Positions 1 through 64,000 of a stretch of 64,000 bases of DNA are shown here, piece after piece (position 1 is the stretch's first letter; each line of letters begins with the position of its first letter). The stretch is taken from positions 6,071-70,070 of the forward strand of contig CAYUZO010000005.1 in assembly GCA_964449735.1 (NCBI GenBank), in the 5' to 3' direction. The DNA comes from an uncultured Ferrimicrobium sp. (GTDB lineage: Bacteria; Actinomycetota; Acidimicrobiia; Acidimicrobiales; RAAP-2). The position numbers were made by a program, and so were the translations under genes. The notes beneath the pieces are model-generated. The model ran no database searches and was not told where the DNA came from. It worked only from the letters and a program-made list of their open reading frames with translations.

Positions 1-338
1 AAGAAGTCCTCGACGAAGCCGAGCCAGGCCTGGGTGCCGATGAGCGGGATGTGGAAATCACGGTTGAAGAGCGCGCCGTAGGCCTCGAGGATGGTCGCCA
101 GCAGGATGGTGAAGCCCCACATCGTGAAGAAGTGGGCGACGCCCGGCACCGTCCAGCGCAGCAGCTTGCGCTGGCCCGCCACCTCGACGAGTTCGGCCTC
201 GGTGGAGCGAGCGGTCCAGCGCCTTCCTGGGGCCTCCTGGCCGGAGCGGATGAGTCGCGAGAGCCACCAGAAGCGCCGTCCCGCGATGGCGAAGCAGACC
301 AGGCTCACGGCGAGGCCGATGATGATGCGTGCGAGCAC
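1..338 (-). CDS. N-terminal part of a membrane-anchored Fe-S oxidoreductase-like protein (runs off the window start)
   Basis: The minus-strand frame starts at GTG 338..336 and reads VLARIIIGLAVSLVCFAIAGRRFWWLSRLIRSG...FFTMWGFTILLATILEAYGALFNRDFHIPLIGTQAWLGFVEDF to the window edge. Two TM-like segments are present. It resembles N-termini of actinobacterial heterodisulfide-reductase-like Fe-S proteins from memory only. It is absent from the ORF track because it is truncated. Confidence 0.5.
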   Translation of the reverse strand, partial: MLARIIIGLAVSLVCFAIAGRRFWWLSRLIRSGQEAPGRRWTARSTEAELVEVAGQRKLLRWTVPGVAHFFTMWGFTILLATILEAYGALFNRDFHIPLIGTQAWLGFVEDF

Positions 339-351
339 TCCTGCCTCCTGG

Positions 352-921
352 CTAGGACCTCTTGAAGTTCTCCGAGTAGCGACTAGGGGTGGGGCCGCGC
401 TGACCGCGGTACTTGCTGCCCAGTCCGGCGGCCCCGTAGGGGCGGTCGGCCGGCGTGGTCATCTCGAAGAAGCTGATCTGGCCGATCTTCATCCCCGGGT
501 AGAGGGTGATGGGCAGGTTGGCCACGTTGGAGAGCTCGAGGGTCAGGTGTCCGTCCCACCCGGCGTCGACGAAGCCGGCCGTCGAGTGGATCAGCAGGCC
601 GAGCCGGCCGAGCGAGCTCTTGCCCTCGAGCCGGGCCACCAGGTCATCGGGCAGGGCCACGCGCTCAATGGTGGATCCGAGCAGGAACTCCCCGGGGTGC
701 AGGATCATCGGGTCGCGGGGTCCCACGTCGATCAGCTCGGTGAGGTCCTCTTGGGCCTCGCGCACGTCGATCACCCGCTGGGAGTGGTTGCGAAAGACCC
801 GGAAGAGCTGGTCGATGTGCAGGTCCACCGAGGAGGGCTGGATGCAGTCTTCGCCCAAGGGGTCGATGACGATGCGCCCCGCCTCCAGGGCCTCTTTGAT
901 CGAGCGGTCCGAGAGCACCAT
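352..921 (-). CDS. dcd: dCTP deaminase
   Basis: The 189-aa ORF has the typical length and the motif block [51 protein letters not shown] of the Dcd/dUTPase fold. Confidence 0.93.
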
Positions 922-973
922 GTCGCAGCCACCCTACTCGCGGGTCCGCGCCCGGTCCGGACCTCGCCTGCGC

Positions 974-1876
974 TCAGCGGGGGGCGGAGAAGCCCCCGAC
1001 GCCCTCGTCGAACTGGACGTAGTCGGAGTAGCCGAGCAGCTCGTAGAGCTCGGCGCGGGTCTGCATGTCGCTCACCACCGAGGCCATCGAGCCCTCGGCG
1101 GCCAACGTGGCGAGGCCCCGGGCGACCGCCCCCATCGCCAGGCGCATCATCGACACCGGGAAGATCACCATGTCGACCCCCAGCGCGTCCAGGCGCGCGG
1201 CGTCCCACAGCGGCCCCTTGCCGAACTCGGTCGCGTTGATGAGCAGCGGCGCCTCGACGGCGGCCCGGAAGGCCTCCACCTCCCCTTCGTCCTCCAGGGC
1301 CTCGGCGAAGATCGCGTCGGCTCCCGCCTCGAGGTAGGCCCGGGCGCGGGCCAGGGCTCCCTCGAGGCCCTCGACGGCCCGGGCGTCGGTGCGCGCGACG
1401 ATCAGGGTGGCCGGGTCCTGACGGGCCGCCACCGCCGCGCGCAGGCGCGCGACGGCGAGCTCTTCGGTGACGACCTCCTTGCCGTCGAGATGGCCGCATC
1501 GCTTGGGGTTGACCTGGTCCTCGAGGTGGAGGGCGGCGGCCCCGGCCTCCTCGAGGGCCACGACCGTGCGCGCCACGTTGAGCGGCTCGCCGAAGCCGGT
1601 GTCGGCGTCGACGAGCAGGGGCAGGGTGCAGGCCCGCGAGACCTGGGCGGTGCGCTGGGCGACCTCGCTGAGCGTCGTGAGTCCCACGTCGGGCAGCCCG
1701 AGCTCGGCGGCCATCACGGCTCCCGAGAGATAGGCCGCCTCGAAGCCCGCCGCCTCGATCGCCCGCGCCCCGAGCGGCGTGAAGGCGCCCGGCAGCACGA
1801 GAATGCGCTCCTCGGAGAGTCGCTGGCGCAGGGCGGCGCGCCGCTCGCTCGCCGGAGGGCCCTGTCCGAGGATCAC
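974..1876 (-). CDS. prpB: methylisocitrate lyase (PEP mutase/isocitrate lyase superfamily)
   Basis: Motifs [12 protein letters not shown] and [15 protein letters not shown] are present. The GTG start at 1876 overlaps the prpD stop as GTGA. The longer ORF-track version (to 2230) runs into prpD with an Arg-rich extension, so I trimmed it. Confidence 0.85.
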
Positions 1877-3393
1877 AGGACCCCCGTCGTCGGGGTCCGC
1901 GCGTCGAGCAGGCCCGCACGGGCGGTAAAGCCGAGGTCGGCGAGCTCGCCGGCCCTCAGCTCGGTGAGCGAGAGGGCGGCCGCGAGGAAGCGCTCCCGCT
2001 CGGCCGCCTCGACGACGTCGGCGCTGAGCGTCTCGAACTTGGCGACGTACTGCTCGCGCGCGAAGGGCCGCGCCCCGCCGGGGTGGGCGTCGGGCAGAGC
2101 GATCTCGGCCTCGATCACCCGCCCGTCGCTGAGGTGGGCCTCGAGGCGCCCGCCGAAGGCCTTGTCCGGCCCGTTCGACAGGTAGCGCCGCGACCACTCC
2201 GGGTCTTCGGTCGTGGTCACCTTGCGCCACAGCGCCACGGTGTCGGGCCGAGTGGCGCGCTCGGGGAGGTAGGAGGTCTCGTGGTGCCAGACCCCGTCCT
2301 GGAGCGCCACCGCCAGGATGTAGGGCAGGGAGTGGTCGAGGGTCTCACGGGTGGAGCTCGGGTCGTACTTCTCGGGGTCCCCCGATCCCGAGCCGATCAC
2401 CTGGTGGGTGTGGTGCGAGGTGTGCACCAGGATCGAGCGCACCGCCAAGGGATCGGCCAGCTCGGGGTGGCTCTCGCGAAGGCGACGCGCCAGGTCGATC
2501 CAGGCCTGGGCCTGGTACTCGGCGGAGTGCTCCTTGGTGAAGGAGTCGAGGATCGCCCGCGGGGGCTCTCCCGGCTCGGGCAGGCTCACCTCGTAGCTCG
2601 CCTCGGGCCCGTCGAGCAGCCAGGCGATCACCCCGTCCTCGCCCTCGTAGATCGGCTCGGGCGAACTCTGTCCGCGCCAGGCCCGGTCCATCGCCTCGAG
2701 GGCCGCCTTGGCGGCGAAGGCCGGCGCGTAGGCCTTCCAGGTGGAGATCTGCCCCTTGCGGGACTGGCGGGTCGCGGTCGTCACGTGCAGCGCCTGGCCG
2801 ATCGCCTGGAAGGTCACCTCCGGCTCGGCGCGCAGCAGCGCCCCAAGGCCCGCGGCGACCGCCACCGACAGGTGGGCGACGTGGTCGATGCGATGGGCGT
2901 GCAGGCTGATCGCGCGGCACAGGTCGATCTGGACCTCGTAGGCCACGGCGATGGCCCGGGCCAGATCGGCCCCGGAGACCTCGGTGACCGTGGCGCACTG
3001 GGCGAGGGCCAGCAACGGTGTGATCGTGTCGCCCGGATGCGCGTACTCCTGGGCGAGGAAGGTGTCGTGGAAGTCGAGCTCGCGCACGGCCACCGCGTTG
3101 GCCCAGGCCGCCCACTCGGGCGCCACCGTCGCCTCGCGGGCGAGCCCCCACACGGTGGCCCCGGGCCGACGCGGTCGCGCGGTCGCTTGATCGCGCGCCG
3201 CGCCGACCGGGGCGCGGGTCAGCGAAGCTGCGGCGACGGCGGCGTCGTCGACGACCCGATTGGCCACCATCTCGCAGACCTCGCGGTCGGGCTGGGGCGC
3301 GCGATGGGCCAACTCGGCGAGCCACCAGGCGAGCTGCTCCTCGCGCGCCATCGGCTCGCCGGCACGCCGGGGCCGCACCTCGCGGGTGATCAC
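1873..3393 (-). CDS. prpD: 2-methylcitrate dehydratase (MmgE/PrpD family)
   Basis: The 506-aa ORF has PrpD-type blocks ([38 protein letters not shown]). The GTG start overlaps the IclR stop as GTGA. A start at Met15 is also possible. Confidence 0.85.
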
Positions 3394-4199
3394 GGGATGC
3401 GCCGGGTGATGGCCGCGCTGGCGCGCCGCAGCTCGGTGACCAGGGCGTCGACGTCGAGCGGGATGTCCTCGATGAAGCCCGAGAGCTGGATCGAGGCGAT
3501 GACCTGGCCGGCGCGGTCGTGCACCGGGACGGCCACCGACACGCTGCCGCCCTCGCCCTGCCCCTGGCCGAAGGCGTAGCCGCGCTCGCGGATCGCCCCC
3601 AGACTCTCGACGAACTCCTGGCGGTCCATGAAGCGGCCGTTGGCGAGCGGCACCCGCTCGATGCCGTCGAGCAGGCGGTCGAGGTCCTCGGGCTCGAGGG
3701 CGGCCGCCAGCACGCGGGCGCCACCGAGGTAGAGCGGGACCTGCTCGCCGACCTCGGCCTGGTAGCGAGGGGGCGGCGTCGAGAGGATGCGCAGCAGGCG
3801 CACCTGGGTGAGGTCGTAGCGGACGTTGAGCATCGAGGTGAGCTTGGTGACGTCGGTGAGCCCGAGCAGGATCGGCTCGGCGATCTGGGTCAGGCTGTTG
3901 GTGAGCAGGTAGGTGTGCCCGCTGATCAGGTTGACCAGCCCGAGGCGGTACTCCACCCCCTCGCGCTCGACGTAGCCGTGGCGCACGAGGAGGTTCACCA
4001 GTCTCTGGGTGGTCGCCAGGTGCAGGCCGGTGGCCTGGGCGATCTCGGTCAGGCGCATCGGCGCGCGGTTCTCGCGCAGGGCCAACAGGACCATGAAGGG
4101 GCGGTCGAGCGACCGTACCGCGCTCGTCGACTCCTGGTCCTCCTCGCCGGGCCCGCCGTCGTGGGGGGCCGAGGACTCGGAGGTCGTCACGCGACTCAC
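3390..4199 (-). CDS. IclR-family transcriptional regulator
   Basis: The 269-aa ORF has an N-terminal winged HTH ([30 protein letters not shown]) and a C-terminal IclR effector domain. Both ends overlap the neighbouring genes by 4 nt. Confidence 0.85.
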
Positions 4200-5353
4200 G
4201 CCTGCCTCACGGGTGCGACCCTACCCCGGCCGTCGGTAGACGACTCCGCCTCGAGGGCGTCGCGCGCCGGTGAGCTGATCGGCTCGCGCCACGGCGAGCG
4301 GGCCCCCTCGTGCACCGAGGGGCCGAGACGGAAGTGCTGGGCCTCCTGCTCGGTCTCGATGAAGGGCAGGTCCATCGGGAAGAGCCGCGCACCGCGCGGG
4401 CGCGGGCCGGCCTTCGAGACGTGGCCGTAGAGAGCGTGGCCCACGACCTGCTCGGCCAGGTGGGCCGCTTCGATCAACCGGTCGAGGTCGACGCCGGTCG
4501 CGATCCCGATTTCCTCGAGGAGGTCGACCAGGTCCTCGGTGGGGATCATGCGGGTCATGCGGCCGTGGCCCCCGTAGGGGCAGCCCCCCATGCCGCCGAT
4601 CGAGGAGTCGAGGACCAGGGTGCAGTCCTCGTCGAGCGCCTCCAGAGCGGCGTAGGCCGAGGTGAGGGCCGAGCCGCGCGCGTCGTGCAGGTGCAGGTGG
4701 AAGCGCGTGATCGCCGGCCAGCGCTCGCGGATCGCGCGCAGCTGCTCGGCGACGACCGGCGGGAGGTTCCAGCCCATGGGATCCCCGATCCAGACCCGGT
4801 CGACCTCGATCCCCGCCTCGCTCCAGAGCCGGTGCTGGCGCTCGAGCAGGTCCATGCGCTGGTCGAAAGTGAAGGGGCCCAGCCAGTTGGATCCCCACGC
4901 CGCGTTGATCGCGATGCCCGCTCTGGTCGCGCCCGCGGCCCGGGCCCGCTCGATGACCGGCGTCCAGGCCGCGACCTCCTCGGCCTGGGAGCGGTTGGTG
5001 TTGCGCCGCACGAAAACGTCGCACAGGTGAGCCAGGGTCTGGGGCACCTCGTCGGGGGGGCTCAGCGGCGGCACGTGGGCGCGCATCCGCTCACGGCCCC
5101 GCTCGTTCAGCGCCAACGCGGTGAGGGTGACACCCTCCACGGGTGACAGGCGCGACACCACCTCGTCGACCTGGGCCATCTGGGGGGTCCAGGTGGGGTT
5201 GACGAAGGATCCGACGACAATCGTGCGCAGTCCCGTCGCGGCCAGCGCCTCGATGAGGGCGACTCTCGCCTCGACCGGGATGTCGGCGCTCTCGATCTGG
5301 AGGCCCTCGCGGGGTCCCTCCTCGACGATCTCGACGGCCGGCCAGCGCCTCAC
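4196..5353 (-). CDS. hydroxymethylglutaryl-CoA lyase-like (HMGL/pyruvate carboxyltransferase fold) with an ~80-aa C-terminal extension
   Basis: The N-terminus [15 protein letters not shown]...[15 protein letters not shown] matches the HMG-CoA lyase signature. [10 protein letters not shown] metal-site block is present. Confidence 0.8.
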
Positions 5354-6549
5354 GAGGGGGTCTCCTCGAACCGGGAGAGCTGATCGGCACTGAGGCCCAC
5401 CTCGCTAAGGACCTCGAGCGTGTGCTCGCCGAGGCGGGCCGGTGGTCGCGACGGGCCGAGGGCCTCACCGTCCACGTGCACCCCCGAGCCGAGCACGGCG
5501 ACCTCGTGACGCCCCTCGATCGCGAGGGGGACCTCGTGGATGAGCTCGCGCTCCTTGATCTGCTCCTGGGTGAGAGCCTCTTCGAGGGAGAGGACCCGGC
5601 CCGTGGGCACGCCGGCCTCGGCGAGCAGGATCTCCCAATCGGCGGCGGGCCGGCTGAGCAAGGCGGACTCCAGCTCGCCGGTCAGCTCACGCCGGTGGCG
5701 CTTGCGCAGATCACGGGTGAGGAACCGGTGGTCGCCGATCAGGTCCTCGCGCCCGCAGACCATGCAGACCGCCTCGAACTGGGCCTGAGTGTTGGCGGCG
5801 ATGTTGAGGAGCCCCTCGCCGGTGTGGAAGGTGCCCGAGGGGGAGGAGGCCGCGTTGTCGTTTCCCCGGCGCTGCCCGGGCCGTCCGGAGATCAGGTACT
5901 CCGAGGTGACCCAGCCCATCGCGGTGATCGCGGTCTCGAGCATCGACACGTCGAGGTGGGCTCCCACGCCCTCGCGGTCGCGGCGCACCAGCGCGGCGCA
6001 CACGGCCATCGCGGCGGCCATGCCCCCGAGGGTGTCGCAGATGGGAAAGCCCACGCGCAGCGGGTCGTCCGAGGGCCAGCCGGTGACGTCGCACATCCCC
6101 GACATCCCCTGGATGATCTGGTCATAGGCGGGTCGCTGAGCCAGCGGGCCGGTCTGGCCGAAGCCCGAGACCGCGCAGTAGATGAGCCGGGGGTTGACTT
6201 CGCGCAGGCGGCTCCAGCCCACGCCGAGTCGCTCGAGGACCCCGGGACGCATGTTCTCCACCACCACGTCGGCGCTGGCGACGAGCCGCTCGAAGGCCTC
6301 ACGTCCGACCTCGCTCTTGAGGTCGATGGCCACCGAGCGCTTGGCCGCGTTCTGGGCGAGGAAGGAGGCGCCCATCGCGTGCTCGGCGAGGAAGGCCTCG
6401 TCGCCCATCTCGCGGGCCAGGTCGCCGCCGCCGGGCATCTCGACCTTGATGACGTCGGCGCCGAAGAGGGCGAGCTGGTAGGAGCCGAAGGGCCCCGCCA
6501 GCACCGTCGTCACGTCGACGACGCGCACCCCCTCGAGCAGTCCTGACAC
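5350..6549 (-). CDS. family III CoA-transferase (CaiB/BaiF)
   Basis: The N-terminal signature LEGVRVVDVTTVLAGPFGSYQLALFGADVIKVE is present in a 399-aa ORF. Confidence 0.88.
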   Translation of the reverse strand: MSGLLEGVRVVDVTTVLAGPFGSYQLALFGADVIKVEMPGGGDLAREMGDEAFLAEHAMGASFLAQNAAKRSVAIDLKSEVGREAFERLVASADVVVENMRPGVLERLGVGWSRLREVNPRLIYCAVSGFGQTGPLAQRPAYDQIIQGMSGMCDVTGWPSDDPLRVGFPICDTLGGMAAAMAVCAALVRRDREGVGAHLDVSMLETAITAMGWVTSEYLISGRPGQRRGNDNAASSPSGTFHTGEGLLNIAANTQAQFEAVCMVCGREDLIGDHRFLTRDLRKRHRRELTGELESALLSRPAADWEILLAEAGVPTGRVLSLEEALTQEQIKERELIHEVPLAIEGRHEVAVLGSGVHVDGEALGPSRPPARLGEHTLEVLSEVGLSADQLSRFEETPS

Positions 6550-6620
6550 GTTGCCTTCCTCACTGGTCCCTCCCGACCCAACCGTGCACTGCCGTTCGCC
6601 CGAGGGCGGCTGCCCGAAGG

Positions 6621-6675
6621 GCTCCCGTCACGGCGGGCGACTCGGGAGAGAGGCGCCGCCCGCCGTGACGGGAGC
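6621..6675 (-). terminator. 19-bp perfect GC-rich hairpin just downstream of the ABC substrate-binding gene (terminator or attenuator)
   Basis: Arms gctcccgtcacggcgggcg (6621..6639) and cgcccgccgtgacgggagc (6657..6675) are exact reverse complements with a 17-nt loop. The hairpin lies 16 nt after the stop at 6691 and has no U-tract. Confidence 0.5.
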
Positions 6676-6690
6676 TGGGGGCAGGGACGA

Positions 6691-7980
6691 CTACTTCTCC
6701 TTGGCCACCACCGAGGCGAGCTGGGCCGGCGAGACCGTGCCGCGCAGCACGTTGTTGAGGCTGGAGTCGAAGCCGATCATCTGGAAGCCCGAGAAGACGT
6801 TGTGGAACTGGTTGAAGTCGTCGTTCCCGGCGGCTCCCTCGTAGTTGATCTTCTTGTGCTTCTTCAACAGGGCCAAGCAGGAGGCGTAGGTGCCGCACTT
6901 GGTCCCCGGCGGGTTGGACACCTTGATGACGTCCTTGGTCCAGATCTTCGGGTTCGTCGAGCCGGCGTAGTTCATGGCCAGCGCGGCGATGACGATCGAG
7001 TCGTACTCGTTGAAGGTCGTGGGCAGGATCGTCGTCGTTCGCCACACCTGCTGGTAGTCAGCCAGGAAGTGGTTGTAGGCGTTGTCCGCAGTGGAGGGCG
7101 AGGCCGGCAGGGCCGCGGTCAGCTCGGTCGCCGCCGTCGGGCCGAAGGCCTTGGCGTAGGCGCCCTGAGGAGCGGACTGCAGGTCGTCACCGATCCACGG
7201 GATGTTCATGTAGCCCAGCTGCTGACCGTCCGAGAAGAGGGTCGCCGCGGTCTGGGCGTCCATCGAGTCGAAGATCACCTGCGGGCTCCCGGCGAAGGCC
7301 TGCGTCAGCTCGGTGCTGTACGAGGACTGACCGGGGGTCAGCACGATGTTCTGCTGCACGGTGCCTCCCAGCGCCTTGTAGGCCGCCTCGAGGGGAGCCA
7401 CGAAGCCCTGGGAGTTGTTCGAGTTGTCGAACATCAGCGACGCCGTCTTCCAGCCGTGGGAGATCGCGTAGTAGGCCATGGCGATCGCCTCGTTGGAGTC
7501 CGACGACGAGGTGCGGAACACGTAGGGGTACTTCATGTTGTCGAGGGTCGTCAGACCACCGACCATGAAGTCCGCCACGTTGTTGGGCTTGAACTGGTTG
7601 ATCACCGCCTCGATGGTCGGCGAGAACGGCCCCACCACCATCGTCGGCTTGCTCAGCATCAGCTTGCGGAACGCGGGCAGCGCGTCGACCGAGTCGGCCG
7701 CGTCGTCCACGTACACGCTCTTCAGCTGGTGTCCCAGGACCCCACCGTTGTGGTTCACCTCATAGAGGCCCACCGCCACGCCATGGGTGCCCCACTGCGA
7801 GAGCAGGGACTTCGAACCGGTGAAGGGGAACATGCCCCCGATCACCAGAGGCTTCAGCTTGGACGCGGCCACCGCCGGCCCCGAGCCCACACCGAAGCTC
7901 ACCACCGACGCCAGCGTCGCCAGGGCCACCGCCACGGTGGTGCCCCGACGGCGCGCCGCCGACCTTGCTTGCCATCTCAT
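6691..7980 (-). CDS. ABC transporter substrate-binding protein, Leu/Ile/Val-binding (PBP type 1, HAAT) family
   Basis: A signal-like N-terminus (RRRGTTVAVALATLASVVSFGVG) is followed by a PBP1 fold pattern. I chose the ATG at 7980 because GAGGGGGA lies ~9 nt upstream. The ORF-track start is 8022. Confidence 0.85.
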   Translation of the reverse strand: MRWQARSAARRRGTTVAVALATLASVVSFGVGSGPAVAASKLKPLVIGGMFPFTGSKSLLSQWGTHGVAVGLYEVNHNGGVLGHQLKSVYVDDAADSVDALPAFRKLMLSKPTMVVGPFSPTIEAVINQFKPNNVADFMVGGLTTLDNMKYPYVFRTSSSDSNEAIAMAYYAISHGWKTASLMFDNSNNSQGFVAPLEAAYKALGGTVQQNIVLTPGQSSYSTELTQAFAGSPQVIFDSMDAQTAATLFSDGQQLGYMNIPWIGDDLQSAPQGAYAKAFGPTAATELTAALPASPSTADNAYNHFLADYQQVWRTTTILPTTFNEYDSIVIAALAMNYAGSTNPKIWTKDVIKVSNPPGTKCGTYASCLALLKKHKKINYEGAAGNDDFNQFHNVFSGFQMIGFDSSLNNVLRGTVSPAQLASVVAKEK

Positions 7981-8044
7981 CAGGTACATCCCCCTCTGTT
8001 GTCTTTCTTGCTTCGTGCGCACGGGCGTCTCCCGCCGCTACGAC

Positions 8045-8758
8045 CTAGTGGGTCTCGGCCCGGCCGAGGAAGATCGCGGCCAGGTCCAGTGACGCGATCT
8101 CGGAGGCCGGCCCGTGGACGTGGTTGGAGCCGGCCACGAAGATGTGGACGAAGTCGGCGTGCTTGAGCGCCCGCTCGACGTTCTGCTCGACGACGAGCAC
8201 CGCGGTGTCGCCCGAGCGGATCTGTTCGATCTGGTTCCACACGACATCGGTGTAGGCGGGCGACAGGCCCGCGGTGGGCTCGTCGAGCACGATCACCTTG
8301 GGCTTGACCATGAGGGCGCGGGCGATGGCGAGCAGGTTCTGCTGGCCGCCCGACAGGTTGCCGGCCCGCTTCTCGCGGGCCTTGCCGAGGTCGGTGAAGA
8401 TCGAGAGGATCTCCTCCATGCGCTCCGTGGTGTCCCCGCTGGCGGCGAAACCTCCGACCTCGAGGTTCTCTCTCACGGTGAGGCTCTTGAAGACGTTGTC
8501 GTTCTGGGGCACGTAGACGAGCCCGTTGCGCGGGATGAGGTGGCCCGGCATGCGCGTGATGTCGAGATCCCCGATGGCGATCCGGCCGGCGCTCGGCCGC
8601 AGGATGCCCACCAGCGTCTTGGCGAAGGTGGACTTGCCCGCGCCGTTGGGCCCGATGATCGTGGTGATGGTGCCGACGTCGGCACTCAGCGAGATGCCGT
8701 GGATGATGGGCGTGCGCCCGTAGCCGGCGGTGACGTCCTCAGCGACGAGTGTCGGCAT
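8045..8758 (-). CDS. ABC transporter ATP-binding protein (LivF-like)
   Basis: Walker A GPNGAGKST, signature LSGGQQ and Walker B VIVLDEP are present in a 237-aa ORF. Confidence 0.92.
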   Translation of the reverse strand: MPTLVAEDVTAGYGRTPIIHGISLSADVGTITTIIGPNGAGKSTFAKTLVGILRPSAGRIAIGDLDITRMPGHLIPRNGLVYVPQNDNVFKSLTVRENLEVGGFAASGDTTERMEEILSIFTDLGKAREKRAGNLSGGQQNLLAIARALMVKPKVIVLDEPTAGLSPAYTDVVWNQIEQIRSGDTAVLVVEQNVERALKHADFVHIFVAGSNHVHGPASEIASLDLAAIFLGRAETH

Positions 8759-9536
8759 TGATCACCTCTCCCAGATAGGCCGTGACGACTTCGGGGTTGG
8801 CCCGCAGGTCGCTCAACTTGCCGGTGGCCAGAGTGCGGCCCTCGGCGAGAACGATGACGTGGTCGCAGATCTGCTCCACCACGTTGAGGTTGTGCTCGAC
8901 CATCAAGATGGTGACCCCCTGGCGCTTGAGGTCGAGGATGTAGCCCCCGATGCGCTCGATGAGGGCCGGGTTCACACCGGCCATCGGCTCGTCGAGCAGG
9001 AGGATCTTCGGCTCGGCCATGACGGCCCGGGAGATCTCGAGCAGTTTCTTCTGGCCTCCTGAGAGCTCCCGTGCGCGGTTGTCGCGCAGCTTGTAGAGGC
9101 CGTAGGTTCGCAGCACCTCGAGGGCCCGCTCGACGTGGGCGCGCTCCTGTCGCTTCACGAGGCCCGGGCGGAAGAAGATGTTGAGCAGGGACTCGCCGGG
9201 CTGGACCTTCGGGGCGACCAGCAGGTTCTCGAGCACGGTGAGCCCGCCGAGCTCGCGCGAGAGCTGGAAGGTGCGCATCAGGCCCATGCGGGCGATGCGG
9301 TGGCTCGGCCAGTTGGTCACCTCGGTGGCGCCGATGTGCTCGGTACCCGCGTCGCTCTTCATGGAGCCGGACAGGATGTTGACGACTGTCGTCTTGCCCG
9401 CGCCGTTCGGGCCAATCAGGGCCGTGATCTGGCCCTCGGGCACCTCGAAGGTGGCCCCGTTGACCGCGGTCACCCCCTGGAAGGCTTTGGTGACGCCCTC
9501 GCAGCGCAGGGCCGCGGTCGTGGTCGAGTCGCTCAT
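8739..9536 (-). CDS. ABC transporter ATP-binding protein (LivG-like)
   Basis: Walker A GPNGAGKTT, signature LSGGQKK and Walker B ILLLDEP are present in a 265-aa ORF. Confidence 0.92.
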   Translation of the reverse strand: MSDSTTTAALRCEGVTKAFQGVTAVNGATFEVPEGQITALIGPNGAGKTTVVNILSGSMKSDAGTEHIGATEVTNWPSHRIARMGLMRTFQLSRELGGLTVLENLLVAPKVQPGESLLNIFFRPGLVKRQERAHVERALEVLRTYGLYKLRDNRARELSGGQKKLLEISRAVMAEPKILLLDEPMAGVNPALIERIGGYILDLKRQGVTILMVEHNLNVVEQICDHVIVLAEGRTLATGKLSDLRANPEVVTAYLGEVINADTRR

Positions 9537-10579
9537 CAGGCACCCTCCCCTTCGCTCGGAGCGCCGTCGAGCGCCGCCTCGAAGGCCGCCAGGTCGAAGC
9601 CGTCACTCGCCGGAGCGGGCATCTCGGCCTCGGTGGGGCCTCGCCGCAGGGACTCGGGCACGATCCCCTGGGGCCGGAACCACAGCATGACCATCAAGAA
9701 GACGCCGATCGTCATCGCGCCGATGTACTGGATCAACCCGGCGTGGCCCGGGATATCGGGCAGGAAGGCCGGCAGGTGGACGAGGAGGGTCTCCACCAGC
9801 AGCGCGCCGACCAGCAGGCCGATGTTGTTGCCCACACCACCGACAATGATCACCGCGAAGATGACGAAGGTCTCGCCCGGGAGCCAGGCTGAGGTGTTGA
9901 AGGAGCCCCCGAACTCCATGATGAGCCCGCCCCCGATGCCCGCGTAGAAGGCGCCGATGATCATGGCCACCAGCTGGCGGCGGAAGACGTCCTTGCCGAG
10001 AGCCGCGGCCACTGTCTCGTCGTCGCGGATGGCGCGCATGGTGCGACCCAGCGGCGACCGGGTGATGCGCGACATCACCAGCCACATGAGCAAGGAGATC
10101 GCGATCGTGACGATCGAGAAGAAGATCGTGAAGGCGTTGGTCGTCAGGTGCAGCGCCTTGGCCATGGGCTCGGGCACGTTGTAGATGCCGTCAGCGCCGT
10201 TGAACAGCGGCACGTAGTTGTTGCAGACGTCGTAGAGCACGAGGGACATCGAGATGAGCACGACCGCCTGATAGTCGGTGCGCAGACGTCTCATCACCAC
10301 GAAGGCCACGAAGACCGCCAGCAGCGATGCCGCCACCCCGCCTAGGAGCAGGTTCAGGGGGAAGACCAGGTGCCAGCCGAGGATGTAGTGCTCGCCGGTG
10401 GTCGTCGAGTTCGGCATGGCGGCCGCCCCAGTGACGTAGGCACCGAGCGCGACGAAGCCGATGTAGCCGAAGTTGAGGATCCCGGTCTCCCCGTACTGCA
10501 CGTTGAGCCCCATCGCGAGGATGAAGTAATCGAACAGGAAGAAGATGAGGGTGAAGACGTAGTACCAGATTGCTGCCAT
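9536..10579 (-). CDS. branched-chain-type ABC permease (LivM-like)
   Basis: This is a 347-aa polytopic membrane ORF in the livHMGF gene order. Confidence 0.88.
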   Translation of the reverse strand: MAAIWYYVFTLIFFLFDYFILAMGLNVQYGETGILNFGYIGFVALGAYVTGAAAMPNSTTTGEHYILGWHLVFPLNLLLGGVAASLLAVFVAFVVMRRLRTDYQAVVLISMSLVLYDVCNNYVPLFNGADGIYNVPEPMAKALHLTTNAFTIFFSIVTIAISLLMWLVMSRITRSPLGRTMRAIRDDETVAAALGKDVFRRQLVAMIIGAFYAGIGGGLIMEFGGSFNTSAWLPGETFVIFAVIIVGGVGNNIGLLVGALLVETLLVHLPAFLPDIPGHAGLIQYIGAMTIGVFLMVMLWFRPQGIVPESLRRGPTEAEMPAPASDGFDLAAFEAALDGAPSEGEGA

Positions 10580-10582
10580 GGC

Positions 10583-11503
10583 TCAGCCCTTCCCCGTGCG
10601 TGCCAAGAGGCCATTGGGCCTGATCAAGAGGGCGATGATGAGGATCACGAAGGCGATGTCCAGCTTGTAGGCGGGATTGATGAAGACCGCCGAGATCTCG
10701 GTCACCATGCCAATGAGGACCGCACCGGCCATCGCTCCGTAGATCGAACCGATGCCGCCGACGATCACCGCGGCGAAGATCACGAAGAGGAAGAGCTCAC
10801 CCGAGGTCGGAGTCAAGTTGCCCTGGGTGATGCCGAGCACGGTCCCCGCCAGACCGGCGAGCGTGCCGGACATGAACCAAGTGATCGTCGTGATCCGCTT
10901 GGTGTCGATGCCACTGGTCATCGCGAGGGTCGTGTTGTCCGACATCGCGCGCATCTGCTTGCCGAGCCGCGTCGTCTTGAGCAGGATGTGCACCCCGACC
11001 ATCAGCGCGACCGAGATGCCCATGACGATCAACTGGTAGGGGGTGAGCAGCAGCGGACCGACGTGAACGGCCCGGTTGATCGGCATCACGTAGAAGCGCA
11101 CCGCTGCTCCCCAGATCGAGTACACGACATTGAGCAGGATGAGCGAGAGACCGAAGGTGACAATCAGGACGTAGAAGGTCTTCTGGAATCGGCGAGCGAA
11201 GGGACTGAGGATCGCCCGCTGCACCGCGACCGCGAAGACGCCCACGAGTAGCGACCCGACCACGAGAGCGACCCAGATGTTCCAGTGGAACCACTCGTTG
11301 TTCACGACGTAGGTGAAGTAGGCACCCAACGCCATGTAGTCCCCGTAGGCGAAGTTGATGTAGTTGGTGATCCCGAACTGGAGCGACAGCCCCACCGAGG
11401 ACACGGCCAGGACCGATGAGGTCACGAGGCCGAAGCCGAAGGCCAGCCAGAACAGCTGCGCCGAGATCACCCCCAGGCTGAGAGGCAGCCCAAGCAGATG
11501 CAC
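10583..11503 (-). CDS. branched-chain-type ABC permease (LivH-like)
   Basis: This is a 306-aa polytopic membrane ORF and the first gene of the transporter operon. Confidence 0.88.
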   Translation of the reverse strand: MHLLGLPLSLGVISAQLFWLAFGFGLVTSSVLAVSSVGLSLQFGITNYINFAYGDYMALGAYFTYVVNNEWFHWNIWVALVVGSLLVGVFAVAVQRAILSPFARRFQKTFYVLIVTFGLSLILLNVVYSIWGAAVRFYVMPINRAVHVGPLLLTPYQLIVMGISVALMVGVHILLKTTRLGKQMRAMSDNTTLAMTSGIDTKRITTITWFMSGTLAGLAGTVLGITQGNLTPTSGELFLFVIFAAVIVGGIGSIYGAMAGAVLIGMVTEISAVFINPAYKLDIAFVILIIALLIRPNGLLARTGKG

Positions 11504-11816
11504 CGAATTCCCCCCTTAATGACGCCGCGGATTGGGTACCGCAACGAACTTGATAGTTCCTATCAGATTCGTGCCAGTCCGTCAAGGAAGGTCTAGGGAG
11601 AAGTAGAACTCCTGGTCAAGAGGGAGACAACCCAGGAAGATCGAGAGGCTCCACTGCGGACAGCCACTCGGCAGTCAAGGAATCCCCCCATGTCGCCGTC
11701 AACTCCCCCCTCGGCGGACGTCCACCGTGGGGCACCATACGCGAACGGAGCGTGGTGTGCTGGTCGGGTCGTCTCAGGAAAGTCCCAGAATCACAGCCGG
11801 TACTATGGGGCCCTTC

Positions 11817-11890
11817 GCGGGTGTAGTTCAGAGGTAGAACATCAGCTTCCCAAGCTGAGAACGCGGGTTCGATTCCCGTCGCCCGCTCCA
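11817..11890 (+). tRNA. tRNA-Gly (anticodon CCC)
   Basis: The 74-nt sequence is GCGGGTGTAGTTCAGAGGTAGAACATCAGCTTCCCAAGCTGAGAACGCGGGTTCGATTCCCGTCGCCCGCTCCA. The acceptor stem is GCGGGTG/CGCCCGC. The anticodon stem is TCAGC/GCTGA with loop TTCCCAA. The T-arm is GGGTTCGATTCCC, and CCA is encoded. Confidence 0.95.
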
Positions 11891-12110
11891 GTCCTTCTCC
11901 CTGGGAACCCCCATGATCTCAACGGTTTCCGAGTCCGTTCCCCGTCGACGACCCTCCGGACGTCACACTCGGCGGGGCCAGCGATCGTCCGTCAACTGGA
12001 TTGACACCGCTGACCCCGTTCACGGTGGCGAGCGCCTCCGGCGCCTGGTGCGCACCCACATCGGCCGGTCCGCACGCGACTTCCAGGCGACTGATGACCT
12101 CGGCGACCGC

Positions 12111-13355
12111 TCAGCGTGACCCCTCGACCAAAGCCGTTGGTGGCCGAGAGGAAGAGCGGATGAGAACGACGTAGATCCCCAGTGCGGCCAACTGGGTGAG
12201 CGCGACGTAGAGGTCGACGCTGGCGTGCGAGACCTCGTAGAGCAGCCCGATCACCCACCCGCCGGCCAGCCAGGCGAGGCCATAGACGGCGGTGAAGGTC
12301 CCGTATCCCGCCCCTCGCCGCCCAACGGGAACGAGGTCGGTGACCGCGGCTCGCAAGGTCGACTCGTGGATACCCAGGGCAAAGCCCCAGAGGACGGCTC
12401 CGGCCCACACCCACACCGCGCGATCACTGAAGGTGAGGAACGGGAGGGTCGCGGTGAGCGGTGGCAGGATGACCAGTCCGCGCAGCCCCACTCGGTCGTA
12501 GAGCCAGCCCGACGCCAGCGCGGCGAGCGCGTCGGCTCCCATGGCGGCGGCGTAGACGATGGGGATCTCCCACGCGGCCATCACGTGGGCGACCGCCATG
12601 TGGTACGAGAGGACGCCGAAGGTGGAGAAGCCGACCATCGTCATCGCCGCGAAGGCGCTGTAGGTCCAGTACCGCTGCGAAAAGCGCCACCACGGCTCGG
12701 GCGTCACGGGCTGCTCCATCGCGCGAGTGGCGGCCGGGTCGTATCGCTCGGGGTGGGGCGCGGCACGCCAGAGCCAGGAGAGCATGACGAGAGCACCGAC
12801 TCCGGGCAGGACCAGGACGGCGAAGCCGAGACGGAACCCCGAGACTGCGACCATCGCGGCGACGAGGAGTGGGCCGAGCAGAGCCCCTGACTGGTCTAAG
12901 GCCTCATGGAGTGCGAAGGTCCGCCCTCGGCCGAGCTCGGCGCTGGCGTGGCCGAGCATCGTGTCACGAGCGGGAGTACGCACAGCCTTGGCGAAGCGCT
13001 CGGCGACGACCGCGGTCATCGCCTGGTACAGGTTGGTGACCGCTCCGAGCAGGGGGACGGACACCACCGTGATGAGATACCCGACGAAGGTGATCGGCCA
13101 GTAGCGCCGGGTGCGGTCCGACAGTCGTCCGGTGACCAGCCGGAATCCCAGGGCCACCGCCTCGCCGAGGCCGGTGACCGCGCCGACGAGTGCAGCGCTC
13201 GCGCCGAAGCTGGCGAGGTAGGGACCGACAATCGAGCGGGCCCCCTCGTAGACGAGGTCGGCAAGCATGCTCACCACGCCGAAGGAGAGGACAAAGCGCA
13301 GGGGGTTCAGGCGATTACCGGACTGCCCCGCGCCGTCGTCCCCAGGGCCCATCAC
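12111..13355 (-). CDS. MFS transporter
   Basis: The 414-aa ORF has ~12 predicted TM segments and an MFS-like loop (GRLSDRTRRYW). Confidence 0.85.
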   Translation of the reverse strand: MMGPGDDGAGQSGNRLNPLRFVLSFGVVSMLADLVYEGARSIVGPYLASFGASAALVGAVTGLGEAVALGFRLVTGRLSDRTRRYWPITFVGYLITVVSVPLLGAVTNLYQAMTAVVAERFAKAVRTPARDTMLGHASAELGRGRTFALHEALDQSGALLGPLLVAAMVAVSGFRLGFAVLVLPGVGALVMLSWLWRAAPHPERYDPAATRAMEQPVTPEPWWRFSQRYWTYSAFAAMTMVGFSTFGVLSYHMAVAHVMAAWEIPIVYAAAMGADALAALASGWLYDRVGLRGLVILPPLTATLPFLTFSDRAVWVWAGAVLWGFALGIHESTLRAAVTDLVPVGRRGAGYGTFTAVYGLAWLAGGWVIGLLYEVSHASVDLYVALTQLAALGIYVVLIRSSSRPPTALVEGSR

Positions 13356-13613
13356 CCGACCCTAGCCAGAGGCCCCAAGCCGGCCTCTTCTCCGACGAGC
13401 CTGCTCCACGAGCCGACCGCTCGTCACTCGGACCGAGAGGTGGGTGGAGCCTCATCGCCGCAGCTGCAGGGTTCCATTCCTCGTGATCGCGTCGAGGGAC
13501 CTTCGTTCGAGTCTCGGCGCACCATGCGCCACGTCGGGGTCTCGAGACGTCAACGGGCGCTAGACCGAAGTCATCGGGCGTGTCGCACTGGACAGTCCTG
13601 GCACGATGGGGGC

Positions 13614-14414
13614 ATGAGCCCCTCCGTGCCCACCCACCCTCTCTTCACGCTCGACGGTGAGGTCGCCCTCGTCACCGGGGCCGGTAGTCCGGGCGGCATC
13701 GGCTTCGCGACCGCTCTCCTCCTTGGCCAACTGGGCTGCTCCCTCGCCGTGGCGGCGACCGGTCCACGGATCGAGCAGCGGGCCCAGAGCCTCCGTGACC
13801 TCGGGATCGAGGTCAGCGCGCACCGCGCCGACCTGCGCCGGCCCGAGGAGGCCGGGCGGCTGATCGACGAGGTGCGACAGGCTCACGGACGCCTCGACAT
13901 CGTGGTGAACAACGCCGGCATGGAGCAGGAGGGTCAGCCCGAGGCCTTCACCGAAGTGGCGGCGCTCGATCCCGCCGACTGGGCAGCCGCCCTAGCGCGC
14001 AGCCTCGACAGCGCCTTCCTCGTGACTCGCTTCGCGCTTCCCCACCTGCTCGCCCAGGGTGCGGGCAGCATCGTCAACGTCGCCTCCGTGACCGGTCCGG
14101 TCGTCGCCACGGCGGGCGAGGCCCCCTACGCCGCCGCCAAGGCCGGAATGGTCGGCCTGACGAGGGCGCTCGCGCTGGAGATCGCCACCACTGGAGTGCG
14201 CGTCAACGCCGTGGCCCCGGGCTGGGTGGCGACCGACACCCAGCCGCTCGACGAGGCGCTCGCGTCGGACGCCTCGCCGATGGGTCGGGCGGCGCGACCC
14301 GAGGAGGTCGCTGCCGTCATCGCCTTCCTCGCCATGCCGGCCGCCAGCTACGTCCACGGAGCCCTCGTGGTGGTCGACGGGGCCAATCATCTCGTCGAGC
14401 GTCTCCGCCCCTGA
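13614..14414 (+). CDS. short-chain dehydrogenase/reductase (SDR)
   Basis: The Rossmann motif ALVTGAGSPGGIG and the NNAG and YAAAK catalytic blocks are present. The ATG at 13614 lies within the long ORF-track frame 12906..14414, whose upstream part is an antisense shadow of the MFS gene. Confidence 0.9.
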   Translation: MSPSVPTHPLFTLDGEVALVTGAGSPGGIGFATALLLGQLGCSLAVAATGPRIEQRAQSLRDLGIEVSAHRADLRRPEEAGRLIDEVRQAHGRLDIVVNNAGMEQEGQPEAFTEVAALDPADWAAALARSLDSAFLVTRFALPHLLAQGAGSIVNVASVTGPVVATAGEAPYAAAKAGMVGLTRALALEIATTGVRVNAVAPGWVATDTQPLDEALASDASPMGRAARPEEVAAVIAFLAMPAASYVHGALVVVDGANHLVERLRP

Positions 14415-14459
14415 GGACGCACCCGAGAGCGACAGGGTCCGTCGGGATTCAAGACCGGG

Positions 14460-14990
14460 TCAGTCCCTCTCCTGATCGGTCCGCCGGCGCCGTGCGGCTC
14501 CGACGAGGCCTCCCGCACCGAGGAGGATGAGGGCCGCACCGACGAAGACGCCCGTCGACGAGGGTGTCTCCCTGCGGGCGAAGCTGGCGAGGCTCACCGA
14601 ATCGAGTTGGGACGGATCGACCAGTGCCGCGACCGTCGAGCCGGGTGGACGCTCTGCGCGAAGGCCCTGGACGACGGCCCGGTGAGCCGACCTCTCCACT
14701 CGGTAGCGGCCTTCACAGGTGAAGGAGGCACCGTTGGACCCCGAGCGTCCCAGCGCTCCCTGACATCGGGTGATCGTGACGGTGACCGCGAGGCCCCGGG
14801 ACTGGATCCGCTCGATCCGCGAGCGTTGCTCGAGGGAGGCGACGACCGACAGGACCCCAACCAGTGCGACCAGTGCGGCCAGGGCCCAGGAGGCGACGCG
14901 AGCGAGCCGTCGGCGCGGCGCGACAGCGGCGCCACGCAGGGTCGCGACCGGGGCGCGGCCGCGATACTCGGAGGTGGCGGGCGAGGCCAT
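14460..14990 (-). CDS. hypothetical membrane protein (two terminal TM helices, DUF3592-like)
   Basis: The 176-aa ORF has an N-terminal TM (WALAALVALVGVLSVVASL) and a C-terminal TM (GVFVGAALILLGAGGLVGA). The family assignment is tentative. Confidence 0.5.
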   Translation of the reverse strand: MASPATSEYRGRAPVATLRGAAVAPRRRLARVASWALAALVALVGVLSVVASLEQRSRIERIQSRGLAVTVTITRCQGALGRSGSNGASFTCEGRYRVERSAHRAVVQGLRAERPPGSTVAALVDPSQLDSVSLASFARRETPSSTGVFVGAALILLGAGGLVGAARRRRTDQERD

Positions 14991-15002
14991 GGGGGCCCGA
15001 CC

Positions 15003-15347
15003 CTAGCGGCTGTGGCCCACTCCGGGCGAAGCGGCGAGGACCGCCTGGCGCGCGTCGCCTGAGGCCCCGAGAGAGAGCGCCACCTTCATCACCCCGAGCT
15101 GGCGGACCATGCCGTCTCCGACGTGGTGCGCGACGACACCCTCGACCTGGTGCTCGCGCAGGAAGCGCGCGACGCGCGCGTGGTGCCGGGCCGAGCTGCC
15201 CTCGTCGTGGCGCACGCTCCAGAGCTCGTCGTACTCCTGCCAGTCGACGATCTGGTGGCCTTCGACGCGGGCCACGGCGAGCCGGTCCGCACGACCGAAG
15301 CGCGAGTCGACGGCGCCGTCGGGGAGGACGGGGACGCAGAGGATCAT
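15003..15347 (-). CDS. NifB/NifX-type (dinitrogenase FeMo-cofactor-binding domain) small protein
   Basis: The 114-aa ORF shows the pattern VDSRFGRADRLAVARVEG...HHARVARFLREHQVEGVVAHHVGDGMVRQL typical of this domain. No nif genes are nearby. Confidence 0.6.
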   Translation of the reverse strand: MILCVPVLPDGAVDSRFGRADRLAVARVEGHQIVDWQEYDELWSVRHDEGSSARHHARVARFLREHQVEGVVAHHVGDGMVRQLGVMKVALSLGASGDARQAVLAASPGVGHSR

Positions 15348-15437
15348 GAGACGACCCTAGAGAGGGCCTCGGCGGCCGGGCCCGGCTCGAACACGGACCA
15401 ACGTCACGAGATGCCGTGGGGTCACCCCTAGATTGCG

Positions 15438-16412
15438 GTGATGGACTACAGGAACCTCGGAACGACCGGTCTCAAGGTGTCGCGGATCTGCCTGGGCTGC
15501 ATGAGCTACGGCGAGCCCTCCCGGGGCAATCAGCCCTGGTCGCTGGGGTCCGAGGCGGCCGAGCCCTTCTTCGCCCAGGCTCTCGATCTGGGCATCAACT
15601 TCTTCGATACGGCCAACGTCTACTCCGCCGGCTCGAGCGAGGAGATCACCGGCGCGACGCTGCTGAAGATGGTGCCGCGCGAGGAGGTCGTCATCGCCAC
15701 CAAGGTCAACGGCCGGATGCGGCCGGGAGTCAACGGCGAGGGCCTGAGCCGCAAGGCGATCATGGCCGAGATCGACGACAGCCTGCGTCGGCTCGGCACC
15801 GACTACGTGGACCTCTACCAGATCCACCGCTGGGACTACACGACGCCGATCGAGGAGACCCTCGACGCCTTGAGCGAGCTGGTGCACGTGGGCAAGGTCC
15901 GCTACCTCGGAGCCTCCTCGATGCACGCCTGGCAGTTCGCCAAGTCCCTCTTCCTCGCCGACGCTCGGGGGGCGAACCGGTTCGTCTCGATGCAGAACCA
16001 CTACAACCTCCTCTACCGCGAGGAGGAGCGCGAGATGCTGCCCCTCTGCGCCGACCAGGGTGTCGGCGCCATCCCCTGGAGCCCGCTGGCGCGCGGTCGA
16101 CTGGCCCGACCCTGGGGGGAGAGCACCCACCGCTCCGAGCGCGACCAGTTCGGGGCCGCCCTCTACCACGAGTCCGACCGCGCGGTCGTGGACGTGGTGG
16201 CGGCCATCGCCAAGGAGCGCGGCGTCGCCATGGCTAGCGTCGCCCTGGCCTGGCTCCTCGCCCAGCCCCAGGTGGTCAGCCCAATCGTCGGGGCGACCAA
16301 GCCCCATCACCTCGCCGACGCCGTGGCCGCCCTCGACCTCGCGCTCAGCCCCGAGGAGATCGAACGCCTCGAGGCGCCCTACCGGCCCCACGCGGTGGCG
16401 GGCTTCCGTTGA
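15438..16412 (+). CDS. aldo/keto reductase
   Basis: The 324-aa ORF has the blocks NFFDTANVYS and YVDLYQIHRWD and the AKR C-terminal block. Confidence 0.92.
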   Translation: MMDYRNLGTTGLKVSRICLGCMSYGEPSRGNQPWSLGSEAAEPFFAQALDLGINFFDTANVYSAGSSEEITGATLLKMVPREEVVIATKVNGRMRPGVNGEGLSRKAIMAEIDDSLRRLGTDYVDLYQIHRWDYTTPIEETLDALSELVHVGKVRYLGASSMHAWQFAKSLFLADARGANRFVSMQNHYNLLYREEEREMLPLCADQGVGAIPWSPLARGRLARPWGESTHRSERDQFGAALYHESDRAVVDVVAAIAKERGVAMASVALAWLLAQPQVVSPIVGATKPHHLADAVAALDLALSPEEIERLEAPYRPHAVAGFR

Positions 16413-18073
16413 GCGAGGTGGCCGACCTGATCCTCGAGGCGGGACGGGTCTGGAACGGCGAGGGGCTCCCCTTCGACGGCGGGGTCGCGGTCGCGGGGTC
16501 GAGGATCGTGGCAGTGGGCCAGTCGTCCGACCTCGCGCCGTGGCGAGGGCCGCGCACGCGGGTCGTCAACCTTGGGGGTCGTCTCGTGCTCCCCGCCTTC
16601 GGCGACGCGCACCTGCACGCGGTCTCGGGTGGACTCGAGGGCCTGCGCTGCGACCTCAGCGGACTACGCACTCGGGCGGCCTGCCTGGAGCGAGTCGCCG
16701 CCCACGTGGCGACGCTGCCCCCCGACGCCTGGGTGCTCGGCGGGGGTTGGGCGATGGAGGCCTTCCCGGGCGGGACGCCCCTCGCCGCGGACCTCGACGC
16801 CGTCTGCCAGGGGCGCCCGGCCTTCCTGCCCAACAAGGACCACCACTCGGCCTGGGTGTCGAGCGCAGCGCTGGCGCGCGCGGGCCTCGACCGCGACAGC
16901 CCCGACCCGCCGGCCGGGCGCATCGAGCGCGACGAGCGAGGCGGGCCCTCGGGCACCCTGCACGAGAGCGCCATGGCACTGGTGCTGCGCCACGTGCCGG
17001 TCCCGAGCGCCCAGGAACTGGCCGAGGGGCTGCGAGCCGCCTTGAGGACCCTGCACCGAGTGGGCATCACCCACTTCCAGGACGCCTGCGTGGGTGAGGC
17101 CCCCGACATTGGCGTGCCGGACTCCTTCGACACTTACCGCCGCGCGGCCGAGGATGGGTGGCTGAGCGCCGAGGTGCGCGGTGCCCTGTGGTGGGACCGC
17201 TCCCGGGGCCTGGAGCAGATCGACGACCTGCTGGCCCGGCGCGAACGTTGCCCCGAGGGACCCTTCGCCGCCCACGCCGTCAAGATCATGGTGGATGGGG
17301 TCTGTGAGAACTTCACCGCCGCGCTGGCGTCGCCCTACCTTGGCGCGGCCGGCCACGACAACCACCGTGGCCACCTCTTCGTCGAGCCCGAGCTCCTCAC
17401 CGAGGCGGTCGCCCGGCTCGACGGGCTCGGTTTCCAAGTCCACTTCCACACCATCGGTGACCGCGCCGTGACCACGGCCCTCGACGCCCTCGAGTCCCTG
17501 GCGCCCGAGCGCCGGGGCCGGGGTCGCCACCATCTGGCCCACCTGCAGCTGGTGGACCCGCGCGATCTCCCTCGCTTCGCGCAACTCGGGGCGGTCGCCA
17601 ACTTCCAGCCCCTATGGGCCTGCCACGACCCCCAGATGGACGAGCTGACCGTGCCGGTGCTCGGAGAGGAGCGAGCCGGATGGCAGTACTCGATCGGCTC
17701 GCTGTGGGCCTCGGGGGCGACCGTGGCCTTCGGCTCGGACTGGCCGGTCTCCAGCCCCGACCCGCTCCAGGAGATGCACGTGGCCCTCACCAGGACCCTG
17801 TCGACCCGCCTTGGCGAGGCGGGCACCCCCGAGACGACCGATCCGCTGCGAGCCGACCAGGCGATCACCCTTACTCAGGCCCTCACCTCCTTCACTCAGG
17901 GCCCCGCCTTCCTCAATGGCGCCGAGCGGCACCGGGGACGGCTCCTCGAGGGGTGGGCGGCCGACCTCGTGGTCCTCGACCAGGACCTGTTCGCCGGCCC
18001 GGTCACCGAGGTCGGACAGGCCCGTGTCGACATGACGATCGGGGCGGGCGCCGTACTCCACGGCGAGGAGTGA
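16409..18073 (+). CDS. metal-dependent amidohydrolase (amidohydrolase_3, YtcJ-like)
   Basis: The 554-aa ORF has the HxH motif FGDAHLHAVSGG and a C-terminal GSDWPVSS block. Its start overlaps the AKR stop by 4 nt. Confidence 0.88.
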   Translation: MSEVADLILEAGRVWNGEGLPFDGGVAVAGSRIVAVGQSSDLAPWRGPRTRVVNLGGRLVLPAFGDAHLHAVSGGLEGLRCDLSGLRTRAACLERVAAHVATLPPDAWVLGGGWAMEAFPGGTPLAADLDAVCQGRPAFLPNKDHHSAWVSSAALARAGLDRDSPDPPAGRIERDERGGPSGTLHESAMALVLRHVPVPSAQELAEGLRAALRTLHRVGITHFQDACVGEAPDIGVPDSFDTYRRAAEDGWLSAEVRGALWWDRSRGLEQIDDLLARRERCPEGPFAAHAVKIMVDGVCENFTAALASPYLGAAGHDNHRGHLFVEPELLTEAVARLDGLGFQVHFHTIGDRAVTTALDALESLAPERRGRGRHHLAHLQLVDPRDLPRFAQLGAVANFQPLWACHDPQMDELTVPVLGEERAGWQYSIGSLWASGATVAFGSDWPVSSPDPLQEMHVALTRTLSTRLGEAGTPETTDPLRADQAITLTQALTSFTQGPAFLNGAERHRGRLLEGWAADLVVLDQDLFAGPVTEVGQARVDMTIGAGAVLHGEE

Positions 18074-18250
18074 GGTCGGACGCCGAACTCGCGATGACGT
18101 TCGCCGGCAGGCGGGGCGCCGAGACCTCCAGGGCGCGACGCTCTCCTCAGACGAGGGGTCGCCAGCTCGTTGAACAGTCCATCAAGGGCGACGCATCCGT
18201 CGGGGATGCGAGGAGTCTGCGCAGCCGGAGAGGCACCGCCTCTGACGTCA

Positions 18251-19159
18251 TTACGAGGACCCACCACGGCTCGCGGAATCCATGAGGCGACCCTGAGCCA
18301 CGACGAAGGCACCGACCAGTCCTGACCGGTCCCCGAGCCCGGGGGGATGGACCCGCTGGGCGACGTCGCCGCCGGCGAGGAAGCCGTCGAGGTAGCCCCC
18401 TAGCGAGATGACGACGCCGGCGCGCACTCGCTCGAGCAGACTCGGCGCCCCCATCACGCCCCCGCCGACCACGACGACCTCGGCCGACGTGGTCAACAGC
18501 AGGGTCGCCACCGCAGTGGCGAGGTACTCGGACTCGAGCCGCCAGGCGGGGTGTCCCTCACCGAGCTGGCGGGCGTCGTCGACCCCCCAGCGCGCCGCCA
18601 CCGCCGGACCGCTGGCCAGTCCCTCGAGGCAGTCACCGTGGAAGGGGCACCGACCTTCGAAGTCATCGCCGGGAGCGCGAGGGATGCGGATATGACCGAT
18701 CTCGGGGTGCCCCAAGCCGCGCAGGGGACGGCCCCGCGCCACGACCCCGCCACCGATCCCGGTGCCGACGGTGAGGTAGGCCATGAGGTCAGTGCCTCGG
18801 CCCGCCCCGAAGCGATGCTCCGCCAGCGCGGCCGCGTTGACGTCGGTCTCGACGGCCACCCGCTCGCGCGCCACCAGCGCGCCGAGCGAGCTCACCCAGT
18901 CGTGACCGCGCCAGTCGGCCTTGGGCGTCGTGGAGAGGATCCGACCTCTCTGCAGGTCGACGGGACCAAAGGTGGCGACACCGACCCCCTCGAGGCGCCG
19001 CCCGGCTGCGTGGGTTCCCACCCACTCGAGGACCTCACCGACGGTTCGATCGGGCGTGGTGGTGGGGATGAGGGCGACCTCGCCCACCTGGATCTCCCGC
19101 CAGCTCTCCCCGAGCGCCACTCGGGTGGTGGTCCCGCCCGCCTCGATGGCCGCGAGCAC
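18251..19159 (-). CDS. ROK-family sugar kinase (fructokinase-like)
   Basis: The N-terminal AIEAGGTTTRVAL, the GTGIGGG block and a Zn-type motif CPFHGDCLEG are present. Confidence 0.85.
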   Translation of the reverse strand: MLAAIEAGGTTTRVALGESWREIQVGEVALIPTTTPDRTVGEVLEWVGTHAAGRRLEGVGVATFGPVDLQRGRILSTTPKADWRGHDWVSSLGALVARERVAVETDVNAAALAEHRFGAGRGTDLMAYLTVGTGIGGGVVARGRPLRGLGHPEIGHIRIPRAPGDDFEGRCPFHGDCLEGLASGPAVAARWGVDDARQLGEGHPAWRLESEYLATAVATLLLTTSAEVVVVGGGVMGAPSLLERVRAGVVISLGGYLDGFLAGGDVAQRVHPPGLGDRSGLVGAFVVAQGRLMDSASRGGSS

Positions 19160-19196
19160 GCTGGTCCTGCCGATCGGCCGTCGGGGACGGCCCGAC

Positions 19197-20141
19197 TCAG
19201 AGGGCGGGACTCGCCGGCGCGGCCTTCTCGGCGAGCCGGGCCACCTGGGCCGACAGCTGGGCCACCGCCGTGCGCAACTCCTCGCGAGCCCGCTCGGCAG
19301 TGTCCGACAGCGCCGTCAACTCCTCGATCCGCCAGGTCTCGAGAGCCGGCTTCACGACGTCGTTGAGGAACTGGGGCAGGCCGTAGATGCCCTCGCGCGC
19401 GATCCGCACGGCGTGGCGCACGAAGTTCGGGATGCCCACCCCGGGCATGTTGAAGTCGCGCACCCGGCGGCTAATCGCCTGGACCATCGTCGAGGGGTCG
19501 ATCTGCAGCGCCGAGGTGACGAGATCCCGGTAGAAGATGTGGTGCTTGGTCTCGTCCCCGGCGATCAGGGCGAGGACGTTGCGACCCACCTTGTCCTCCT
19601 TGGGGAGGCGAGCGGCGGTGTTGCGGTGGGCGATCTGGGTGGCGCGCTCCTGGAGGGCCACGTAGGCGATCATCTCGCTCAGGCTCGAGAAGTGGGGGGC
19701 TGCCGCAGTGGACATCTGGGCGCGGCGGGCCTCCTCGAGAGCCACCGGGTCGATGCAGCGCGACAGGTGGACCCAGTCGCGCATCACCGTGGAGTGGCGG
19801 TTCTCCTCCATCGTCCAGAACTGGGTCCACTCGCGCAGCGGGTGGCCCGAGGGGGCGTGCGAGAGGATCTCCTCGGTGTAGTAGGGCAGGTTGTCCTCGG
19901 TCAGCAGGTTGACGTGGATCGAGCTGCGGACCCCTTCGGGCAGCGGGTACTGCTCGGGGGCCCACGGCGTGGTCGCAAAGCTCTGACCCGAGCCCCAGTC
20001 CACCTGCTCGTGCGGGCTCCAGGTGCGCGCGCTGTCCAGGTGCCGGTTGAAGAGGTCGGCGGCGGGACCGTCGATCTCGGCCAGCAGGGGTGTGTCATCC
20101 AGCCGATCGGTATGGTCCATGAGCCTGACCGTACTAGGCAT
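19197..20141 (-). CDS. acyl-ACP desaturase (soluble di-iron, DesA-type)
   Basis: The blocks LLTEDNLPYY and WTMEENRHS and a second EXXH-type block (ALIAGDETKHH) are present in a 314-aa ORF. Confidence 0.88.
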   Translation of the reverse strand: MPSTVRLMDHTDRLDDTPLLAEIDGPAADLFNRHLDSARTWSPHEQVDWGSGQSFATTPWAPEQYPLPEGVRSSIHVNLLTEDNLPYYTEEILSHAPSGHPLREWTQFWTMEENRHSTVMRDWVHLSRCIDPVALEEARRAQMSTAAAPHFSSLSEMIAYVALQERATQIAHRNTAARLPKEDKVGRNVLALIAGDETKHHIFYRDLVTSALQIDPSTMVQAISRRVRDFNMPGVGIPNFVRHAVRIAREGIYGLPQFLNDVVKPALETWRIEELTALSDTAERAREELRTAVAQLSAQVARLAEKAAPASPAL

Positions 20142-20160
20142 CGCGCACCAGGGCCCCCCA

Positions 20161-20170
20161 TTCTTAAGAA
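20161..20170. promoter_or_regulatory. perfect AT-rich 10-bp palindrome TTCTTAAGAA in a divergent promoter region
   Basis: It lies 20 nt upstream of the desaturase ATG (20141) and 58 nt upstream of the nucleotidyltransferase ATG (20228). It is the only AT-rich patch in this 86-nt spacer. Confidence 0.3.
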
Positions 20171-20227
20171 ATGCAAGCTGAGGAGCGGGGATTGCCTCGC
20201 CCCGGCCCGGGCCCGTAGCGTTGGGAG

Positions 20228-21067
20228 ATGGCCGGACCCACCCTCGTGATCCTCGCCGCCGGTCGCGCCCGGCGCTACGGGGGCATCAAGCAGTTGGCCC
20301 CGATCGGGACTCATGGCGAGGCCACCATCGACCTGATCGCCTCGGACGCGCTAGCCGGCGGGTTCGAGGAGTTCGTCGTCGTCATCAACCGTGAGACCGG
20401 CCCGGTCATCCAGGACCACGTGGCCGAGCACTGGCCGATGGCCGATCGGGTGGCCTTCGCCTTCCAGGACTCGCTGCGCGGGACCGTCGACGCCGTCCTC
20501 TCGGCCGAGGATCTCGTGGGCCACGAGGTGCCCTTTGGCATCTCCAACGCCGACGACATCTACGGCGTCGACGCCCTGCGTCAACTGGGAGGCCACCTGG
20601 CCTCCTCGGGGGAGTCCTGCCTGATCGCCTACCGCCTCGAGAACTCCCTGGTTGGCGATCTGCCGGTCTCGCGCGGCACCTGCCGTGCGGTCGAGGGCTA
20701 CCTGCGGCGCATCGTCGAGCGGCGCAACGTCCACCTCCAGCCCGAGGGTCTGGTCGCCGACGACGGGCTCCACCCACGCCATCTCGACCCCCAGCTGCTG
20801 GTCTCGATGAATCTCTGGGGATTCCAACCCGAGGTTTGGCCCCTCCTGCACCGGGCGATGGCCGAGAACGACTTCGAGCTCAACTCCGAGGTGCTGCTGC
20901 CGACCTTCGTGGCCGAAGCGATGAACCGGGACCAGCTGGCCGTGCGGGTCCTCGAGACCGCCTCGCGCTGCATCGGAGTGACCCACGCCCAGGACCTCGA
21001 GCTGGCCCAGGCGCTCCTGCGCGAGGAGGTCGAGGCCGGCCTTCGCCCCGAGCGGACCTTCGCCTAG
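20228..21067 (+). CDS. nucleotidyltransferase (sugar-1-phosphate NTP-transferase fold)
   Basis: The N-terminal LVILAAGRARRYGGIKQL signature is present in a 279-aa ORF. Confidence 0.8.
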   Translation: MAGPTLVILAAGRARRYGGIKQLAPIGTHGEATIDLIASDALAGGFEEFVVVINRETGPVIQDHVAEHWPMADRVAFAFQDSLRGTVDAVLSAEDLVGHEVPFGISNADDIYGVDALRQLGGHLASSGESCLIAYRLENSLVGDLPVSRGTCRAVEGYLRRIVERRNVHLQPEGLVADDGLHPRHLDPQLLVSMNLWGFQPEVWPLLHRAMAENDFELNSEVLLPTFVAEAMNRDQLAVRVLETASRCIGVTHAQDLELAQALLREEVEAGLRPERTFA

Positions 21068-21804
21068 CTGGCCGTGATCGCGATCACCGGGTGGGCGCTG
21101 GGAAGCAGCCACGCCAGCAGCCGGTAGAGGGTGGCTCGGGGAATAGCCACGCAGCCGGTCGTCGGCCCACCGTCGTCGGCGTGCAGGAAGATGCCTGAGC
21201 CACGCCCGGCCACCCGCCGGGGGTTGAATTCGATCACGGCGAAGATCGGGTAGGCCCGGGTCTCGGTCCACAGGGCCTCGCCGGTGAAGGGCGGCGTCAC
21301 GCCGCACGGGACGATGACCAGCTCGTCGTAAGAGACCGAGCGCGGGTCCTCGTCCCACCAATCCCCGCAGGTCAGGCGGCGGTAGGGATAGGCGTCGTGG
21401 GGATCGGGCCCGTCGCCGAGCAGGCGCCCCCCGAGCGCGAAGGTCCCCAGTGGCGTCGTCTCGTCCCCCTCGTGACGCCATCGGCGCAGTCCCGCCCGCC
21501 CCACCCGGGCGCGCACGGGACCGAACGCCCGCACCCAGCAGCCGGCCACCTCTCCGTATGCATCGAGAGTGGCCACGGTCGAGGCCGCCGACGGCGCGTG
21601 GACCGTGATGACCTGGCGGGCGTCGGCGGGGACCCGTCGGCCCGGTGCCCGCGTCAGGCAGGGTGCGGTGGGAGGCGCGGTCGTCGTCACCACCGAGGTG
21701 GTCGTGCTGGGGGATGCGGTCGTCGTGGTGATGCTGTCGCCCGCGGCGAGGCCGGGGACGAGCGCGCCCGCCACGACGAGGATGGCGACGACCCGGACCC
21801 TCAT
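21064..21804 (-). CDS. secreted L,D-transpeptidase-family protein (YkuD fold)
   Basis: A signal peptide (MRVRVVAILVVAGALVPGLAAG) and the catalytic block GIFLHADDGGPTTGCVAI are present. Confidence 0.8.
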   Translation of the reverse strand: MRVRVVAILVVAGALVPGLAAGDSITTTTASPSTTTSVVTTTAPPTAPCLTRAPGRRVPADARQVITVHAPSAASTVATLDAYGEVAGCWVRAFGPVRARVGRAGLRRWRHEGDETTPLGTFALGGRLLGDGPDPHDAYPYRRLTCGDWWDEDPRSVSYDELVIVPCGVTPPFTGEALWTETRAYPIFAVIEFNPRRVAGRGSGIFLHADDGGPTTGCVAIPRATLYRLLAWLLPSAHPVIAITAS

Positions 21805-21862
21805 CCTCGCAACCTACCGACCGGCCCGGGCACACGTCACGGGGGGTGGTTAGGGTCGGACC

Positions 21863-22402
21863 ATGTCACACCTCGACGAGCACGGTCGGCCCGAGCCTCC
21901 CCTCCACGCCACGGAGCGTGAGACGCTGCTCGGCTTCCTCGACTACCAGAGAGCGACCTTCGCCTGGAAGACCCGGGGCGTCGACCGCGACGGACTGAAC
22001 CTGCGTGTCGCCGCCTCCTCCCTGTCCCTCGGTGGGATGCTCAAGCACCTGGCGGCAGTGGAGGACTACTGGTTCTCCTACTGGCTCGACGGAGCCGACC
22101 TCGCCGAGCCCTTCGCCCACATCGACCTCGAGACCGAGACCGACTGGGAGTGGGAGAGCGCCCGCCACGACTCTCCCGACTACCTGCGCTCCCTTTGGGA
22201 GGACTTCGCTGAGCGGTCGCGCACCCGCGTGTCCGCCGCCTTGGAGCGCGGCGACCTCAGCCAGTCCACCGCGCGCCTCAGCCCGTCGGGCGAGAGCCCG
22301 AGTCTCCGATGGGTGCTCTGCCACATGATCGAGGAGTACGCGCGCCACAACGGCCACGCCGATCTCCTGCGAGAGGCCGTCGACGGCGAGGTCGGCGAGT
22401 AG
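21863..22402 (+). CDS. DinB-family (DUF664) protein
   Basis: The 179-aa ORF has the C-terminal HMIEEYARHNGHADLLRE motif. Confidence 0.85.
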   Translation: MSHLDEHGRPEPPLHATERETLLGFLDYQRATFAWKTRGVDRDGLNLRVAASSLSLGGMLKHLAAVEDYWFSYWLDGADLAEPFAHIDLETETDWEWESARHDSPDYLRSLWEDFAERSRTRVSAALERGDLSQSTARLSPSGESPSLRWVLCHMIEEYARHNGHADLLREAVDGEVGE

Positions 22403-22407
22403 TCAAC

Positions 22408-23370
22408 TCAGCGCAGCGGATGCCGGCCCTTGACCACACGAGCCACGACCGCTCCGACCATGGCCAGCCCGACGATCAGCGAAAACATCGTCGCCACCGG
22501 TCCGCGAAGGTAGATCGCGAGAAGGCGCACCGTCATCGAGAAGAGGGTCACGACCCCCAGTCCGAGGACTGGCGGTTGGTGGGCGCGAACCCCATAGGTG
22601 ACCCCCGCCGCCGCGGTCGCCAGACCGAGCGACAGCGCCAACACGTTCTGATTCCCCATCATGACCATCGCCCCCATGAGTGCCCCCGCCTGACCCAGTA
22701 GCAGACCAGCGAGACGCGGACGAAGGACCGTCGCTCCGAGGACCGCCATCGCGACGGAGACCGTCCACAGGAGGAAGCCGCCCAGGAGCGGGCCGACCGT
22801 CCAGTGCAACGCGTTGACGGCCCCGACGACCGTCGCCACCGCTCCGGCGACGGTCGACAGGAACTGCAGTGGCCGGTCCTGGTTGCGCCAGAGCGAGGCC
22901 GACAGGGCCGCGACGACGGCTCCCGTCCAAAGGGCCGTCACCGCGGGGTGGCCGTGGCCGAGTCGGTCGGCGAGGACAGCTGCCACCATGGCCACGCCGC
23001 CCGTGCCACAGAACCAGAGGAACCACGCCAAACGGGTCGTCCCCGGCTCATCGAGACGTTGCACGACTGCCCCCGCGAAGAAACCAACCCCGGCCACCAC
23101 GGCGCCGACGGCAACTCGACCAGCGAGTCCGATCTCCTGCCAGACGTGATTGACCAGCGCCGCGCCGCTCGCGACGACGATCACCACCCCGAGGTAGACG
23201 AGGATCTCCGCCAGCGGACTCAGACGGCCCCGCGTCGTCGACGGCTCGACCTGAGGGTGCTCGAGGTGGAGGATCTGCTCGCCCTGCTCAGAAGTCAGAA
23301 TCCCGCCCCGCACCCACTCCTCGACGTGGCTTCCCAGCTCGCCGCTGCCCCACTCACGACGCTGCTCCAT
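22408..23370 (-). CDS. polytopic membrane protein (DUF2157-like)
   Basis: The 320-aa ORF has a soluble N-terminal ~45 aa followed by ~8 TM segments. Confidence 0.6.
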   Translation of the reverse strand: MEQRREWGSGELGSHVEEWVRGGILTSEQGEQILHLEHPQVEPSTTRGRLSPLAEILVYLGVVIVVASGAALVNHVWQEIGLAGRVAVGAVVAGVGFFAGAVVQRLDEPGTTRLAWFLWFCGTGGVAMVAAVLADRLGHGHPAVTALWTGAVVAALSASLWRNQDRPLQFLSTVAGAVATVVGAVNALHWTVGPLLGGFLLWTVSVAMAVLGATVLRPRLAGLLLGQAGALMGAMVMMGNQNVLALSLGLATAAAGVTYGVRAHQPPVLGLGVVTLFSMTVRLLAIYLRGPVATMFSLIVGLAMVGAVVARVVKGRHPLR

Positions 23371-23428
23371 GACAGCCTCCTCGCCAGTCGTCTCCTTCCA
23401 GTGTCCACCGACACCGGACGGGACACAC

Positions 23429-23460
23429 GGGGACGGGACCTTGGTCCCACAGGGGTCCCC
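23429..23460 (-). terminator. nested GC hairpin abutting the stop codon of the YHS-permease gene
   Basis: The outer arms are GGGGAC (23429..23434) and GTCCCC (23455..23460). The inner palindrome is GGGACC-tt-GGTCCC (23435..23448). The structure is read directly; terminator function is not shown. Confidence 0.3.
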
Positions 23461-25073
23461 TAACGGGGCGTGGAGTCGAAGGTCTCGGCGCAGTGCTCAC
23501 AGCAGAAGTAGAAGGTCTCACCCTCTCGGGTGCGCGTGGCGGCAGCCGTTTGCACCTCGACCGTCATCTGGCAGATCGGGTCCACCGCCGTGGTGGGAGT
23601 GGGGACCTGGTCGTCGAAGGTCTCGGCGCAGTGCTCACAGCAGAAGTAGAAGGTCTCACCCTCTCGGGTGCGCGTGGCGGCAGCCGTTTGCACCTCGACC
23701 GTCATCTGGCAGATCGGGTCCACCGCTGTGGCCCGTGGCCGCACGCCCAGAGTCAATGGCACGCTCTCAGCGAGAGCCGCTCCGCCGCTCCTCGCCCCGG
23801 CACGTTGCTCGGCGCGCACGAAACGCGCCGGATCGGCGGCGAAGCGGTCGCGACAGCGGTCGGCGCAGAAGTAGTAGCTCTCCCCCTCGTGGCGCAGCCA
23901 CGCAGGGGCCTCGCTGGTGCGCACCTGCATGCCGCAGACCGGGTCTAGGGCGTAGCCGGCGTCGGCGGGCGCGTGGCGGCGCGCCATCCACCACATCCAT
24001 CCCGCGAGGACCACCGCGACGATGTTGAGGTAGGCGGTCGGTCCCCAGTGCGGGGTGGCGGTCGCCGCCACGACCGGGTGGTGCGTGGGCACGGCGTGGA
24101 ACAGGGCGAAGACCCCCTCGGTGGCCAGGCCGGCCAGCGCCATCACCCCGTACAGGAGCCCGAGCATCCTCCAGGTCATCGACGCGCCGTAGAAGCGCCT
24201 ATAGACGAGGAGCAGCGGCATCGAGATGAGATCGGCGAAGACGAAGGCGATCACCCCGCCAAAGGAGATCCCACCGTTCCACAGGGCTGCGGCGAGGGGC
24301 ACGTTCCCCACCGAGCAGACCCAGCTGATGATGGCGATCACCGGTCCCACGAGGACGTTCTCGACGTCGGCGAGCAGTCCGTGCCCGTGCAGGAAGAGCC
24401 CACCCCACCAGCTCGCTGGCACAGTCGCAGCGAGCAGACCGGCCACCAGGTACCCGGCGAAGAGCTCGCGACGCAGCATCGTGAAGTCGGCGAGCGCGTA
24501 GCGCGACGCGTCGGACCAACCCGCGGCGGTGCGCCAACTCGAAGCGGGCGCCTCGGGGACCTCGACTGGTCCGCAGCTCGGATCCGGGAGCGGGCCGGCT
24601 TGTCCGAGGTGGCGCCGGGCCGCCGCGACGGCGGCGGGCGTGAGGACGAGGCCACCGAGCAGACCCAGCAGGCCGATCATGATCGGGCCACCGACGAACT
24701 CGCCGACGGCGAACTGCCAGCCGAGCAACACCACCAAGACGGCCCCCAACTCGATGACGAGGTTGGTCGAGGCGATCATGAAGGCCAGGGCCGCCACGAA
24801 GTCAGCACCCTTGGCCACCAGGGACTTGGTCATGGCGGAGGCCGCGTAGGAGCAGCTCGACGAGGCCATGCCGTAGCCCGAGGCCCTTAGCAGCGAGAGG
24901 GGACGGTGGTCGCCGAGTCGCCGACGCATCTGGTCCCGGGTCACGAAGGCCTGGACGGCCCCCGAGATGCCGAGGCCCAAGGCGAGGGCCCACAGAGTCT
25001 CCCAGAACATGTAGAGACCCTCACGCAGGCCGCGCCCGATCTCGACCAACCAGAGGGCGGTCGCGAGGTTCAT
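23460..25073 (-). CDS. ArsP/DUF318-type permease fused to three C-terminal YHS (TRASH-like) metal-binding domains
   Basis: The 537-aa ORF has a permease core with the SSCSY motif. Three domains follow: DPVCGMQV...YYFCADRCRDRF, and two copies of DPICQMTV...FYFCCEHCAETF. The gene overlaps the csoR stop by 4 nt. Confidence 0.85.
   Translation of the reverse strand: MNLATALWLVEIGRGLREGLYMFWETLWALALGLGISGAVQAFVTRDQMRRRLGDHRPLSLLRASGYGMASSSCSYAASAMTKSLVAKGADFVAALAFMIASTNLVIELGAVLVVLLGWQFAVGEFVGGPIMIGLLGLLGGLVLTPAAVAAARRHLGQAGPLPDPSCGPVEVPEAPASSWRTAAGWSDASRYALADFTMLRRELFAGYLVAGLLAATVPASWWGGLFLHGHGLLADVENVLVGPVIAIISWVCSVGNVPLAAALWNGGISFGGVIAFVFADLISMPLLLVYRRFYGASMTWRMLGLLYGVMALAGLATEGVFALFHAVPTHHPVVAATATPHWGPTAYLNIVAVVLAGWMWWMARRHAPADAGYALDPVCGMQVRTSEAPAWLRHEGESYYFCADRCRDRFAADPARFVRAEQRAGARSGGAALAESVPLTLGVRPRATAVDPICQMTVEVQTAAATRTREGETFYFCCEHCAETFDDQVPTPTTAVDPICQMTVEVQTAAATRTREGETFYFCCEHCAETFDSTPR
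23476..23727. repeat. in-frame tandem duplication (period 138 bp, ~114 bp identical) encoding two identical YHS domains
   Basis: Region 23476..23589 is identical, by my reading, to 23614..23727. The peptide TAVDPICQMTVEVQTAAATRTREGETFYFCCEHCAETFD occurs twice, separated by DQVPTPT. Confidence 0.9.
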
Positions 25074-25357
25074 GAGCGCACCAGGCGGGCGATGGCGGCC
25101 GAGGCCTCCGCCACCTTCGACTCGGCGTCGGCGCCGCCTTCGGCGAGCGCGTGGGCGACGCAGTGCGAGAGGTGGTCCTCGACGAGCAGGAGCGCCACCC
25201 CCTGAAGGGCCTTGGTCGCGGCGGCGATCTGGTCGAGGACGTCGATGCAGTACCGCTCACTCTGGACCATCTCGGCGATGCCCCGCACCTGCCCCTCGAC
25301 GCGGCGCAGCCGCTTGAGAACCGCCGCCTGGTCGTCGGAGTAACCGGGGTTCGCCAT
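25070..25357 (-). CDS. csoR: CsoR-family Cu(I)-sensing transcriptional repressor
   Basis: The 95-aa ORF has the Cys-His-Cys ligand pattern (RYCIDVL ... HLSHCV) and the RLRRVEGQVRGI helix. Confidence 0.9.
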   Translation of the reverse strand: MANPGYSDDQAAVLKRLRRVEGQVRGIAEMVQSERYCIDVLDQIAAATKALQGVALLLVEDHLSHCVAHALAEGGADAESKVAEASAAIARLVRS

Positions 25358-25360
25358 CCT

Positions 25361-25391
25361 GCCTCCTATACCCCTCTAGGGTATAGGAGGC
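25361..25391. promoter_or_regulatory. candidate CsoR operator: 13-nt perfect inverted repeat with a 5-nt centre, overlapping the csoR Shine-Dalgarno
   Basis: The sequence GCCTCCTATACCC-ctcta-GGGTATAGGAGGC begins 4 nt upstream of the csoR ATG. It contains a TACCC...GGGTA core of the kind reported for CsoR operators (recalled, not searched). Confidence 0.65.
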
Positions 25392-25484
25392 AGACTACCG
25401 CCACCTAGAGAGTCCCCTGGCGTGACCTTCGTCCCTTCGCCCCCGCCCTCACTACCCCTACCCTGGAGGTGAGAGGAGGTCGAC

Positions 25485-25610
25485 ATGAGGACCTTCAAGA
25501 TCTCACGCTGGATGCCGGCTCGTCGTCGCTCGAAGGGTCGGACCCATCAGGAGGCTCGCGAGCAGAGCCGCGAGGTCGCCCACCGCGAGCACCGTTACTG
25601 GTCGCGGTAG
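25485..25610 (+). CDS. 41-aa highly basic small ORF with a strong SD, directly upstream of the sulfatase gene
   Basis: GAGAGGAGG lies 6 nt before the ATG. The peptide is MRTFKISRWMPARRRSKGRTHQEAREQSREVAHREHRYWSR. The stop is 4 nt before the sulfatase ORF. I recognised no family. Confidence 0.35.
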   Translation: MRTFKISRWMPARRRSKGRTHQEAREQSREVAHREHRYWSR

Positions 25611-25614
25611 GTCT

Positions 25615-27078
25615 TTGGCGCCCAACCGTAGAGTCGGCGGGGTGAACGTCCTGTTCGTCACGCTCGACCAGTTTCGCGGGGACTGCCTCTCGGCGGCCGG
25701 CCACCCGAGCGTGCGCACCCCCACCCTCGATCAGATCGCCGCCGAAGGGGTCCGGCTGGCTCGCCACTTCTCCCAGGCGGCACCCTGCTCGCCGGGCCGG
25801 GCGGCGCTCTACACGGGCACCTACCAGATGAACAACCGGGTCGTGGCCAACGGCTCGCCACTGTCGAGCGACTTCGACAACCTGGCGACGATGGGTCGAC
25901 GGGCCGGCTACCGGCCGACGCTCTTTGGCTACACCGATCAAGGTGTCGACCCCCGAGCGGTGCCACCCGAGGACCCCCGCTTGGAGGACTACGCGGGGAT
26001 TCTTCCCGGCTTCGAGCTCGGGCTCTACCTGCCCGAGGACCAGGCACCCTGGGTCGAGCACCTGCGAACCCTCGGGTACGAGGTCCCCTACGGGCTGGAT
26101 GAGGCATTGGCTGGCGAGCCCGACCGGCCCGCCGAGCACTCTCTCGCCGCCTTCTTGACCGATGGCTTCCTCCACTGGCTCGACGGACGAGAGGGCCCCT
26201 GGTTCGCCCACCTCTCCTACCTGCGGCCCCATCCCCCCTACGGCGCGGCGGGCGAGTTCGCCACTCGGGTCGACCCGGCGACCGTTCCCCTGCCCCTCGC
26301 GCCCCAGGCCGAGGGCCGCCATCCGTTGCACGAGCTGGCCTTGGCGTGGAGCGAGACCCGCGCGCCCGCCGACGAGGCGGGGCTGCGCCAGTTGCGCGCC
26401 CACTACTACGGCGCGATCGAGGAAGTCGACCATCAGTTGGGGCGCGTCGTCAGTTCACTGCGCGAGCGCGGCGAGTGGGAGGACACCCTCGTCGTGGTGA
26501 CCTCGGACCACGGTGACCAGCTGGGTGACCACGGCCTCGTGGAGAAGCTCGGCTACTTCCCCCAGAGCTTCCACGTGATCGGCCTGTGGCGCGACCCGCG
26601 CGAGCCCTACGCCGGCACCGTCATCGAGCGCTTCACCGAGAACGTGGACTGGATGCCGACCCTGGCGGTGGCGCTCGGGCTCGAGCCTCCGCGCCAGTGC
26701 GACGGTCGAGTCCTCCAGGAGCTCCTCGACGGCTCGGCGACCGAGTGGCGACGGGCCGCTCACTACGAGTGGGACTGGCGGTTCCTCGCCATCGGGCCCA
26801 CCACGCCGCGCTGGCCCTACAGCCGCGACCTCTCGAGGTCCCACCTGGCGGTCGGGGTCTCCGAGGAGATCGCCTACGTGCAGTTCGGCGACGGCTCCTC
26901 CCTCTGCTTCGACCTGGCCGCCGACCCCACGTGGCGCACGCCCTGCGAGGACCCCGCCCGGGTCCTGGCCGCCGCCCAGGAGATGCTGGTGTGGCGCGGT
27001 GAGCATCTGGGGCGCACCTTGACCGACATGCTGCTCGCCCCGGGTCGCCCGGGCCACTGGCCCGAAGGGACCCCGTGA
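25615..27078 (+). CDS. sulfatase-family hydrolase, phosphonate-monoester-hydrolase/arylsulfatase-like, no signal peptide
   Basis: The LFVTLDQFRGD metal site and the C-x-P-x-R formylglycine motif (CSPGR) followed by LYTGTYQMNNR are present. The true start may be GTG 25642. Confidence 0.85.
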   Translation: MAPNRRVGGVNVLFVTLDQFRGDCLSAAGHPSVRTPTLDQIAAEGVRLARHFSQAAPCSPGRAALYTGTYQMNNRVVANGSPLSSDFDNLATMGRRAGYRPTLFGYTDQGVDPRAVPPEDPRLEDYAGILPGFELGLYLPEDQAPWVEHLRTLGYEVPYGLDEALAGEPDRPAEHSLAAFLTDGFLHWLDGREGPWFAHLSYLRPHPPYGAAGEFATRVDPATVPLPLAPQAEGRHPLHELALAWSETRAPADEAGLRQLRAHYYGAIEEVDHQLGRVVSSLRERGEWEDTLVVVTSDHGDQLGDHGLVEKLGYFPQSFHVIGLWRDPREPYAGTVIERFTENVDWMPTLAVALGLEPPRQCDGRVLQELLDGSATEWRRAAHYEWDWRFLAIGPTTPRWPYSRDLSRSHLAVGVSEEIAYVQFGDGSSLCFDLAADPTWRTPCEDPARVLAAAQEMLVWRGEHLGRTLTDMLLAPGRPGHWPEGTP

Positions 27079-27953
27079 CCTCTCAGCAAGTGCGCCTCGG
27101 GGTCTTCTCGCGGCCCCTGCTGGTCGACCTCGCCGAGGAGACCGGTCGGCTCGCCGAGGCCTCCCTCACGGTGTCGCGCGAGCCGGTCTCCTCCTCCAAG
27201 GCCCAGTTCGCCGCGCTGGACGACGGGCAGCTCGACGCCGCGCTCACCGGCCCCGACAACGTCCTCGCCTACGGACTCAGCGCGCAGAACCCGCTGGGAC
27301 GACTCGTCGAGGTCGAGGTCCTCGGGGGCGTCGATCGGGGGCTCGGGCTGGGGCTCTGGCGGGCCCCGGGGGACACCTCGTCCCTGGCCGGGGGGCGCCT
27401 CGGCGTCGACGTGGCCGCCTCGGGCTTCGCGCTCGTCGCCTTCGCCCTCTTGGAGGCTCGCGGTCTCGGACGGCAGGACTACGAGGTCCTCGAAATCGGC
27501 TCGACGCCTCGCCGGGCGCGGGCCCTGGTCGAAGGGGCCTGCGACCTCACCATCCTCAACGCGGGCAACGAACTGTGGGCCGCGGCGCGCGGAGCCACCG
27601 CGCTCGCCAGCGTCGAGGAGCTCGGGCCCTACCTCGGCACCGTCCTGGTGGCCCCCGATCCCACCCCCGCGGTCCGCACCCTCGCCACGGTTCTCGCCGG
27701 GTTGGCCACCGAGGTCCTCGAGGGCCGTCACGATCGGACACTCGCCGCGCTCGCCGTCCGCCAGCTCGAGCTCGACGAGAGCGGAGCGGCCGCTCACGTC
27801 GCCATCCTGCGCAGCGAGCGCCACGGCCTGATCGCTGGGGGCCAGGTGGACGAGGCGAGTCTCGACACCGTCGTCGGGCTCCGCCGTCGCCTGGCCCCGA
27901 CGGCCGCGCTCCTCGGCGAGGCCGACCCGGCCCGGGTCCTGCGGCCTCACTGA
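27075..27953 (+). CDS. hypothetical cytoplasmic protein with a periplasmic-binding-protein type 2 (NMT1/SsuA-like) pattern
   Basis: The 292-aa ORF overlaps the sulfatase stop by 4 nt and has no signal peptide. The fold assignment is weak. Confidence 0.45.
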   Translation: MTSQQVRLGVFSRPLLVDLAEETGRLAEASLTVSREPVSSSKAQFAALDDGQLDAALTGPDNVLAYGLSAQNPLGRLVEVEVLGGVDRGLGLGLWRAPGDTSSLAGGRLGVDVAASGFALVAFALLEARGLGRQDYEVLEIGSTPRRARALVEGACDLTILNAGNELWAAARGATALASVEELGPYLGTVLVAPDPTPAVRTLATVLAGLATEVLEGRHDRTLAALAVRQLELDESGAAAHVAILRSERHGLIAGGQVDEASLDTVVGLRRRLAPTAALLGEADPARVLRPH

Positions 27954-27985
27954 CGAACCACGACCTCAGGTGGCAGACTGCCGCC

Positions 27986-28465
27986 ATGAGCGAACTCGAC
28001 GATCTCCTTCAGCAACTCCGTGGCGAGCGGGCCCACGTCCTGGCCACCGTCGACGGCCTCTCGGAGGAGGACCTCACGACCGCCTGGGTGGCGAGCGGGT
28101 GGACCCCGGCGGGACTCGTCTCCCATCTGGCGCTCGACGTCGAGCGCTTCTGGTTCCGCGAGATCCTCAACGGCGTGGAGGTGGACCCCGAGGGCGAACC
28201 CGAGAGCGCCTGGCTCGTCGAGGAGGGCAACGGCCTCGCCGCCCTCGAGCGCTACCGCGAGGAGGCCCGCCTGGCCGACGAGGCCCTCGAGGGCCACGAC
28301 GTGCTCGACGGCCTGGCCGCCTGGCCCGAGGAGTGGAGCGACTGGCGCATGGAGAACCTCCGCGAGCTGATGCTGCACGTGATTACCGAGACGGCCACCC
28401 ACGCCGGCCACCTCGACATCGTGCGCGAGATGATCGACGGGACCCAACACCTCGTCATCGACTGA
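27986..28465 (+). CDS. DinB-family (DUF664) protein
   Basis: The ATG at 27986 is in-frame within ORF 27575..28465. The C-terminal HVITETATHAGHLDIVRE motif is present. It is a paralog of 21863..22402. Confidence 0.85.
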   Translation: MSELDDLLQQLRGERAHVLATVDGLSEEDLTTAWVASGWTPAGLVSHLALDVERFWFREILNGVEVDPEGEPESAWLVEEGNGLAALERYREEARLADEALEGHDVLDGLAAWPEEWSDWRMENLRELMLHVITETATHAGHLDIVREMIDGTQHLVID

Positions 28466-28545
28466 GCGGGCTGAAAAAGACTCACCGGCGCCGATGGCTC
28501 ACCCCGCGAGGCCGGGGGTAGGGTCGCGCCGATTGAGGGGGTGAG

Positions 28546-30057
28546 TTGAGCGAGATCGACAGCGCCGCGAGTGATGAACTACTGGTGCGTCGACCCCTCT
28601 GGGGCGCGCTGATCGATGGCCAGTGGGTCCTGCCCGAGGGCGCCCCCACCTTCGAGGTCCTCGAGGCGGCCACCGGGCGACCGATGGCCCGCGTGGTCGA
28701 AGCCGACGCGGCCCTCGTCGACGCCGCGGTCACGAGCTCGCGACGGGCCTACGAGAAGGTCTGGCGCCACACCCCGGGCAAGGAGCGCACCGCGCTGATG
28801 CGCGAGGTGGCCGAGCGCATCCGCGCCCACGCCGACGAGCTGGCCGAGCTCGTGGCGCGCGAGATGGGCAAGCCCCGTCGCGACGCCCGACGGGTCGACG
28901 TGGTGTCGAGCCACACCAGCTTCGACTACTACGCCGGTCTGACTGAGTCGGTGCCCGGGGAGATCATCGATCAGGGGGCCATCGAGGCCCGAGTGGTCTA
29001 CGAGCCCTACGGCGTCGTCGCCGCCATCCTGCCCTTCAACTGGCCGCCCATCCACTTCTCGAAGAAGGGGGCCCCGGCCCTCGCGGTGGGCAACACCGTG
29101 GTGATGAAGCCGGGCGAGCAGGCGCCCCTCACCGTGCTGCGCTTGGCCGAGATTGCCAACGAGGTCCTGCCTCCGGGTGTGCTCAACGCCGTCGCCGGCC
29201 TGGGTGCCGGTCCCGCGCTCGTGGCCCATCCCCGTGTGGAGCGGGTCACCTTCACCGGCGCCACCGCGACCGGTCGCAAGGTGATGGCGAGCGCCGCCGC
29301 CAATCTGACCTTCGTCACCCTCGAGCTCGGGGGCAAGAACGCGCTCGTCGTGATGGAGGATGCCGATCTCGACCAGGCGGTCACCATCGCGATCGAGGGG
29401 ATGTTCTACAACCAAGGCGCCGCCTGCACCTCGACCTCGCGACTGCTCGTGCACGACTCGCTCTACGACGCCTTCGCCGAGCGCTTCGTCGCCGCCACCG
29501 CGCAGCTGCGCCTCGCCCACTCCCTCGACCCGGCCTGCGACATCGGCCCCATGGTCGACGCCGTCCAGCGGGACCGGGTCGCCGCCTTCGTCGAGGGGGC
29601 GCTGGCCCAGGGGGCCACCCTCCTCTACCGCGGACAGCTGCCCGGAGATCCCGACCTCGCGGGCGGCTTCTGGATCGCGCCCGCCGTCTTCGGCGACGTC
29701 ACCCCCGCGATGGACCTCTTCCAGGAGGAGGTCTTCGGGCCGGTCGCCGCCCTCACTCGCTTTTCCACTGAGGAGGAGGCCGTCGCCCTCGTCAACGAGT
29801 CGCGCTACGGGCTGACGGCTGCCCTGGTCACCGCCGACGAGGCCCGAGCCTGGCGGCTGGCTGAGCGGCTCGAGGTGGGCATGGTCTTCGTCAACAACTA
29901 CACCCGGCGCAACTTCGTCGGCTCGCCCTTTGGCGGGGTGAAGGAGTCGGGATACGGACGCGAGTACGGGGCTGACACCCTGCACGAGTTCGTGCGGGCG
30001 AAGAACGTGCGCTTCGCCTCGGGTCGGGGCTCGATCCCGACCTGGCCCCCCCGCTAG
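28546..30057 (+). CDS. NAD(P)-dependent aldehyde dehydrogenase
   Basis: The 503-aa ORF has the VTLELGGKN block and a catalytic Cys block (FYNQGAACTSTSR). Confidence 0.92.
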   Translation: MSEIDSAASDELLVRRPLWGALIDGQWVLPEGAPTFEVLEAATGRPMARVVEADAALVDAAVTSSRRAYEKVWRHTPGKERTALMREVAERIRAHADELAELVAREMGKPRRDARRVDVVSSHTSFDYYAGLTESVPGEIIDQGAIEARVVYEPYGVVAAILPFNWPPIHFSKKGAPALAVGNTVVMKPGEQAPLTVLRLAEIANEVLPPGVLNAVAGLGAGPALVAHPRVERVTFTGATATGRKVMASAAANLTFVTLELGGKNALVVMEDADLDQAVTIAIEGMFYNQGAACTSTSRLLVHDSLYDAFAERFVAATAQLRLAHSLDPACDIGPMVDAVQRDRVAAFVEGALAQGATLLYRGQLPGDPDLAGGFWIAPAVFGDVTPAMDLFQEEVFGPVAALTRFSTEEEAVALVNESRYGLTAALVTADEARAWRLAERLEVGMVFVNNYTRRNFVGSPFGGVKESGYGREYGADTLHEFVRAKNVRFASGRGSIPTWPPR

Positions 30058-30073
30058 GCCCCGCCGACACCGC

Positions 30074-30991
30074 TCAGGCGCCGAGAAGCGGACTCGCCGA
30101 CAGGACGCGATCGATCTCCTGGGCGATCACCATGTAGCCAGCCTCATTGGGGTGGTTGTCGGGTCCGAAGGGGTCGGTCTCGCACATCCATGTCAGCTGG
30201 CAGATCCGCTCGACGTTGGTGGGGATCTCCCCCACGGGACCCAGTGAGATCGGTGAGGTGTCGCCGGAGTGGAAGGCCCGAAAGACGTCGGCCACCTCGA
30301 AACCCGTGGCGTGGTAGTCCTCGCGCAGCACCTCGTTGAGCCGGCGGATCTGCACCAGTGACCCGCCGGCCAGCGCCGCACCGTGCGGGTCGTCGAGCAG
30401 TCGCGCGAGGAAGGGGTCGTAGGCGGTGAGGCCGACCAGCACCACCCGGGGTCCCGCCGCCGCGGCCAGGCGGGTGAGCACCTGGGGCAGGCTCGCGCGC
30501 ACCGAGGAGAGGCCGGCCGTGACGCAGGCGAGGTCGTAGCGGTGGTGGGCCATGCAGGGCCGCACGGCGTTGAAACCGAGGTCCACCGTGACCACTCCTC
30601 GGTCGCCAGCGTGGTCCCGCAGGAAGCGCACCGCTCGGTCCAGCTGGGTGGTGGGCGGGCGGTAGCAGGCGTCGCCGCCGTCGCGCCCGAGCATGGTGAC
30701 CGGCGTCTCACCCGGGCAGCCGACCTCCGTCGCCTGGAGCGAGAGCCCTCGGTGACCCTCGAGACGCACGAGGTCGTCGACGTAGCCCTGGTCGGTCTGG
30801 CGCGCCGGGCGGGCGGCGACCCCCGTGGGCTGCATGCCCAGCGAGGCCGAACCGCCGATCGCCAGGTAGAAGGTCGACGGGGTCGGACTGGCCGGCGCGG
30901 TGGAGGCGTCGCCGCGGCCGAGCAGGAAGGTGACGGTGAGTAGACCCAACAGGGCGAGCAGCAGTGCGCCGCGCGTGACCGTCTTGAGCAT
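30074..30991 (-). CDS. secreted SGNH/GDSL-like hydrolase
   Basis: A signal peptide (MLKTVTRGALLLALLGLLTVTFLL), a block-I-like AIGGSASLG, and a C-terminal DPFGPDNHPN (DxxH) are present. The alternative ATG at 31015 and the ORF-track GTG at 31195 were rejected. Confidence 0.75.
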   Translation of the reverse strand: MLKTVTRGALLLALLGLLTVTFLLGRGDASTAPASPTPSTFYLAIGGSASLGMQPTGVAARPARQTDQGYVDDLVRLEGHRGLSLQATEVGCPGETPVTMLGRDGGDACYRPPTTQLDRAVRFLRDHAGDRGVVTVDLGFNAVRPCMAHHRYDLACVTAGLSSVRASLPQVLTRLAAAAGPRVVLVGLTAYDPFLARLLDDPHGAALAGGSLVQIRRLNEVLREDYHATGFEVADVFRAFHSGDTSPISLGPVGEIPTNVERICQLTWMCETDPFGPDNHPNEAGYMVIAQEIDRVLSASPLLGA

Positions 30992-31143
30992 CGCTCCCCC
31001 GTCCTCGCGGCGCATGGTACCGAGTCGACTCCTCGCGCGACGGCATCGACACCGAGTCGTCATCGAGAACCCGCCACTGGCACCTAAGTCCATAAACCCG
31101 TTCAACCTGGTCCTCGCTAGCGTCGGCCACGAAGGGGGGAGAT

Positions 31144-32052
31144 GTGACGACTGAGGACTCCACGACCGAACAGAGTGAGGTGGCCGCCACGCCACCCTCG
31201 CCGTCGCGACGACGGCCGGTCCGGCGCGCGGTCCCCTTCACCCTTCTGACGCTGCTCGGTGCCGGCGCGGCGCTGACTGCGTCACTCGGCGTCGCGCCCA
31301 CCTCTGACGCCGGCGCGGCGGCGGCGATGCGCGACGCGGTGTCCAACACGTTGTCGACAAGCGGCGTGGCGATCTCGGTTCACGGGACGTTAGAGACCCA
31401 GGGGGAAAGTTTTGCCCTCACTGGGCAGGGACAGGCCGACCTCGCCTCTCGTGTCGCCTCGCTCACCGTCCAGACGAGCTTGAACGGCGTGGCGCTGGAC
31501 GAGACTGTCGTCGACGATGGCACCACCACCTACATGTCGATGGATGTCAACGGGGCGAGTCTGGCGAATCGGCTCGGTGGGCGACACTGGGTGGCGTTCC
31601 CTCAGCCCAGTTCGTCGGCGATGACGGGGGTGGGCTCGGGGGGAGACCCCCTCGGATCTCTGCGCTCTCTGCTCGGCGCCCAGTCGGTCGCCTCCCTCGC
31701 CCCGCGCCAGGTCGACGGGGTGAGCGTCACCGGCTACCAGGCCACCCTCGATCCCTCGACGCTGCTCGCTAAAGCCCGCGCCGATCTCGCCGGCAGCGGC
31801 CTCACCGACTCCCAGATGACGACGATCCTCGACTCCTTCGACCTCTCCGAAATGGGGATCACCGTCTGGGTCGACGCCGCCCATCGCGTCGTGCGCGAGA
31901 TTCTCGACCTTTCTCTTGCCAGCGGCGGAGTCCCTGTCCGGGAGCACGTGACCGTGGACTACTCCCACTACGGAACTCCGGTCACGGTGGCCATCCCCGC
32001 CTCGAGCGACGTGGTGTCGCTCTCGGCGTTTCTCAGCGCGGCCGCGGGCTAG
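31144..32052 (+). CDS. hypothetical membrane-anchored/secreted protein
   Basis: The 302-aa ORF has a basic N-terminus, a single TM (VPFTLLTLLGAGAALTASLGV) and a Ser/Thr/Val-rich ectodomain. I recognised no family. Confidence 0.55.
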   Translation: MTTEDSTTEQSEVAATPPSPSRRRPVRRAVPFTLLTLLGAGAALTASLGVAPTSDAGAAAAMRDAVSNTLSTSGVAISVHGTLETQGESFALTGQGQADLASRVASLTVQTSLNGVALDETVVDDGTTTYMSMDVNGASLANRLGGRHWVAFPQPSSSAMTGVGSGGDPLGSLRSLLGAQSVASLAPRQVDGVSVTGYQATLDPSTLLAKARADLAGSGLTDSQMTTILDSFDLSEMGITVWVDAAHRVVREILDLSLASGGVPVREHVTVDYSHYGTPVTVAIPASSDVVSLSAFLSAAAG

Positions 32053-32891
32053 GACAGGACGCGCCGGCGGAAGTTGCGCAGGCCGAGGGCCATGAATCCC
32101 GTGAGGAAGCCGAGCATCACGGGGTAGACCACGTAGAGGTGCATGTGGGGGGCCTCGGTGAAGGCGGCCCGCATCCCCTCGTTGACGTAAATCAGCGGGT
32201 TCACCAAGACGAGGGTCTGGAGCCAGTGGAAGTGGCCGATCTCGACGGGCGCCAGGTGGGTCCAGGGGTAGTAGGTGCCGCCGAGAAAGGTGATCGGCAG
32301 GATCACGAAGCCGAACATGAGCCCGATGTTGCGCGGCTCGAAGCTGGTGCCCAGCACGAGGCCGAGGGCGGCCATCGTCGCGCAGGCCAACGGCAGGAAG
32401 GTCACGACGACCCACCATTGGAGCGAGAGCTGGGCCGTCACACCCGCGGCGTGGACCACCGAGGCGATTGGGAAGACGATGAGCGCGGCCAACAGTCCTT
32501 GGGCCAGGCCCGAGAGGACCTTCGCCACGGCGACCAGCCAGATCGGGCAGGGGGCCTGGACCCGGTCCTCGATCTCGCGGGTGAATCCGAACTCCTGGGC
32601 CATCGCCAGCGCGATTGACTGGACGCCTTGGAACATCACCGAGATGCCCACGACCCCAGGGACCAACACAGTGGCGAAGTCGCTCCCGCCCCGTCCCCCT
32701 CCGACCGACTGGCCGATCTTGGGGAAGACGTAGAGGAAGACGAAGCAGAGCAAGAAGGGCTGGATGAGGGTGCGCAGCACGAACTCTCCGAGGGACTTGC
32801 GCAGCACGGTGAGGTCGCGAGCAAGCAGGGCCCGCAGTGCGGCGGCGCTGGCCGCCGAGACCGAGCGGGTGGGGGTCGTGGCGATGGTCAC
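32049..32891 (-). CDS. ABC-2 type exporter permease
   Basis: The 280-aa ORF has six TM segments and is coupled (4-nt overlap) to the upstream ATPase. Confidence 0.85.
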   Translation of the reverse strand: MTIATTPTRSVSAASAAALRALLARDLTVLRKSLGEFVLRTLIQPFLLCFVFLYVFPKIGQSVGGGRGGSDFATVLVPGVVGISVMFQGVQSIALAMAQEFGFTREIEDRVQAPCPIWLVAVAKVLSGLAQGLLAALIVFPIASVVHAAGVTAQLSLQWWVVVTFLPLACATMAALGLVLGTSFEPRNIGLMFGFVILPITFLGGTYYPWTHLAPVEIGHFHWLQTLVLVNPLIYVNEGMRAAFTEAPHMHLYVVYPVMLGFLTGFMALGLRNFRRRVLS

Positions 32892-33835
32892 GCTTCGCGC
32901 AGCTCCTTGCCGGTGAGGTTGATGAAGACCGTCTCGAGGCTCGGCTCGGCCACCGCGAGGTCGACGATGTCCACGCCGATTGATTCGGCGGCGTCGACGA
33001 CCCGTGGCACCAGGTGAGCCGCCTCGCGCGCGGTCGCCGTGACGACGTCGTCTGTCACGCGCGCCTCCACGACCCCCGGCACGGCGAGCAGCGCTGACGC
33101 CAGGCGCTCGCCCTCAGTGCCCACGCGAATCGTGACCACGGTGTCCACGCCGGTCGAGTGCTTGAGGTCAGCGGGGCTGTCGAGGGCGAGGATCCGGCCG
33201 TGGTCCATGATTGCCACCCGGTCGCAGAGCTGGTCGGCCTCTTCCATGTAGTGGGTGGTCAACAAGACTGTCTGGCCGGCTCCGTTGAGCTCGCGAAGCA
33301 TCTCCCACAGCGCGAGCCGACTCTGGGGGTCCAGTCCGGCGGTGGGCTCGTCGAGGAACAGGACGGCCGGATTGTGGAAGACCGCGCGGGCCACCATCAA
33401 CCGCTGGGCCATGCCCCCCGACAGGGCGTAGACCGAGGCTTGGGCCCAGCGCGTCAGGGAGAAGGCCTCGAGCAGCTCCGCCGCCCGCCGGCGGCTCTCC
33501 CCCTTCGCGACGCCGAAGAGCCGGCCGTGGAAGTAGAGGTTCTCGAAGACCGTCAACTGTCGATCGAGGGTGTTCTGCTGGGAGACGATGCCGGTCAACT
33601 GCTTGGCGAGGGCCGGGTGGCCGACCACGTCCACGCCCCCGACGAAGGCCCGGCCCGCCGTCGGGATCACTCGGGTTGTCAAAATGCCCGCCGTCGTGGT
33701 CTTGCCGGCCCCGTTGGGCCCGAGCAGACCGAAGATCTCTCCCGCGCGCACCTCCAGGTCGAGGTGATCCACCGCCGGCGAGTCCATGCCGGGGTAGGTC
33801 TTCGTCAGGCCCTCGGTGCGGATGATTCCCGTCAT
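32888..33835 (-). CDS. ABC exporter ATP-binding protein (DrrA-like)
   Basis: It starts at Met64 of the ORF-track frame (MTGIIRTEGLTKTYPG). Walker A GPNGAGKTT, signature LSGGMAQR and Walker B LFLDEPT are present. Confidence 0.9.
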   Translation of the reverse strand: MTGIIRTEGLTKTYPGMDSPAVDHLDLEVRAGEIFGLLGPNGAGKTTTAGILTTRVIPTAGRAFVGGVDVVGHPALAKQLTGIVSQQNTLDRQLTVFENLYFHGRLFGVAKGESRRRAAELLEAFSLTRWAQASVYALSGGMAQRLMVARAVFHNPAVLFLDEPTAGLDPQSRLALWEMLRELNGAGQTVLLTTHYMEEADQLCDRVAIMDHGRILALDSPADLKHSTGVDTVVTIRVGTEGERLASALLAVPGVVEARVTDDVVTATAREAAHLVPRVVDAAESIGVDIVDLAVAEPSLETVFINLTGKELREA

Positions 33836-33866
33836 CGGCGCCACCCTAGGGGGGCTTCGCGTGCGG

Positions 33867-35324
33867 TCAGGGCGTCGCCCAGAGGTGGTCTCCATGAGAG
33901 TCGAAGAGGAGCACGCGACCGTGATCCCCCACGCTGAGGCGCGCCCCGGGGTGACCACTCGTCCCGCTCGACCAGACCTGGATACCGGTCGCGCCGCGCG
34001 TGACGAGGTTGCCCGACTGGTCAAGGGTGGTCACGGCGCCTCGGGCGCCCACCAGGTCGTGCCAGAAGGTCTGGCCGTCGGCGGTCCGCAGCTCGAGGTT
34101 CCCGTGGGGGAGCATCAGGAGCTCGCAACCTCCTGAGGGGGAGTAGAGGCGCCAGCCGGGTCGCAGCTGATCGCCGGGCTGCAGGCCACTCTGACGGCCG
34201 CTGCCCCGCCAGAGCACTCCGGTCGACCCGACGATGGTGAGGCCGCCGTCGTCACCGAGGTGCGGCACCGCCCCGGTGGCCCCGGGCGTGCGCCACTCGA
34301 GGCTCCCTTCCGGGCCGACGAGCTCGAGGGCGCCGTCTCGGACCTTGAGGGCCGAACCCGTCGATGCGTCATGGGTCCACAGGGTGCGGCCCCCGGCAAT
34401 CGCCCAGCTGAGCCTCCCGGACGCCGCCAGGTTCAAGGTGTACTGCCCGCTCGGCGAGGACCACGACTGACCGGCCTCGAGCGTCGAGCCGTCCGGGTAG
34501 GTCGTGGCGGGGACGGCGAAGGGGGCGTGCGCAGTCCCGCAGCTCGCCGGCGGGCCGCGACGTCCCAGCAGGTCGACGAAGGTGTAGTGGCGTGCCCGGA
34601 ACCAGCGGATGATCGAGGGCAGGGCCGCCACAGTCGCGGGCATCGCCGCGCGTTGGTTGTGTAGGAGGACGACGGGATGGGTCTGATGGCTCGCCGCCGA
34701 CTCGACGGCCCGCTCGATGGTGCTGACCCAGTGGGACGAGCCCGATCCGCCGGCCAACCAGTCGCCGCCACCGTCACTCCACATCCACAGCGACATCCCC
34801 CGCTCGGCGGCGACCTGCCGGGTGGCGGCGTCGTAGCTCCCGTAAGGGGGGCGGAACACGCAGATCGGCGAGCCAGTCAGTCGATGCTCGATCACGGCGA
34901 CCTGGTCCACCTCAGCAAGCTGGTCCGCCCGACTGAGGTGAGCGAGGTTGGGATGACTGTTGGTGTGATCTCCGAGGAGGAAGCCGTCGTTGGCCTCCTC
35001 ACGCACGAGGCTGGGCCGCTCGCTGACCTGCTGGCCGATATTGAAGAAGGTGGCCCGCACGTGGAGTCTGGTGAGGATGGTCAGGATGGCGCCCGTCGAG
35101 GCGCCAGGCCCGTCGTCGAAGGTGAGCGCGACGGTGCGAGCCCGGCCCGCCGGCGGAGCGGAGTTGAGGACACCTATCGTGGCCTGCGGGCACGACAAGG
35201 TGGCGGGGAGTGGGTGTCGAGTGGACGCCGAAGTCCCGCCGGTGAGGCCCGTTAGCGAGCCCAACACCACGAGGGCACCGAACGCGACGCGGGAGAAGGG
35301 CACGTCTTCACCCTGTCGCACCAC
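33867..35324 (-). CDS. secreted polysaccharide deacetylase (NodB/CE4) fused to two bulb-type (B-)lectin-like repeats
   Basis: NodB motifs TFDDGP and GDHTNSHP are present. The C-terminal ~210 aa have lectin-like blocks (SPSGQYTLNLAASGRLSW..., TLDQSGNLVTRGATGIQVWSSGT, GRVLLFDSHGDHLWA). The start is uncertain (GTG 35324/35303 or ATG 35408). The ORF-track start at 35930 overlaps the divergent gene and was rejected. Confidence 0.8.
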   Translation of the reverse strand: MVRQGEDVPFSRVAFGALVVLGSLTGLTGGTSASTRHPLPATLSCPQATIGVLNSAPPAGRARTVALTFDDGPGASTGAILTILTRLHVRATFFNIGQQVSERPSLVREEANDGFLLGDHTNSHPNLAHLSRADQLAEVDQVAVIEHRLTGSPICVFRPPYGSYDAATRQVAAERGMSLWMWSDGGGDWLAGGSGSSHWVSTIERAVESAASHQTHPVVLLHNQRAAMPATVAALPSIIRWFRARHYTFVDLLGRRGPPASCGTAHAPFAVPATTYPDGSTLEAGQSWSSPSGQYTLNLAASGRLSWAIAGGRTLWTHDASTGSALKVRDGALELVGPEGSLEWRTPGATGAVPHLGDDGGLTIVGSTGVLWRGSGRQSGLQPGDQLRPGWRLYSPSGGCELLMLPHGNLELRTADGQTFWHDLVGARGAVTTLDQSGNLVTRGATGIQVWSSGTSGHPGARLSVGDHGRVLLFDSHGDHLWATP

Positions 35325-35424
35325 CTCTGTCCCTGACAGGGGCCGGTGGCCCAATTTCCTACCAAGGGGATTGCATTCTGTCGCTTCGTACCGGTACCGT
35401 CGGCTCATCACCTGAGGAGGTCGC

Positions 35425-36582
35425 ATGGCCTTCGCCCCATCCCATGCACAGCGCATCGACGAGGCCGCTGCGGCCTTCGTCTCTAACACTGACGTGCCGG
35501 GCCTCGTCCTGCTGGTCGCCCGCGGAGAGGAGGTCCACCTCTCCGCCCACGGACGGCAGGGCATCGGACGCGGCCCGATGACGCCCGACACCCTCTTTCG
35601 GATTGCCTCCGTGACCAAACCGCTCACGGCCCTGACGGTGCTGTCCCTCGTCGGCGAGGGACGGGTCTCCCTCGACGAGCCCGTCGGCCGCCTCCTGCCC
35701 GAGCTCGGCGGTCCGCGAGTCCTACGCGCGCCCGACGCCCCCTTGAGCGCCACCGAACCGGCCCATCGGCCCGTCGCGGTGCGCAACCTGCTCGACTTCA
35801 CCTTCGGCTTCGGGATCGACGGGGCGATGTTCGACTCGCCAGAGCCGTGGCCCATCGTCGAGGCCGCGAACCGGGCCCGACTCGCCACCCTCGGCCCACC
35901 CGAGCCGCTGACCCCTCCCGACGCCGACACCTGGCTGGCCCGCCTGGCGACCCTGCCCCTGATGCGCCAACCCGGCGAACGCTGGCTCTACAACACCGGC
36001 GCCCAGGTCGCCGGCGTGCTGGCCGCCCGTGCCGGCGGCATGCGTCTGGGCGAGGTCATGGCCGAGCGAGTTCTCGGCCCGCTGGCCATGAGGGACACCG
36101 GCTTCGTCGCCCGCGACCCCGAGCGGCTCGCCACCGCCTACGCGAACGGGCCCGAGGGGCTCGTCGAGGTGGACCGCGAAGGTGCCTGGCGGCACCGGCC
36201 GGCCTTCGATGACGGCGCCGCCGGCCTCGTCTCCACGGCGGAAGACCTCTTCCGCCTGGCCCGCGCTCTCCTGGCGGGAGGTTCGGGCGTCACGACACCG
36301 GCCCTCGTCGCCCAGATGACCTCGGCCCAGCTCACCCGGGACCAGTTGCCCGAGGACGCCCTCGGCCCCGGCTCCTTCGTCGGACGGTCGTGGGGGCTCG
36401 GACTGGCGGTGGGAGAGGACGGGAGCTTTGGATGGGACGGCGGCCTGGGAACCTCCTTCCTGGTCGACCCACGCCGCGATCTCGTCATCATCGTGCTCAC
36501 CCAGCGTCAGTTCGACTCGCCCGCCCTGCCCCCCGTTCACCGCGCGGTGCGTGAGGCCGTCTACGCCGGCTTGGCGAGCTGA
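35425..36582 (+). CDS. serine hydrolase, beta-lactamase/DD-peptidase (class C-like) family
   Basis: The S-x-x-K motif lies in FRIASVTKPLTAL. The ORF is 385 aa, with SD GAGGAGG upstream. Confidence 0.88.
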   Translation: MAFAPSHAQRIDEAAAAFVSNTDVPGLVLLVARGEEVHLSAHGRQGIGRGPMTPDTLFRIASVTKPLTALTVLSLVGEGRVSLDEPVGRLLPELGGPRVLRAPDAPLSATEPAHRPVAVRNLLDFTFGFGIDGAMFDSPEPWPIVEAANRARLATLGPPEPLTPPDADTWLARLATLPLMRQPGERWLYNTGAQVAGVLAARAGGMRLGEVMAERVLGPLAMRDTGFVARDPERLATAYANGPEGLVEVDREGAWRHRPAFDDGAAGLVSTAEDLFRLARALLAGGSGVTTPALVAQMTSAQLTRDQLPEDALGPGSFVGRSWGLGLAVGEDGSFGWDGGLGTSFLVDPRRDLVIIVLTQRQFDSPALPPVHRAVREAVYAGLAS

Positions 36583-36584
36583 GT

Positions 36585-36634
36585 CGTCATCTGTTCGTCA
36601 TTCGGTCCGCCTCCCTCCGTCATCCAATCGTCAA
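36585..36634 (+). promoter_or_regulatory. four helically phased CGTCA(T/A) direct repeats upstream of the DUF5666 gene
   Basis: CGTCAT occurs at 36585, 36596 and 36618, and CGTCAA at 36629. The offsets are 0, 11, 33 and 44 nt. The repeats lie 95-144 nt upstream of the ATG at 36729. Confidence 0.35.
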
Positions 36635-36728
36635 GGGAAAGTTGTCTAGCTGTAGTCGTCTCGCCCTTCCCCTCGGGCGGCCCCACTCTTAGGCTTCTTC
36701 ATCACAAGCGACCCTTCGGAGGTTCACT

Positions 36729-38192
36729 ATGTACCGCTCGTCCCTCACCCGACTGCGCCGGCGCGTCGGCCTGTCGGCCGCCGCCGGCGCCTTGGCCCTC
36801 GGCGGCGTCACCGTGGCCGCCGTCGCTGGCGCCTCGCCCCACTCGCACTCCAGCGCCGGTCGGCACAGCCATACCCACGTCAGCAGCGTCACGCTTCACT
36901 CCCGCTCGTCCGGCGCCCACCAGGTAGGTGCCCGCGACCACGGGGCCCATGGCGCCGATGGCGTGATCAGCGCCGTCTCGGCGACCTCGATCACCCTCGC
37001 CGAGCACGGCGTCGCGGTCACCTTCACGATCAACTCCTCCACCACGGTGACCGTCGGCTCGACCGCCTCGACCGCCTCGGCTCTGGCGGTGGGTGAGCAC
37101 GTCCGGGTGACGCCGTCGACGAGTGACCCGACGATCGCCGGTGCGATCCAGATCGAGCTCGTCCGCGTCGAGGGCACGCTGAGCGCGGCCTCGGCGACTT
37201 CGATCACCGTCTCCACTGAGTTCGGAGGCACCGCGACCTTCGCCATCGACGCCTCGACCACGGTCACGAAGGACGGGGCGGCCGCCACGGCCGCCGATCT
37301 CGCCGTCGGCCAGAAGGTCGTGGTGACCCCGTCGGCGTCCAACCCGACCACGGCGGCATCCATCGCCATCCACGCCAAGGTGTGCGTGAGTGGCACGATC
37401 AGCGCCGTCTCGGCCAGCTCGCTCACCCTCACGCCACGTAGCGGTGGCTCGGTGACCTTCGCCCTCACTGCCTTCACGACGGTGACGAGCGGCGGCACGG
37501 CCTCGAGCGTGAGCGCCCTCGCCGTCGGTCAGTCCGTCAAGGTCACCTCAACCGACGGGACGACCGCCGCGACCGTCGCGATCTCCCCGGCTCGCCAACT
37601 GCGCCACGGAACCGTGACGGCGCTCAGCGCCACCACCTTCACGATCACCTCGAAGGACAACAACGGTGACGCCGACGACAGCGGCGCGGCGACCACGGCG
37701 ACCTACACCGTCAACTCCTCGACGACCTACTTCGTCGGACGGACGGCCGCGACCTCGACCGCGCTGGGACTGAACGAGATGGTGATGGTCCAGCCCACTG
37801 CGGCCGACCCGACGGTCGCTGGCGTCGTCGAGATCGTGCCCGTGCGAGTGGTGGGCACCGTGAGCTCGATTGGCTCCAACACCTTCGTCGTCACCGTGCG
37901 CCACGGCGGCACCGTGACGATCGCGGTCGGCGCCTCCACCACCTTCACCACGGCCGGCGCGGCCTCGACCCTGTCGGCGCTCGCCACGGGTGACGGCGTC
38001 ATCGTGATTGGCGAGCCCGATGCGGTCACGGCCACCACCATTGACGCGGCCTCCGTGACCTTCGGAGCCTGGCTGGGCGGCGGTGAGCACGGCGGACCGG
38101 TCCACGCCTTCGGCGGCGGCGGTGGGTCCGGCGGTTCAGGCTTTGGCGGCGGCTTCGGCGGCGGACGCGGCCGCGAGGGCGGCCACCACTAG
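36729..38192 (+). CDS. secreted repeat protein: His-rich N-terminus, five DUF5666-like ~70-aa repeats, Gly-rich C-terminal tail
   Basis: A signal peptide is present. The five repeat units begin GVISAVSATSITL, GTLSAASATSITV, GTISAVSASSLTL, GTVTALSATTFTI and GTVSSIGSNTFVV. The tail is GGGGGSGGSGFGGGFGGGRGREGGHH. Confidence 0.8.
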   Translation: MYRSSLTRLRRRVGLSAAAGALALGGVTVAAVAGASPHSHSSAGRHSHTHVSSVTLHSRSSGAHQVGARDHGAHGADGVISAVSATSITLAEHGVAVTFTINSSTTVTVGSTASTASALAVGEHVRVTPSTSDPTIAGAIQIELVRVEGTLSAASATSITVSTEFGGTATFAIDASTTVTKDGAAATAADLAVGQKVVVTPSASNPTTAASIAIHAKVCVSGTISAVSASSLTLTPRSGGSVTFALTAFTTVTSGGTASSVSALAVGQSVKVTSTDGTTAATVAISPARQLRHGTVTALSATTFTITSKDNNGDADDSGAATTATYTVNSSTTYFVGRTAATSTALGLNEMVMVQPTAADPTVAGVVEIVPVRVVGTVSSIGSNTFVVTVRHGGTVTIAVGASTTFTTAGAASTLSALATGDGVIVIGEPDAVTATTIDAASVTFGAWLGGGEHGGPVHAFGGGGGSGGSGFGGGFGGGRGREGGHH

Positions 38193-40669
38193 CGAGGAGA
38201 AGGTCCCTGGGTGAGGGGCAGCTCCACTACGACGGTGGTGCCCCCACCCGGGGTGTCCTCGAAGCGGATCTCCCCGCCGAGAACCTGCGCGAGGCCCGAC
38301 GCCACGGACAGGTTGAGCCCGGCCCCGAGCGTCTCGCCCGAGAGGTGCTCGAAGGGCGCGGTGACCGCCCGGCGCACCGGTTCGGGCACCCCGGGCCCGC
38401 GGTCCACCACCAGGATCTCGAGCCGTCCCGCCACGACGCCGGCGCGCACCCGCACCGGTTCGGCCAGGGGGCCGAAGCGACATCCGTTCGTAATGACGTT
38501 GGCGAGCACCCGCTGGGCCAGCGCCGCGTCGGTCTCGACGACCAGGCGCTCCTCCTCGACGTCGAGCTCAAGTCGTCGACCTCGTGGGTCGATGGCGGCC
38601 AGCGCGCCGGCCAACAGGTGCCCCACCGAGACCGGGGCCAGGCGGACTTCGACCTCCCCGGCCTCGAGTCGCCCCGCGTCGACCAGATTCGTCACCAGCC
38701 GACGCAGACGGTGGATCCGCTCGGCGACCACCACGAGTGTCGCGCCGACCGCGGGGTCCTCGGCGAGTCGGCGCCGCAGCCCGTCGAGTTCCTCGGCGAC
38801 GTCGGCGAGCGGAGCGCCCAGGTCCTCGGCGGCCGTGCGGAAGAGCGCGAGGCGCAGCGACTCCGCCTCGGCCAGCGCCGCCAGCTCCGTGGCGTCGCGC
38901 GCGATCACCTGGCCCCGCAGACCGGCGGCCACGCGAGCCGCGAAGGCGCCGATCAGGCGGCGGTCCGGCGCTCCCAACCTCGCTCCCGCTACCGCCAGCT
39001 GGTGCTCGTCGTCGATCGGGAAGCGCTCGGAGGGACCCTCCTCGGCCTCCTCGCCGACGGCGACCTCGCTCTCCCACCGTCCGTCTCGTCGCACCAGCAC
39101 CGACACGGTGGCCGCGTCGAACACCTCGCGCAACGTCTCGAGCAGCGGGGCCAGGTCCTCGTGGGAGCTGAGCAGCCCGGCGGCGGTCCGCACCAGCACC
39201 TCAGCCTCCGCTCGCGCCCGCTCGGCCTCCGCCGAGCGTTGGGCGAGCCGTCCGACCGCCAGGCTCGCCACGATGGCGAAGAGCGCGAAGAAGACAAGGG
39301 CGGCGACGTCGTCGGGGCGGGCCACCGCGAAGGTGTGCAGGGGCGGCACGAAGAGGAAGTTCTCGAGCGTGGCCCCCGCGAGCGCCGTCACGAGCCCGAT
39401 GAGCGCGCCGGCCACGGCCGTCGCGCCGACCACGACGGCCAGGTAGGCGAGGGAGACGGTCGAGAGCGACAGATGCGTGCGCAGTGGCACCATCGCCGTG
39501 CTCAGCGCGGTGAGGGCCAGGACAGCCCCGAGCGCGCCGAGAAGCTGGCGACGTCGACCGACACGTTGCCGTCGGCGCCGCGCGCGAGTCCGGGCCGGCC
39601 GCTCCCCGCCCACCGCGATGACGTGCACGTCGAGGTCGCGGGCCCGGCGCAGGACCCCCTCGACGATCCCGGTCGGTGGTCGCCACCTCGCGCGGGGCCG
39701 GCTCGCACCCACCACGATCTGGGTCGCCCGCTCGGAACGGGCCACCGCAACCAGGGCCGTGGCCACCTCCTCGTCGACGACCTGGGTAAAGCGACCGTCG
39801 AGCTGGGCGGTGAGCTCGCGGGCCAGGGCCGCCTCCTCGCGTCCGGCGCGCTGCGCGTCGGCGGTCACCACGTGCACGGCCAGCAGCTCGGCGCCGGTGC
39901 GTGAGGCGATCCGGGCCGCGCGGCGCAGCAGGGCCTCGTCGACCTCGGTCCCGGTGACCCCGACGACCAGGCGCTCGCGGGTCTCCCAGGTCTGCTCGAT
40001 CGAGTGCTCGGCCTGATAGCGCTGGAGGGCGTCCTCGACACGGTCGGCCAGCCACAGCAGGGCCAACTCGCGCAAGGCGGAGAGGTTCCCGGGCCGGAAG
40101 TAGTTGCTGAGAGCCGCATCGATCCGGTCGGCGGCGTAGATATTGCCGTGGGCCATCCGTCGGCGCAGGGCCTCGGGGGTGATGTCCACCAGCTCGATCT
40201 GCTCGGCTCGGCGCACGACGGCGTCGGGGACGGTCTCACGCTGGGTGATGCCGGTCACCTTCTCCACCACGTCGTTGACCGACTCGAGGTGCTGGATGTT
40301 CACGGTCGTGATGACGTCGATGCCGGCCTCGAGGATCTCCTCCACGTCCTGCCAGCGCTTCTCGTGTCGTCCCCCGGGGACGTTGGTGTGGGCCAGCTCG
40401 TCCACGAGGACCACCTGGGGTCGTCGGGCCAGGACCCCGTCGAGGTCCATCTCCTCGAGGCGGGTCCCCCGGTACTCCCGCTCGACTCGAGCGAGCACCT
40501 CCAGGTCACGGACCTGGGCGGCGGTCCGCTCGCGCCCGTGGGTCTCGACGTAGCCCACCACGACGTCGGTGCCGCGATCGCGGCGCCGGCACCCCTCGTC
40601 GAGCATCCGGTAGGTCTTGCCGACGCCGGGGGCCGCGCCCAGGTAGACGCGCAGGCTCCCGCGAGCCAT
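38189..40669 (-). CDS. kdpD: KdpD-type sensor protein, full domain set but with Glu replacing the H-box histidine
   Basis: This 826-aa protein starts at ATG 40669 (ATGA overlap with the upstream gene). It has KdpD_N Walker A GAAPGVGKT, Usp, DUF4118 TMs, and an HATPase domain (VITNGCRF, DRGPGVP, GAGLNLS). The DHp motif reads LALFRTAAEDLGAPL. Confidence 0.88.
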   Translation of the reverse strand: MARGSLRVYLGAAPGVGKTYRMLDEGCRRRDRGTDVVVGYVETHGRERTAAQVRDLEVLARVEREYRGTRLEEMDLDGVLARRPQVVLVDELAHTNVPGGRHEKRWQDVEEILEAGIDVITTVNIQHLESVNDVVEKVTGITQRETVPDAVVRRAEQIELVDITPEALRRRMAHGNIYAADRIDAALSNYFRPGNLSALRELALLWLADRVEDALQRYQAEHSIEQTWETRERLVVGVTGTEVDEALLRRAARIASRTGAELLAVHVVTADAQRAGREEAALARELTAQLDGRFTQVVDEEVATALVAVARSERATQIVVGASRPRARWRPPTGIVEGVLRRARDLDVHVIAVGGERPARTRARRRRQRVGRRRQLLGALGAVLALTALSTAMVPLRTHLSLSTVSLAYLAVVVGATAVAGALIGLVTALAGATLENFLFVPPLHTFAVARPDDVAALVFFALFAIVASLAVGRLAQRSAEAERARAEAEVLVRTAAGLLSSHEDLAPLLETLREVFDAATVSVLVRRDGRWESEVAVGEEAEEGPSERFPIDDEHQLAVAGARLGAPDRRLIGAFAARVAAGLRGQVIARDATELAALAEAESLRLALFRTAAEDLGAPLADVAEELDGLRRRLAEDPAVGATLVVVAERIHRLRRLVTNLVDAGRLEAGEVEVRLAPVSVGHLLAGALAAIDPRGRRLELDVEEERLVVETDAALAQRVLANVITNGCRFGPLAEPVRVRAGVVAGRLEILVVDRGPGVPEPVRRAVTAPFEHLSGETLGAGLNLSVASGLAQVLGGEIRFEDTPGGGTTVVVELPLTQGPSPR

Positions 40670-41409
40670 CAGTCGTCCCGAGCCGGGGTGAGCACCGGGG
40701 CCACGATCTCGGCGATCGCCGCCGCGGCGGCCAGGCGGGCCGAGCCGATGGCCAGGCCCGGCGTCGGCGAGCCCACGAAGCGCCCGACGTCGCGACCGCG
40801 AAAGCGCACCGGCACCTCGAACTGCGGCCCGGGCAGCCCGAGCCGCTCGCTGTCCCAAATCAGCCCGACGTGCAGGACCTCACCGGCGGGGGTGATGCGC
40901 GCCAGCGGCGGTCCCTCACCGGGCTCGTCGAAGACGAGGCGCCGAGCCGAGAGCAGTTCGGTGATCGCCGCCAGGGCGTGGGTGAGGACGCCGTCGGCGG
41001 GCTCACCGGCCGCGACCACGGCCGCCACCTCGGCCACGAGCACCAGTTGGCGGCGCCCGTCGGCCGCCCGGAGCCAGTAGCGCCGACCGCGTGCGGCCAA
41101 CTCGGTGACCGCCACGCCCACCACCACCAGGGCGATAGAGCACTGCGCCTCGGTGCGGTCGGCGATGTTGAGATGGCCGTAGGGACGGGTGAGCAGCAGG
41201 TCGTAGAAGAGGGCCGCCGACACCGTGGCGAGCAGTCCCCAGAGCCGACGGCCCGGCGCGGCGACGGCAGCCACCGCGACGACGAGCACCAGCGCGCTGG
41301 CCGGCGCGGCCACCTGGCCGCGCAGGGGCACCATCGCGCCCGCCACCGCGAGCGGTGTCAGGAAGGCCCCGAGGGGGGCCAGGCGCCCGACCCGCCGGGC
41401 CCACGTCAC
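40669..41409 (-). CDS. DUF4118-type membrane sensor-core protein without a kinase domain
   Basis: This 246-aa protein starts at GTG 41409, which overlaps the kdpC stop as GTGA. It has a TM bundle with FYDLLLTRPYGHLNI followed by a ~130-aa soluble domain. The longer ORF-track start (41658) overlaps kdpC. Confidence 0.75.
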   Translation of the reverse strand: MTWARRVGRLAPLGAFLTPLAVAGAMVPLRGQVAAPASALVLVVAVAAVAAPGRRLWGLLATVSAALFYDLLLTRPYGHLNIADRTEAQCSIALVVVGVAVTELAARGRRYWLRAADGRRQLVLVAEVAAVVAAGEPADGVLTHALAAITELLSARRLVFDEPGEGPPLARITPAGEVLHVGLIWDSERLGLPGPQFEVPVRFRGRDVGRFVGSPTPGLAIGSARLAAAAAIAEIVAPVLTPARDD

Positions 41410-42002
41410 CGCTCGGCCCTCGCCAGTGCCTCGTTGAGCTCGAGCACCACGACGTAGCTCGAGCCGAGGAAGCCGAACTGGGCCGGGTGGGTCTGGGCCC
41501 TGATGAGCGACGCCAGGCGCGCCGCGCCAATGCCCGTGGCCCGTGACACCATCGGGATCTGAGCGTAGGCGTCGGCCGGCGTGATGTCCGGATCGAGCCC
41601 GCTGGCCGAGGTGGTCACCAGGTCGGGGGTCGGCGTGACCCCGTGGGCGTGCCACCACGCGACGAGGGCCCGCGTGTCAGCCAGGAGCGCCGTGGAACGC
41701 GGGCCGAGGTTCGTGGCCCCGAAGCCCCCCGTCACCCCGTTCGCCACGAGCGGGTTGTCCCCGTCGACGACCCCCGTCGCCGCGTCGTGGGCGTAGGGGC
41801 CGAAGCCGTCGGGTCGGCCGTGGAACCAGGCCGGGCTGGTCCAGTCCTGGCCGATCAGGCTCGACCCGTTCGGGCCCAGTGAGCCGTTGGCCTGGGCCGG
41901 GAAGAGGACCTGGGAGAGGCCCGTGCCCGCCAGGGCGTAGAGCAGCGTGAGGGCCAGCATCACGAGGGCCAGCAGGACCGAGCGGCGCAGGTGGATCAGC
42001 AC
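41406..42002 (-). CDS. kdpC: K+-transporting ATPase subunit C
   Basis: The 198-aa ORF has an N-terminal TM and KdpC blocks (SGLDPDITPADA), and it sits in the expected position after kdpB. Confidence 0.93.
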   Translation of the reverse strand: MLIHLRRSVLLALVMLALTLLYALAGTGLSQVLFPAQANGSLGPNGSSLIGQDWTSPAWFHGRPDGFGPYAHDAATGVVDGDNPLVANGVTGGFGATNLGPRSTALLADTRALVAWWHAHGVTPTPDLVTTSASGLDPDITPADAYAQIPMVSRATGIGAARLASLIRAQTHPAQFGFLGSSYVVVLELNEALARAER

Positions 42003-42011
42003 GGCGTCCTC

Positions 42012-44066
42012 CTAGTAGGCGTGTAGGGCGACGAGCGCCAGGTCGATGAGCTTGATGAACACGAAGGGCACGATCACGCCCCCGACGCCGTAGATGAGCA
42101 CGTTGCGGCGCAGGATCGCGGCCGAGTTGGTGGCGCGAAAGCGCACCCCGCGCAGGGCGAGGGGGATGAGGGCCACGATGACCAGGGCGTTGAAGATGAC
42201 GGCCGAGAGGATCGCGCTCTCGGGGCTGTGCAGGCCCATGACGTTGAGACTGCGCAACTGCGGGTAGGTCGTGACGAACAGGGCCGGGATGATGGCGAAG
42301 TACTTCGCGATGTCGTTGGCGATCGAGAAGGTGGTGAGCGAGCCCCGAGTGATGAGCAGCTGCTTGCCAATCTCGACGACATCGATGAGCTTCGTGGGAT
42401 TGGAATCGAGGTCGACCATGTTGCCGGCCTCCTTGGCCGCCGTGGTCCCGGTGTTCATGGCCACCCCGACGTCAGCCTGGGCGAGGGCCGGAGCGTCGTT
42501 GGTGCCGTCGCCGGTCATCGCGACCAGCTTCCCGCCCTCCTGCTCCTGGCGGATCAGGGCCATCTTGGCCTCGGGCGTCGCCTCGGCGAGGAAGTCGTCG
42601 ACCCCGGCCTCCTGGGCGATGGCGGCGGCCGTGAGCGGGTTGTCGCCGGTGATCATCACGGTGCGGATGCCCATCGCACGCATCTGGTCGAACTTCTCGC
42701 GGATCCCGGTCTTGACGACATCCTTCAACTCGATGACCCCGAGCACGCGCGCTCCGTCGGCCACGACGAGGGGCGTCGAGCCCGCCCGCGAGACCCTCTC
42801 GACGATCCCGTCGAGGTCGCCCGGGACCGTCGCGCCCTGCTCGAGCACCCACCGCTTGACCGACTCGGCGGCTCCCTTGCGGACCTGGCGGTCCGCCACG
42901 TCCAGTCCCGACATCCGGGTCGTGGCCGTGAAGGGGACGAAGACGTGATCGGCCCCCATCTCGCGCTCGCGCAGGTTGAAGCGCTCCTTGGCGACCACGA
43001 CGACCGAGCGACCCTCGGGGGTCTCGTCGGCCAGGGAGGCCAGTTGGGCGGCATCGGCCAGCGTCTCCTCGGTGACGCCCTCGACCGGCAGGAAGGCGGC
43101 GGCCATCCGGTTGCCCAGGGTGATCGTCCCGGTCTTGTCGAGCAACAGGGTCTGGACGTCGCCGGCCGCCTCGACGGCCCGTCCACTCATCGCGAGCACG
43201 TTGCGCTGGACCAGGCGGTCCATACCGGCGATCCCGATCGCGCTGAGGAGGGCGCCGATCGTGGTGGGGATCAGGCAGACGAGCAGAGCGACCAGCACCA
43301 CGACCGAGACCGAGGTCCCCGCGAAGTGCCCGAAGGGAACCAGGGTGACGACGACGGGGATGAAGACGATGGTCAGCACGGCCAGCAGGATCGTCAAGGC
43401 AATCTCGTTAGGGGTCTTCTGGCGGTTCGCCCCCTCGACCAGACCGATCATCCGGTCGATGAAGGTCTGGCCCCGCTCGGCGGTGATGCGCACCACGATC
43501 CGATCGGAGAGCACGCGCGTCCCGCCGGTGACCGCCGAGCGGTCCCCGCCCGACTCGCGGATCACCGGGGCCGACTCACCGGTGATCGCCGACTCGTCGA
43601 CTGAGGCGATGCCCTCGATGATGTCCCCATCGCTCGGGATCACGTCCCCGGCCTCGCACACGACCGTGTCGCCCTTGGCCAGGGAGGCGGCGGCACAGAT
43701 CTCCTCGCCACCCCCTTCGAGCAGTCGGCGAGCCGTCGTCTCGGTGCGCATCCGGCGAAGGGTGTCGGCCTGCGCCTTGCCGCGTCCCTCGGCCATCGCC
43801 TCGGCGAAGTTGGCGAAGAGCACGGTGAGCACCAGCCAGACGGTGATGGACCAGGAGAAGACCCCAGGATGACTGATGGCCTCGAGCAGGGAGATCACCG
43901 ATCCGACCAGGACGACGAACATCACCGGGTTGCGGGCCTGGACCCGGGGGTCGAGCTTGACGAAGGCCCCGCGCAGGGCCTGGCCCAGGATCTCGCGGTC
44001 GAAGAGGCCGCGGGCCTGGGCCACCCCCTTGCGAGGGGGCTCGGTCGTGGTCGCGACGACACTCAT
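42012..44066 (-). CDS. kdpB: K+-transporting P-type ATPase subunit B
   Basis: The 684-aa ORF has [15 protein letters not shown] and [16 protein letters not shown]. Confidence 0.97.
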
Positions 44067-45754
44067 CAGAAGAACCGTCCTTTCAGAAGCTCCTCGACGA
44101 TCGGACCGAGGCTGATCGCGGGGAAGAAGGTGAGCCCCCCGATGATCAGGATCACCCCCGTGGTCAGCCCCACGAACATGGGGTTGTCGGTGCGGAAGGT
44201 CCCCAGGCCCTCGGGGACCGCGGGCTTGGCGGCCAGTCGACCGGCCAGCGCCAGGACCGGGATGATGATGCCGAAGCGTCCCAGCAGCATCGCGACCGCC
44301 CCGAGCACGTTGTAGAAGGGGGTGTTGCCCCCGAGCCCGGCGAAGGCGGAGCCGTTGTTGTTGCCCTGGCTGGTGAAGGCGTAGAGGATCTCGGTGAAGC
44401 CGTGCGGGCCGTGATTGAGCGCGCCGGCGCGCCCGGCGGCCAGGGAGACCGCGAGGGCCGTGAGCACCAGGACCACGAGAGGCATCACCAGGGCCCCGAG
44501 CCCGGCCAGCTTCACCTCGGAGGCCTGGATCTTCTTGCCCAGGTACTCCGGCGTGCGCCCGATCATCAGTCCCCCGATGAAGACCGCGATGATCGCGTAG
44601 AGCAGGATCGTGTAGAGACCGCTGCCGACCCCACCGGGCGTGACCTCGCCGAGCATCATTCCCGTGAGCAGCCCGAAGCCCCCCATCGGGGTGAAGGAGT
44701 CGGCCGACGAGTCCATCGAGCCGGTCGAGGTGGAGGTGGAGGCGACGGCGAACAGGGCGCTGGAGGTGTCGCCGAAGCGCGACTCCTTGCCGACCGTGTT
44801 GCCCGTGCTCGAGTGGACACCCGCCGCGGCGACCGCCGGATTGGACTGGTGCTCGGCGTAGCTCGTGAAGCCGACCCAGACCCCGAACAGGAGCGCCATC
44901 ACCGCCAGCAGGGTCGCCCCGTGACGCACCGAGCGCACCATGGCGCCGAAGGTGTAGGTGAGGGCGACGGGGATCGCGAGCAGCAGGTAGATCGAGAGGA
45001 AGTTGGTGAGGCCCGTCGGGTTCTCGAAGGGGTGGGCCGAGTTGGCGTTGAAGAAGCCCCCGCCGTTGGTGCCGAGCTGCTTGATCGCCTCCATGAAGGC
45101 GACCGGGCCGCGTGCGATTGTCTGGGTCACCTGGTTCAAGGCGTCGTGGATCGTCGCCGGTCCCGCCAGGGTCATCACCGCGCCCTCGGCCACGAAGACG
45201 ATCCCGAAGAGGAAGGCGATCGGCAGCAGCACGTAGAGCACCGCCCGGGTGATGTCGACCCAGAAGTTCCCCACCGTCGTCGCGTTGCGTCGGGCGAAGC
45301 CGCGCACCAGCACGATGGCCGCGGCGATCCCGACAGCGGCCGACACGAACTGCTGGACGGTGAGCGCACCGATCTGGGAGAGGTAGGACATCGTGGTCTC
45401 GCCGGCGTAGTTCTGCCAGTTGGTGTTGCTCACGAAGCTGGTCGCGGTGTTGAAGGCCAGACCCGGGCTCACCGCACCGAGGTGCTGGGGGTTGAGCGGC
45501 AGGTGGGCCTGGAGGCGCAAGAGGGCGTAGGTGAAGAGGATCGAGACCGCCGAGAAGACGACCATCGCCCCCGCGTAGCGCTTCCAGGTCTGCTCGGAGT
45601 CGGGGTCGGTGCCGAGCAGGCGGTACAGGGGTCGCTCGACGACGGCGAGGAAGCGGACCCGGCCCTCGAAGACGGCCGCCATGTAGGCACCGAGGAACCG
45701 CCAGGTCACGCCCAGCAGGACGACCAGCGCGAGCAGGGTCGCGGCGAAACCCAT
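44066..45754 (-). CDS. kdpA: K+-transporting ATPase subunit A
   Basis: This is a 562-aa polytopic ORF with KdpA selectivity-filter-like blocks ([26 protein letters not shown]). Confidence 0.96.
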
Positions 45755-45843
45755 CAGAACCTCTCGGGCTTGAACATGGCGTAGCCGAGGTAGAGGAACA
45801 TCGCGATCGACACGACGAGCAGCAGGACCTGGGAGAGGCTCAT
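45754..45843 (-). CDS. kdpF: K+-transporting ATPase subunit F
   Basis: The 29-aa peptide [29 protein letters not shown] matches the KdpF pattern (single TM, C-terminal PE+F). Its TGA overlaps the kdpA ATG. It is below the ORF-track cut-off. Confidence 0.85.
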
Positions 45844-45932
45844 ACCTTGTCCAGACCCCTCGCCAGCCCGAGGAAGGCGGCCACGAAGGCCGCGACGCCG
45901 ATGATCGTCAGGAGGTCGCCCATGACGTCCAT
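45840..45932 (-). CDS. 30-codon single-TM micro-ORF translationally coupled upstream of kdpF
   Basis: The peptide is [30 protein letters not shown]. Its TGA overlaps the kdpF ATG as ATGA. An internal Met4 start is also possible. Confidence 0.45.
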   Translation of the reverse strand: MDVMGDLLTIIGVAAFVAAFLGLARGLDKV

Positions 45933-45979
45933 CCTCGGCGAGCTCGCCCTGAACGCGCTCTTGACGTCGGCACGGCGTC

Positions 45980-45995
45980 CTTCATTCTTTCTTCA
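45980..45995. promoter_or_regulatory. candidate OmpR-family (KdpE) site: CTTCA direct repeat at 11-bp spacing in a T-rich patch
   Basis: In CTTCAttctttCTTCA the repeats start at 45980 and 45991. The site lies ~50-60 nt upstream of the first kdp-operon start codon, in the 119-nt divergent spacer. Confidence 0.3.
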
Positions 45996-46051
45996 CGCGC
46001 TGACGCCACGCTCCGTCGGCGGCGACCCGGACTCCGGACCATACTGAGAGA

Positions 46052-47518
46052 GTGGACCGGCGCCTTCGCGGCGGGCTTCTGGGAGCCCTAGGACTGGCCG
46101 GGCTCGCCGGGGCGATGATCCCCCTGCGCCCACACCTGGCCATCTCGACGAGCGCGCTGGTCCTGGTGGTCCCGGTCGTCCTGGCTGCCGCCGCCGGGGG
46201 CTTCGCGGCGGGGCTCGGGATCGCGGCACTGGGCTTTCTCGCCTTCGACCTGCTCTTCATCCCTCCCTACGGCACCTTGAGCGTGGGCGCCGGCCAGAAC
46301 TGGGTCGCGCTGGCCGTCTACCTGGCGGTGACCGCCCTCGTCGCGCGGGTCGTCTCGCACCTCGACAGTTCCCGGGCCGAGGTTGAACGAGGCGACGTCG
46401 CGGCCCGGCGCCTCGTGGAGCTCTCCGAGATCCTGGTCGGCGACCGTCCCGTCGACGAGCTGCTGCGCGGCATCGCCCAGGCGGCCCACGGCGCTCTCGG
46501 CATCCCGGGGGTGGCGCTGCTGGTCCTCGAGGGTGATCGGCTCCGGGTCGCCGCCATGGCCGGCGACCCGCTGGCGCCCGAGGCCCTCGCCGACCTCGCC
46601 GACGGCGCGGGCCACCCCGTCGCGGTCGGTGCCGTCGGCCCCTCGGGCGAGCCGCGCTCGATCGCCCTGGTGGCCTCGGGGCGCCCAGTCGGGGTGTTGG
46701 TCCTCTCCGAACTACCCGAGCGCCCCGCCGAGCGGGACCTCCTCACGACCTTCGCCAACGACGCCGCGCTCGCCCTCGAGCGAGCCCGCCTGCGCGAGCA
46801 GGCCGTACGCACTCAGCTGCTCGAAGAGGTGGACCGCTTCCGCCAGGGCCTGCTCGGAGCGGTGAGCCACGACCTGCGCACCCCCTTGGCCACGATCAAG
46901 GTGGCCTCCTCGGCGCTGGCGAGCGAGGGTGACGCCTTGGCCCCCGCGGGCCGCGCGGAGCTCTACCGGCTGATCGAGATGGAGGCCGACCGGCTGGGTC
47001 GGCTCGTGGCCAACCTCCTCGACCTCGCTCGCGTCGAGGCGGGAGTGCTCACGGTCCAGCGCAGCCCCGTCCCCGTGACGGAGCTCGTGGAGGAGGCGCG
47101 GGCCGCCCTGGGCCCCGCCCTGTCCGATCATCAGGTCCTGGTCGAGATCGAGCCAGGACTCCCCGAGGTGCTGGCCGATCCGGCGCTCGTGAACTCGGTG
47201 CTGGTGAACCTCCTCGACAACGCCCAGCGCCACTCGCCCCCCGACGCCCCAATCACGGTGAGCGCTCGGTGTCGTGGGGCCGAGGTGGAGGTCGCGGTCT
47301 GCGACGAGGGCCCCGGCGTGCCGGCGCCCCTGCGCGACGCGATCTTCCACCGCTTCACCCGGCTCGACACCGCGGGGCGGTCCGGACTCGGCCTGGCCCT
47401 CGCTCGCACCTTCGTCGAGGCCCACGGAGGGCGCATCGGGGTCGAGGAGGCCCCCGGGGGAGGGGCCCGGTTCGTCTTCACCCTGGAGCCCGCGTCCTTC
47501 GCGGTCGAGGAGCCCTGA
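46052..47518 (+). CDS. sensor histidine kinase equivalent to the C-terminal half of KdpD (DUF4118-GAF-like-HisKA-HATPase)
   Basis: The 488-aa ORF has a GTG start. DUF4118 TMs (FDLLFIPPYGTLSV), an intact H-box AVSHDLRTPL (His273, 46868..46870), N-box LLDNAQRH, G1 DEGPGVP and G2 GLGLALAR are present. It has no KdpD_N or Usp domain. Confidence 0.9.
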   Translation: MDRRLRGGLLGALGLAGLAGAMIPLRPHLAISTSALVLVVPVVLAAAAGGFAAGLGIAALGFLAFDLLFIPPYGTLSVGAGQNWVALAVYLAVTALVARVVSHLDSSRAEVERGDVAARRLVELSEILVGDRPVDELLRGIAQAAHGALGIPGVALLVLEGDRLRVAAMAGDPLAPEALADLADGAGHPVAVGAVGPSGEPRSIALVASGRPVGVLVLSELPERPAERDLLTTFANDAALALERARLREQAVRTQLLEEVDRFRQGLLGAVSHDLRTPLATIKVASSALASEGDALAPAGRAELYRLIEMEADRLGRLVANLLDLARVEAGVLTVQRSPVPVTELVEEARAALGPALSDHQVLVEIEPGLPEVLADPALVNSVLVNLLDNAQRHSPPDAPITVSARCRGAEVEVAVCDEGPGVPAPLRDAIFHRFTRLDTAGRSGLGLALARTFVEAHGGRIGVEEAPGGGARFVFTLEPASFAVEEP

Positions 47519-48195
47519 TGGCTCGCGTGCTGGTGATCGACGACGACGCCTCCCTGCTGCGAGCGCTGCGGGTGGGCCTGCCGGCACTCGGCCACGAGGT
47601 GATCACGGCCAGCACCGGCGAGGCCGGCCTCTCCCAGGTCGCCCTCACGGCCCCGGACGTCGTCGTCCTCGACATGGGCCTGCCCGATCTCGACGGTCTG
47701 GACGTCTGCTCGCGCATCCGGGCGTGGAGCGAGGTGCCAATTATCGTGCTGTCGGCGGCGGGTGACGAGACGACCAAGGTGACCGCCCTCGACGGCGGAG
47801 CCGACGACTACGTCACCAAGCCCTTCTCGCTGCCCGAGCTCGGCGCGAGGATCCGGGCCACGCTGAGGGGCCGTCGGCGCGAGACCGAGGAGCCCGCCGA
47901 GGTGACGAGTGGGAACCTGCACCTCGACCTCGTGAGACGAGAGGCCCGCGCCGGCGACCGGGTGCTCCCGCTCACCGTGAAGGAGTTCGACCTGCTGGCC
48001 TTCCTGATGCGTCACGCCGGGCGCACCTGCACGTACCAGATGATCCTCCAGGCCGTCTGGGGGCCGACCTACGACCGTGAGGCGAGCTACGTCCACGCCT
48101 ACGCCCATCGCCTGCGCGCCAAACTCGCCGCCGAGGACCGCCTGAAAACCGTGCCGGGGGTCGGGTATCGCTTCGAGGACCCCCCTTCCGCGTAG
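47518..48195 (+). CDS. kdpE: OmpR-family response regulator (KdpE-like)
   Basis: The ATG overlaps the kinase TGA. The receiver domain (VLVIDDD...VVVLDMGLPDLDG...KPF) and a winged-helix output domain (VPGVGYRF) are present. Confidence 0.88.
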   Translation: MARVLVIDDDASLLRALRVGLPALGHEVITASTGEAGLSQVALTAPDVVVLDMGLPDLDGLDVCSRIRAWSEVPIIVLSAAGDETTKVTALDGGADDYVTKPFSLPELGARIRATLRGRRRETEEPAEVTSGNLHLDLVRREARAGDRVLPLTVKEFDLLAFLMRHAGRTCTYQMILQAVWGPTYDREASYVHAYAHRLRAKLAAEDRLKTVPGVGYRFEDPPSA

Positions 48196-48213
48196 GACCC
48201 CTACACTTCGCCC

Positions 48214-48798
48214 ATGTCACCAGGGCGCATGGAGGCCTTCAGCGACGGCGTCATCGCCATCATCATCACGGTGATGGTGCTGGGGCTGCGGATGCCCCAC
48301 GGCACCACCCTGAGCGCCCTGCACGCGATCTACCCCCAGCTACTCGCCTACCTGCTCAGCTTCGCCAACCTCGGCATCTACTGGGTGAACCACCACCACC
48401 TCCTGCGCACGATTCACCGGGTGACGGGCGGGATGCTCTGGGCCAACCTGAACCTGCTCTTCTGGCTCTCGCTCTTCCCCTTCGCCACCGCCTGGATGAG
48501 CCAGAACGGCTTCGCCCACACCACGGTCGCCGTCTACTCCTTCGTGCTCTTCGCCGCGGCGATCTCCTACTTCGTGCTCCAGAGCGTGATCGTGCGCGGC
48601 GACTCGGAGGACGACGCACTGCGCGACGCCCTCGGGAGGGACTGGAAGGGCAAGGGCTCGATGGTCGCCTACCTGGCGGCCATCCCCCTCGCCGGGTGGT
48701 GGCGCTGGGGATCGCTGGCGATCGTGGCCGCGGTGGCGATCACCTGGCTCATCCCCGATCGCCGCCTAGAAGCGCACCTCGAGGCGCACGACCACTAG
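48214..48798 (+). CDS. TMEM175/DUF1211-family potassium channel
   Basis: The 194-aa ORF has six TM segments and the N-terminal RxxxFSD signature (GRMEAFSDGVIAI). Confidence 0.8.
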   Translation: MSPGRMEAFSDGVIAIIITVMVLGLRMPHGTTLSALHAIYPQLLAYLLSFANLGIYWVNHHHLLRTIHRVTGGMLWANLNLLFWLSLFPFATAWMSQNGFAHTTVAVYSFVLFAAAISYFVLQSVIVRGDSEDDALRDALGRDWKGKGSMVAYLAAIPLAGWWRWGSLAIVAAVAITWLIPDRRLEAHLEAHDH

Positions 48799-48810
48799 GG
48801 CGCCGGGGCC

Positions 48811-49779
48811 TCAGTGTCCGCGGTGGGGCGAGACCACCACGGTGAAGCTCCAGGTTCCGATGTCCCCTTGGGAGTCGGTGTCAGTGCCGCCGATCGTGTA
48901 GCGGCCCGGAGCCAGCCTCGACCCGTCACAACTCACCGTCCCGTCGGTGGTGACGCTGAGGAAGCGGTTGGGCTGGGTGACCGAGTACTGCACGGTGCCG
49001 GCACTGGGGTCCACCTGGAGGTGGCTCGCGCAGTGGCCCTCGGCGTCGCCGCCCGAGAGGGACTCGCCGAAGGGTTCGCGCTGCTCGACTCGACCGTGGC
49101 CGTGGACCTCCTGGGAGGGGCCGACCGCCACGAGCTGATAGGGCAGACCGCTTCCGTGACCGTCCGACCCGATCACCACCGCCTGGCCCGCGACCGGATA
49201 GGGATTCCAGCCGCTCTGTCCGGAGGCGGGTTGGGTCGCGTAGGCCGAGGCGAACTCGAACTCGAAGCTGACCGAGCCGCTCTGACCCGGGGCGAGAACC
49301 CCGGTCAACGGGTAGGGCCCCTTCAGCGGCCAGCAGCTGCTCGGTGAGGGACTAGCGCAGGCGTCGCTGAGGTCGCTCGAGGAGAAGACCGATCCGAGGG
49401 CACCCGCACCCGCCGAGGAGATGCGCACGAGGCCGTAGCGACCGAGGGTGTTGAGGGCGCTCAGGGCGGTGCGGTTCGGGAAGGCGAGGTAGAGGACGGC
49501 CGGCAGCTGGCCGGTGTTGGAGTAGTCCAGGGTGACGGTGGCGGGCGAACCCGGCAGGAGCTGACCGAGCGTCAGGTCGGTGCCGTCGGCCCCGCCACCA
49601 CCGCTCACCGAGATGGTGATCTGGCGCGACTCGTGGTCGTCGTGGGCGGTGGCCGCGACGGAGGGGTGATGCAGGGTGAGCGCGAGGACCCCCGAGGCGA
49701 AGGCCAGGACCCCGGCGAGCGCCACGCTCGCGACCTTCAGCGAGAGGGCGCCGATCGCGTGAGGGCGGCGGCCGCTCAC
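48811..49779 (-). CDS. secreted TasA/camelysin-like paralog with an alternate signal peptide and a ~100-aa C-terminal extension
   Basis: It shares LYLAFPNRTALSALNTLGRYG, CWPL and GLPYQL blocks with 50352..51101. Its start overlaps the signal-peptidase stop by 4 nt. Confidence 0.75.
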   Translation of the reverse strand: MSGRRPHAIGALSLKVASVALAGVLAFASGVLALTLHHPSVAATAHDDHESRQITISVSGGGGADGTDLTLGQLLPGSPATVTLDYSNTGQLPAVLYLAFPNRTALSALNTLGRYGLVRISSAGAGALGSVFSSSDLSDACASPSPSSCWPLKGPYPLTGVLAPGQSGSVSFEFEFASAYATQPASGQSGWNPYPVAGQAVVIGSDGHGSGLPYQLVAVGPSQEVHGHGRVEQREPFGESLSGGDAEGHCASHLQVDPSAGTVQYSVTQPNRFLSVTTDGTVSCDGSRLAPGRYTIGGTDTDSQGDIGTWSFTVVVSPHRGH

Positions 49780-50273
49780 GATCCCACCGCCACGGCGGGC
49801 TCGGCTTCCCCCGCCAGTGGCTCCGCGCGCTCCGCGCCCAGAGCCCAGATCTGCCAGAGGACCAGCACGGCGAGCAGCGCCGAGGCCAGTCCCACGGGGT
49901 CCTTGAAGTACATGATCCAGTAGCCGACGTAGGGCGGTGACCAGATCACTCCCCCGATGATCTGGCTGCGCGGCACGTGCCAGGGGTCGGGGGTGGGGTT
50001 CCCGTCGCCCTTCGTGATGGTGAGGCCCGACGGGGTGAAGCCGACGAGCCGGTGGGTTACCGTCAGGCCCTCCTCGGTGAAGGTGATGACCTGGCCGACG
50101 TGGTACTGACCGATCCGCACGAGGACCGCGCTGCCCGTGGGCACCGTCGGGCTCATCGAGCCGGTATGGATCACGTAGACCCGATAGGTCTTGGACTCCA
50201 CCTTCAAGAAGGTGAAGGTCGCCAGCAGCACCAGCGGGACCAGGATCGCAACAACCCTGCGCAGGACTTTCAC
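49776..50273 (-). CDS. SipW-like (archaeal/ER-type) signal peptidase I
   Basis: The 165-aa ORF has an N-terminal TM, GSMSPT (Ser box), THRLV (His box), TKGDGNPTPD and a C-terminal TM. Confidence 0.85.
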   Translation of the reverse strand: MKVLRRVVAILVPLVLLATFTFLKVESKTYRVYVIHTGSMSPTVPTGSAVLVRIGQYHVGQVITFTEEGLTVTHRLVGFTPSGLTITKGDGNPTPDPWHVPRSQIIGGVIWSPPYVGYWIMYFKDPVGLASALLAVLVLWQIWALGAERAEPLAGEAEPAVAVGS

Positions 50274-50291
50274 GTCACTCCTTCCCCCCGT

Positions 50292-50325
50292 CGCTGGGTC
50301 CCGGCGGCGGTGCCGGGACCCAGCG
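50292..50325 (-). terminator. 14-bp perfect hairpin between the TasA-like gene and the signal peptidase gene (intra-operon attenuator/stabiliser)
   Basis: Arms CGCTGGGTCCCGGC (50292..50305) and GCCGGGACCCAGCG (50312..50325) flank a 6-nt loop. The hairpin sits in the 78-nt spacer and has no U-tract. Confidence 0.45.
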
Positions 50326-50351
50326 GGGGGCTCAACCCTGAACCGGGTTGG

Positions 50352-51101
50352 CTAGAACTTGGTCCCGACCTGGCCCGGCGTGACGCCGACCTGGGTCGCG
50401 ATCAACTGGTAGGGCAGGCCGTCACCAGAGCCGTCCGCACCGTTCACCGTGAACTGGTTGTTGCTGCAGTCCTTGTGGGACCCACCGTTCGCGATGCAGG
50501 TGCTGTAGGAGACCCCACCGGCCAGCGGGTACTGGTTCCAGACGCCGGGCCCGTTGCCCGAGAGCATCGAGGCGTACTCGAAGGTGAAGGTGAAGTTCTC
50601 CGACCAGCCGGGCTGGACGTTGCTCGCCAGCAGCAGCGGCGAGGTCAGCGGCCAACAACCGGAGTTCGAACCCGACGGAATCGCGTTGGAGAACGGTCCG
50701 CAGCTCGTCGAGTTGTCATCGAGGTTGTAGGAGGTGAACACCGAGCCCACCGACCCTCCGCCCGCCGACGAGACCTGGACGCTGCCGTAGCGGCCCAGGT
50801 TGTTCAGCGCGCTCAGCGCCGTCGCGTTGGGAAAGGCCAGGTAGACGTCCTCGGGGCTGGTGCCCGAGTTGTGGTAATTCACCTGGACCGTCTGGGGCAC
50901 GCCGGGCAGGAGGTTGGAGAACCCGATGCTCGTCGGGCTGTCCGTCGAGACCAGGATGCTCCCGATCGTCCCCGAGATGCTCCCGTTGTGGGTGTCGCTG
51001 AAGTACGCCCCCGTCGACCCGGAGGCCACGACAGCGGTACCACCTAGCAAGGCGATGCTGGACACAAGGGCTAGAACCCTCGCCTTGGCGCCTCTCTTCA
51101 T
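50352..51101 (-). CDS. TasA/camelysin (M73)-like secreted fibre subunit with a SipW-cognate-type signal peptide
   Basis: The 249-aa ORF begins MKRGAKARVLALVSSIALLGGTAVVASGSTGAYFSD..., which matches the GG(T)FAYFSD signal/cleavage motif of TasA and camelysin. Confidence 0.82.
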   Translation of the reverse strand: MKRGAKARVLALVSSIALLGGTAVVASGSTGAYFSDTHNGSISGTIGSILVSTDSPTSIGFSNLLPGVPQTVQVNYHNSGTSPEDVYLAFPNATALSALNNLGRYGSVQVSSAGGGSVGSVFTSYNLDDNSTSCGPFSNAIPSGSNSGCWPLTSPLLLASNVQPGWSENFTFTFEYASMLSGNGPGVWNQYPLAGGVSYSTCIANGGSHKDCSNNQFTVNGADGSGDGLPYQLIATQVGVTPGQVGTKF

Positions 51102-51663
51102 GTTGTAATCCTTTTCTGTTGATGCCCTGACTCTCAGAGCGGAATGAACGAGGTGGCGGTTTCGCCATTAGCTCCCCACGGGCGGGGCGACCACACAAGG
51201 CCCGTGGTTCAACGCATCACCTGAAAAGGCCAGTCAGACCGATAACTGGGCAGACGGGACCACTCCTACAACGGAATTGTCGTAGGTGAGAACTCAGTCC
51301 TCTTCGAGTGTCCCCCAGCCGCAGAGTCGGAATGCCGACGCCTGGGCTCTCTCCTTTCCTCCTACGCAGTGAACGGAGGGATTTCGGGCACTCGCTCCCT
51401 GTCTGACGTGAACACCGACGATCTCTGAGGCTCCACCGACACGTCCGTATCATCACCATCAGCCCCACCCGGAGTGGTTCTGATGTCAGTGAAACGAGCC
51501 CTTGCAACCATCGATATACATCAGTACATCTCGAACTTCACGAAACTACTTCCTCCAATAGAGGGTCCTATCACGTGACAAGTTGTTCGTCAATTGAGAA
51601 TGTAGGCTCTGAGAACAATTCTACAAACCACACCGGTGTCGTCTGAATTATCTGTTCGTTTCC

Positions 51664-51694
51664 TTGGGGTATCCACTTCGGCGGAGTAGTCCTG
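51664..51694. repeat. left arm of a 31-nt inverted repeat bracketing the DUF4232 gene
   Basis: TTGGGGTATCCACTTCGGCGGAGTAGTCCTG is the reverse complement of 52401..52431 except at one position (G51681 versus T52414, which is a G-U pair if both arms are on plus-sense RNA). Confidence 0.9.
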
Positions 51695-51727
51695 GCATCG
51701 TGCGCCCTGCGCAGTACAGTCCCTCCC

Positions 51728-52324
51728 ATGAGCCGCGTTCGTCGGTTTGCGCGGCAACGGGCCTGCACCATCGCCCTCTCCCTCGTCGTCTTGGGGACAT
51801 TCATGGTCTGCGGTCCGGGCAAGGCGCCAACCGCCTCGGCCACGAGCGCCCCAACCTGTAGGACCTCGTCCCTCCGAGCTGTTGCGCTTGGCAACGCGGG
51901 TCTTGGGCACGGGTCCTACATCGTCGAGCTACGCAACGTCGCCGCGACGTCGTGTCGCTTGTCGGGGTATCCGCGGGTCGTGACATCGCCGCTCGGACCC
52001 TTGACTGGGATGTTCTCGCCCGTCTTCCGAGGGACCAGTCGGCTGAAGGCCGTCGCCCACGATGCGCGCACGGGCTACTCCGGGGGCCTCGGCACACCCC
52101 ACCGACCGCCGCCAGTGGTCACCCTGGCGGCTCACACCGGTAGGGCTTCCTTCGTGATCGAGTGGATCGAGGTCTCGCCAAGGAAGACCTGCCGCTCCTT
52201 CGCTCGCCTCTACGTGACCCTTCCGGGCTCGACGTCGCCGATGCGACTCAACGATGCTGGCCTGCTCTGCTCCATCCTCGAGGTACACCCGATCGTCAAG
52301 GGTTGGTCAGGATTCCTGAGCTAG
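51728..52324 (+). CDS. secreted DUF4232-like protein
   Basis: The 198-aa ORF has a signal/TM segment (ACTIALSLVVLGTFMVCG). The pattern C-x-(T/S)SSL...AG(L)GHG...L(R)N...C.L.GYP is typical of DUF4232. GC content and codon GC3 are visibly lower than in flanking genes. Confidence 0.7.
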   Translation: MSRVRRFARQRACTIALSLVVLGTFMVCGPGKAPTASATSAPTCRTSSLRAVALGNAGLGHGSYIVELRNVAATSCRLSGYPRVVTSPLGPLTGMFSPVFRGTSRLKAVAHDARTGYSGGLGTPHRPPPVVTLAAHTGRASFVIEWIEVSPRKTCRSFARLYVTLPGSTSPMRLNDAGLLCSILEVHPIVKGWSGFLS

Positions 52325-52400
52325 TTTCCGACTGCGACTGAGGGCAGGACCAGAAGCCCGTAAAGCCCAGTGGCCCACCGCCCCTGGCGGCGTCCTTCAT

Positions 52401-52431
52401 CAGGACTACTCCGTCGAAGTGGATACCCCAA
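52401..52431. repeat. right arm of the 31-nt inverted repeat
   Basis: CAGGACTACTCCGTCGAAGTGGATACCCCAA lies 706 nt from the left arm. The whole unit 51664..52431 is 768 bp. Confidence 0.9.
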
Positions 52432-52651
52432 CCGATTCCTGACGGTGGTGCACCGGACTCCAGATCCTTCGAGGACTCCACCCGCGAGTGGGGACCGGGC
52501 ACCGCGACGAGGCACCCGCGCGGCGCAGTGCCGGGGACACCCCTCGCCGCCTGCACCTCCTCACTGGTTGCAGCCTGGGATTGGTCGGCCCTCGTTGGCA
52601 TCCCCGCAGAGCTCGTCCCCGGCGTGGAGAAGGGCCCGGGCGAAGGGTCGA

Positions 52652-53608
52652 CTAGAGCGAAGAGGGAAGCTGCCCGGCGATCGTCTCGGCGATCTTCTGA
52701 TAGCCGGACTTGTTCGGGTGGTCGTCAGGCCCGAAGGGGTGGGGGGCACACATCCACGTCCAGGCGCAGACGTTGGCGACGTTCTGGGGCACGGTGCCGA
52801 AGGTGCCGGTCGAGACCATGGTCGTGTTCGTGCTCTCGAACACCTGAGGCATGTCGGCCACCGCGATGCCGGCCGCACGGTAGAGGGTGGACAGGGTCGA
52901 GTTCATCTCCGTCATCAACCCCAGACTTTGGGTGGCCAGTGCCGGCCCCTGGCCGCCCTTGGTGTAGCGCATGAGGAAGGGGTCGTCGTAGAGGAGGCCC
53001 ACGAAGTGGACGTGGGCTCCAGCGGCGGCCTTGAGCTGGGTGAGGACCTTGGGGAGGTCGGCTCGGACGTGGGCAATCCCTTGGTTGACGCACGAGACCG
53101 CGAGGGGCACGACCCACAGGCAGGGCCTGATGTCGTTGAAGCCGAGGTCGATGGAGACGACCCCGGCCTCAGCCTTGTGGGAATCGAGGAAGGCGACCGC
53201 CTGAGTGAGCTGGGTCTGAGGCAGCGGGTAGCAGTGGTCGCCTGAGAACATGGACTCCGCGGTCTCGCCCATGCAGCCGATCTTGGTGAGCTGGAGGGTG
53301 ATGCCCTTGGCGGCCTCGACGCGCACGAGGTCGTCGCCGTAGCCCCAGGGCGTGAAGGCCCCGTTGTGCTTGGGGTCACCGGTCGGCTGGACGCCGAGCG
53401 AGGCCGAGGCACCGATGTCAAGGTAGAAGCCGGTGCGGATCCCCGACGTGAGGGACTGGGCCGACGACGCCACGGTCGTCGGAGGGGCGACCGCCGACGA
53501 GCTCGACGGCGTGATGAACAACCCTGTCACCAGGACAAATGCGCCAACGACGGCCACGGCGACGCCGGCGACGGGATGTGGGGTTCGTACTCTGACGCGA
53601 CGGGGCAC
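52652..53608 (-). CDS. secreted SGNH/GDSL-like hydrolase (paralog of 30074..30991)
   Basis: A signal peptide, DIGASASLG, and the C-terminal CAWTWMCAPHPFGPDDHPN are present. This compares with CQLTWMCETDPFGPDNHPN in the paralog. Confidence 0.78.
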   Translation of the reverse strand: MPRRVRVRTPHPVAGVAVAVVGAFVLVTGLFITPSSSSAVAPPTTVASSAQSLTSGIRTGFYLDIGASASLGVQPTGDPKHNGAFTPWGYGDDLVRVEAAKGITLQLTKIGCMGETAESMFSGDHCYPLPQTQLTQAVAFLDSHKAEAGVVSIDLGFNDIRPCLWVVPLAVSCVNQGIAHVRADLPKVLTQLKAAAGAHVHFVGLLYDDPFLMRYTKGGQGPALATQSLGLMTEMNSTLSTLYRAAGIAVADMPQVFESTNTTMVSTGTFGTVPQNVANVCAWTWMCAPHPFGPDDHPNKSGYQKIAETIAGQLPSSL

Positions 53609-53873
53609 CTGGCAACCTCCCGGGGCCCTTCCAGGCTAGCCAGGTCACTGGCCGAGTGGGCCGAGAAGGACCGGGGTCGCCCTTAGGTTTCTTCTGCCGG
53701 CGGCGGGATGGAAAGGGCCCCTAATCAGGGCGCTAACTGTCCGTAACGTCGTAACAGTTTCGTGACATTCGGCCACGAATTGGCCTAGTTTCCCTACTTT
53801 GGAGGGAGGAGGAGGGGCTCGCCGCCGAGGGATCTGGGGGAAGAGGAACTCATCCCACGCGAGCCGCACAACC

Positions 53874-54683
53874 ATGACGCTTGAGAACCCCCAGACCCCC
53901 ATCGAGTTGCCCGCGCGCGAGGTCAAGCCACGGTCGAGCGGACTGACCATGGTGATCGACGGCGGGCTGCCTACCGGCTACTTCACGGACCTCATCGAGA
54001 GCCACGCCGACCACATCGACTTCATCAAGTTCGGCTGGGGGACCTCGCTCGTCACTCGCCAGATCCGCCAGAAGGTGAAGGTCCTCGACGCCGAGGGTGT
54101 CGACTACTACTTCGGCGGGACCCTCCTCGAGAAGTTCCTCATCCAAGGCCGATTTGACGAGTTCCGCACCTTCCTCGCCTCGCTCGGCGCCCGCGTCGTC
54201 GAGGTCAGCAACGGCACGGCCCATCTCAGCGACGAGGACAAGGCGACCTACGTGGCCGAGCTCGCGAAGGACTTCCGGGTGGTCAGCGAGGTTGGCTCGA
54301 AGGACCAGGCGAACTCGGACACGATGGCCCCTTACAAGTGGATCGAGTGCATCCGCGCCGACATCGAGGCGGGCGCCGAGCTGGTGACCCTGGAGACCCG
54401 CGAGTCCGGGCGGGGTGGGATCTGCCGCTCCAACGGGGAGCTTCGCTACGGGTTGATCGAGGAGATCCTGACCTCGGGAGTGGAGCCCGATCGCCTGATC
54501 TTCGAGGCGCCTTCGACCGAGTTGCAGAACTACTTCGCCAAGCGGGTCGGACCCAACGTCAACCTGGGGAACATCGCGGCGACCGACGTCATCGGAGTCG
54601 AGACGATCCGCCTTGGTCTGCGTTCGGAGACCCTCTACTCCTTCGAGCCCGAGGAGCGTCAGGGTACCGTGGGTGGCCTGTGA
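53874..54683 (+). CDS. comA: (2R)-phospho-3-sulfolactate synthase (ComA family)
   Basis: The 269-aa protein starts at ATG 53874. ComA-family blocks are KPRSSGLTMVIDGG, DFIKFGWGTS and VEVSNGT, along a TIM-barrel length pattern. Confidence 0.8.
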   Translation: MTLENPQTPIELPAREVKPRSSGLTMVIDGGLPTGYFTDLIESHADHIDFIKFGWGTSLVTRQIRQKVKVLDAEGVDYYFGGTLLEKFLIQGRFDEFRTFLASLGARVVEVSNGTAHLSDEDKATYVAELAKDFRVVSEVGSKDQANSDTMAPYKWIECIRADIEAGAELVTLETRESGRGGICRSNGELRYGLIEEILTSGVEPDRLIFEAPSTELQNYFAKRVGPNVNLGNIAATDVIGVETIRLGLRSETLYSFEPEERQGTVGGL

Positions 54684-55096
54684 GAGAGAGCAGGGACGTC
54701 TTCCACCTGGCCATCCCGACCTGGGACCTCGATGAGGCGGTCGCCTTCTACGTCGGGACCCTCGGGTGCAAGCTCGCACGACGCTACGAGGACCGGATCA
54801 CGCTCGACTTCTTCGGCGACCAACTGGTCTGCCACCTCTCCCCCGCCCCCGAGCCCCGCCCCACCTTGGCCGACCTCACGACGATGTACCCGCGCCACTT
54901 CGGAGTTACCTTCCGTGACGCGGAGGACTTCGCTCGCCTCCACCGCCTCTGCCAGGAGCGCGGCGTCCCCTTCTACTCCGACGTGGCCCGCCGCTTCGAG
55001 GGCCGCATCGAGGTCCACTCGACCTTCGTGATCGCCGACCCGGCACTGAACCTGCTCGAGTTCAAGCACTACGACGATCCGCGGATGATGTACTAG
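54680..55096 (+). CDS. VOC-superfamily (glyoxalase/dioxygenase fold) protein
   Basis: The 138-aa protein starts at GTG 54680, overlapping the comA stop as GTGA. It has FHLAIPTWDLDEAVAFYVGTLGC and HFGVTF blocks. Confidence 0.7.
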   Translation: MRESRDVFHLAIPTWDLDEAVAFYVGTLGCKLARRYEDRITLDFFGDQLVCHLSPAPEPRPTLADLTTMYPRHFGVTFRDAEDFARLHRLCQERGVPFYSDVARRFEGRIEVHSTFVIADPALNLLEFKHYDDPRMMY

Positions 55097-55100
55097 CCCC

Positions 55101-56564
55101 GTGTCCGACCTCGCCACCCTCTCTGAGCTCGTCGCGAGGCAGTCGGCCCGAGGTGATGATCCCTATCTGCTCGAGGTCCGCGGCCCGCGCGTGCTCGCCT
55201 ACGCGGACCTCCCGCGAGTTCTCGGCGCCTGGGCGGCCCGCCTGGAGCTGGCGGGAGTCGCTCCCGGCGAGAGGGTCGCCCTGTCCCTGTCGGACCCCCT
55301 CGACTTGGCGGAGGCGCTGCTCGGCACCATCGCCTCGGGTCGATGGGCCGCGCCGCTCGACCCCGGTCTCGAGGCCGGCCACCCCGGCGCCGCGCGCGCG
55401 CGCGCGACCCGCTTGGAGGCCGCGGCGCTGGTGACGGGGGTCGATGAGCCGATCGAGCGGCTGTCGACGTCGGCGACGACTCGAGAGGGTGGGGGCATCG
55501 TCCTGGCCTCCTCCGGGACTACGGGGACCCCGAAGGTCATGGCCCTCTCCACCCGGCAGTTGCTCGCGACCGCCGAGCTGATCAGCCACCACCATCGCCT
55601 CAGTCCCGCGGACCGCGGATTCAACCCCTTGCCGCTCTTCCACATCAACGCCGAGGTCGTCGGCCTGCTTTCGACCTTGGTCGCGGGAGCCTCTCTCGCC
55701 CTCGACGAGCGCTTCCACCGGACCCGCTTCTGGTCCGAGGTCGAGCGCCTCGGTGCGACGTGGGTCAACGCGGTGCCCGCGATCATCGCGCGCCTCGCCG
55801 TGCTGCAGCCCGGCGAGCAAGTGCCCGGCGGCGTCCGCTTCGTCCGCTCCGCCTCCGCCCCGCTGGCCCCGGCCCTACTCGAGGAGTTCGAGGCCACCAC
55901 CGGTCTCGCCGTGATCGAGACCTACGGGATGACCGAGGCCGCGAGCCAGATCTGCGCGAACCCACTCGAGGGACCCCGCAAGGCCGGGTCGGTCGGGCGC
56001 CCAGTGGGCGTGCGGGTGCGGGTGCGCACCGGCACCGCCGACGCCGGACCGGGTGAGGTCGGTGAGGTGGAGATCTGCGGACCCACGGTGATCGACCACT
56101 ACGAGTCACCGGGCTACGAGTCGCGCTTCAGCCCCGATGGATGGTTGCACACGGGCGACCTCGGCTACCTCGACGAGGAGGGCTACCTCTTCCTCGCGGG
56201 ACGCTCGGACGACGTGATCAACCGCGGCGGCGAGAAGATCCTGCCCCGCGAGATCGAGGAGGTCCTCCTCGGTGCGCCTGAGGTCGCCGGCGCGGCGGTC
56301 GTCGGTCGAGCCGACCAGGTCTTCGGACAGGTGCCGGTCGCCTACGTCGAGCTCGACGGAATCGGGCCGGACAGCGCGATCGAGGTCGTCGCCCCGATCT
56401 TGAAGGACCTTCGCGAGCGCCTCGTCGATGCCTTCCCCCGCACCAGGAGACCGGCCAGCGTGAACGTCGTGTCGGCCCTGCCCTCGCACGTCAACGGCAA
56501 GATCCGCCGGTCCGAGTTGCGTGACACCCTGCCGGACCCTCTCTTCAGCGAAGAGGTCGGCTAG
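55101..56564 (+). CDS. ANL-superfamily adenylate-forming enzyme (AMP-dependent synthetase/ligase)
   Basis: SSGTTGTPK, YGMTE, TGDLGY and GRSDDVINRGGEKI are present in a 487-aa ORF. Confidence 0.9.
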   Translation: MSDLATLSELVARQSARGDDPYLLEVRGPRVLAYADLPRVLGAWAARLELAGVAPGERVALSLSDPLDLAEALLGTIASGRWAAPLDPGLEAGHPGAARARATRLEAAALVTGVDEPIERLSTSATTREGGGIVLASSGTTGTPKVMALSTRQLLATAELISHHHRLSPADRGFNPLPLFHINAEVVGLLSTLVAGASLALDERFHRTRFWSEVERLGATWVNAVPAIIARLAVLQPGEQVPGGVRFVRSASAPLAPALLEEFEATTGLAVIETYGMTEAASQICANPLEGPRKAGSVGRPVGVRVRVRTGTADAGPGEVGEVEICGPTVIDHYESPGYESRFSPDGWLHTGDLGYLDEEGYLFLAGRSDDVINRGGEKILPREIEEVLLGAPEVAGAAVVGRADQVFGQVPVAYVELDGIGPDSAIEVVAPILKDLRERLVDAFPRTRRPASVNVVSALPSHVNGKIRRSELRDTLPDPLFSEEVG

Positions 56565-56568
56565 TCCC

Positions 56569-57822
56569 ATGAGTCAGGAAGCCTCCGCCGGAGGCACCCG
56601 CAAGCGGCTCGACCACGTCGACGCGATGCGCCCCATCAAGCAGGCGGCGGTCATCTCGACCCACGCCATCATCTTCCTCGCCCCGGGCTACGCCGGTCTG
56701 GCGCGCACCAACATGCTCATCTTCACCCACTTCTCCCGAGAGGCCTTCCTCTTCGTGTCGGCCTGCATGCTCGCCTACAGCTACCGCGACTCCGATCGGG
56801 TCGTGCTCGGCCACTACGCGAAGCGCCGGTGGTGGGCGGTGGGCGTCCCCTACCTCGTCTGGACCGCGATCTACTTCCTCTACCTCGCCCTCGTCCCGCG
56901 CAGCGGCTTCCCCTTCTACGGCGTCAACGGCGCGATGATCTGGTCCTGGCACGGGCTGTGGCGACTCACGCATCTCGCCCTCGTGGGCTACTACCACCTG
57001 TACTACCTGCTCGTCATCGCCGAGTTCTATGTCCTGTTCCCGTGGCTGGTGCGCTGGGTGAAGTCCTTGCCCACGCCGGCCCAGGTGCGCCTGGTCGTGG
57101 CGACGCTGGCCTTCCAGATCCTCTACGACTCCCTCTGGGCCGACTTCTACAACGCGCTGGCTCGCATCCACCTGGCCTCCACCGGCAACCAGGGGTTCTG
57201 GGAGACCCGAATCGTCACCTCCTACGCCTTCTACCTCGTCGCGGGGGTGGTCGTGGCCCTGCACCTCGACGTGGTGCACGACTGGATCGTGCGCCACCGG
57301 GCGCTCATCCTGCTGGGCACGCCGCTCGCGGGTCTCGGGGCGGTGGCCCTCAACTACTGGAACCCGCAGTCGGATCTGCTGCGCCACCTGCTGGTGCCGG
57401 GGATCAACCCCTTCTCGATGGTGGTGATCCCCTACAACGTGGGGGCGATTCTGTGCGTCTACCTGCTCGGGGTCTTCCTCGTCAGCCCGAGGCGCTCCTG
57501 GCGCACCCGGGCCGCCACCGCGTCGGGATCGGACAACGCCTACGGCATCTACCTGACCCAGCTGATCTGGATCCCCATCGTCGGGAGGCTCCTGCCCGTG
57601 CACCACCCGCCGATCCCCTGGCCCCTGTTCACTCTGGGGTGCATGGTGATCGTGTACCTCACCGGCTTCCTCTTCTCGGCTCTGGTGGCCCGCACGCCGG
57701 TGGCCCGCGCGGTCGTCGGCCGCTCGCCCACCAGCTGGGCCAGCCTCTGGCCGCGCCTGCGCCTAGTCCCCTCCACGGCCGGCGCCCCCGACGGCCCCCT
57801 CGACCTCACCGCGAGCGACTGA
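56569..57822 (+). CDS. membrane acyltransferase_3 (OafA/YrhL-type O-acyltransferase)
   Basis: It starts at Met17 of the ORF-track frame. It has RLDHVDAMRPIKQAAV (the Arg/His motif of acyltransferase_3) and ~10 TM segments. Confidence 0.82.
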   Translation: MSQEASAGGTRKRLDHVDAMRPIKQAAVISTHAIIFLAPGYAGLARTNMLIFTHFSREAFLFVSACMLAYSYRDSDRVVLGHYAKRRWWAVGVPYLVWTAIYFLYLALVPRSGFPFYGVNGAMIWSWHGLWRLTHLALVGYYHLYYLLVIAEFYVLFPWLVRWVKSLPTPAQVRLVVATLAFQILYDSLWADFYNALARIHLASTGNQGFWETRIVTSYAFYLVAGVVVALHLDVVHDWIVRHRALILLGTPLAGLGAVALNYWNPQSDLLRHLLVPGINPFSMVVIPYNVGAILCVYLLGVFLVSPRRSWRTRAATASGSDNAYGIYLTQLIWIPIVGRLLPVHHPPIPWPLFTLGCMVIVYLTGFLFSALVARTPVARAVVGRSPTSWASLWPRLRLVPSTAGAPDGPLDLTASD

Positions 57823-57823
57823 C

Positions 57824-58387
57824 CTACTCGGGGGTGTGCAGCTCCCAGGTGGTCGCGTTGTGGACCGACCCCCAGGGCGAGCCGGTGACGAGGGGGCGAC
57901 CCTCGGCCCAGGCGAGCAGCGCCCGCACCGTCCCGCCGTGGGTCACCAGGAGCAGGCGGCGCTCCCCGTGGGTGGCGAGCAGGCCCTGCGCGCAGGCGGC
58001 CGCGCGCCGGTAGAGCTCGCCCACTGACTCACCGCCCTCGGGGGCGGCTCCATCGTCGAGGACCCGTCCCTCACCGAGCCCCACGAGCTCGGGGGTCGCC
58101 GCCTCGAGGGGACCGCGCTCGAGCAACCCGTAGTGACGCTCGCGCAGGCCCGGCTCGAAGAGGACCTCGACGCCCAGCGCGGCGGCACAGATCTCGGCGC
58201 TCTGGCGCGTGCGGGTGAGATCGGAGCTGACGATCAGCTCGATGCCGGCCCCGACGAGGCCCTCCGCGGCGCGCTCGACCTGGGCGCGGCCCTCGGGGGT
58301 GAGGACCGCCTCGTCGTCCTGGCCCTGGACCCGGCGAGCCCGGTTCCAGGTGGACTCACCGTGGCGCAGCAGCCGCCAGAGGGCCAT
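57824..58387 (-). CDS. histidine phosphatase family protein (phosphoglycerate-mutase-like)
   Basis: The RHGES motif (LLRHGESTWN) is present in a 187-aa ORF. Confidence 0.88.
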   Translation of the reverse strand: MALWRLLRHGESTWNRARRVQGQDDEAVLTPEGRAQVERAAEGLVGAGIELIVSSDLTRTRQSAEICAAALGVEVLFEPGLRERHYGLLERGPLEAATPELVGLGEGRVLDDGAAPEGGESVGELYRRAAACAQGLLATHGERRLLLVTHGGTVRALLAWAEGRPLVTGSPWGSVHNATTWELHTPE

Positions 58388-59151
58388 CAGTCCATGAAGG
58401 CGCCGCCGTTGACCGACAGCGCCTCACCGGTGATGAAGGAGGCCTCTTCGCTCGCGAGGAAGGCCACCGCTCGCGCCACGTCCTCGGGAGTCTCGAGGCG
58501 CCCGAGGGGGGTGTCGCCGATCCACAGCTGGCGCACCGACTCCGGGTCGGTCCCGCGCAGCGTCGCCTCCCAGACCAGCTCGCGGTCCTGCATCGGCGTC
58601 GCCACGAAGCCGGGGCAGACGCTGTTCACCCGAATCCCGTGGGGTGCGAGCTCGAAGGCCATCGCCTGGGTCAACCCGAGGACGGCGAACTTGGAGGCCA
58701 CGTAGTCGGCGAGGAAGGGGACCCGGCCCTGCTTGGCCGCCATCGAGGCGGTATTGACGATCACGCCGCCTCGACCCAGAGCGATCATGGCCCGCGCCGC
58801 CGACTGGCCGGTGAAGAGGATGCCGAGGGTGTTGACCTCGAGGGTGCGCCGCGCGGCGGCCGGGGTGATCTCGACGAAGCGGGCCATCGAGGAGATGCCG
58901 GCGTTCGCCGCCACCACGTCCAGTCGGCCGCGGTCGGCGACCACGGCGTCCACCAACTGGTCGACCGCCGCGGGGTCGGTCACGTCCAGTCGATGGGCGC
59001 GCGCGCCCTCGAGGCGCTGGGCGACTGCGCGGGCCGCGTCGAGGTCGACATCGGTGACCTCGACCAGATGGCCGCGCTCGCTCAGGGTGGTCGCGATGGC
59101 TGCGCCGATGCCCGAGCCGGCTCCGGTGACGATGGCGACGGATGGGGTCAC
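58387..59151 (-). CDS. short-chain dehydrogenase/reductase (sugar-alcohol dehydrogenase-like)
   Basis: VTGAGSGIG, NAG and YVASK blocks are present in a 254-aa ORF. Confidence 0.9.
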   Translation of the reverse strand: MTPSVAIVTGAGSGIGAAIATTLSERGHLVEVTDVDLDAARAVAQRLEGARAHRLDVTDPAAVDQLVDAVVADRGRLDVVAANAGISSMARFVEITPAAARRTLEVNTLGILFTGQSAARAMIALGRGGVIVNTASMAAKQGRVPFLADYVASKFAVLGLTQAMAFELAPHGIRVNSVCPGFVATPMQDRELVWEATLRGTDPESVRQLWIGDTPLGRLETPEDVARAVAFLASEEASFITGEALSVNGGAFMD

Positions 59152-60629
59152 GACGAGCTCCTCGCGAGTCGATGGGATAGGGGGGTGGTGGCTACGGTGA
59201 GGGCCTGGAAGTCACGGTATCGCTCGGCGTAGAGGGCCTGTCGAGCCGGGTCGGGGTCGATCACCTCGCCATCGCGCAGCGCCCCCACCGGGTAGGTCCA
59301 GTCCTCGATCGAGCCGACGCCGATGCCGGCCAGCACGGCGGCGGCGAAGCTGGCGCCGGGATGGTCGATGATCGAGGTGAGCGGGGTCGCCAGCACGTCG
59401 GCGAGGATCTCGCGCCACAGTCGGCTGCGGGATCCGCCATTGGTGACCACGCAGCGGCGCACCTCGAGCCCGCGCTCGGCGAAGACCTCGACGTGGGAGC
59501 GAAAGCCGTAGGCGATGGCCTCCAGGAAGGCCCGGTGCAGGTCGGCCCGCGTCGTGCCGAGGTGCAGCCCCAGGACGGCGCCTCGCAGATCGGGGTCGTG
59601 CAGTGGCGTCTTCTCGCCGAGGAAGTAGGGCAGCGCCAGCAGGGCCCCCGGGGTGGCCGCCCGGGCCGCCGCGTCGAGGTCGCTCAGCTCCACTCCCCCA
59701 AAGAGGGCCTGCTCCCAGCGCAGGAGTGATCCCGAGGTGGCCATGCAGCCGTTGGGCAGCCACTTGCCGGGCACCGGGTGGGCGTCGAGGTAGAGCCGCT
59801 CGTCGACCAGGGGCTCGTCGGCCACGGCCAGGATGTCGCCCGCGCCACCCAGCTTCACGAGGCAGTCGCCGGGCGCCACCAGCCCCGCGCCGTAGGCGCT
59901 CAGCACGTGGTCGGCCCCGCCCACCACGATCGCCGCCCCCACGGGCAGCCCGGTCGCCGCCGCGGCCGCGGCGCTGATCGAGCCGACGACGTCGCCGGGC
60001 TGGCGCACCGCGAGCAGCGCCGGCCACTCGACCATCGTGGCCTCGCGCACCTCGGAGAGCTCGCGCAGGTCCAGGCTGAACAGCCCACTCTCGATCGCCC
60101 AGTTGGCCTCGACGTGGGGCTCCGCCCCGAGGCGGGCCGCCATCCAGTCGTAGGAGCCGCGCACCGAGCGGGTGGCGGCCCAGACGGCGGGCTCGTGACG
60201 GGCCAACCAGAGGGCGGTCGGGGCGACCGACTGTTGGGAGAGGACCGAGCCGGTCAGGCCCAGCAGGTCCACCCCAGCGAGGGCCGCGCGCAACTCCTCC
60301 ACCTCGACCGCCGCCCGCGCGTCGTTCTGCAAGATGGCCGGGCGCAGGGGGTTGCCTTCGGCGTCGCACAGGACCACCGCCGGCACCATGCCCGAGACGG
60401 CGACGGCCGCGATCGCCTCGGCGCCGACCCCGGCCTCGTCCAACAGCAGCGGCACCGAGTCGATCAGGGCCTGCCACCACTCACGCGGGTCGGCCTCAGC
60501 CCACCCGGGCCGGGCGCTGGTGAGGGCGACCGGTCGGGTCGCGCGCGCCACCAGCCCGCGCGCCGGGTCGACGAGCGCCGTCTTGACCCCCGAGGAGCCG
60601 AGGTCGACCCCGAGGAGCAGCTCAGCCAC
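59148..60629 (-). CDS. FGGY-family carbohydrate kinase
   Basis: The N-terminal LLGVDLGSSGVKTALVD and the C-terminal FGGY_C pattern (NGGSRSRLWREILADV) are present in a 493-aa ORF. Confidence 0.9.
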   Translation of the reverse strand: MAELLLGVDLGSSGVKTALVDPARGLVARATRPVALTSARPGWAEADPREWWQALIDSVPLLLDEAGVGAEAIAAVAVSGMVPAVVLCDAEGNPLRPAILQNDARAAVEVEELRAALAGVDLLGLTGSVLSQQSVAPTALWLARHEPAVWAATRSVRGSYDWMAARLGAEPHVEANWAIESGLFSLDLRELSEVREATMVEWPALLAVRQPGDVVGSISAAAAAATGLPVGAAIVVGGADHVLSAYGAGLVAPGDCLVKLGGAGDILAVADEPLVDERLYLDAHPVPGKWLPNGCMATSGSLLRWEQALFGGVELSDLDAAARAATPGALLALPYFLGEKTPLHDPDLRGAVLGLHLGTTRADLHRAFLEAIAYGFRSHVEVFAERGLEVRRCVVTNGGSRSRLWREILADVLATPLTSIIDHPGASFAAAVLAGIGVGSIEDWTYPVGALRDGEVIDPDPARQALYAERYRDFQALTVATTPLSHRLARSSS

Positions 60630-61425
60630 CGCGGGCCGCTCCCACGAAGCGCTTCACGCGCTCGGGGTCCACCGGGTTCCAGGTGTAGCCGTCGATCTTG
60701 AGGTCACTGCCGACGATGCAGCCGTCGGCGTACTCGAGGTAGGTGGCGATCGTGCCCGCCTTGGCCCCGGTGTTGAGTAGGACCGGGATCTCCGGGTCCA
60801 GCGCCTCGCGCACCGAGGCGATCGTCGACAGCTCCGGCTCGGACCCGGCCATCGGGCCCGAGACCAGGATCACGTCAGCCAGGGAGGAGACGACCGTCGA
60901 GCGCGCCATCTGGGCCGGCGTCCGCGCGCCGACCGAGGAGGCGAACTCCGGGGTGACGTTGGCGAAGACGGCCAGGTCGTCGCGTCCGAGGTTGCGCCGG
61001 TTGCGCAGCAGGGCCGCCGCGTCGGGCGCCCACAGCCCCATGTCGGACTCCCAGGTGCCGGTGACCACCTCGCGCATGAAGCTGGCGCCGGTCGCGACCG
61101 CCACTGCCAGCGCGCACTGGGCGTCCCAGAGGTAGTCGACGCCAAAGGGGCGGTCGTCGGGGCGGCACTCGGTCACGACGCGGGCCATCACCGCGGCCGC
61201 GTCAAGCGGGGCCTGCAACTGGTAGGGACGGTCCCCTTCGTTGCAGAACAGCACCGCGTCGAAGCCCCCCTCGAGCAGGAGCTCGAGATCGCGCTTGACG
61301 TGATCGACCAGACCGGTAACACCCTCGACGTGGTCGTAGAGGGGCGTGCCCGGTAGCGGTGGCACGTGGGCCATGGCGATGAGGGGCTTGGCCACCTCGG
61401 GGAAGATCAGACGGAAACGGCTCAC
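60622..61425 (-). CDS. BtpA/SgcQ-family TIM-barrel protein
   Basis: The 267-aa ORF has the N-terminal LIAMAHVPPLPGTPLYD block characteristic of the family. Confidence 0.75.
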   Translation of the reverse strand: MSRFRLIFPEVAKPLIAMAHVPPLPGTPLYDHVEGVTGLVDHVKRDLELLLEGGFDAVLFCNEGDRPYQLQAPLDAAAVMARVVTECRPDDRPFGVDYLWDAQCALAVAVATGASFMREVVTGTWESDMGLWAPDAAALLRNRRNLGRDDLAVFANVTPEFASSVGARTPAQMARSTVVSSLADVILVSGPMAGSEPELSTIASVREALDPEIPVLLNTGAKAGTIATYLEYADGCIVGSDLKIDGYTWNPVDPERVKRFVGAARGG

Positions 61426-62207
61426 GGGGCCTCCTCACTGGCGAAGGGTTCGACATTCAGCACGTCCACGCCGAGGCGGCGCGCCGCCACCACCACGCGG
61501 TGGCCGGGATGGGCGTCGGTCACGATCAGGTCGATCTCCCCCAAGGGCGTCACGCGGGCGAAGGCCCCGCGGCCCAACTTGGTGGAGTCGGCCGCGACGA
61601 TGGCGCGCCGCGCCGAGCGCAGGGCGGCTCGCTTGACCATCGCGTCATCGGGGTTGTACTCGCTCACGCCGCTCTCGTCGACGCCCGCGGCGCCCAGCAC
61701 GGCGACGTCACAGCGCAGGTCCTCGTACCACCGGCTGGCCGTCTCGCCGACCAGGCTCAACTCGCCCGGGCGGACCTCGCCGCCGGTGAGGTAGGTGCGG
61801 AAGCCGCCGCGCGCGCCGAGCTCGGCGGCGATGAGGACGGAGTTCGTGACGACGGTGATCCCGGCGGTCTCGTCGAGGGCTCGGGCCACGGCGAGCGTCG
61901 TCGTGCCCACGTCGAGGGCCACGGTCTCGCCCGGCCCGATCAGCGCCGCCACCGCTGCCCCGATGCGCCGTTTGGCGTCGGCCTGATCCGAGGCCCGTTG
62001 GATCACGGGGGGCTCGTAGGCCCGGCTCTCCACGGCGACCGCTCCGCGACGGGCCCGGCGCACCAGCCCCTCCATCTCGAGCTGGTCGAGGTCGCGCCGG
62101 ATGGTCATCTCCGAGGTCCCGTAGGCCGCAGCCAAATCGGGAATCGTGGCCTCGCCGTCGCGACGGAGCCGCTCGGCGATGGCGGCGCGACGCTGCTTGA
62201 CGTTCAC
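61422..62207 (-). CDS. DeoR-family transcriptional regulator
   Basis: The HTH IPDLAAAYGTSEMTIRRDLDQLEMEGLV and a DeoR C-terminal sensor domain are present. Confidence 0.9.
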   Translation of the reverse strand: MNVKQRRAAIAERLRRDGEATIPDLAAAYGTSEMTIRRDLDQLEMEGLVRRARRGAVAVESRAYEPPVIQRASDQADAKRRIGAAVAALIGPGETVALDVGTTTLAVARALDETAGITVVTNSVLIAAELGARGGFRTYLTGGEVRPGELSLVGETASRWYEDLRCDVAVLGAAGVDESGVSEYNPDDAMVKRAALRSARRAIVAADSTKLGRGAFARVTPLGEIDLIVTDAHPGHRVVVAARRLGVDVLNVEPFASEEAP

Positions 62208-62297
62208 GCGCTCACTCTATGTGAGAAATGCACACTCTGAAGGAGGAAAATGTTCTTCCTTCACATTCTGAGTGGTTTGGGTGATCGTGCCTCTCAC

Positions 62298-63818
62298 TCA
62301 GGAGTCGAGAGGGCGAAAGTTCACGCCCCGAGCGCGCAGACGCCCGAGGTGGGAGCCCAGCCGCTCCCGGGCCCCCTCGAGCGACCCGGCCGTGCCCCAG
62401 AGCACCTCGGCTAGGGCACTGAGCCGGGGGAAGGCCATGTAGTCGAGGTGCTCAGGAGTGGCGATGTACTCGCTCCACAGTTGGCCCTGGCCGCCACGGA
62501 CTCGACGGGCCGACTCCGGGTCGGCCCCCGGCGGCAGCACCCCCCAGCCGTAGACCTTCTCCCACGGGATGGACAGTGAGGGTGGGGTTTGGGCCACGGG
62601 CTCGCTCGGGTCCGGGGAGTTGGGCCAGTCGAAGTAGGTGTACTCCATCGGGGCCATCACCACCTCGAGCCCACGCTCGAGGGCCTCGAGGCCCTTCGCC
62701 TCCGAGCGCCAGGCCACCACGACGGTCCCTTCGGGCACCGCGGCGTCGAGGACCTCGTCCCAGGCGAGCGTCTCGTGGCCGTCGTCGCGCAGTCGCTCGG
62801 CGAGCCGCGTGGTGAAGAGGCCCTGTAGATCCCGAGCCCGCAGGAGACCATGCTCACTCATCGCGGCCTCCGCGACGGGACTGGACTCCCACTCCTCAGT
62901 GGGGCACTCGTCACCCCCGATGTGGACGGGACTCCCCGGAAACAGCGAGGCGACGTAGCCGACCACCTCCTCGGCGAACGCGAGGCTCTCCCGGCTCGGC
63001 GCGAGGACCCGCCGGGAGATGCCCCAACGGGTCCAGACCTCGGCCGGCTCGCCGCTGCCGAACTCGGGGTAGGCCGCGAGGACCGCCTGGGCGTGACCGG
63101 GCAGGTCGATCTCGGGCACGATCACGATCCCCCGCGCACGGGCGCGAGCGGCCAGGCGCTGCAGGTCCGTCGCGCGATAGAAGCCCCCGTGGGGAGTGCC
63201 GTCGTCACGACCCTCACGCTCGTGGCCGACCGGGCTCGACCGCCGCCAGGCCCCCACTTCGGTGAGTCGCGGCCAACCGGGCACCTCGACCCGCCAGCCC
63301 TGGTCGTCGTTGAGGTGCAGGTGCAGCCGGTTGAAGCGGTGCAGCGCCAACAGGTCGATGAATCGCTCGACCACTTCGACGTCGAAGAAGTGGCGGGCCA
63401 CGTCGAGGTGGGCGCCCCGCCAGGCGAAGCGTGGCCGGTCGACCACGAGGCCGCGGGGCACCGACCACTCGGGGGTTCCGTGACCGAGGGAGAAGAGCGA
63501 GTCCGGTCCGAGCTGGCGAAGCGTCGTCAGGCCGTGCGCGACGCCGGCAAGGGTCGAGGCCTCCACGACGATACGTTCGCCGACGTCGACCCGGTAGCCC
63601 TCAGGCTCCCCGTGCTCGACGCGGCGGATCTCGATCGCGGCCGCCGCCGGGTCGGCCATCTCGACTGACTGTTCTGCGGCGACGGCGAGGTCCTCGGCGA
63701 AGATCTGTGCGGCGGGGGCGAACTCGGCCGGCACGCTCAGGGTCACTCGCCGAGCGAGTCGGACCTCCCCGGAGACCGGGTGGACCTCCAGCGGGCGAGG
63801 CCAGAGGTCGGTCCTCAC
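62298..63818 (-). CDS. beta-N-acetylhexosaminidase (GH20)
   Basis: HLDVARHFF, LHLHLNDDQGWR and HIGGDECP are present. I chose GTG 63818 because it overlaps the upstream ABC ATPase stop as GTGA. The ORF-track TTG at 63929 lies inside that gene. Confidence 0.88.
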   Translation of the reverse strand: MRTDLWPRPLEVHPVSGEVRLARRVTLSVPAEFAPAAQIFAEDLAVAAEQSVEMADPAAAAIEIRRVEHGEPEGYRVDVGERIVVEASTLAGVAHGLTTLRQLGPDSLFSLGHGTPEWSVPRGLVVDRPRFAWRGAHLDVARHFFDVEVVERFIDLLALHRFNRLHLHLNDDQGWRVEVPGWPRLTEVGAWRRSSPVGHEREGRDDGTPHGGFYRATDLQRLAARARARGIVIVPEIDLPGHAQAVLAAYPEFGSGEPAEVWTRWGISRRVLAPSRESLAFAEEVVGYVASLFPGSPVHIGGDECPTEEWESSPVAEAAMSEHGLLRARDLQGLFTTRLAERLRDDGHETLAWDEVLDAAVPEGTVVVAWRSEAKGLEALERGLEVVMAPMEYTYFDWPNSPDPSEPVAQTPPSLSIPWEKVYGWGVLPPGADPESARRVRGGQGQLWSEYIATPEHLDYMAFPRLSALAEVLWGTAGSLEGARERLGSHLGRLRARGVNFRPLDS

Positions 63819-64000
63819 GAGCGAAGGGCCACGCAGACGGCCGCGTGGGTCTCGGACAGCTCGACGCGCGGCGGGGCCCCCGCTCGACACTCGTCGCGCG
63901 CGAGCGCGCAGCGCGGCGCGAAGCGACAACCCGGCTCGGGGTCGATGACCCGCGGCGGCTCTCCGAGGTCGGGCTCCTCGCCGAGGTGGCCGGGCGCGAG
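63815..64000 (-). CDS. C-terminal end of an Opp/Dpp-type ABC transporter ATP-binding protein (5' part outside the window)
   Basis: The frame from the window end reads ...PEPGCRFAPRCALARDECRAGAPPRVELSETHAAVCVALRS*. This is the Cys-rich oligopeptide/dipeptide ATPase C-terminal domain pattern. Confidence 0.7.
   Translation of the reverse strand, partial: LAPGHLGEEPDLGEPPRVIDPEPGCRFAPRCALARDECRAGAPPRVELSETHAAVCVALRS

What the first reader, a model, noticed from the sequence alone, without database searches (positions are those of the whole stretch)
38189..40669. Full-length KdpD whose phospho-acceptor histidine is replaced by glutamate
The 826-aa KdpD at the 3' end of the kdp operon keeps every KdpD module. 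These are KdpD_N with Walker A GAAPGVGKT, Usp, the DUF4118 TM bundle, a GAF-like region, DHp, and an HATPase domain with N-box VITNGCRF, G1 DRGPGVP and G2 GAGLNLS. However, its DHp motif reads ESLRLALFRTAAEDLGAPL, where KdpD/HisKA proteins read E.LR.ALL...SHDLRTPL. The acceptor His column is occupied by Glu615 (GAG, 38825..38827), and the flanking S, R and T are also changed. The second kinase in the locus (46052..47518) keeps VSHDLRTPL. So the protein carrying the N-terminal sensing domain apparently cannot autophosphorylate, while the protein that can lacks this domain. This points to a pseudo-kinase working with a partner kinase. Split KdpD arrangements are, as far as I recall, known from cyanobacteria, but not a His-to-Glu full-length form.
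Basis: partly seen in the sequence, partly recalled or inferred. Interest (0 to 1): 0.72.

Follow-up and report, generated by a model that had tools for sequence, protein, structure and literature searches.

The report
KdpD that lost its kinase histidine
This potassium-pump regulator (KdpD) is full length but has lost the histidine it needs to signal as a histidine kinase; dozens of related Acidimicrobiales genomes show the same loss, always next to a separate intact kinase/regulator pair, so KdpD has probably been kept only for its second job of switching the pump off directly.

Summary
The 826-aa KdpD (38189..40669, minus strand) has Glu615 (GAG, 38825..38827) in the column of E. coli KdpD His673. 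It has no Pfam HisKA hit and has also lost the phosphatase Thr at His+4. This is not an error. Of the 120 closest protein clusters, 92 lack the His (K, N, R, T, S, D, Q, A, E or Y). Among 46 related genome loci with enough flanking DNA, all 25 KdpDs with a degenerate H-box sit beside a divergent DUF4118-GAF-HisKA-HATPase kinase plus a KdpE-like regulator. Of these 25, 24 lack a downstream kdpE. Canonical KdpDs mostly show the opposite pattern.

The N-terminal domain is now known to be an atypical serine kinase that inhibits KdpB (Silberberg 2024). It is the best-conserved part of the protein, all its catalytic residues are invariant, and KdpB keeps the TGES target. The best reading is a division of labour: this KdpD controls the pump post-translationally, and HK2/KdpE controls transcription. 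The dead transmitter still folds and is still under purifying selection within subclades, and its role is unexplained.

This is a new variant of a known kind. The 2024 survey listed "full length, mutated catalytic His" in only 8 species. None was in Actinomycetota, the two entries I could read carry no KdpE accession, and the survey has no class pairing that form with a partner kinase.

The parts
38189..40669 (-). kdpD-like gene: 826-aa full-length KdpD lacking the phospho-acceptor His (a pseudo-histidine kinase)
   Evidence: Translation. Pfam finds KdpD_N, Usp, DUF4118 and HATPase_c but no HisKA. Aligned with E. coli KdpD.
38825..38827 (-). GAG codon for Glu615, in the column of E. coli KdpD His673
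40037..40663 (-). KdpD_N domain (residues 3-211), the putative atypical serine kinase. Walker A G11-T19 lies at 40613..40639; Walker B D90/E91 lies at 40397..40402; R171 corresponds to E. coli R190.
   Evidence: Pfam PF02702, 8.5e-98. 2r8r at 1.9e-64. Residue mapping to E. coli. These residues are invariant in 78 relatives.
39614..39976 (-). Usp domain (residues ~232-352)
   Evidence: Pfam PF00582, 9.6e-06. Alpha/beta pattern in the AF2 model.
39218..39526 (-). DUF4118 four-helix membrane domain (residues 382-484)
   Evidence: Pfam PF13493, 4.3e-17. AF2 helices at 372-499.
38972..39172 (-). GAF-like alpha/beta unit (residues ~500-566)
   Evidence: AF2 secondary structure only. No Pfam GAF hit.
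38654..38884 (-). Degenerate DHp helical hairpin (residues 596-672). The H-box reads AAEDLGAPL: the His is lost, the Arg at His+3 is Gly, and the phosphatase Thr at His+4 is Ala.
   Evidence: AF2 helices 567-634 and 639-670. Foldseek match to 6lgq_C, TMt 0.74. Motif table.
38210..38653 (-). CA (HATPase_c) domain (residues 673-820). N724, N728, G1 (D756, G758, G760) and F773 are kept; G2 carries Gly786Asn.
   Evidence: Pfam PF02518, 2.2e-18. Motif table. Alignment to E. coli.
40669..41409 (-). 246-aa DUF4118 + GAF-like protein with no transmitter. Its stop overlaps the kdpD start, and its start overlaps the end of kdpC.
41406..42002 (-). kdpC
   Evidence: Translation. PF02669 on the same gene in L082.
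42012..44066 (-). kdpB, 66% identical to E. coli KdpB. The TGES motif is kept; Ser165 (43572..43574) corresponds to E. coli Ser162, the target of the KdpD serine kinase.
44066..45754 (-). kdpA
   Evidence: Pfam PF03814, 2.9e-223.
45754..45843 (-). kdpF (29 aa, [29 protein letters not shown])
   Evidence: Assigned from position and hydrophobic sequence; no family search was run.
46052..47518 (+). HK2: intact DUF4118-GAF-HisKA-HATPase kinase, transcribed divergently from kdpFABC. His273 is at 46868..46870.
   Evidence: Pfam. 31% identical to E. coli KdpD 454-879, E 9e-42. H, N, G1 and G2 motifs are conserved in 27-29 of 29 orthologues.
47518..48195 (+). OmpR-type response regulator, KdpE-like. 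Its ATG overlaps the HK2 stop (TGATG).
   Evidence: Pfam. 40% identical to E. coli KdpE, E 1e-54. NCBIfam KdpE model 1.1e-50, below its cut-off and not the top hit. Start checked.

Best explanation
The kdp locus has split KdpD's two jobs between two proteins.

(1) The full-length KdpD at the 3' end of kdpFABC is dead as a histidine kinase and as a phosphatase. Glu replaces the acceptor His and Ala replaces the Thr at His+4. This step is shown by sequence.

[quoted passage not shown] Its own membrane and GAF-like module probably supplies the K+ signal. Translational coupling to the pump genes supplies matching amounts of protein. This step is inferred from residue conservation and from the E. 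coli and Deinococcus experiments.

(3) Transcription of kdpFABC is controlled by the divergently transcribed HK2 (membrane-GAF-DHp-CA, His273) and its KdpE-like regulator, acting on the ~120-bp shared intergenic region. This step is inferred from gene order and homology.

(4) Once HK2 and its regulator had arrived and KdpD's own downstream kdpE was lost, the H-box became dispensable and decayed independently in several Acidimicrobiales lineages. This step is inferred from the locus survey and the tree.

(5) The DHp-CA stub survives as a folded, probably dimerising scaffold or regulatory module rather than as an enzyme. This is the weakest step.
For: **Loss of kinase and phosphatase determinants**
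- Shown: - No other His is conserved in residues 596-826 of the His-less group.

**Serine-kinase machinery is intact**
- Walker A is GAAPGVGKT. Tyr20 replaces E. coli Trp39 (aromatic kept). D90/E91 correspond to D109/E110, and R171 to R190.
- These residues are invariant in 28-29 of 29 His-less, 11 of 11 His-degenerate and 37-38 of 38 canonical relatives.
- KdpD_N is the slowest-evolving domain: 85% amino-acid identity in the His-less group, against 43% for DHp.
- The substrate site '[17 protein letters not shown]' is identical to E. coli KdpB.

**Published experiments (PMC11018627)**
- The N-terminal domain alone phosphorylates KdpB S162.
- H673A and a DHpCA deletion do not affect this.
- In species with a separate kinase, the serine-kinase chain stays downstream of the pump genes.

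**Gene order**
- kdpC, the DUF4118 gene and kdpD overlap at their stop and start codons.

**HK2 and its regulator look like the real transcriptional pair**
- HK2's transmitter matches E. coli KdpD DHpCA as well as canonical actinobacterial KdpDs do (120 vs 115 bits). His-less KdpDs score 72 bits.
- The regulator is 40% identical to E. coli KdpE.

**Association across loci with enough flank**
- His-less: 18 of 18 have HK2, and 17 of 18 have no downstream regulator.
- His kept but Thr lost: 7 of 7 have HK2.
- Canonical: 15 have a downstream regulator and no HK2, 2 have both, 4 have neither.
- Fisher p = 5e-11, not corrected for phylogeny.

**Evolution and fold**
- A neighbour-joining tree on residues 1-590 places the different replacement residues on separate branches inside one HK2-bearing clade.
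- The transmitter is still constrained within subclades. In the Lys subclade, dN/dS is 0.06 for DHp and 0.15 for CA.
- It is predicted to fold, with pLDDT ~80-90, and it matches E. coli KdpD DHpCA with a target-normalised TM-score of 0.74.
Against: - No biochemical data exist for this protein or for any member of its clade. Serine-kinase activity, K+ regulation and the HK2/KdpE-to-kdp-promoter link are all inferred.
- In E. coli the DHpCA domains are dispensable for KdpB phosphorylation. The serine-kinase model alone therefore does not explain why a dead transmitter is kept under purifying selection in at least 40 species-level genomes instead of being truncated, as it is in Campylobacterota and Archaea.
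- The window protein's CA domain keeps nearly all ATP-binding residues. This hints at a retained nucleotide-dependent role that the model does not use.
- The HK2-linked regulator resembles E. coli KdpE less than the kdpD-downstream regulators do (158 vs 203 bits). It also scores about equally on the MtrA, KdpE and RpaB models.
- dS is near saturation (1.0-1.5), so absolute dN/dS values are soft.
- The tree has no bootstrap support.
Confidence: 0.6

Rival explanations
1. Partner pseudo-kinase. The His-less KdpD binds HK2, through the DUF4118/GAF or DHp regions or as a heterodimer. It passes on its own sensory state allosterically, or its still ATP-competent CA domain phosphorylates HK2's His273 in trans. 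This is not exclusive with the serine-kinase model.
For: - HK2 co-occurs in all cases: 25 of 25.
- Both proteins share the DUF4118-GAF-DHp-CA architecture and are 32% identical over 470 residues.
- The window protein's CA domain keeps N724, N728, G1 and F773.
- The dead transmitter is under purifying selection within subclades, which needs some explanation.
Against: - There is no interaction evidence.
- Across the clade, the ATP-lid residues decay: F773 is kept in 10 of 29, G784 in 10 of 29 and N724 in 9 of 29. Trans-phosphorylation therefore cannot be the general function.
- DHp is the fastest-evolving domain between subclades, while HK2's H-box region is nearly invariant. This is not what a conserved heterodimer interface predicts.
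- Co-occurrence is equally explained by replacement.
Confidence: 0.2
2. DivL-like reversed signalling. The dead DHp-CA is an input module that binds phosphorylated KdpE (or another regulator). It would report the transcriptional state to the N-terminal serine kinase, coupling transcriptional and post-translational control.
For: - The transmitter model resembles the DivL pseudokinase (4q20: phmmer 5.9e-13; TMt 0.69).
- Some relatives carry Tyr in the His column, as DivL does, and still have a downstream regulator (L013, L014).
- Precedent exists for repurposed histidine-kinase cores: PMC4211667 (listed) and PsmA in PMC12963549.
Against: - Regulator-specificity positions on helix 1 have diverged. 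His+7 is Ala in 36 of 38 canonical KdpDs and 27 of 29 HK2s, but is E, S, A or D in the His-less group. His+8 and His+12 are likewise scattered.
- Similarity to DivL is generic to the HisKA fold; HK853 and CpxA match equally well.
Confidence: 0.08
3. The protein is still a phosphotransfer kinase that uses a different acceptor residue: another His, or an acyl-phosphate on Glu615.
For: - The CA domain of this particular protein is largely intact.
- His653 lies on DHp helix 2.
Against: - No His in residues 596-826 is conserved in the His-less group. Position 653 is Q, R or H.
- The acceptor column is chemically unconstrained across relatives (K, T, N, R, S, A, V, Q, Y).
- There is no Pfam HisKA match.
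- No cognate regulator lies downstream.
Confidence: 0.03
4. Artefact or decaying pseudogene: a sequencing or assembly error at one codon, or a gene on its way to loss.
For: This is a metagenome-type assembly, and read pile-up was not available.
Against: - The 826-codon frame is intact.
- The identical protein occurs in a Logan assembly.
- Four H-box positions are changed, not one.
- 92 of the 120 nearest clusters also lack His.
- dN/dS is well below 1 in every domain.
- The AlphaFold model is confident.
Confidence: 0.02

Closest known systems
Split KdpD systems: a KdpD/Usp serine-kinase chain plus a separate TM/GAF/DHpCA histidine kinase (Silberberg et al. [quoted passage not shown]
   Same: - The serine-kinase-bearing chain stays at the 3' end of the kdp operon.
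- A separate membrane-GAF-DHp-CA kinase with a KdpE-type regulator is present.
- The serine-kinase residues and the KdpB TGES site are conserved.
   Different: - Here the serine-kinase chain is not short. It keeps its own membrane, GAF-like, DHp and CA domains, with only the catalytic determinants destroyed.
- The arrangement arose by adding a kinase and letting the old one decay, not by never having fused.
[quoted passage not shown] Chlamydia sp. and Legionella hackeliae)
   Same: Full-length KdpD with intact Walker A/B and no catalytic His.
   Different: - The two listed entries I could read have no KdpE accession, and no partner kinase is recorded.
- None of the 1511 Actinomycetota surveyed fell in this class.
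- Here the form defines a clade of at least 40 species-level genomes and is always paired with HK2 and a KdpE-like regulator.
'Truncated DHpCA domain + TM/GAF/DHpCA' KdpD class (33 species, mainly Bacillota)
   Same: The same logic: a long serine-kinase chain whose histidine-kinase function is lost, plus a separate intact kinase.
   Different: In that class the transmitter is physically truncated. Here it is complete, folded and under purifying selection.
E. coli KdpD/KdpE
   Same: - Same domain order.
- 40% identity over the N-terminal 480 residues.
- The KdpB target site is identical.
   Different: - His673 is Glu and Thr677 is Ala.
- No downstream kdpE.
- The transmitter is only 25% identical.
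Pseudo-histidine kinases DivL (Caulobacter) and PsmA (Streptomyces)
   Same: HisKA-fold proteins that lack the acceptor His and are kept for non-phosphotransfer roles. PsmA also lacks the D/ExxT/N phosphatase motif.
   Different: They are unrelated in input domains and biology. Here the protein carries a second, independent kinase domain that gives it an obvious retained function.
NCBIfam NF038185 'KdpD-like non-kinase potassium sensor' (373-aa short form)
   Same: The N-terminal 352 residues match it at 2.1e-109.
   Different: The score of 366 bits is below the 550-bit cut-off. That family has no membrane or transmitter region.

Membership tests
KdpD (osmosensitive K+ channel sensor, Pfam PF02702 architecture) | N-terminal KdpD domain with Walker A (G-x5-GKT) and Walker B (DE) | tested here: met
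   PF02702 at 8.5e-98, covering model positions 2-210 of 210. GAAPGVGKT and D90/E91 align to E. coli G30-T38 and D109/E110.
KdpD (osmosensitive K+ channel sensor, Pfam PF02702 architecture) | Usp, DUF4118 membrane domain, GAF and transmitter in the canonical order, encoded next to kdpFABC | tested here: met
   Pfam Usp, DUF4118 and HATPase_c. GAF-like and DHp units seen in the AF2 model. The gene is the last of kdpFABC-DUF4118-kdpD.
HisKA-type sensor histidine kinase | Phospho-acceptor His in the H-box of DHp helix 1 | tested here: not met
   Glu615 occupies the column. There is no HisKA hit at E <= 0.01. No alternative conserved His exists.
HisKA-type sensor histidine kinase | Phosphatase motif H-[E/D]-x-x-[T/N] | tested here: not met
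   The sequence is E-D-L-G-A. The Thr/Asn position is Ala619. In the His-less group this position is G, E, R or A.
HisKA-type sensor histidine kinase | CA domain with N, G1, F and G2 boxes | tested here: inconclusive
   The window protein keeps N724, N728, D756/G758/G760, F773 and G784 but has Gly786Asn. Across the His-less group, N724, F773 and G784 are kept in only 9-10 of 29. ATP binding cannot be tested here.
HisKA-type sensor histidine kinase | Cognate response regulator encoded adjacent | tested here: not met
   The downstream neighbour is a convergent DUF5666 gene. The only regulator in the 64-kb window is the one coupled to HK2.
Atypical serine kinase (ASK) function of KdpD (Silberberg 2024) | Walker A, Walker B D/E, adenine-coordinating aromatic residue and Arg (E. 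coli W39 and R190) | tested here: met
   K18/T19, Y20 (aromatic, in place of W), D90/E91 and R171. These are invariant across 78 relatives; the aromatic position is Y or F.
Atypical serine kinase (ASK) function of KdpD (Silberberg 2024) | Substrate: KdpB A-domain TGES serine with the preceding Glu | tested here: met
   KdpB has 'ITGESAP', with Ser165 and Glu164.
Atypical serine kinase (ASK) function of KdpD (Silberberg 2024) | Actual phosphorylation of KdpB and inhibition of the pump | not testable with these tools
   Needs an in vitro or in vivo assay.
Split ASK + TM/GAF/DHpCA kinase arrangement | A separate histidine kinase made of DUF4118, GAF, HisKA and HATPase_c with intact motifs, plus a KdpE-type regulator | tested here: met
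   HK2 Pfam architecture and His273. Motifs conserved in 27-29 of 29 orthologues. The regulator is 40% identical to E. coli KdpE.
Split ASK + TM/GAF/DHpCA kinase arrangement | The serine-kinase chain consists of KdpD + Usp domains only | tested here: not met
   The chain is 826 aa with membrane, GAF-like, DHp and CA regions.

The most novel reading that the evidence does not exclude
The dead but conserved DHp-CA module has a new signalling role rather than being a passive scaffold. It would work as a DivL-like receiver of the state of HK2 or of the KdpE-like regulator, or as an ATP sensor. This would gate the N-terminal serine kinase, so that transcriptional and post-translational control of the K+ pump are physically coupled through a pseudo-histidine kinase. 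The extra DUF4118-GAF protein encoded between kdpC and kdpD could be a third member of this membrane complex.
Probability: 0.15. Interest if true: 0.8.

Novelty: new variant of a known kind. Interest (0 to 1): 0.55.

Why it matters
KdpD/KdpE is a textbook two-component system. In 2024 KdpD was shown to carry a second, serine-kinase activity that inhibits the pump directly. This Acidimicrobiales clade is a natural separation-of-function experiment.

- The histidine-kinase chemistry has been lost repeatedly, while the serine-kinase domain remains the most conserved part of the protein. This supports the claim that the serine kinase is KdpD's core function.
- It also raises a new question: why is a complete, folded, catalytically dead transmitter kept under purifying selection when simple truncation works elsewhere? 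The answer could reveal how K+ sensing is transmitted to the serine kinase, or uncover a pseudo-kinase interaction.
- On the practical side, automatic annotation calls these proteins 'sensor histidine kinase KdpD', and they almost certainly are not.

Tried and rejected
- **Alternative acceptor His.** I scanned residues 596-826 of 29 His-less relatives. No His is present in more than 8 of 29 at any column. Rejected.
- **Glu as a specific phosphomimetic.** Rejected, because the column is chemically unconstrained.
- **Sequencing error or pseudogene.** Rejected.
- **Promoter and terminator scan of 37900..46200.** No promoter-like site. The single terminator-like site is within the shuffle expectation. 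Uninformative for this high-GC genome.
- **Rfam scan for a c-di-AMP (ydaO) riboswitch in the kdp leader.** None found. The only hits were a tRNA and a c-di-GMP-II-GAG riboswitch elsewhere in the window.
- **Absolute dN/dS across the whole His-less group.** dS is near saturation, so I relied on between-domain ratios and on the tighter Lys and Thr subclades.
- **Foldseek on the small DUF4118 protein.** The listed hits are nearly all GAF-domain proteins, but the best E-value is 0.044, so the assignment is only suggestive.
- **Literature searches.** 'KdpD + pseudokinase', 'KdpD + Acidimicrobiia' and 'KdpD + atypical serine kinase' found no description of this arrangement.
- **Naming the organism.** The exact protein carries no source name. 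The nearest relatives are Acidimicrobiales MAGs.
- **S. aureus-type c-di-AMP motif in the Usp domain.** Inspected by eye only and not obviously present. Not pursued.

Full report
**1. What is in the sequence**

The minus strand carries an operon in this order:

| Gene | Coordinates | Note |
|---|---|---|
| Second tiny hydrophobic ORF | 45846..45923 | upstream of kdpF |
| kdpF | 45754..45843 | 29 aa |
| kdpA | 44066..45754 | |
| kdpB | 42012..44066 | |
| kdpC | 41406..42002 | |
| DUF4118 gene | 40669..41409 | 246 aa |
| KdpD-like gene | 38189..40669 | 826 aa |

The DUF4118 gene's start overlaps the end of kdpC, and its TGA overlaps the kdpD ATG (TGATG). The last three genes are therefore probably translationally coupled.

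About 120 bp upstream of the operon, and transcribed divergently on the plus strand, are three more genes:

| Gene | Coordinates | Note |
|---|---|---|
| HK2 | 46052..47518 | DUF4118-GAF-HisKA-HATPase_c |
| OmpR-type regulator | 47518..48195 | stop/start overlap with HK2 |
| TMEM175-like K+ channel | 48214..48798 | |

**2.

- Pfam finds KdpD_N (8.5e-98), Usp, DUF4118 and HATPase_c in the 826-aa protein, but no HisKA. HK2 does hit HisKA.
- Glu615 (GAG, 38825..38827) aligns to His673 of E. coli KdpD. This holds by phmmer against PDB 6lgq and by BLASTP against K-12 KdpD.
- It also aligns to His273 of HK2.
- The neighbours are changed too. S-H-D-L-R-T-P-L has become A-E-D-L-G-A-P-L. This removes the Thr of the H-[E/D]-x-x-[T/N] phosphatase motif.
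- The CA domain keeps the N-box Asn residues, G1 (DRGPG) and the F-box Phe. It has one G2 change, Gly786Asn.
- An AlphaFold model built with 40 homologues has mean pLDDT 77, with about 80-90 in the transmitter. It shows a normal DHp hairpin (helices 567-634 and 639-670) and an alpha/beta CA domain.
- Foldseek matches this model to E. coli KdpD DHpCA (6lgq_C, TMt 0.74). It matches other HisKA kinases equally well, including the pseudokinases DivL and RetS.

**3. It is a clade, not a one-off**

- *Protein clusters.* Among the 120 best hits in the 5.8-billion-protein set (57-81% identity, mostly Acidimicrobiales MAGs), the His column reads K 51, H 28, N 16, R 7, T 6, S 4, D 3, Q 2, A 2, E 1 and Y 1. 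These counts include HK2, which was added to the alignment as an intact reference and supplies one of the 28 His, so 27 of the 120 clusters keep His and 92 lack it. The two nearest relatives carry Asp.
- *Species-level genomes.* In a set with one genome per species I retrieved 80 loci. I annotated them with blastp, using the window's proteins as queries. Of these, 29 KdpDs lack His and 11 keep His but have lost the Thr and often the Pro (HDLRPA, HDLKPA, HDVRPS, HDLREP).
- *Broader diversity.* An exhaustive HMMER search of 1.84 billion cluster representatives returned 113 near-full-length representatives closest to the query. Of these, 93 keep His and about 11 well-aligned ones do not. The loss therefore recurs at deeper divergence too.

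**4. The loss tracks gene context**

Counting only loci with at least 7.5 kb upstream and at least 0.9 kb downstream:

| KdpD type | Loci | With divergent HK2 + regulator | Downstream regulator |
|---|---|---|---|
| His-less | 18 | 18 | absent in 17 |
| His kept, Thr lost | 7 | 7 | absent in 7 |
| Canonical | 21 | 2 | present in 17 |

Of the 21 canonical loci, 15 have a downstream regulator and no HK2, 2 have both systems, and 4 have neither.

- H-box degenerate versus canonical, with and without HK2, is 25/0 against 2/19. Fisher p = 5e-11, not corrected for shared ancestry.
- A neighbour-joining tree built only on residues 1-590 shows one Acidimicrobiales clade that carries HK2. Lineages with both systems (L007, L042) sit inside it. 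The different replacement residues fall on separate branches: A; E in the window; N/Q; the HDxxP forms; R; T; K; and S/N/V/Y/T.
- The simplest history is this. A canonical kdpDE locus gained HK2 and its regulator, then lost the old kdpE, and the H-box then decayed several times independently. The tree has no support values, so the number of events is approximate.

**5. Which parts are still under selection**

- In canonical relatives, DHp is the second most conserved domain (57% identity; dN 0.42, against 0.20 for KdpD_N).
- In the His-less group, DHp is the least conserved domain (43%; dN 0.69, against 0.11 for KdpD_N). CA is also relaxed. Usp, the membrane domain and GAF keep the same rate relative to KdpD_N.
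- Catalytic details erode in the His-less group: N724 is kept in 9 of 29, F773 in 10 of 29, G784 in 10 of 29 and G786 in 18 of 29. G1 is largely kept.
- Within tight subclades the transmitter is clearly constrained. In the Lys subclade dN/dS is 0.06 for DHp and 0.15 for CA. In the Thr subclade the values are 0.18 and 0.32.
- The domain therefore changed function and then settled. It is not drifting to oblivion.
- Positions that set regulator specificity in HisKA kinases (His+7, +8, +11, +12; from general knowledge of the Skerker/Laub work) are Ala/Ser-Thr/Ala in canonical KdpDs and Ala/Thr/Val/Ala in HK2. In the His-less group they are scattered and often charged. This argues against retained regulator docking.

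**6. What the protein most likely does**

Silberberg et al. 2024 (PMC11018627) showed the following:
- The N-terminal KdpD domain is an atypical serine kinase. It uses Walker A, Walker B D109/E110, W39 and R190.
- It phosphorylates KdpB Ser162 and inhibits KdpFABC at high K+.
- H673A and a DHpCA deletion do not impair this.
- The domain is more widely conserved than the histidine kinase.
- Where the histidine kinase is on a separate chain, the serine-kinase chain stays downstream of the pump genes.

All of these residues are present here: K18/T19, Y20, D90/E91 and R171. They are invariant across all 78 relatives. KdpB keeps an identical TGES segment, with Ser165.

HK2's transmitter resembles E. 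coli KdpD's as closely as canonical actinobacterial KdpDs do (120 vs 115 bits). His-less KdpDs score 72 bits. The HK2-linked regulator is 40% identical to E. coli KdpE.

I therefore read the locus as a division of labour. The His-less KdpD is a membrane-anchored, probably K+-sensing serine kinase for post-translational shut-off of the pump. HK2 and its KdpE-like regulator run transcription.

*Status of each step.* Loss of the histidine-kinase and phosphatase determinants is shown by sequence. Serine-kinase activity, K+ regulation and promoter control are inferred.

**7. What remains unexplained**

E. coli's serine kinase works without DHpCA, and other phyla simply truncate the transmitter. Here a complete dead transmitter is maintained. 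Three explanations are possible:
- It acts as a dimerisation scaffold needed for K+ gating of the serine kinase. I favour this one.
- It acts as a DivL-like receiver.

None of these could be tested here.

A third KdpD-like sensory core is also present: the 246-aa protein between kdpC and kdpD. Its model has pLDDT 90 and shows four membrane helices plus a GAF-like domain. It occurs in nearly all Acidimicrobiales kdp loci, whatever the His status. It may be part of the same membrane assembly.

**8. Comparison with what is known**

The 2024 survey of 5495 species has these classes:
- 'KdpD,Usp + TM,GAF,DHpCA': 140 species.
- 'Truncated DHpCA + TM,GAF,DHpCA': 33 species.
- 'Full length, Mutated catalytic His': 8 species (Chlamydiota and Pseudomonadota). 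The two entries I could read have no KdpE accession.

None of the 1511 Actinomycetota surveyed was classed as having a mutated His, and no class combines a full-length His-less KdpD with a separate kinase. NCBIfam has a 'KdpD-like non-kinase' model for the short form only. Literature searches found no description of the Acidimicrobiales arrangement.

The principle is therefore known: KdpD can be serine-kinase-only, and the two activities can sit on separate chains. The particular form is new. It is a full-length pseudo-histidine kinase, maintained across a clade, always paired with a second kinase, and with repeated independent decay of the H-box.

**9. Verdict**

The pairing is right. The 'needs a partner kinase' mechanism is unproven and less likely than a division of labour.
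- Novelty: a new variant of a known kind.
- Interest is moderate (0.55). The case is a clean natural separation-of-function example that specialists in two-component systems and K+ homeostasis would want to test. It does not overturn the current picture.

Noticed in passing
window 40669..41409 (-): A 246-aa protein made of a DUF4118 membrane domain plus a GAF-like domain, with no transmitter. It sits between kdpC and kdpD, and its stop and start codons overlap both neighbours. The AlphaFold model has pLDDT 90. The listed Foldseek hits are nearly all GAF-domain proteins (including E. coli KdpD GAF 4y2f and 4qpr), but the best E-value is 0.044. It has about 34 homologous clusters, the named ones from Acidimicrobiales. 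It is present in nearly all Acidimicrobiales kdp loci, whatever the His status of KdpD. Weaker relatives lie upstream of kdpA in other Actinomycetota loci (L049, L054, L068, L073). No NCBIfam family matches it.
   Followed up: partly
window 48214..48798 (+): A TMEM175-like K+ channel gene (Pfam PF06736, 1.1e-29) lies directly after the HK2-regulator pair, and in the same position in L001. The two-component operon may therefore co-express a K+ leak channel.
   Followed up: no
window 51145..51228 (-): Rfam match to the c-di-GMP-II-GAG riboswitch aptamer (RF03169): 54.5 bits against a gathering score of 40, with the full model matched. On the minus strand the ORF at 50352..51101 lies downstream of it. 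It was not examined.
   Followed up: no
L013:10001-12490 and L014:5410-7899 (approx.): These KdpD relatives have Tyr in the His column (SYDLREP), as in the pseudokinase DivL. They still have a response-regulator gene downstream. L013 also has HK2 and its regulator.
   Followed up: no
L028, L029, L030, L034, L036, L037, L041, L044, L045 (KdpD H-box): A subclade keeps the His but has replaced the phosphatase Thr, and often the Pro (HDLRPA, HDLKPA, HDVRPS). It has lost the downstream regulator and carries HK2. These may be intermediates, or kinases without phosphatase activity.
   Followed up: partly
window 45846..45923 (-): A second tiny hydrophobic ORF (MGDLLTIIGVAAFVAAFLGLARGLDK...) lies immediately upstream of kdpF in the same operon. 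It may be an extra KdpF-like peptide.
   Followed up: no
window 11817..11887 (+): A tRNA gene (Rfam RF00005, 70 bits).
   Followed up: no
P0162, P0165, P0180, P0187, P0204, P0210, P0211, P0213, P0229, P0230, P0310: Eleven near-full-length KdpD cluster representatives, each from a different 50%-identity cluster, also lack the acceptor His (P, A, N, R, G, Q or Y). Their taxonomy and gene context were not examined, so how far the phenomenon extends beyond Acidimicrobiales is open.
   Followed up: no

What the first reader, a model, noticed from the sequence alone, without database searches (positions are those of the whole stretch)
51664..52431. 31-nt near-perfect inverted repeats bracketing a complete DUF4232 gene (768-bp cassette)
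TTGGGGTATCCACTTCGGCGGAGTAGTCCTG (51664..51694) and its reverse complement (52401..52431) flank the 198-aa DUF4232 gene. They begin 34 nt before its start codon and 76 nt after its stop. The single difference (G51681 versus T52414) gives a G-U pair on plus-sense RNA but a C-A mismatch on the opposite strand. The cassette sits in the lowest-GC part of the window and contains no transposase or recombinase. I see three possibilities. One is an invertible, phase-variable gene cassette switched by a recombinase encoded elsewhere. Another is a non-autonomous, MITE-like mobile cassette carrying a passenger gene, although I could not see a clear target-site duplication. The third is a 31-bp long-range 5'/3' RNA duplex enclosing the whole mRNA, which would be an RNase III substrate or stabiliser. 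None of these is explained by standard annotation.
Basis: seen in the sequence. Interest (0 to 1): 0.68.

Follow-up and report, generated by a model that had tools for sequence, protein, structure and literature searches.

The report
Inverted-repeat-bounded, horizontally moved single-gene cassette
A 768-bp piece of DNA carrying one secreted-protein gene is bracketed by 31-bp inverted repeats that mark the exact edges of a unit found in two unrelated genomic places, so it most likely moved as a transposase-less cassette, though the enzyme that moved it is unknown.

Summary
The arms at 51664-51694 and 52401-52431 are 31 nt long with one mismatch. Chance predicts none, and this is the only near-perfect long inverted repeat (IR) in the window. 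They bracket a 198-aa DUF4232 gene.

The main new evidence is comparative. Only six homologues exist among 5.8 billion proteins. One group of uncultured actinobacterial contigs carries the same gene between the same kind of arms, in a different neighbourhood after an ECF sigma/anti-sigma pair. Homology between the window and that group starts at the outer end of the left arm and stops at the outer end of the right arm. Close relatives of that group lack the cassette, and their homology breaks at the left arm.

The gene's GC3 is 0.80, against 0.89-0.91 for its window neighbours. Its dS to the other group is only about 0.3, although a neighbouring gene has no relative above 66% identity. The cassette was therefore imported.

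My best reading is a non-autonomous cassette bounded by terminal inverted repeats, like a mobile insertion cassette. The weaknesses are that there is no target-site duplication, no cognate transposase and no further copies. The RNA-clamp and invertible-switch readings are less favoured. The gene probably has a leaderless promoter inside the arms. Interest is moderate.

The parts
51664..52431 (+). Whole IR-bounded cassette (768 bp)
   Evidence: Homology to the L003/L005/L007 loci (71-100% by segment) begins at the left arm and ends at the last base of the right arm. The 60-nt flanks on both sides score at the noise level of 55-63%. GC is 0.658 against 0.702 for the window.
51664..51694 (.). Left arm (terminal inverted repeat, 31 nt)
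   Evidence: It is 77-87% identical to the left arms of L003, L005 and L007. A left arm of the L005 type is also present in L006, L011, L066 and L091. Its inner end overlaps the position where a -35 element would lie for the putative promoter (inference).
52401..52431 (.). Right arm (terminal inverted repeat, 31 nt)
   Evidence: Its outer 19 nt are 100% identical to the right arm of L007, while the adjacent 3' untranslated stretch is only 71% identical. The inner 8 nt (ACTACTCC) are absent from the right arms of L003, L005 and L007.
51728..52324 (+). Passenger gene: 198-aa DUF4232 protein with an N-terminal signal-like hydrophobic segment and four invariant cysteines
   Evidence: Pfam PF14016, E = 2.7e-9. 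Six homologues at 58-86% identity. dN/dS is about 0.28 against the L003 group. GC3 is 0.80 against 0.89-0.91 for the neighbours.
51715..51720 (+). Putative -10 hexamer TACAGT (TANNNT type), 7 nt before the ATG, suggesting a leaderless mRNA (inferred)
   Evidence: Read from the sequence. The hexamer and its spacing are conserved in all arm-bearing loci. The arm-less locus L001 has the same arrangement (TACGAT-7 nt-GTG). No Shine-Dalgarno sequence is present; the stretch before the ATG is CCCTCCC. There is no experimental support.
52325..52400 (+). 3' untranslated stretch between the stop codon and the right arm
   Evidence: It is 71-76% identical to relatives, less than the arms and less than the coding sequence. 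No intrinsic-terminator-like site was found.

Best explanation
The 768-bp segment is a discrete single-gene DNA cassette with no transposase of its own, and its ends are the 31-bp terminal inverted repeats. It was acquired horizontally by the window's Acidimicrobiales-like genome. It now sits at a synteny break between a GDSL/SGNH hydrolase gene and a riboswitch-led TasA/SipW-like operon.

The arms most likely work at the DNA level as the end sequences recognised by a transposase or recombinase supplied in trans. The outer 19 bp or so would be the essential part. This is how mobile insertion cassettes (MICs) work. The gene probably brings its own promoter inside the arms.

Shown: the IR is real and not due to chance. 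The unit boundaries coincide with the IR ends in two contexts. The cassette is present or absent among close relatives. It was imported. The arm termini are under constraint.

Inferred: that a trans-acting enzyme moved it by acting on the arms, and what kind of enzyme that was.
For: 1. Boundaries. In alignment A1 and by BLAST, window-to-L003/L005/L007 similarity begins within about 4 nt of the left arm (BLAST alignments start at window 51660) and stops at CCCCAA of the right arm. The segments inside are 71-100% identical, and the 60-nt flanks are at noise level.
2. Different contexts. In the window the cassette lies between a c-di-GMP-II riboswitch/TasA-like operon and an SGNH hydrolase gene. 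In L003/L005/L006/L007 it lies after an ECF sigma/anti-sigma pair.
3. Presence or absence. L090 and L092 have anti-sigma proteins 92% and 89% identical to that of L003, and about 91% DNA identity to L003 over the shared flank. They lack the cassette, and their homology to L003/L005 stops 2 nt before the left arm. On the other side, the paralogous X repeat breaks exactly at the outer end of the right arm.
4. Import. Gene GC3 is 0.80 against 0.89-0.91 for window neighbours and 0.75 in the L003 group. dS to the L003 group is only 0.29-0.33, while the adjacent SGNH protein has no non-self relative above 66% identity in 5.8e9 proteins. Synteny with L070 and L071 ends just beyond the SGNH stop codon.
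5. Constraint on the arms. The outer 19 nt of the right arm are 100% identical between the window and L007, while the neighbouring untranslated DNA is 71%. L003 carries the same two substitutions on both arms.
6. The IR is sharply bounded at 31 nt, as terminal IRs are.
7. [quoted passage not shown]
Against: There is no target-site duplication at either insertion.

No transposase, integrase or invertase is present in the 64-kb window.

No further copy of the arm was found anywhere. The window holds only the two arms. In 185,579 species genomes only two MAGs (L011, L066) are real hits, each with one left arm. There are none in JGI metagenomes, viral contigs, plasmids or phages. No cognate autonomous element is therefore known, and only two insertion contexts support mobility.

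In the L003 group the site is a replacement rather than a clean insertion, so no true empty site is available. L001/L002 carry the gene without arms, so the arms are not needed for the gene itself.
Confidence: 0.5

Rival explanations
1. RNA clamp. Both arms are transcribed on one plus-strand RNA and form a 31-bp 5'/3' duplex that encloses the whole coding region. This duplex would serve as an RNase III processing site or as a stabiliser against exonucleases. This could be a secondary use of the cassette ends rather than an exclusive alternative.
For: The predicted minimum-free-energy fold of 51640-52460 pairs the arms completely (z = -3.5). The arms also pair in the L007 fold. On plus-sense RNA the non-Watson-Crick positions are G-U in the window (1 of 1) and in L007 (3 of 3); on minus-sense RNA they are mismatches. 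In L003, arm positions 8 and 10 are changed on both arms so that pairing is kept. In the L003 group the gene lies 137 nt downstream of the anti-sigma gene on the same strand, so read-through could include the left arm. Precedent: 5'/3' UTR pairing with RNase III cleavage in the icaR mRNA (PMC3868564).
Against: A TANNNT hexamer sits 7 nt before the start codon. It is conserved even in the arm-less L001, and there is no Shine-Dalgarno sequence. This suggests a leaderless mRNA that starts downstream of the left arm. No plus-strand promoter-like site was found upstream of the left arm. Counted as independent events, the G-U bias is about 4 of 6, which is not significant. The L005 right arm has three true mismatches, and the relatives' right arms have lost 8 nt. 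L001/L002 keep the gene with no arms. An RNA role does not explain why DNA homology ends exactly at the arm ends in different genomes.
Confidence: 0.2
2. Invertible, phase-variable cassette. A site-specific recombinase encoded elsewhere flips 51695-52400 between the arms.
For: A near-perfect IR of about lox/FRT size flanks a gene for a secreted protein, and such genes are typical of phase-variable loci. Invertons are defined by such flanking IRs (PMC11892184 and PMC11602134).
Against: No recombinase is present among the 54 window genes. Independent assemblies of the same strain from two other sequencing runs are 100% identical and in the same orientation. Every relative has the gene in the same orientation relative to its arms. 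The putative promoter lies inside the arms, and the arms are identical, so flipping would not change what lies upstream of the gene. The relatives' right arm lacks 8 inner nt, which would destroy a recombinase core site, yet the outer 19 nt stay conserved. Half-site dyad symmetry within the arm is weak (5 of 11, read from the sequence).
Confidence: 0.07
3. Paired operator sites. The two arms are binding sites for one DNA-binding protein, which would loop or insulate the gene.
For: The left arm abuts the expected -35 position. The arms are more conserved than neighbouring non-coding DNA.
Against: There is no internal dyad symmetry and no candidate regulator travelling with the cassette. At 31 bp the sites would be long for an operator. 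This reading does not explain the homology boundaries.
Confidence: 0.05
4. Chance, or a decaying inverted duplication with no function.
For: The arm is single-copy and absent from almost all public data.
Against: Chance predicts zero occurrences. The same arrangement is kept in a second lineage at dS of about 0.3. The arm termini are more conserved than neighbouring non-coding DNA, and both arms of L003 carry the same changes.
Confidence: 0.05

Closest known systems
Mobile insertion cassettes (MICs), e.g. MIC231 of Bacillus cereus and the TnXax1-IR-flanked MICs of Xanthomonas (PMC4337579)
   Same: One passenger gene lies between short terminal inverted repeats, with no transposase inside. The same unit is found in different genomic places and is present or absent among relatives.
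   Different: The IRs cannot be tied to any known IS or transposon. No 5-bp or other target-site duplication is present. There is one copy per genome as far as can be seen. The host is an uncultured Acidimicrobiales-like actinobacterium.
MITEs, and Tn3-derived inverted-repeat miniature elements
   Same: They are non-autonomous and bounded by terminal inverted repeats. This cassette's terminus begins with a G run (TTGGGG), which recalls the GGGG tips of Tn3-family IRs (from my own knowledge).
   Different: MITEs are non-coding, usually under about 500-600 bp and multi-copy (from my own knowledge). This unit is 768 bp, codes for a protein and is single-copy. Tn3-type IRs are about 38 bp and give 5-bp duplications; neither is seen here.
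Invertons (recombinase-flipped segments flanked by IRs; PMC11892184, PMC11602134)
   Same: Inverted repeats flank a short segment next to or containing a gene for a secreted or surface protein.
   Different: The whole gene and its likely promoter lie inside the arms. No invertase is present, and no orientation variant is seen.
5'/3' UTR pairing of the icaR mRNA with RNase III cleavage (PMC3868564), and the long-range processing stems that flank rRNAs (from my own knowledge)
   Same: A long-range duplex between sequences before and after a gene is predicted.
   Different: In icaR the 3' UTR pairs with the Shine-Dalgarno region. Here there is no Shine-Dalgarno sequence, the left arm is 34 nt upstream of the start codon, and it is probably upstream of the transcription start.

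Membership tests
Mobile insertion cassette (MIC) | Passenger gene(s) flanked by terminal inverted repeats | tested here: met
   31-nt arms with 1 mismatch flank the DUF4232 gene.
Mobile insertion cassette (MIC) | No transposase gene inside the element | tested here: met
   The only credible gene inside is DUF4232.
Mobile insertion cassette (MIC) | IRs related to those of a cognate IS or transposon that supplies the transposase in trans | tested here: inconclusive
   No other copy of the arm was found in the window, in GTDB species genomes apart from two left arms next to the same gene, or in metagenome, viral, plasmid and phage collections. The complete genome of the window organism could not be searched.
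Mobile insertion cassette (MIC) | Target-site duplication flanking the IRs | tested here: not met
   The window flanks are ...GTTTCC | CCGATT.... The L003-group flanks are ...GGTTCG | GTGATG.... Neither pair forms a direct repeat.
Mobile insertion cassette (MIC) | The same unit in different genomic locations, with boundaries at the IR ends | tested here: met
   Two unrelated contexts, plus absence in L090 and L092.
MITE | Small, non-coding and multi-copy within a genome | tested here: not met
   The unit is 768 bp and codes for a protein under purifying selection (dN/dS 0.28). Only one copy was detectable.
Tn3-family end or Tn3-derived cassette | IRs of about 38 bp with a GGGG tip, and a 5-bp target-site duplication | tested here: not met
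   The IR is 31 bp, the tip is TTGGGG, and no 5-bp duplication is present. The family features are recalled from my own knowledge and from PMC4337579.
Inverton (phase-variable inversion) | Both orientations present in a population | not testable with these tools
The assemblies of the strain that could be compared (the window, L068, L069) are identical and in one orientation.
Inverton (phase-variable inversion) | A cognate invertase, usually encoded nearby | tested here: not met
   No recombinase Pfam hit in any of the 54 window ORFs.
Inverton (phase-variable inversion) | Inversion changes the link between promoter and gene | tested here: inconclusive
   The putative -10 hexamer lies inside the arms, so a flip would be silent. 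The promoter is only inferred.
5'/3' UTR RNA duplex or RNase III site | Both arms on one transcript | not testable with these tools
   No transcript data are available. The sequence suggests a leaderless start at 51728.
5'/3' UTR RNA duplex or RNase III site | Pairing conserved with compensatory changes | tested here: inconclusive
   Two positions are compensated in L003. The mismatches in the window and in L007 are all G-U. L005 has three true mismatches. Only four sequences were available.
Integron gene cassette | A single attC site at the 3' end, in an array next to an integrase gene | tested here: not met
   The repeats lie at both ends, and there is no integrase and no array.

The most novel reading that the evidence does not exclude
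The arms are the recombination ends of a previously undescribed, duplication-free cassette-exchange system in uncultured Acidimicrobiia. In it, single genes bounded by terminal IRs of about 19-31 bp are swapped into slots of larger IR-bounded modules. One such module is the roughly 3-kb unit seen in relatives, made of the X repeat, an ECF sigma gene, an anti-sigma gene, a variable third gene and an inverted X repeat, where the DUF4232 cassette abuts the inner edge of the inverted X repeat. The same ends might also form an RNA clamp when read through.
Probability: 0.12. Interest if true: 0.7.

Novelty: new member of a known kind. Interest (0 to 1): 0.4.

Why it matters
If the reading is right, this would be, to my knowledge, the first example in the poorly studied Acidimicrobiia of a secreted-protein gene moving between lineages as a minimal IR-bounded cassette with no transposase. 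It would also give a defined 19-31-bp end sequence with which to look for the responsible enzyme. It shows that genes in the DUF4232 family, which often sit beside sigma/anti-sigma pairs, can be exchanged as modules. The practical value is modest. It is one locus with few relatives, and the general kind of element (passenger cassettes bounded by IRs) is already known.

Tried and rejected
- **Extended IR.** The 100 nt outside and the 100 nt inside the arms show nothing above shuffled controls.
- **More copies of the arm.** Degenerate 19- and 21-nt patterns gave 58 hits in species genomes, of which 56 are chance. All 17 metagenome hits and both viral hits are chance.
- **Plasmid or phage origin.** No blastn match.
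- **Known RNA family over the arms or in related loci.** None.
- **A clean empty site.**
  - The window organism has no close relative; the best neighbour protein is 66% identical.
  - L070 and L071 share synteny only on the far side of the SGNH gene.
  - L090 and L092 lack the cassette but carry other DNA in its place.
- **The left flank of the L003-group cassette as the continuation of the interrupted X repeat**, which would have given a paralogous empty site. Not significant.
- **The nearby DUF4232 gene in L070 as an orthologue.** It is only 28% identical and has no IR.
- **Orientation or strain variants of the window locus.** L068 and L069 are 100% identical to the window.
- **Structure of the passenger protein.** The AlphaFold2 model had mean pLDDT 36, so no fold search was run.
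- **Shared promoter motif between the sigma-upstream and DUF4232-upstream regions.** I saw a loose GCGTSGTGC resemblance by eye but did not pursue it, because it is not distinguishable from chance.
- **Tyrosine-recombinase-like half-site symmetry inside the arm.** 5 of 11 positions match, which is weak.

Full report
**Observation**

They are 31 nt long and 706 nt apart. The single difference is G51681 opposite T52414.

With up to three mismatches allowed, the 31-mer occurs only at these two places in the 64-kb window. It never occurred in 100 dinucleotide-preserving shuffles. A window-wide scan shows it is the only long, near-perfect inverted repeat (IR). The other pairs are GC-rich coding-sequence matches of at most 95% complementarity.

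The repeat has sharp edges. Neither the 100 nt outside nor the 100 nt inside the arms are more alike than shuffled sequence.

The enclosed ORF, 51728-52324 (+), 198 aa, matches Pfam DUF4232 above the gathering score, though only over the first third of the profile. It has a hydrophobic N-terminus and four invariant cysteines.

**Surroundings**

To the left, on the minus strand, an Rfam-significant c-di-GMP-II-GAG riboswitch (51145-51228) leads a camelysin/TasA-like gene, a SipW-like signal peptidase gene and a further secreted-protein gene. To the right lies a convergent GDSL/SGNH hydrolase gene (52652-53608).

None of the 54 likely genes of the window has a transposase, integrase or invertase domain.

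The organism looks like an uncultured Acidimicrobiales-type actinobacterium. The best named relatives of the SGNH protein carry that label. No non-self relative exceeds 66% identity in 5.8 billion proteins.

**Relatives of the gene**

Only six homologues were found. Their contigs fall into three contexts:

- **L003, L005, L006 and L007** (84-86% protein identity). The gene follows an ECF sigma/anti-sigma pair.
- **L001 and L002** (72% identity). The gene lies between an ArsR-type regulator gene and an unknown gene.
- **L004** (58% identity). This is different again.

The L003 group also has inverted repeats around the gene, at the same relative positions and with recognisably the same sequence. 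L001/L002 and L004 have none.

**The key result: homology boundaries**

In the multiple alignment and by BLAST, similarity between the window and the L003 group begins at the outer end of the left arm and ends at the last base (CCCCAA) of the right arm. By segment, identity of the window to the three complete loci (L003, L005, L007) is:

| Segment | Identity |
|---|---|
| Left arm | 77-87% |
| Arm-to-ATG spacer | 79-85% |
| Coding sequence | 86-88% |
| 3' untranslated stretch | 71-76% |
| Outer 19 nt of the right arm | 79-100% |
| 60-nt flanks on both sides | 55-63% (noise level of the aligner) |

Two further junction observations come from relatives.

- L090 and L092 have anti-sigma proteins 92% and 89% identical to that of L003, and about 91% DNA identity to L003 across the sigma/anti-sigma module. 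They lack the cassette. Their homology to L003 and L005 stops 2 nt before the left arm, after which they carry an unrelated minus-strand gene.
- On the right side in the L003 group, an inverted copy of a roughly 130-nt repeat that I call X runs up to the last base of the right arm. X otherwise lies upstream of the sigma gene. Its similarity to the upstream copy breaks at that point.

The arm-to-arm segment is therefore a discrete unit in both genomes.

**The cassette was imported**

The gene's GC3 is 0.80. Window neighbours are 0.89-0.91. The homologues and their neighbours in the L003 group are 0.73-0.77.

dS between the window gene and the L003-group genes is only 0.29-0.33, comparable to dS within that group (0.06-0.22). 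dN/dS is about 0.28, so the gene is functional. Yet the adjacent SGNH gene has nothing closer than 66% protein identity.

The conserved gene order ComA-glyoxalase-AMP ligase-acyltransferase-SGNH, shared with L070 and L071, ends just beyond the SGNH stop codon. That is the cassette side.

**Constraint on the arms**

The outer 19 nt of the right arm are identical between the window and L007, although the adjoining untranslated DNA has fallen to 71%. In L003, arm positions 8 and 10 read the same on both arms (T at both positions, against A and C in both window arms), so the arms stay complementary there. The right arms of L003, L005 and L007 have lost 8 inner nucleotides. Any function therefore resides in the outer 19 nt or so.

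**Which mechanism**

A DNA-level role as the recognition ends of a mobile cassette explains four things: the boundary coincidences, the two contexts, the presence/absence polymorphism and the import. This is the logic of mobile insertion cassettes, which are passenger genes between IS-related IRs, lack a transposase and are mobilised in trans (PMC4337579).

Membership in that class is not established, for three reasons:

- There is no target-site duplication at either site.
- No cognate element is known.
- The arm is not multi-copy. A degenerate 19-mer scan of 185,579 species genomes gave 58 hits, of which only two are real (L011 and L066). Both are left arms in front of the same gene start in the sigma/anti-sigma context. 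Metagenome, viral, plasmid and phage collections gave nothing.

I therefore say it works like a MIC, with confidence of about 0.5.

**RNA clamp**

The arms pair fully in the predicted fold. The window's mismatch and all three of L007's are G-U on plus-sense RNA.

Counted as independent substitutions, the bias is about 4 of 6, which is not significant. L005 has three real mismatches.

More importantly, a TANNNT hexamer (TACAGT, 51715-51720) sits 7 nt before the ATG. It has the same spacing in every relative, including the arm-less L001 (TACGAT-7 nt-GTG). The stretch before the ATG is CCCTCCC, with no Shine-Dalgarno sequence. This is the pattern of actinobacterial leaderless mRNAs, as I know it from general knowledge. 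If so, the left arm is upstream of the transcription start.

No plus-strand promoter-like site was found upstream of the arm. In the L003 group, read-through from the anti-sigma gene could still include it. I give this reading 0.2, possibly as an add-on rather than an alternative.

**Invertible switch**

Nothing supports this reading:

- No recombinase is present in the window.
- The assemblies from other runs are identical and in one orientation.
- The likely promoter lies inside the arms.
- The relatives have an 8-nt deletion in one arm.

It cannot be excluded without reads. I give it 0.07.

**Other observations**

In L011, L066 and L091 the left arm and the first 90 or so codons are fused to a BNR/sortilin-like beta-propeller, and there is no right arm.

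The sigma/anti-sigma module of the relatives is itself bounded by inverted X repeats. It sits in different neighbourhoods in L003, L090, L092 and L011, with homology starting exactly at the X outer end. Solo X ends lie next to a tRNA-Arg gene in L090. This suggests a nested, modular arrangement that deserves its own study.

**Verdict**

This is a real, conserved feature that chance does not explain. It is best read as the ends of a horizontally transferred single-gene cassette with no transposase of its own. That would make it a new member of a known kind of element, with the moving enzyme and any RNA role still open. Interest is moderate (0.4).

Noticed in passing
window 51145-51228 (-), with 48811-51101 (-): A c-di-GMP-II-GAG riboswitch (Rfam RF03169, 54.5 bits) lies directly upstream of an operon of a camelysin/TasA-like protein, a SipW-like S26 signal peptidase and a 322-aa secreted protein. 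It looks like a c-di-GMP-controlled fibre or biofilm-matrix locus in an Acidimicrobiales-like genome.
   Followed up: partly
L003 2968-3091 and 5697-5829; L090 4232-4311, 7177-7256 and 7481-7515; L092 5233-8253 and 286-320: A repeat X of about 80-130 nt (outer end CAGGTTTCGGCGTTCAGGGGCC) flanks, in inverted orientation, a roughly 3-kb unit made of an ECF sigma gene, an anti-sigma gene and a variable third gene. Homology between genomes starts and stops exactly at the X outer ends while the neighbourhoods differ. Solo X ends also occur, one of them next to tRNA-Arg(CCG) in L090. The unit looks like a second, larger non-autonomous IR-bounded element lying among defence-type genes (NERD, DUF3800, CAP12/Pycsar TIR, SMODS, Schlafen/AlbA_2).
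   Followed up: partly
L011 3452-5033; L091 6207-7788; L066: The left arm, the promoter region and the first 90 or so codons of the DUF4232 gene are fused to a BNR/sortilin-like beta-propeller coding region. The break corresponds to window position about 51997, and there is no right arm. This is a recombinant gene variant in otherwise syntenic relatives.
   Followed up: partly
window 51229-51663: A 435-nt intergenic region with the lowest GC in the window (0.53). It contains two minus-strand sigma-70-like promoter matches. The -35 hexamer of one of them (TGGATA, 51675-51670) lies inside the left arm and faces outward.
   Followed up: no
window 11817-11887 (+) and 10001-12000: A tRNA gene (Rfam, 70 bits) lies in a stretch of lower GC (0.61-0.63) next to branched-chain amino-acid ABC transporter genes. 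No integrase was found nearby.
   Followed up: partly
window 55357-55444: An imperfect 50-nt palindrome containing a (CG)n run of about 14 nt lies inside the AMP-binding enzyme gene.
   Followed up: no
L068 7285-7599 (= window 52010-52324): The public gene call for this locus is a 104-aa N-terminally truncated product rather than the 198-aa ORF. This is why the window's own DUF4232 protein did not appear among the database hits.
   Followed up: yes
L070 7335-8108: In the closest syntenic relative, a different DUF4232 paralogue (257 aa, 28% identical) lies two genes beyond the SGNH hydrolase gene, after a GntR regulator gene and without flanking repeats. DUF4232 genes therefore recur at this synteny break.
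   Followed up: yes

What the first reader, a model, noticed from the sequence alone, without database searches (positions are those of the whole stretch)
53874..57822. comA (phosphosulfolactate synthase)-VOC-adenylating enzyme-membrane O-acyltransferase operon without other coenzyme M genes
Four plus-strand genes are packed with a 4-nt overlap and two 4-nt gaps. They are a ComA-family enzyme (known chemistry: sulfite addition to PEP giving phosphosulfolactate), a small VOC-fold protein, an ANL adenylate-forming enzyme, and a 10-TM acyltransferase_3 protein. Acyltransferase_3 is the family that O-acylates extracytoplasmic glycans and lipids. No comB, comC or comDE is present. The only phosphatase nearby is a histidine phosphatase convergent at 57824..58387, which belongs to another operon. 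The combination suggests that a sulfolactate-derived acid is activated as an acyl-adenylate and transferred to an envelope polymer or lipid. That would be a sulfonate-decoration or sulfonolipid pathway I do not recognise as described. The operon abuts the lower-GC accessory patch.
Basis: inference. Interest (0 to 1): 0.62.

Follow-up and report, generated by a model that had tools for sequence, protein, structure and literature searches.

The report
Predicted sulfonate-acyl cell-surface decoration genes
An uncultured soil/peat actinobacterium (Acidimicrobiales) carries a widely conserved gene set that probably makes a small sulfonate-bearing acid from phosphoenolpyruvate and sulfite, activates it, and passes it through a membrane acyltransferase to something outside the cell; I found no paper describing such a surface modification, and none of it has been tested at the bench.

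Summary
The four genes are real and sit exactly as described. ComA is at 53874-54683, the VOC protein at 54680-55096, the ANL ligase at 55101-56564 and the AT3 acyltransferase at 56569-57822. They join by a GTGA overlap and two 4-nt gaps.

The set is conserved. ComA sits directly upstream of VOC in 78 of 80 related Acidimicrobiales loci, and ANL+AT3 follow in 64 of 67 loci with enough flank. VOC and AT3 are present or absent together among 41 relatives.

- The convergent histidine phosphatase (57824-58387) belongs to the conserved set. Its orthologue lies beside the cluster in 61 of 62 loci.
- An exported SGNH/GDSL protein (52652-53608) is a recurrent partner.

The same gene families cluster in Alicyclobacillus (Bacillota). 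In Chloroflexota-type contigs ANL and AT3 are fused into one protein beside ComA, once with a PAPS reductase and a TauE/SafE permease.

The genome lacks comB, comC and comDE, so this is not the archaeal coenzyme M route; bacterial Xcb partners are absent from the cluster.

The best reading is PEP + sulfite → phosphosulfolactate → sulfolactate → (VOC) probably 2-sulfoacetate → CoA thioester → AT3/SGNH → an envelope acceptor. The closest published precedent is the misNOPQ cassette of misaugamycin. The VOC reaction and the acceptor are unknown. All of this is inferred.

The parts
52652..53608 (-). Exported SGNH/GDSL-like protein (318 aa), divergent from comA. It is the candidate extracytoplasmic partner of AT3.
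   Evidence: Pfam Lipase_GDSL_2 and Lipase_GDSL match weakly and below their cut-offs. There is an N-terminal TM or signal anchor. In 42 homologues the conserved residues are G66-A-S68, G156-F-N158-D, H297-P and six Cys. A homologue lies within 5.5 kb of the cluster in 29 of 62 loci, and a GDSL gene precedes ComA in Alicyclobacillus acidoterrestris. The own genome has four paralogues, so the link is weaker than for the other genes.
53609..53873 (.). 265-nt divergent intergenic region upstream of comA; presumed promoter region.
   Evidence: Position only. No sigma-70-like promoter and no Rfam element was detected.
53874..54683 (+). ComA-family phosphosulfolactate synthase (269 aa).
   Evidence: PF02679 at 269 bits. 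TIGR03849 scores 226.9, below its equivalog cut-off of 280. It is 45% identical to the solved Bacillus-type PSL synthase 1U83 and 40% to the archaeal ComA structure. Of the 80 cluster-conserved residues, 51 are identical in both, including all the conserved charged ones. Single copy in the genome.
54680..55096 (+). Small VOC-fold metalloprotein (138 aa) of the 3RRI family. It is the unknown middle step, proposed to convert the C3 sulfonate into 2-sulfoacetate.
   Evidence: PF00903. About 63-65% identical to PDB 3RRI, an unassigned Alicyclobacillus protein. The next structural neighbours are FosA, FosB and FosX (E about 4e-9). H9, H73 and E127 are invariant, along with many Arg and Lys. It is the most conserved gene of the set, at 64-76% identity across the 80 loci.
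55101..56564 (+). ANL adenylate-forming ligase (487 aa); probable CoA ligase for a very small di-anionic acid.
   Evidence: AMP-binding and AMP-binding_C domains. All core motifs are conserved, including K467. The best solved relatives are oxalate-CoA ligases (5IE0, E 3e-63), then MenE, then malonyl-CoA synthetases. It is fused to AT3 in P0246-P0249 and P0313.
56569..57822 (+). Acyl_transf_3 integral membrane acyltransferase (417 aa, about 10 TM).
   Evidence: PF01757 at 86 bits. The R21-X10-H32 motif, R57, S64 and R87 are conserved. Single copy. Its presence and absence track VOC among 41 relatives. Relatives are fused to ANL, or to a C-terminal alpha/beta-hydrolase esterase domain.
57824..58387 (-). 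Histidine-phosphatase-superfamily (branch 1) enzyme (187 aa); probable phosphosulfolactate phosphatase, a non-homologous stand-in for ComB.
   Evidence: PF00300, E 3e-40. R8-H9-G10, R59, E83 and H150 are conserved in 71 homologues. It is the clear orthologue of the cluster-linked phosphatases of relatives, at 124-164 bits against 61 or less for paralogues. It is adjacent in 61 of 62 loci, in three different positions. In this window its start overlaps the stop of an SDR gene belonging to another operon.

Best explanation
The unit has six genes, not four: ComA, VOC, ANL and AT3, plus the convergent histidine phosphatase and the divergent exported SGNH protein.

Proposed mechanism:
1. ComA adds sulfite to PEP to give (2R)-phospho-3-sulfolactate. 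The sulfite would come from the genome's own assimilatory pathway.
2. The histidine phosphatase removes the phosphate to give sulfolactate. It replaces the absent ComB.
3. The FosA-like VOC metalloenzyme converts this C3 sulfonate into the acid that is actually used. This is most likely 2-sulfoacetate, by an oxidative C1-C2 cleavage.
4. The ANL enzyme makes the acyl-adenylate and then, probably, the CoA thioester.
5. AT3 takes the acyl group across the membrane. The exported SGNH protein, or AT3 itself, esterifies it onto a hydroxyl of an extracytoplasmic acceptor, probably a wall or surface glycan. This would give a charge that does not depend on pH.

Shown here: the family assignments, intact catalytic motifs, gene order, co-occurrence and the fusions. 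Inferred: every chemical step, the identity of the acyl group and the acceptor.
For: Family and motif evidence:
- ComA keeps the residues shared by both solved PSL synthases.
- The phosphatase keeps RHG, R59, E83 and H150. AT3 keeps R-X10-H. ANL keeps all core motifs.
- The nearest solved relatives of ANL activate oxalate and malonate. Sulfoacetate is close to malonate in size and charge.
- The nearest characterised structural neighbours of VOC are the Fos enzymes. By my own knowledge, these bind a small phosphonate at a His-His-Glu metal site.

Linkage:
- ComA lies directly upstream of VOC in 78 of 80 loci. ANL+AT3 follow in 64 of 67. The phosphatase is adjacent in 61 of 62.
- VOC and AT3 coincide in 10 of the 11 relatives that have VOC. 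The eleventh cluster is cut by a contig end. All 29 other genomes lack both.
- The same families cluster in Alicyclobacillus acidoterrestris: ANL, MFS and AT3 divergent from GDSL, ComA and VOC.
- ANL and AT3 are fused in one polypeptide next to ComA. P0246-P0249 carry PF00501+PF13193+PF01757. For P0246, both halves align to the window's ANL and AT3 over their full lengths. P0313 is a fusion from a separate cluster.
- One fusion locus continues ComA, PAPS reductase, TauE/SafE permease, which ties the module to sulfite.
- AT3 relatives fused to esterase domains, together with the exported SGNH neighbour, suggest the two-domain architecture of OatA and OafA (own knowledge).

The own genome has PAPS-reductase-family genes and a sulfite reductase.

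Published precedent: misNOPQ (ACP, ligase, ComA, glyoxalase) is predicted to supply the 2-sulfoacetyl group, and sulfite feeding favours the sulfonated product (PMC9136965).
Against:
- The VOC reaction is a guess. The Fos enzymes are not oxygenases, and no small VOC is known to cleave a 2-hydroxy or 2-oxo acid.
- I could not reach the mis sequences, so orthology to MisO, MisP and MisQ is untested.
- The mis cassette uses an ACP and has no phosphatase. The Alicyclobacillus locus also has no adjacent phosphatase.
- SGNH is adjacent in only about half of the loci, and the own genome has four paralogues.
- In this window the phosphatase is transcribed with another operon.
- AT3 enzymes can also acylate small molecules, so an envelope glycan is not assured.
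- ComA scores below the archaeal equivalog cut-off.
Confidence: 0.55

Rival explanations
1. The system has the same architecture, but the transferred group is 3-sulfolactyl (C3). VOC would be an epimerase, an isomerase or an accessory enzyme, not a C-C cleaving enzyme.
For: Sulfolactate is the direct product of ComA plus the phosphatase. VOC enzymes with enolate chemistry (methylmalonyl-CoA epimerase, glyoxalase I) act on 2-substituted acyl thioesters (own knowledge), and glyoxalase I appears among the fold neighbours. No oxidoreductase is conserved in the set.
Against: The only chemically characterised product linked to a ComA+VOC+ligase cassette is 2-sulfoacetyl. VOC is the most conserved gene of the set, and it pairs with ComA even where ANL and AT3 are missing (L046, L057, L074). 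That suggests it makes the free acid rather than editing a thioester.
Confidence: 0.2
2. The acyl group goes to a lipid or a small secreted metabolite rather than to a wall glycan. This would be a sulfonolipid or a natural-product tailoring step, or the AT3 product is released.
For: AT3 enzymes also acylate macrolide-type small molecules (own knowledge). The precedent, misaugamycin, is a natural product. Alicyclobacillus has an MFS transporter between AT3 and ANL. No glycosyltransferase or wall-polymer gene is conserved nearby.
Against: No NRPS, PKS or lipid-synthesis genes lie in or near the cluster in 80 loci. The genomes are small, at 1.4-3 Mb. The exported SGNH or esterase partners and the AT3-esterase fusions fit the pattern of extracytoplasmic glycan O-acylation.
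Confidence: 0.15
3. ComA with the phosphatase and VOC only makes a free cytoplasmic sulfonate, as a solute or a way of disposing of sulfite. This is like sulfolactate in Bacillus spores. ANL and AT3 would be functionally separate neighbours.
For: Three loci keep ComA, VOC and the phosphatase without ANL and AT3. The closest solved ComA is the Bacillus type.
Against: ANL+AT3 follow in 64 of 67 loci. They co-vary with VOC among relatives. They recur with ComA and VOC in two other phyla and are fused next to ComA.
Confidence: 0.06
4. The genes make coenzyme M (by the archaeal or the bacterial Xcb route), or they break down sulfoacetate or sulfolactate.
For: ComA is the first enzyme of both coenzyme M routes (PMC9457059). 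Sulfoacetate-CoA ligases are known from catabolism (the paper listed, PMC10413351; SauT from own knowledge).
Against: The whole genome has no ComB, ComC or ComDE. The cluster has no aspartase/fumarase-type XcbC or XcbD and no PLP enzyme XcbE. The ComA copies of alkene degraders are only 38-41% identical. The conserved set has no desulfonating enzyme and no sulfoacetaldehyde dehydrogenase.
Confidence: 0.03

Closest known systems
misNOPQ cassette of the misaugamycin (type V glycopeptide) gene cluster, Streptomyces (PMC9136965)
   Same: It combines a phosphosulfolactate synthase, a glyoxalase-family (VOC) protein and an acyl-CoA-ligase-type ANL enzyme in one operon. It is predicted to supply a 2-sulfoacetyl group, and sulfite feeding raises the sulfonated product.
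   Different: It hands the acyl group to an ACP for N-acylation of a non-ribosomal peptide. It has no AT3, no SGNH and no phosphatase. Its pathway is itself only predicted. I could not test sequence orthology to the window proteins.
AT3-SGNH O-acyltransferases of surface glycans (OatA, OafA/OafB) and the AT3 succinyltransferases ExoH and OpgC (own knowledge)
   Same: A membrane AT3 domain with the TM1 Arg-X10-His motif sits beside an extracytoplasmic serine-esterase-fold partner. ExoH and OpgC show that AT3 enzymes can transfer an anionic acyl group (succinyl).
   Different: Those enzymes use central-metabolite donors (acetyl-CoA, succinyl-CoA) and need no dedicated donor pathway. Here a donor-synthesis module is built in, SGNH is a separate protein, and the acceptor is unknown.
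Dlt D-alanylation system (DltA ANL enzyme, DltC carrier, DltB MBOAT, DltD SGNH-like) (own knowledge)
   Same: The logic matches: a cytoplasmic adenylating enzyme, then a polytopic membrane acyltransferase, then an exported SGNH-like protein, which together change surface charge.
   Different: The membrane protein here is AT3, not MBOAT. No carrier-protein gene is present. The group would add negative rather than positive charge.
Coenzyme M biosynthesis (archaeal ComABCDE; bacterial XcbABCDE, PMC9457059) and Bacillus subtilis YitD/YitC sulfolactate synthesis
   Same: The first step is the same ComA-family addition of sulfite to PEP. The nearest solved ComA is the Bacillus type.
   Different: Every downstream gene differs. 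ComB, ComC and ComDE are absent from the genome, and no Xcb-type partners are in the cluster.
PDB 3RRI (Alicyclobacillus acidocaldarius VOC protein, function unassigned) and the FosA/FosB/FosX metalloenzymes
   Same: 3RRI is a full-length orthologue at 63% identity. The Fos enzymes share the fold and align at the His-His-Glu positions.
   Different: 3RRI has no assigned function. The Fos enzymes open an epoxide with a nucleophile, which does not explain a C3-to-C2 conversion.

Membership tests
Phosphosulfolactate synthase (ComA, PF02679) | Sequence match above the curated Pfam cut-off over the full domain | tested here: met
   269.2 bits against a cut-off of 25.2, covering model positions 2-242 of 243.
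Phosphosulfolactate synthase (ComA, PF02679) | Keeps the residues shared by the solved bacterial and archaeal PSL synthases | tested here: met
   51 of 80 cluster-conserved residues are identical in both 1U83 and the archaeal structure. They include D29, D49, K52, E86, E110, E139, K143, E174, R176, E177, E211, E243, R246 and R250.
Phosphosulfolactate synthase (ComA, PF02679) | Reaches the NCBIfam equivalog score for archaeal ComA (TIGR03849) | tested here: not met
   226.9 bits against a cut-off of 280. It belongs to a bacterial clade of the family, not the archaeal equivalog.
Phosphosulfolactate synthase (ComA, PF02679) | Catalyses PEP + sulfite to phosphosulfolactate | not testable with these tools
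   This needs an enzyme assay.
Archaeal coenzyme M pathway | ComB, ComC and ComDE present in the genome | tested here: not met
   No PF04029 and no PF02615. TIGR03845 reaches only 20.9 bits against a cut-off of 148. The positive controls worked.
Bacterial coenzyme M pathway (Xcb) | Aspartase/fumarase-type XcbC and XcbD and the PLP enzyme XcbE encoded next to ComA | tested here: not met
   The cluster genes are VOC, ANL, AT3 and His_Phos_1. The rest of the genome was not searched for these families.
misNOPQ-type sulfoacetyl supply cassette | ComA, VOC and an ANL ligase in one operon | tested here: met
   against the description in PMC9136965.
misNOPQ-type sulfoacetyl supply cassette | A dedicated acyl carrier protein gene | tested here: not met
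   The genes abut with a 4-nt overlap and 4-nt gaps, which leaves no room for a carrier gene. No PP-binding hit was found in the cluster.
misNOPQ-type sulfoacetyl supply cassette | Sequence orthology to MisO, MisP and MisQ | not tested
   The mis sequences could not be reached. The genome-contig scan returned only the 80 best loci, all Acidimicrobiales-type. The paper's supplement is not held.
Acyl_transf_3 membrane acyltransferases | Pfam match above cut-off, polytopic topology, and a TM1 Arg-X10-His motif | tested here: met
   86.4 bits against a cut-off of 31. About 10 hydrophobic segments. R21...H32 is conserved in 60 orthologues.
Two-part AT3 plus SGNH glycan O-acyltransferase (OatA/OafA type) | An extracytoplasmic SGNH domain with catalytic Ser, Gly, Asn and His, linked to the AT3 | tested here: inconclusive
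   The exported SGNH-like protein is adjacent. S68, G111/G114, N158 and H297 are conserved, but the block V Asp is not. The Pfam scores fall below cut-off. Adjacency holds in 29 of 62 loci. Some relatives fuse AT3 to an alpha/beta-hydrolase domain instead.
Two-part AT3 plus SGNH glycan O-acyltransferase (OatA/OafA type) | A known glycan acceptor | not testable with these tools
   No conserved glycan-synthesis neighbour was found.
ANL acyl-CoA ligases | The P-loop, GMTE motif, hinge Asp and C-terminal catalytic Lys | tested here: met
   S138-GTTG-x-PK145, Y275-GMTE, D353 and K467 are conserved in 73 orthologues.
ANL acyl-CoA ligases | The thioester acceptor is CoA rather than a carrier protein or direct transfer | not testable with these tools
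   The nearest solved relatives are CoA ligases. The ANL-AT3 fusions leave direct hand-over possible.
Histidine phosphatase superfamily, branch 1 | The RHG catalytic His, the second His, two Arg and an acidic proton donor | tested here: met
   R8, H9, G10, R59, E83 and H150 are at least 97% conserved in 71 sequences. PF00300, E 3e-40.
VOC superfamily, Fos-like branch | The paired beta-alpha-beta-beta-beta fold with metal ligands at the Fos positions | tested here: met
   The AF2 model has pLDDT 85. Foldseek finds 3RRI at E 1e-20 and FosA/FosB/FosX at E 4e-9 to 1e-7. H9, H73 and E127 are invariant. Their equivalence to FosA H7, H64 and E110 rests on my own alignment from memory.

The most novel reading that the evidence does not exclude
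This is a previously undescribed and widespread envelope modification: ester-linked 2-sulfoacetyl (or sulfolactyl) groups on a wall or surface polymer of Acidimicrobiales, Alicyclobacillaceae and Ktedonobacteria-type bacteria. Many of these come from acidic peat, bog and mine habitats. The modification would give a negative surface charge that survives low pH.

Its donor pathway would contain a new enzyme activity. A FosA-like VOC metalloenzyme would turn sulfolactate, or phosphosulfolactate, into sulfoacetate. A PGAM-type histidine phosphatase would take the role of ComB.
Probability: 0.3. Interest if true: 0.8.

Novelty: new variant of a known kind. Interest (0 to 1): 0.62.

Why it matters
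If the reading is right, three things follow:
- It adds a new kind of bacterial surface chemistry: a sulfonate carried on an acyl ester.
- It gives a function to a very conserved orphan VOC family. That family has a crystal structure (3RRI) but no assigned activity, and about 2,800 sequence clusters.
- It shows ComA-type sulfite fixation feeding something other than coenzyme M or spore sulfolactate.

It would also explain how the 2-sulfoacetyl group of misaugamycin is made. The cassette occurs in at least 570 species genomes. These include culturable Alicyclobacillus, so the question can be tested directly at the bench.

The same cassette has been flagged in at least five other windows of this scan, so the lead is strong, but it is not new within the scan.

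Tried and rejected
- Regulatory signals. The promoter/terminator scan and the Rfam search of 52.5-58.6 kb found nothing meaningful.
- AT3 structure. The AF2 model has pLDDT 70 and gave no PDB fold match better than E 0.28. The sequence search of the PDB also found nothing.
- VOC on plasmids. These are only 36-39% identical singletons in unrelated contexts, so they are uninformative.
- ComA on plasmids. These are the coenzyme M clusters of alkene degraders at 38-41% identity, a different clade.
- Reaching the mis cassette. The single genome-contig scan returned only the 80 best loci, all Acidimicrobiales-type. An even sample of 400 genomes of the phylum held no close VOC. The paper's supplement is not held.
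- Literature. Searches for sulfoacetyl or sulfolactyl surface decoration, and for 3RRI, found nothing relevant.
- Other recurrent neighbours in relatives. These are a CLC channel, a CitMHS/ArsB permease, DUF3048, a Cys/Met PLP enzyme, pirin and GNATs. They look like lineage synteny and are absent beside the window copy.
- Coenzyme M and catabolic readings. Rejected on gene content.

Full report
**1. Observation**

The window has about 70% GC. Its relatives are labelled Acidimicrobiales or Acidimicrobiaceae MAGs from peat, bog and soil. The assembly is 2.16 Mb and 97.8% complete.

- ComA, 53874-54683
- VOC, 54680-55096
- ANL, 55101-56564
- AT3, 56569-57822

The junctions read directly from the sequence are a GTGA overlap, a 4-nt gap 'cccc' and a 4-nt gap 'tccc'. 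One base separates the AT3 stop from the stop of the convergent phosphatase gene.

The Pfam assignments are firm: ComA E 4e-80, Glyoxalase 2e-13, AMP-binding 5e-44 with AMP-binding_C, and Acyl_transf_3 2.5e-24.

**2. Conservation**

Within the genus, the four genes are colinear in ten loci from nine congeners.

A scan of species genomes with a VOC profile found at least 570 genomes with a relative. The best 80 loci were fetched. Counts over those 80 loci:

| Feature | Count |
|---|---|
| ComA directly upstream of VOC | 78 of 80 |
| ANL then AT3 following, where there is room | 64 of 67 |
| Histidine-phosphatase homologue within 4.5 kb | 61 of 62 |
| GDSL/SGNH homologue within 5.5 kb | 29 of 62 |

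The phosphatase takes three positions:
- divergent upstream in 30 loci
- convergent downstream, as in this window, in 21
- on the same strand upstream in 10

The window's phosphatase is the clear orthologue of these. It scores 124-164 bits against 61 or less for paralogues.

Among 41 relatives, ComA is present in 12, VOC in 11 and AT3 in 10. VOC and AT3 coincide in 10 genomes. The one exception has its cluster cut by a contig end. Fourteen of 25 congeners, and all 16 genomes of other families, lack the set. The genes therefore behave as one accessory unit.

Three loci keep only ComA, VOC and the phosphatase. This suggests a core module that makes the acid and a second module (ANL, AT3, SGNH) that uses it.

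**3. Other phyla and fusions**

VOC orthologues occur in three further groups:
- Alicyclobacillus, Ferroacidibacillus and Sulfobacillus, at about 70-80% identity to PDB 3RRI and about 60% to the window protein
- Ktedonobacterales

Alicyclobacillus acidoterrestris has ANL, an MFS transporter and AT3 divergent from GDSL, ComA and VOC.

A Ktedonobacterales contig led to full-length ANL-AT3 fusion proteins of 1166-1268 aa. For P0246, the N-terminal half is 39% identical to the window ANL over its full length, and the AT3 part aligns over the full length of the window AT3. A further clean fusion of 884 aa came from the representative search.

Both fusion loci I looked up have ComA as the next gene. 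One continues with a PAPS reductase and a TauE/SafE-family permease. The other continues with an alpha/beta-hydrolase and VOC. Some AT3 relatives carry a C-terminal alpha/beta-hydrolase or esterase domain.

Three things follow from these fusions and neighbours:
- ANL feeds AT3.
- The module is tied to sulfite.
- This AT3 subfamily works with a serine-esterase-type partner.

**4. The individual proteins**

- **ComA.** It is 45% identical to the solved Bacillus-type PSL synthase (1U83) and 40% to the archaeal enzyme. It keeps 51 of 80 cluster-conserved residues in common with both, including the conserved charged ones. It falls below the archaeal equivalog cut-off.
- **Phosphatase.** It keeps RHG, R59, E83 and H150. 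Enzymes of this branch act on 2-phosphoglycerate-like substrates (own knowledge). Phosphosulfolactate resembles these.
- **VOC.** It is 63% identical to 3RRI, which has no assigned function. Its next structural neighbours are FosA, FosB and FosX, followed by glyoxalase I. H9, H73, E127 and many Arg and Lys are invariant. That fits a metal site binding a small, strongly anionic substrate.
- **ANL.** It is short, at 487 aa. Its nearest solved relatives are oxalate-CoA ligases, then MenE, then malonyl-CoA synthetases.
- **AT3.** It keeps the TM1 Arg-X10-His motif.
- **SGNH protein.** It has an N-terminal anchor, conserved Ser, Asn and His blocks, and six conserved cysteines, as expected for an exported enzyme.

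**5. What it is not**

The genome has no ComB, no ComC and no sulfopyruvate decarboxylase. The cluster has none of the bacterial Xcb partners described in PMC9457059. It does have PAPS-reductase-family genes and a sulfite reductase, so sulfite is available.

**6. Mechanism**

The proposed route is:

PEP + sulfite → phosphosulfolactate (ComA) → sulfolactate (histidine phosphatase) → the transferred acid (VOC) → acyl-adenylate and CoA thioester (ANL) → transfer across the membrane (AT3) → esterification of an outside acceptor, helped by SGNH.

The only chemical anchor is the misaugamycin work. There a cassette of ACP, acyl-CoA ligase, phosphosulfolactate synthase and glyoxalase is predicted to supply a 2-sulfoacetyl group, and sulfite feeding favours the sulfonated congener (PMC9136965). 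I followed this lead from earlier notes of this scan and checked it in the paper.

It favours sulfoacetyl. That requires VOC to perform, or take part in, loss of C1 together with oxidation of C2. I regard this step as the main open question. Sulfolactyl remains a live alternative. The acceptor is unknown.

**7. Local peculiarity**

In this genome the phosphatase start overlaps the stop of an SDR gene. It lies at the end of a DeoR-BtpA-FGGY-SDR operon on the minus strand.

The cluster lies beside a lower-GC patch.

**8. Novelty and score**

Within the searchable library, sulfoacetyl-CoA appears only in catabolic or incidental contexts, never surface decoration. I found no paper on a sulfoacetyl or sulfolactyl surface decoration.

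The parts are known families in a new combination with a new predicted donor, so I class it as a new variant of a known kind. Interest is moderate to high. The cassette is widespread, sharply defined and testable in a culturable organism. However, every chemical step is inferred, and the same cassette has already been reported from other windows of this scan.

Noticed in passing
window 57824-62207, minus strand: DeoR regulator (61422-62207), BtpA-family protein (60622-61425), FGGY kinase (59148-60629), SDR (58387-59151) and the histidine phosphatase (57824-58387) form one tightly overlapping minus-strand string. The cluster-linked phosphatase has become the last gene of what looks like a sugar or polyol operon.
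   Followed up: partly
L018 4665-7639; L020 3708-8102: Some congeners have a second, solo ComA paralogue with no VOC, ANL or AT3. It sits near a PLP-dependent decarboxylase (Pyridoxal_deC). In L018 there is also a histidine phosphatase; in L020 a glycerate kinase and a GDSL protein. This may be a different sulfonate route, for example of the cysteate or taurine type.
   Followed up: partly
L111 6953-10407 (Sulfobacillus-type contig): The VOC orthologue here has no ComA next to it. It sits between a D-2-hydroxyacid dehydrogenase and a MurJ/MatE-type flippase. This hints that the VOC substrate is a 2-hydroxy or 2-oxo acid and that there is a link to envelope export.
   Followed up: no
P0246-P0249; L116 7001-10807: The ANL-AT3 fusion proteins carry an extra C-terminal region of about 250 aa that matches HTH_23-type DNA-binding domains. 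That is odd for a membrane enzyme.
   Followed up: no
L116 10895-13483: The gene order is ComA, then a PAPS reductase, then a TauE/SafE-family permease, directly downstream of an ANL-AT3 fusion. This looks like a self-contained sulfite supply and sulfonate or sulfite transport arrangement.
   Followed up: partly
L027-L106 (for example L084 11263-12657; L080 1833-2876): A CLC-type chloride channel (27 loci) and a CitMHS/ArsB-type anion permease (24 loci) recur beside the cluster in relatives but not in this window. Many carriers of the cassette come from acidic habitats (peat, bog, palsa, Alicyclobacillus, Sulfobacillus). No statistical test of this habitat bias was possible.
   Followed up: no
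window about 30092-30871, minus strand: A second GDSL/SGNH paralogue, 48% identical to the cluster-adjacent one, lies elsewhere in the window. Two more are on other contigs.
   Followed up: no
L026 7012-7763 (G018:C136): The cluster-linked ComA of one congener is split into two overlapping frames (residues 9-186 and 188-259). This is either a frameshifted pseudogene or an assembly error.
   Followed up: no
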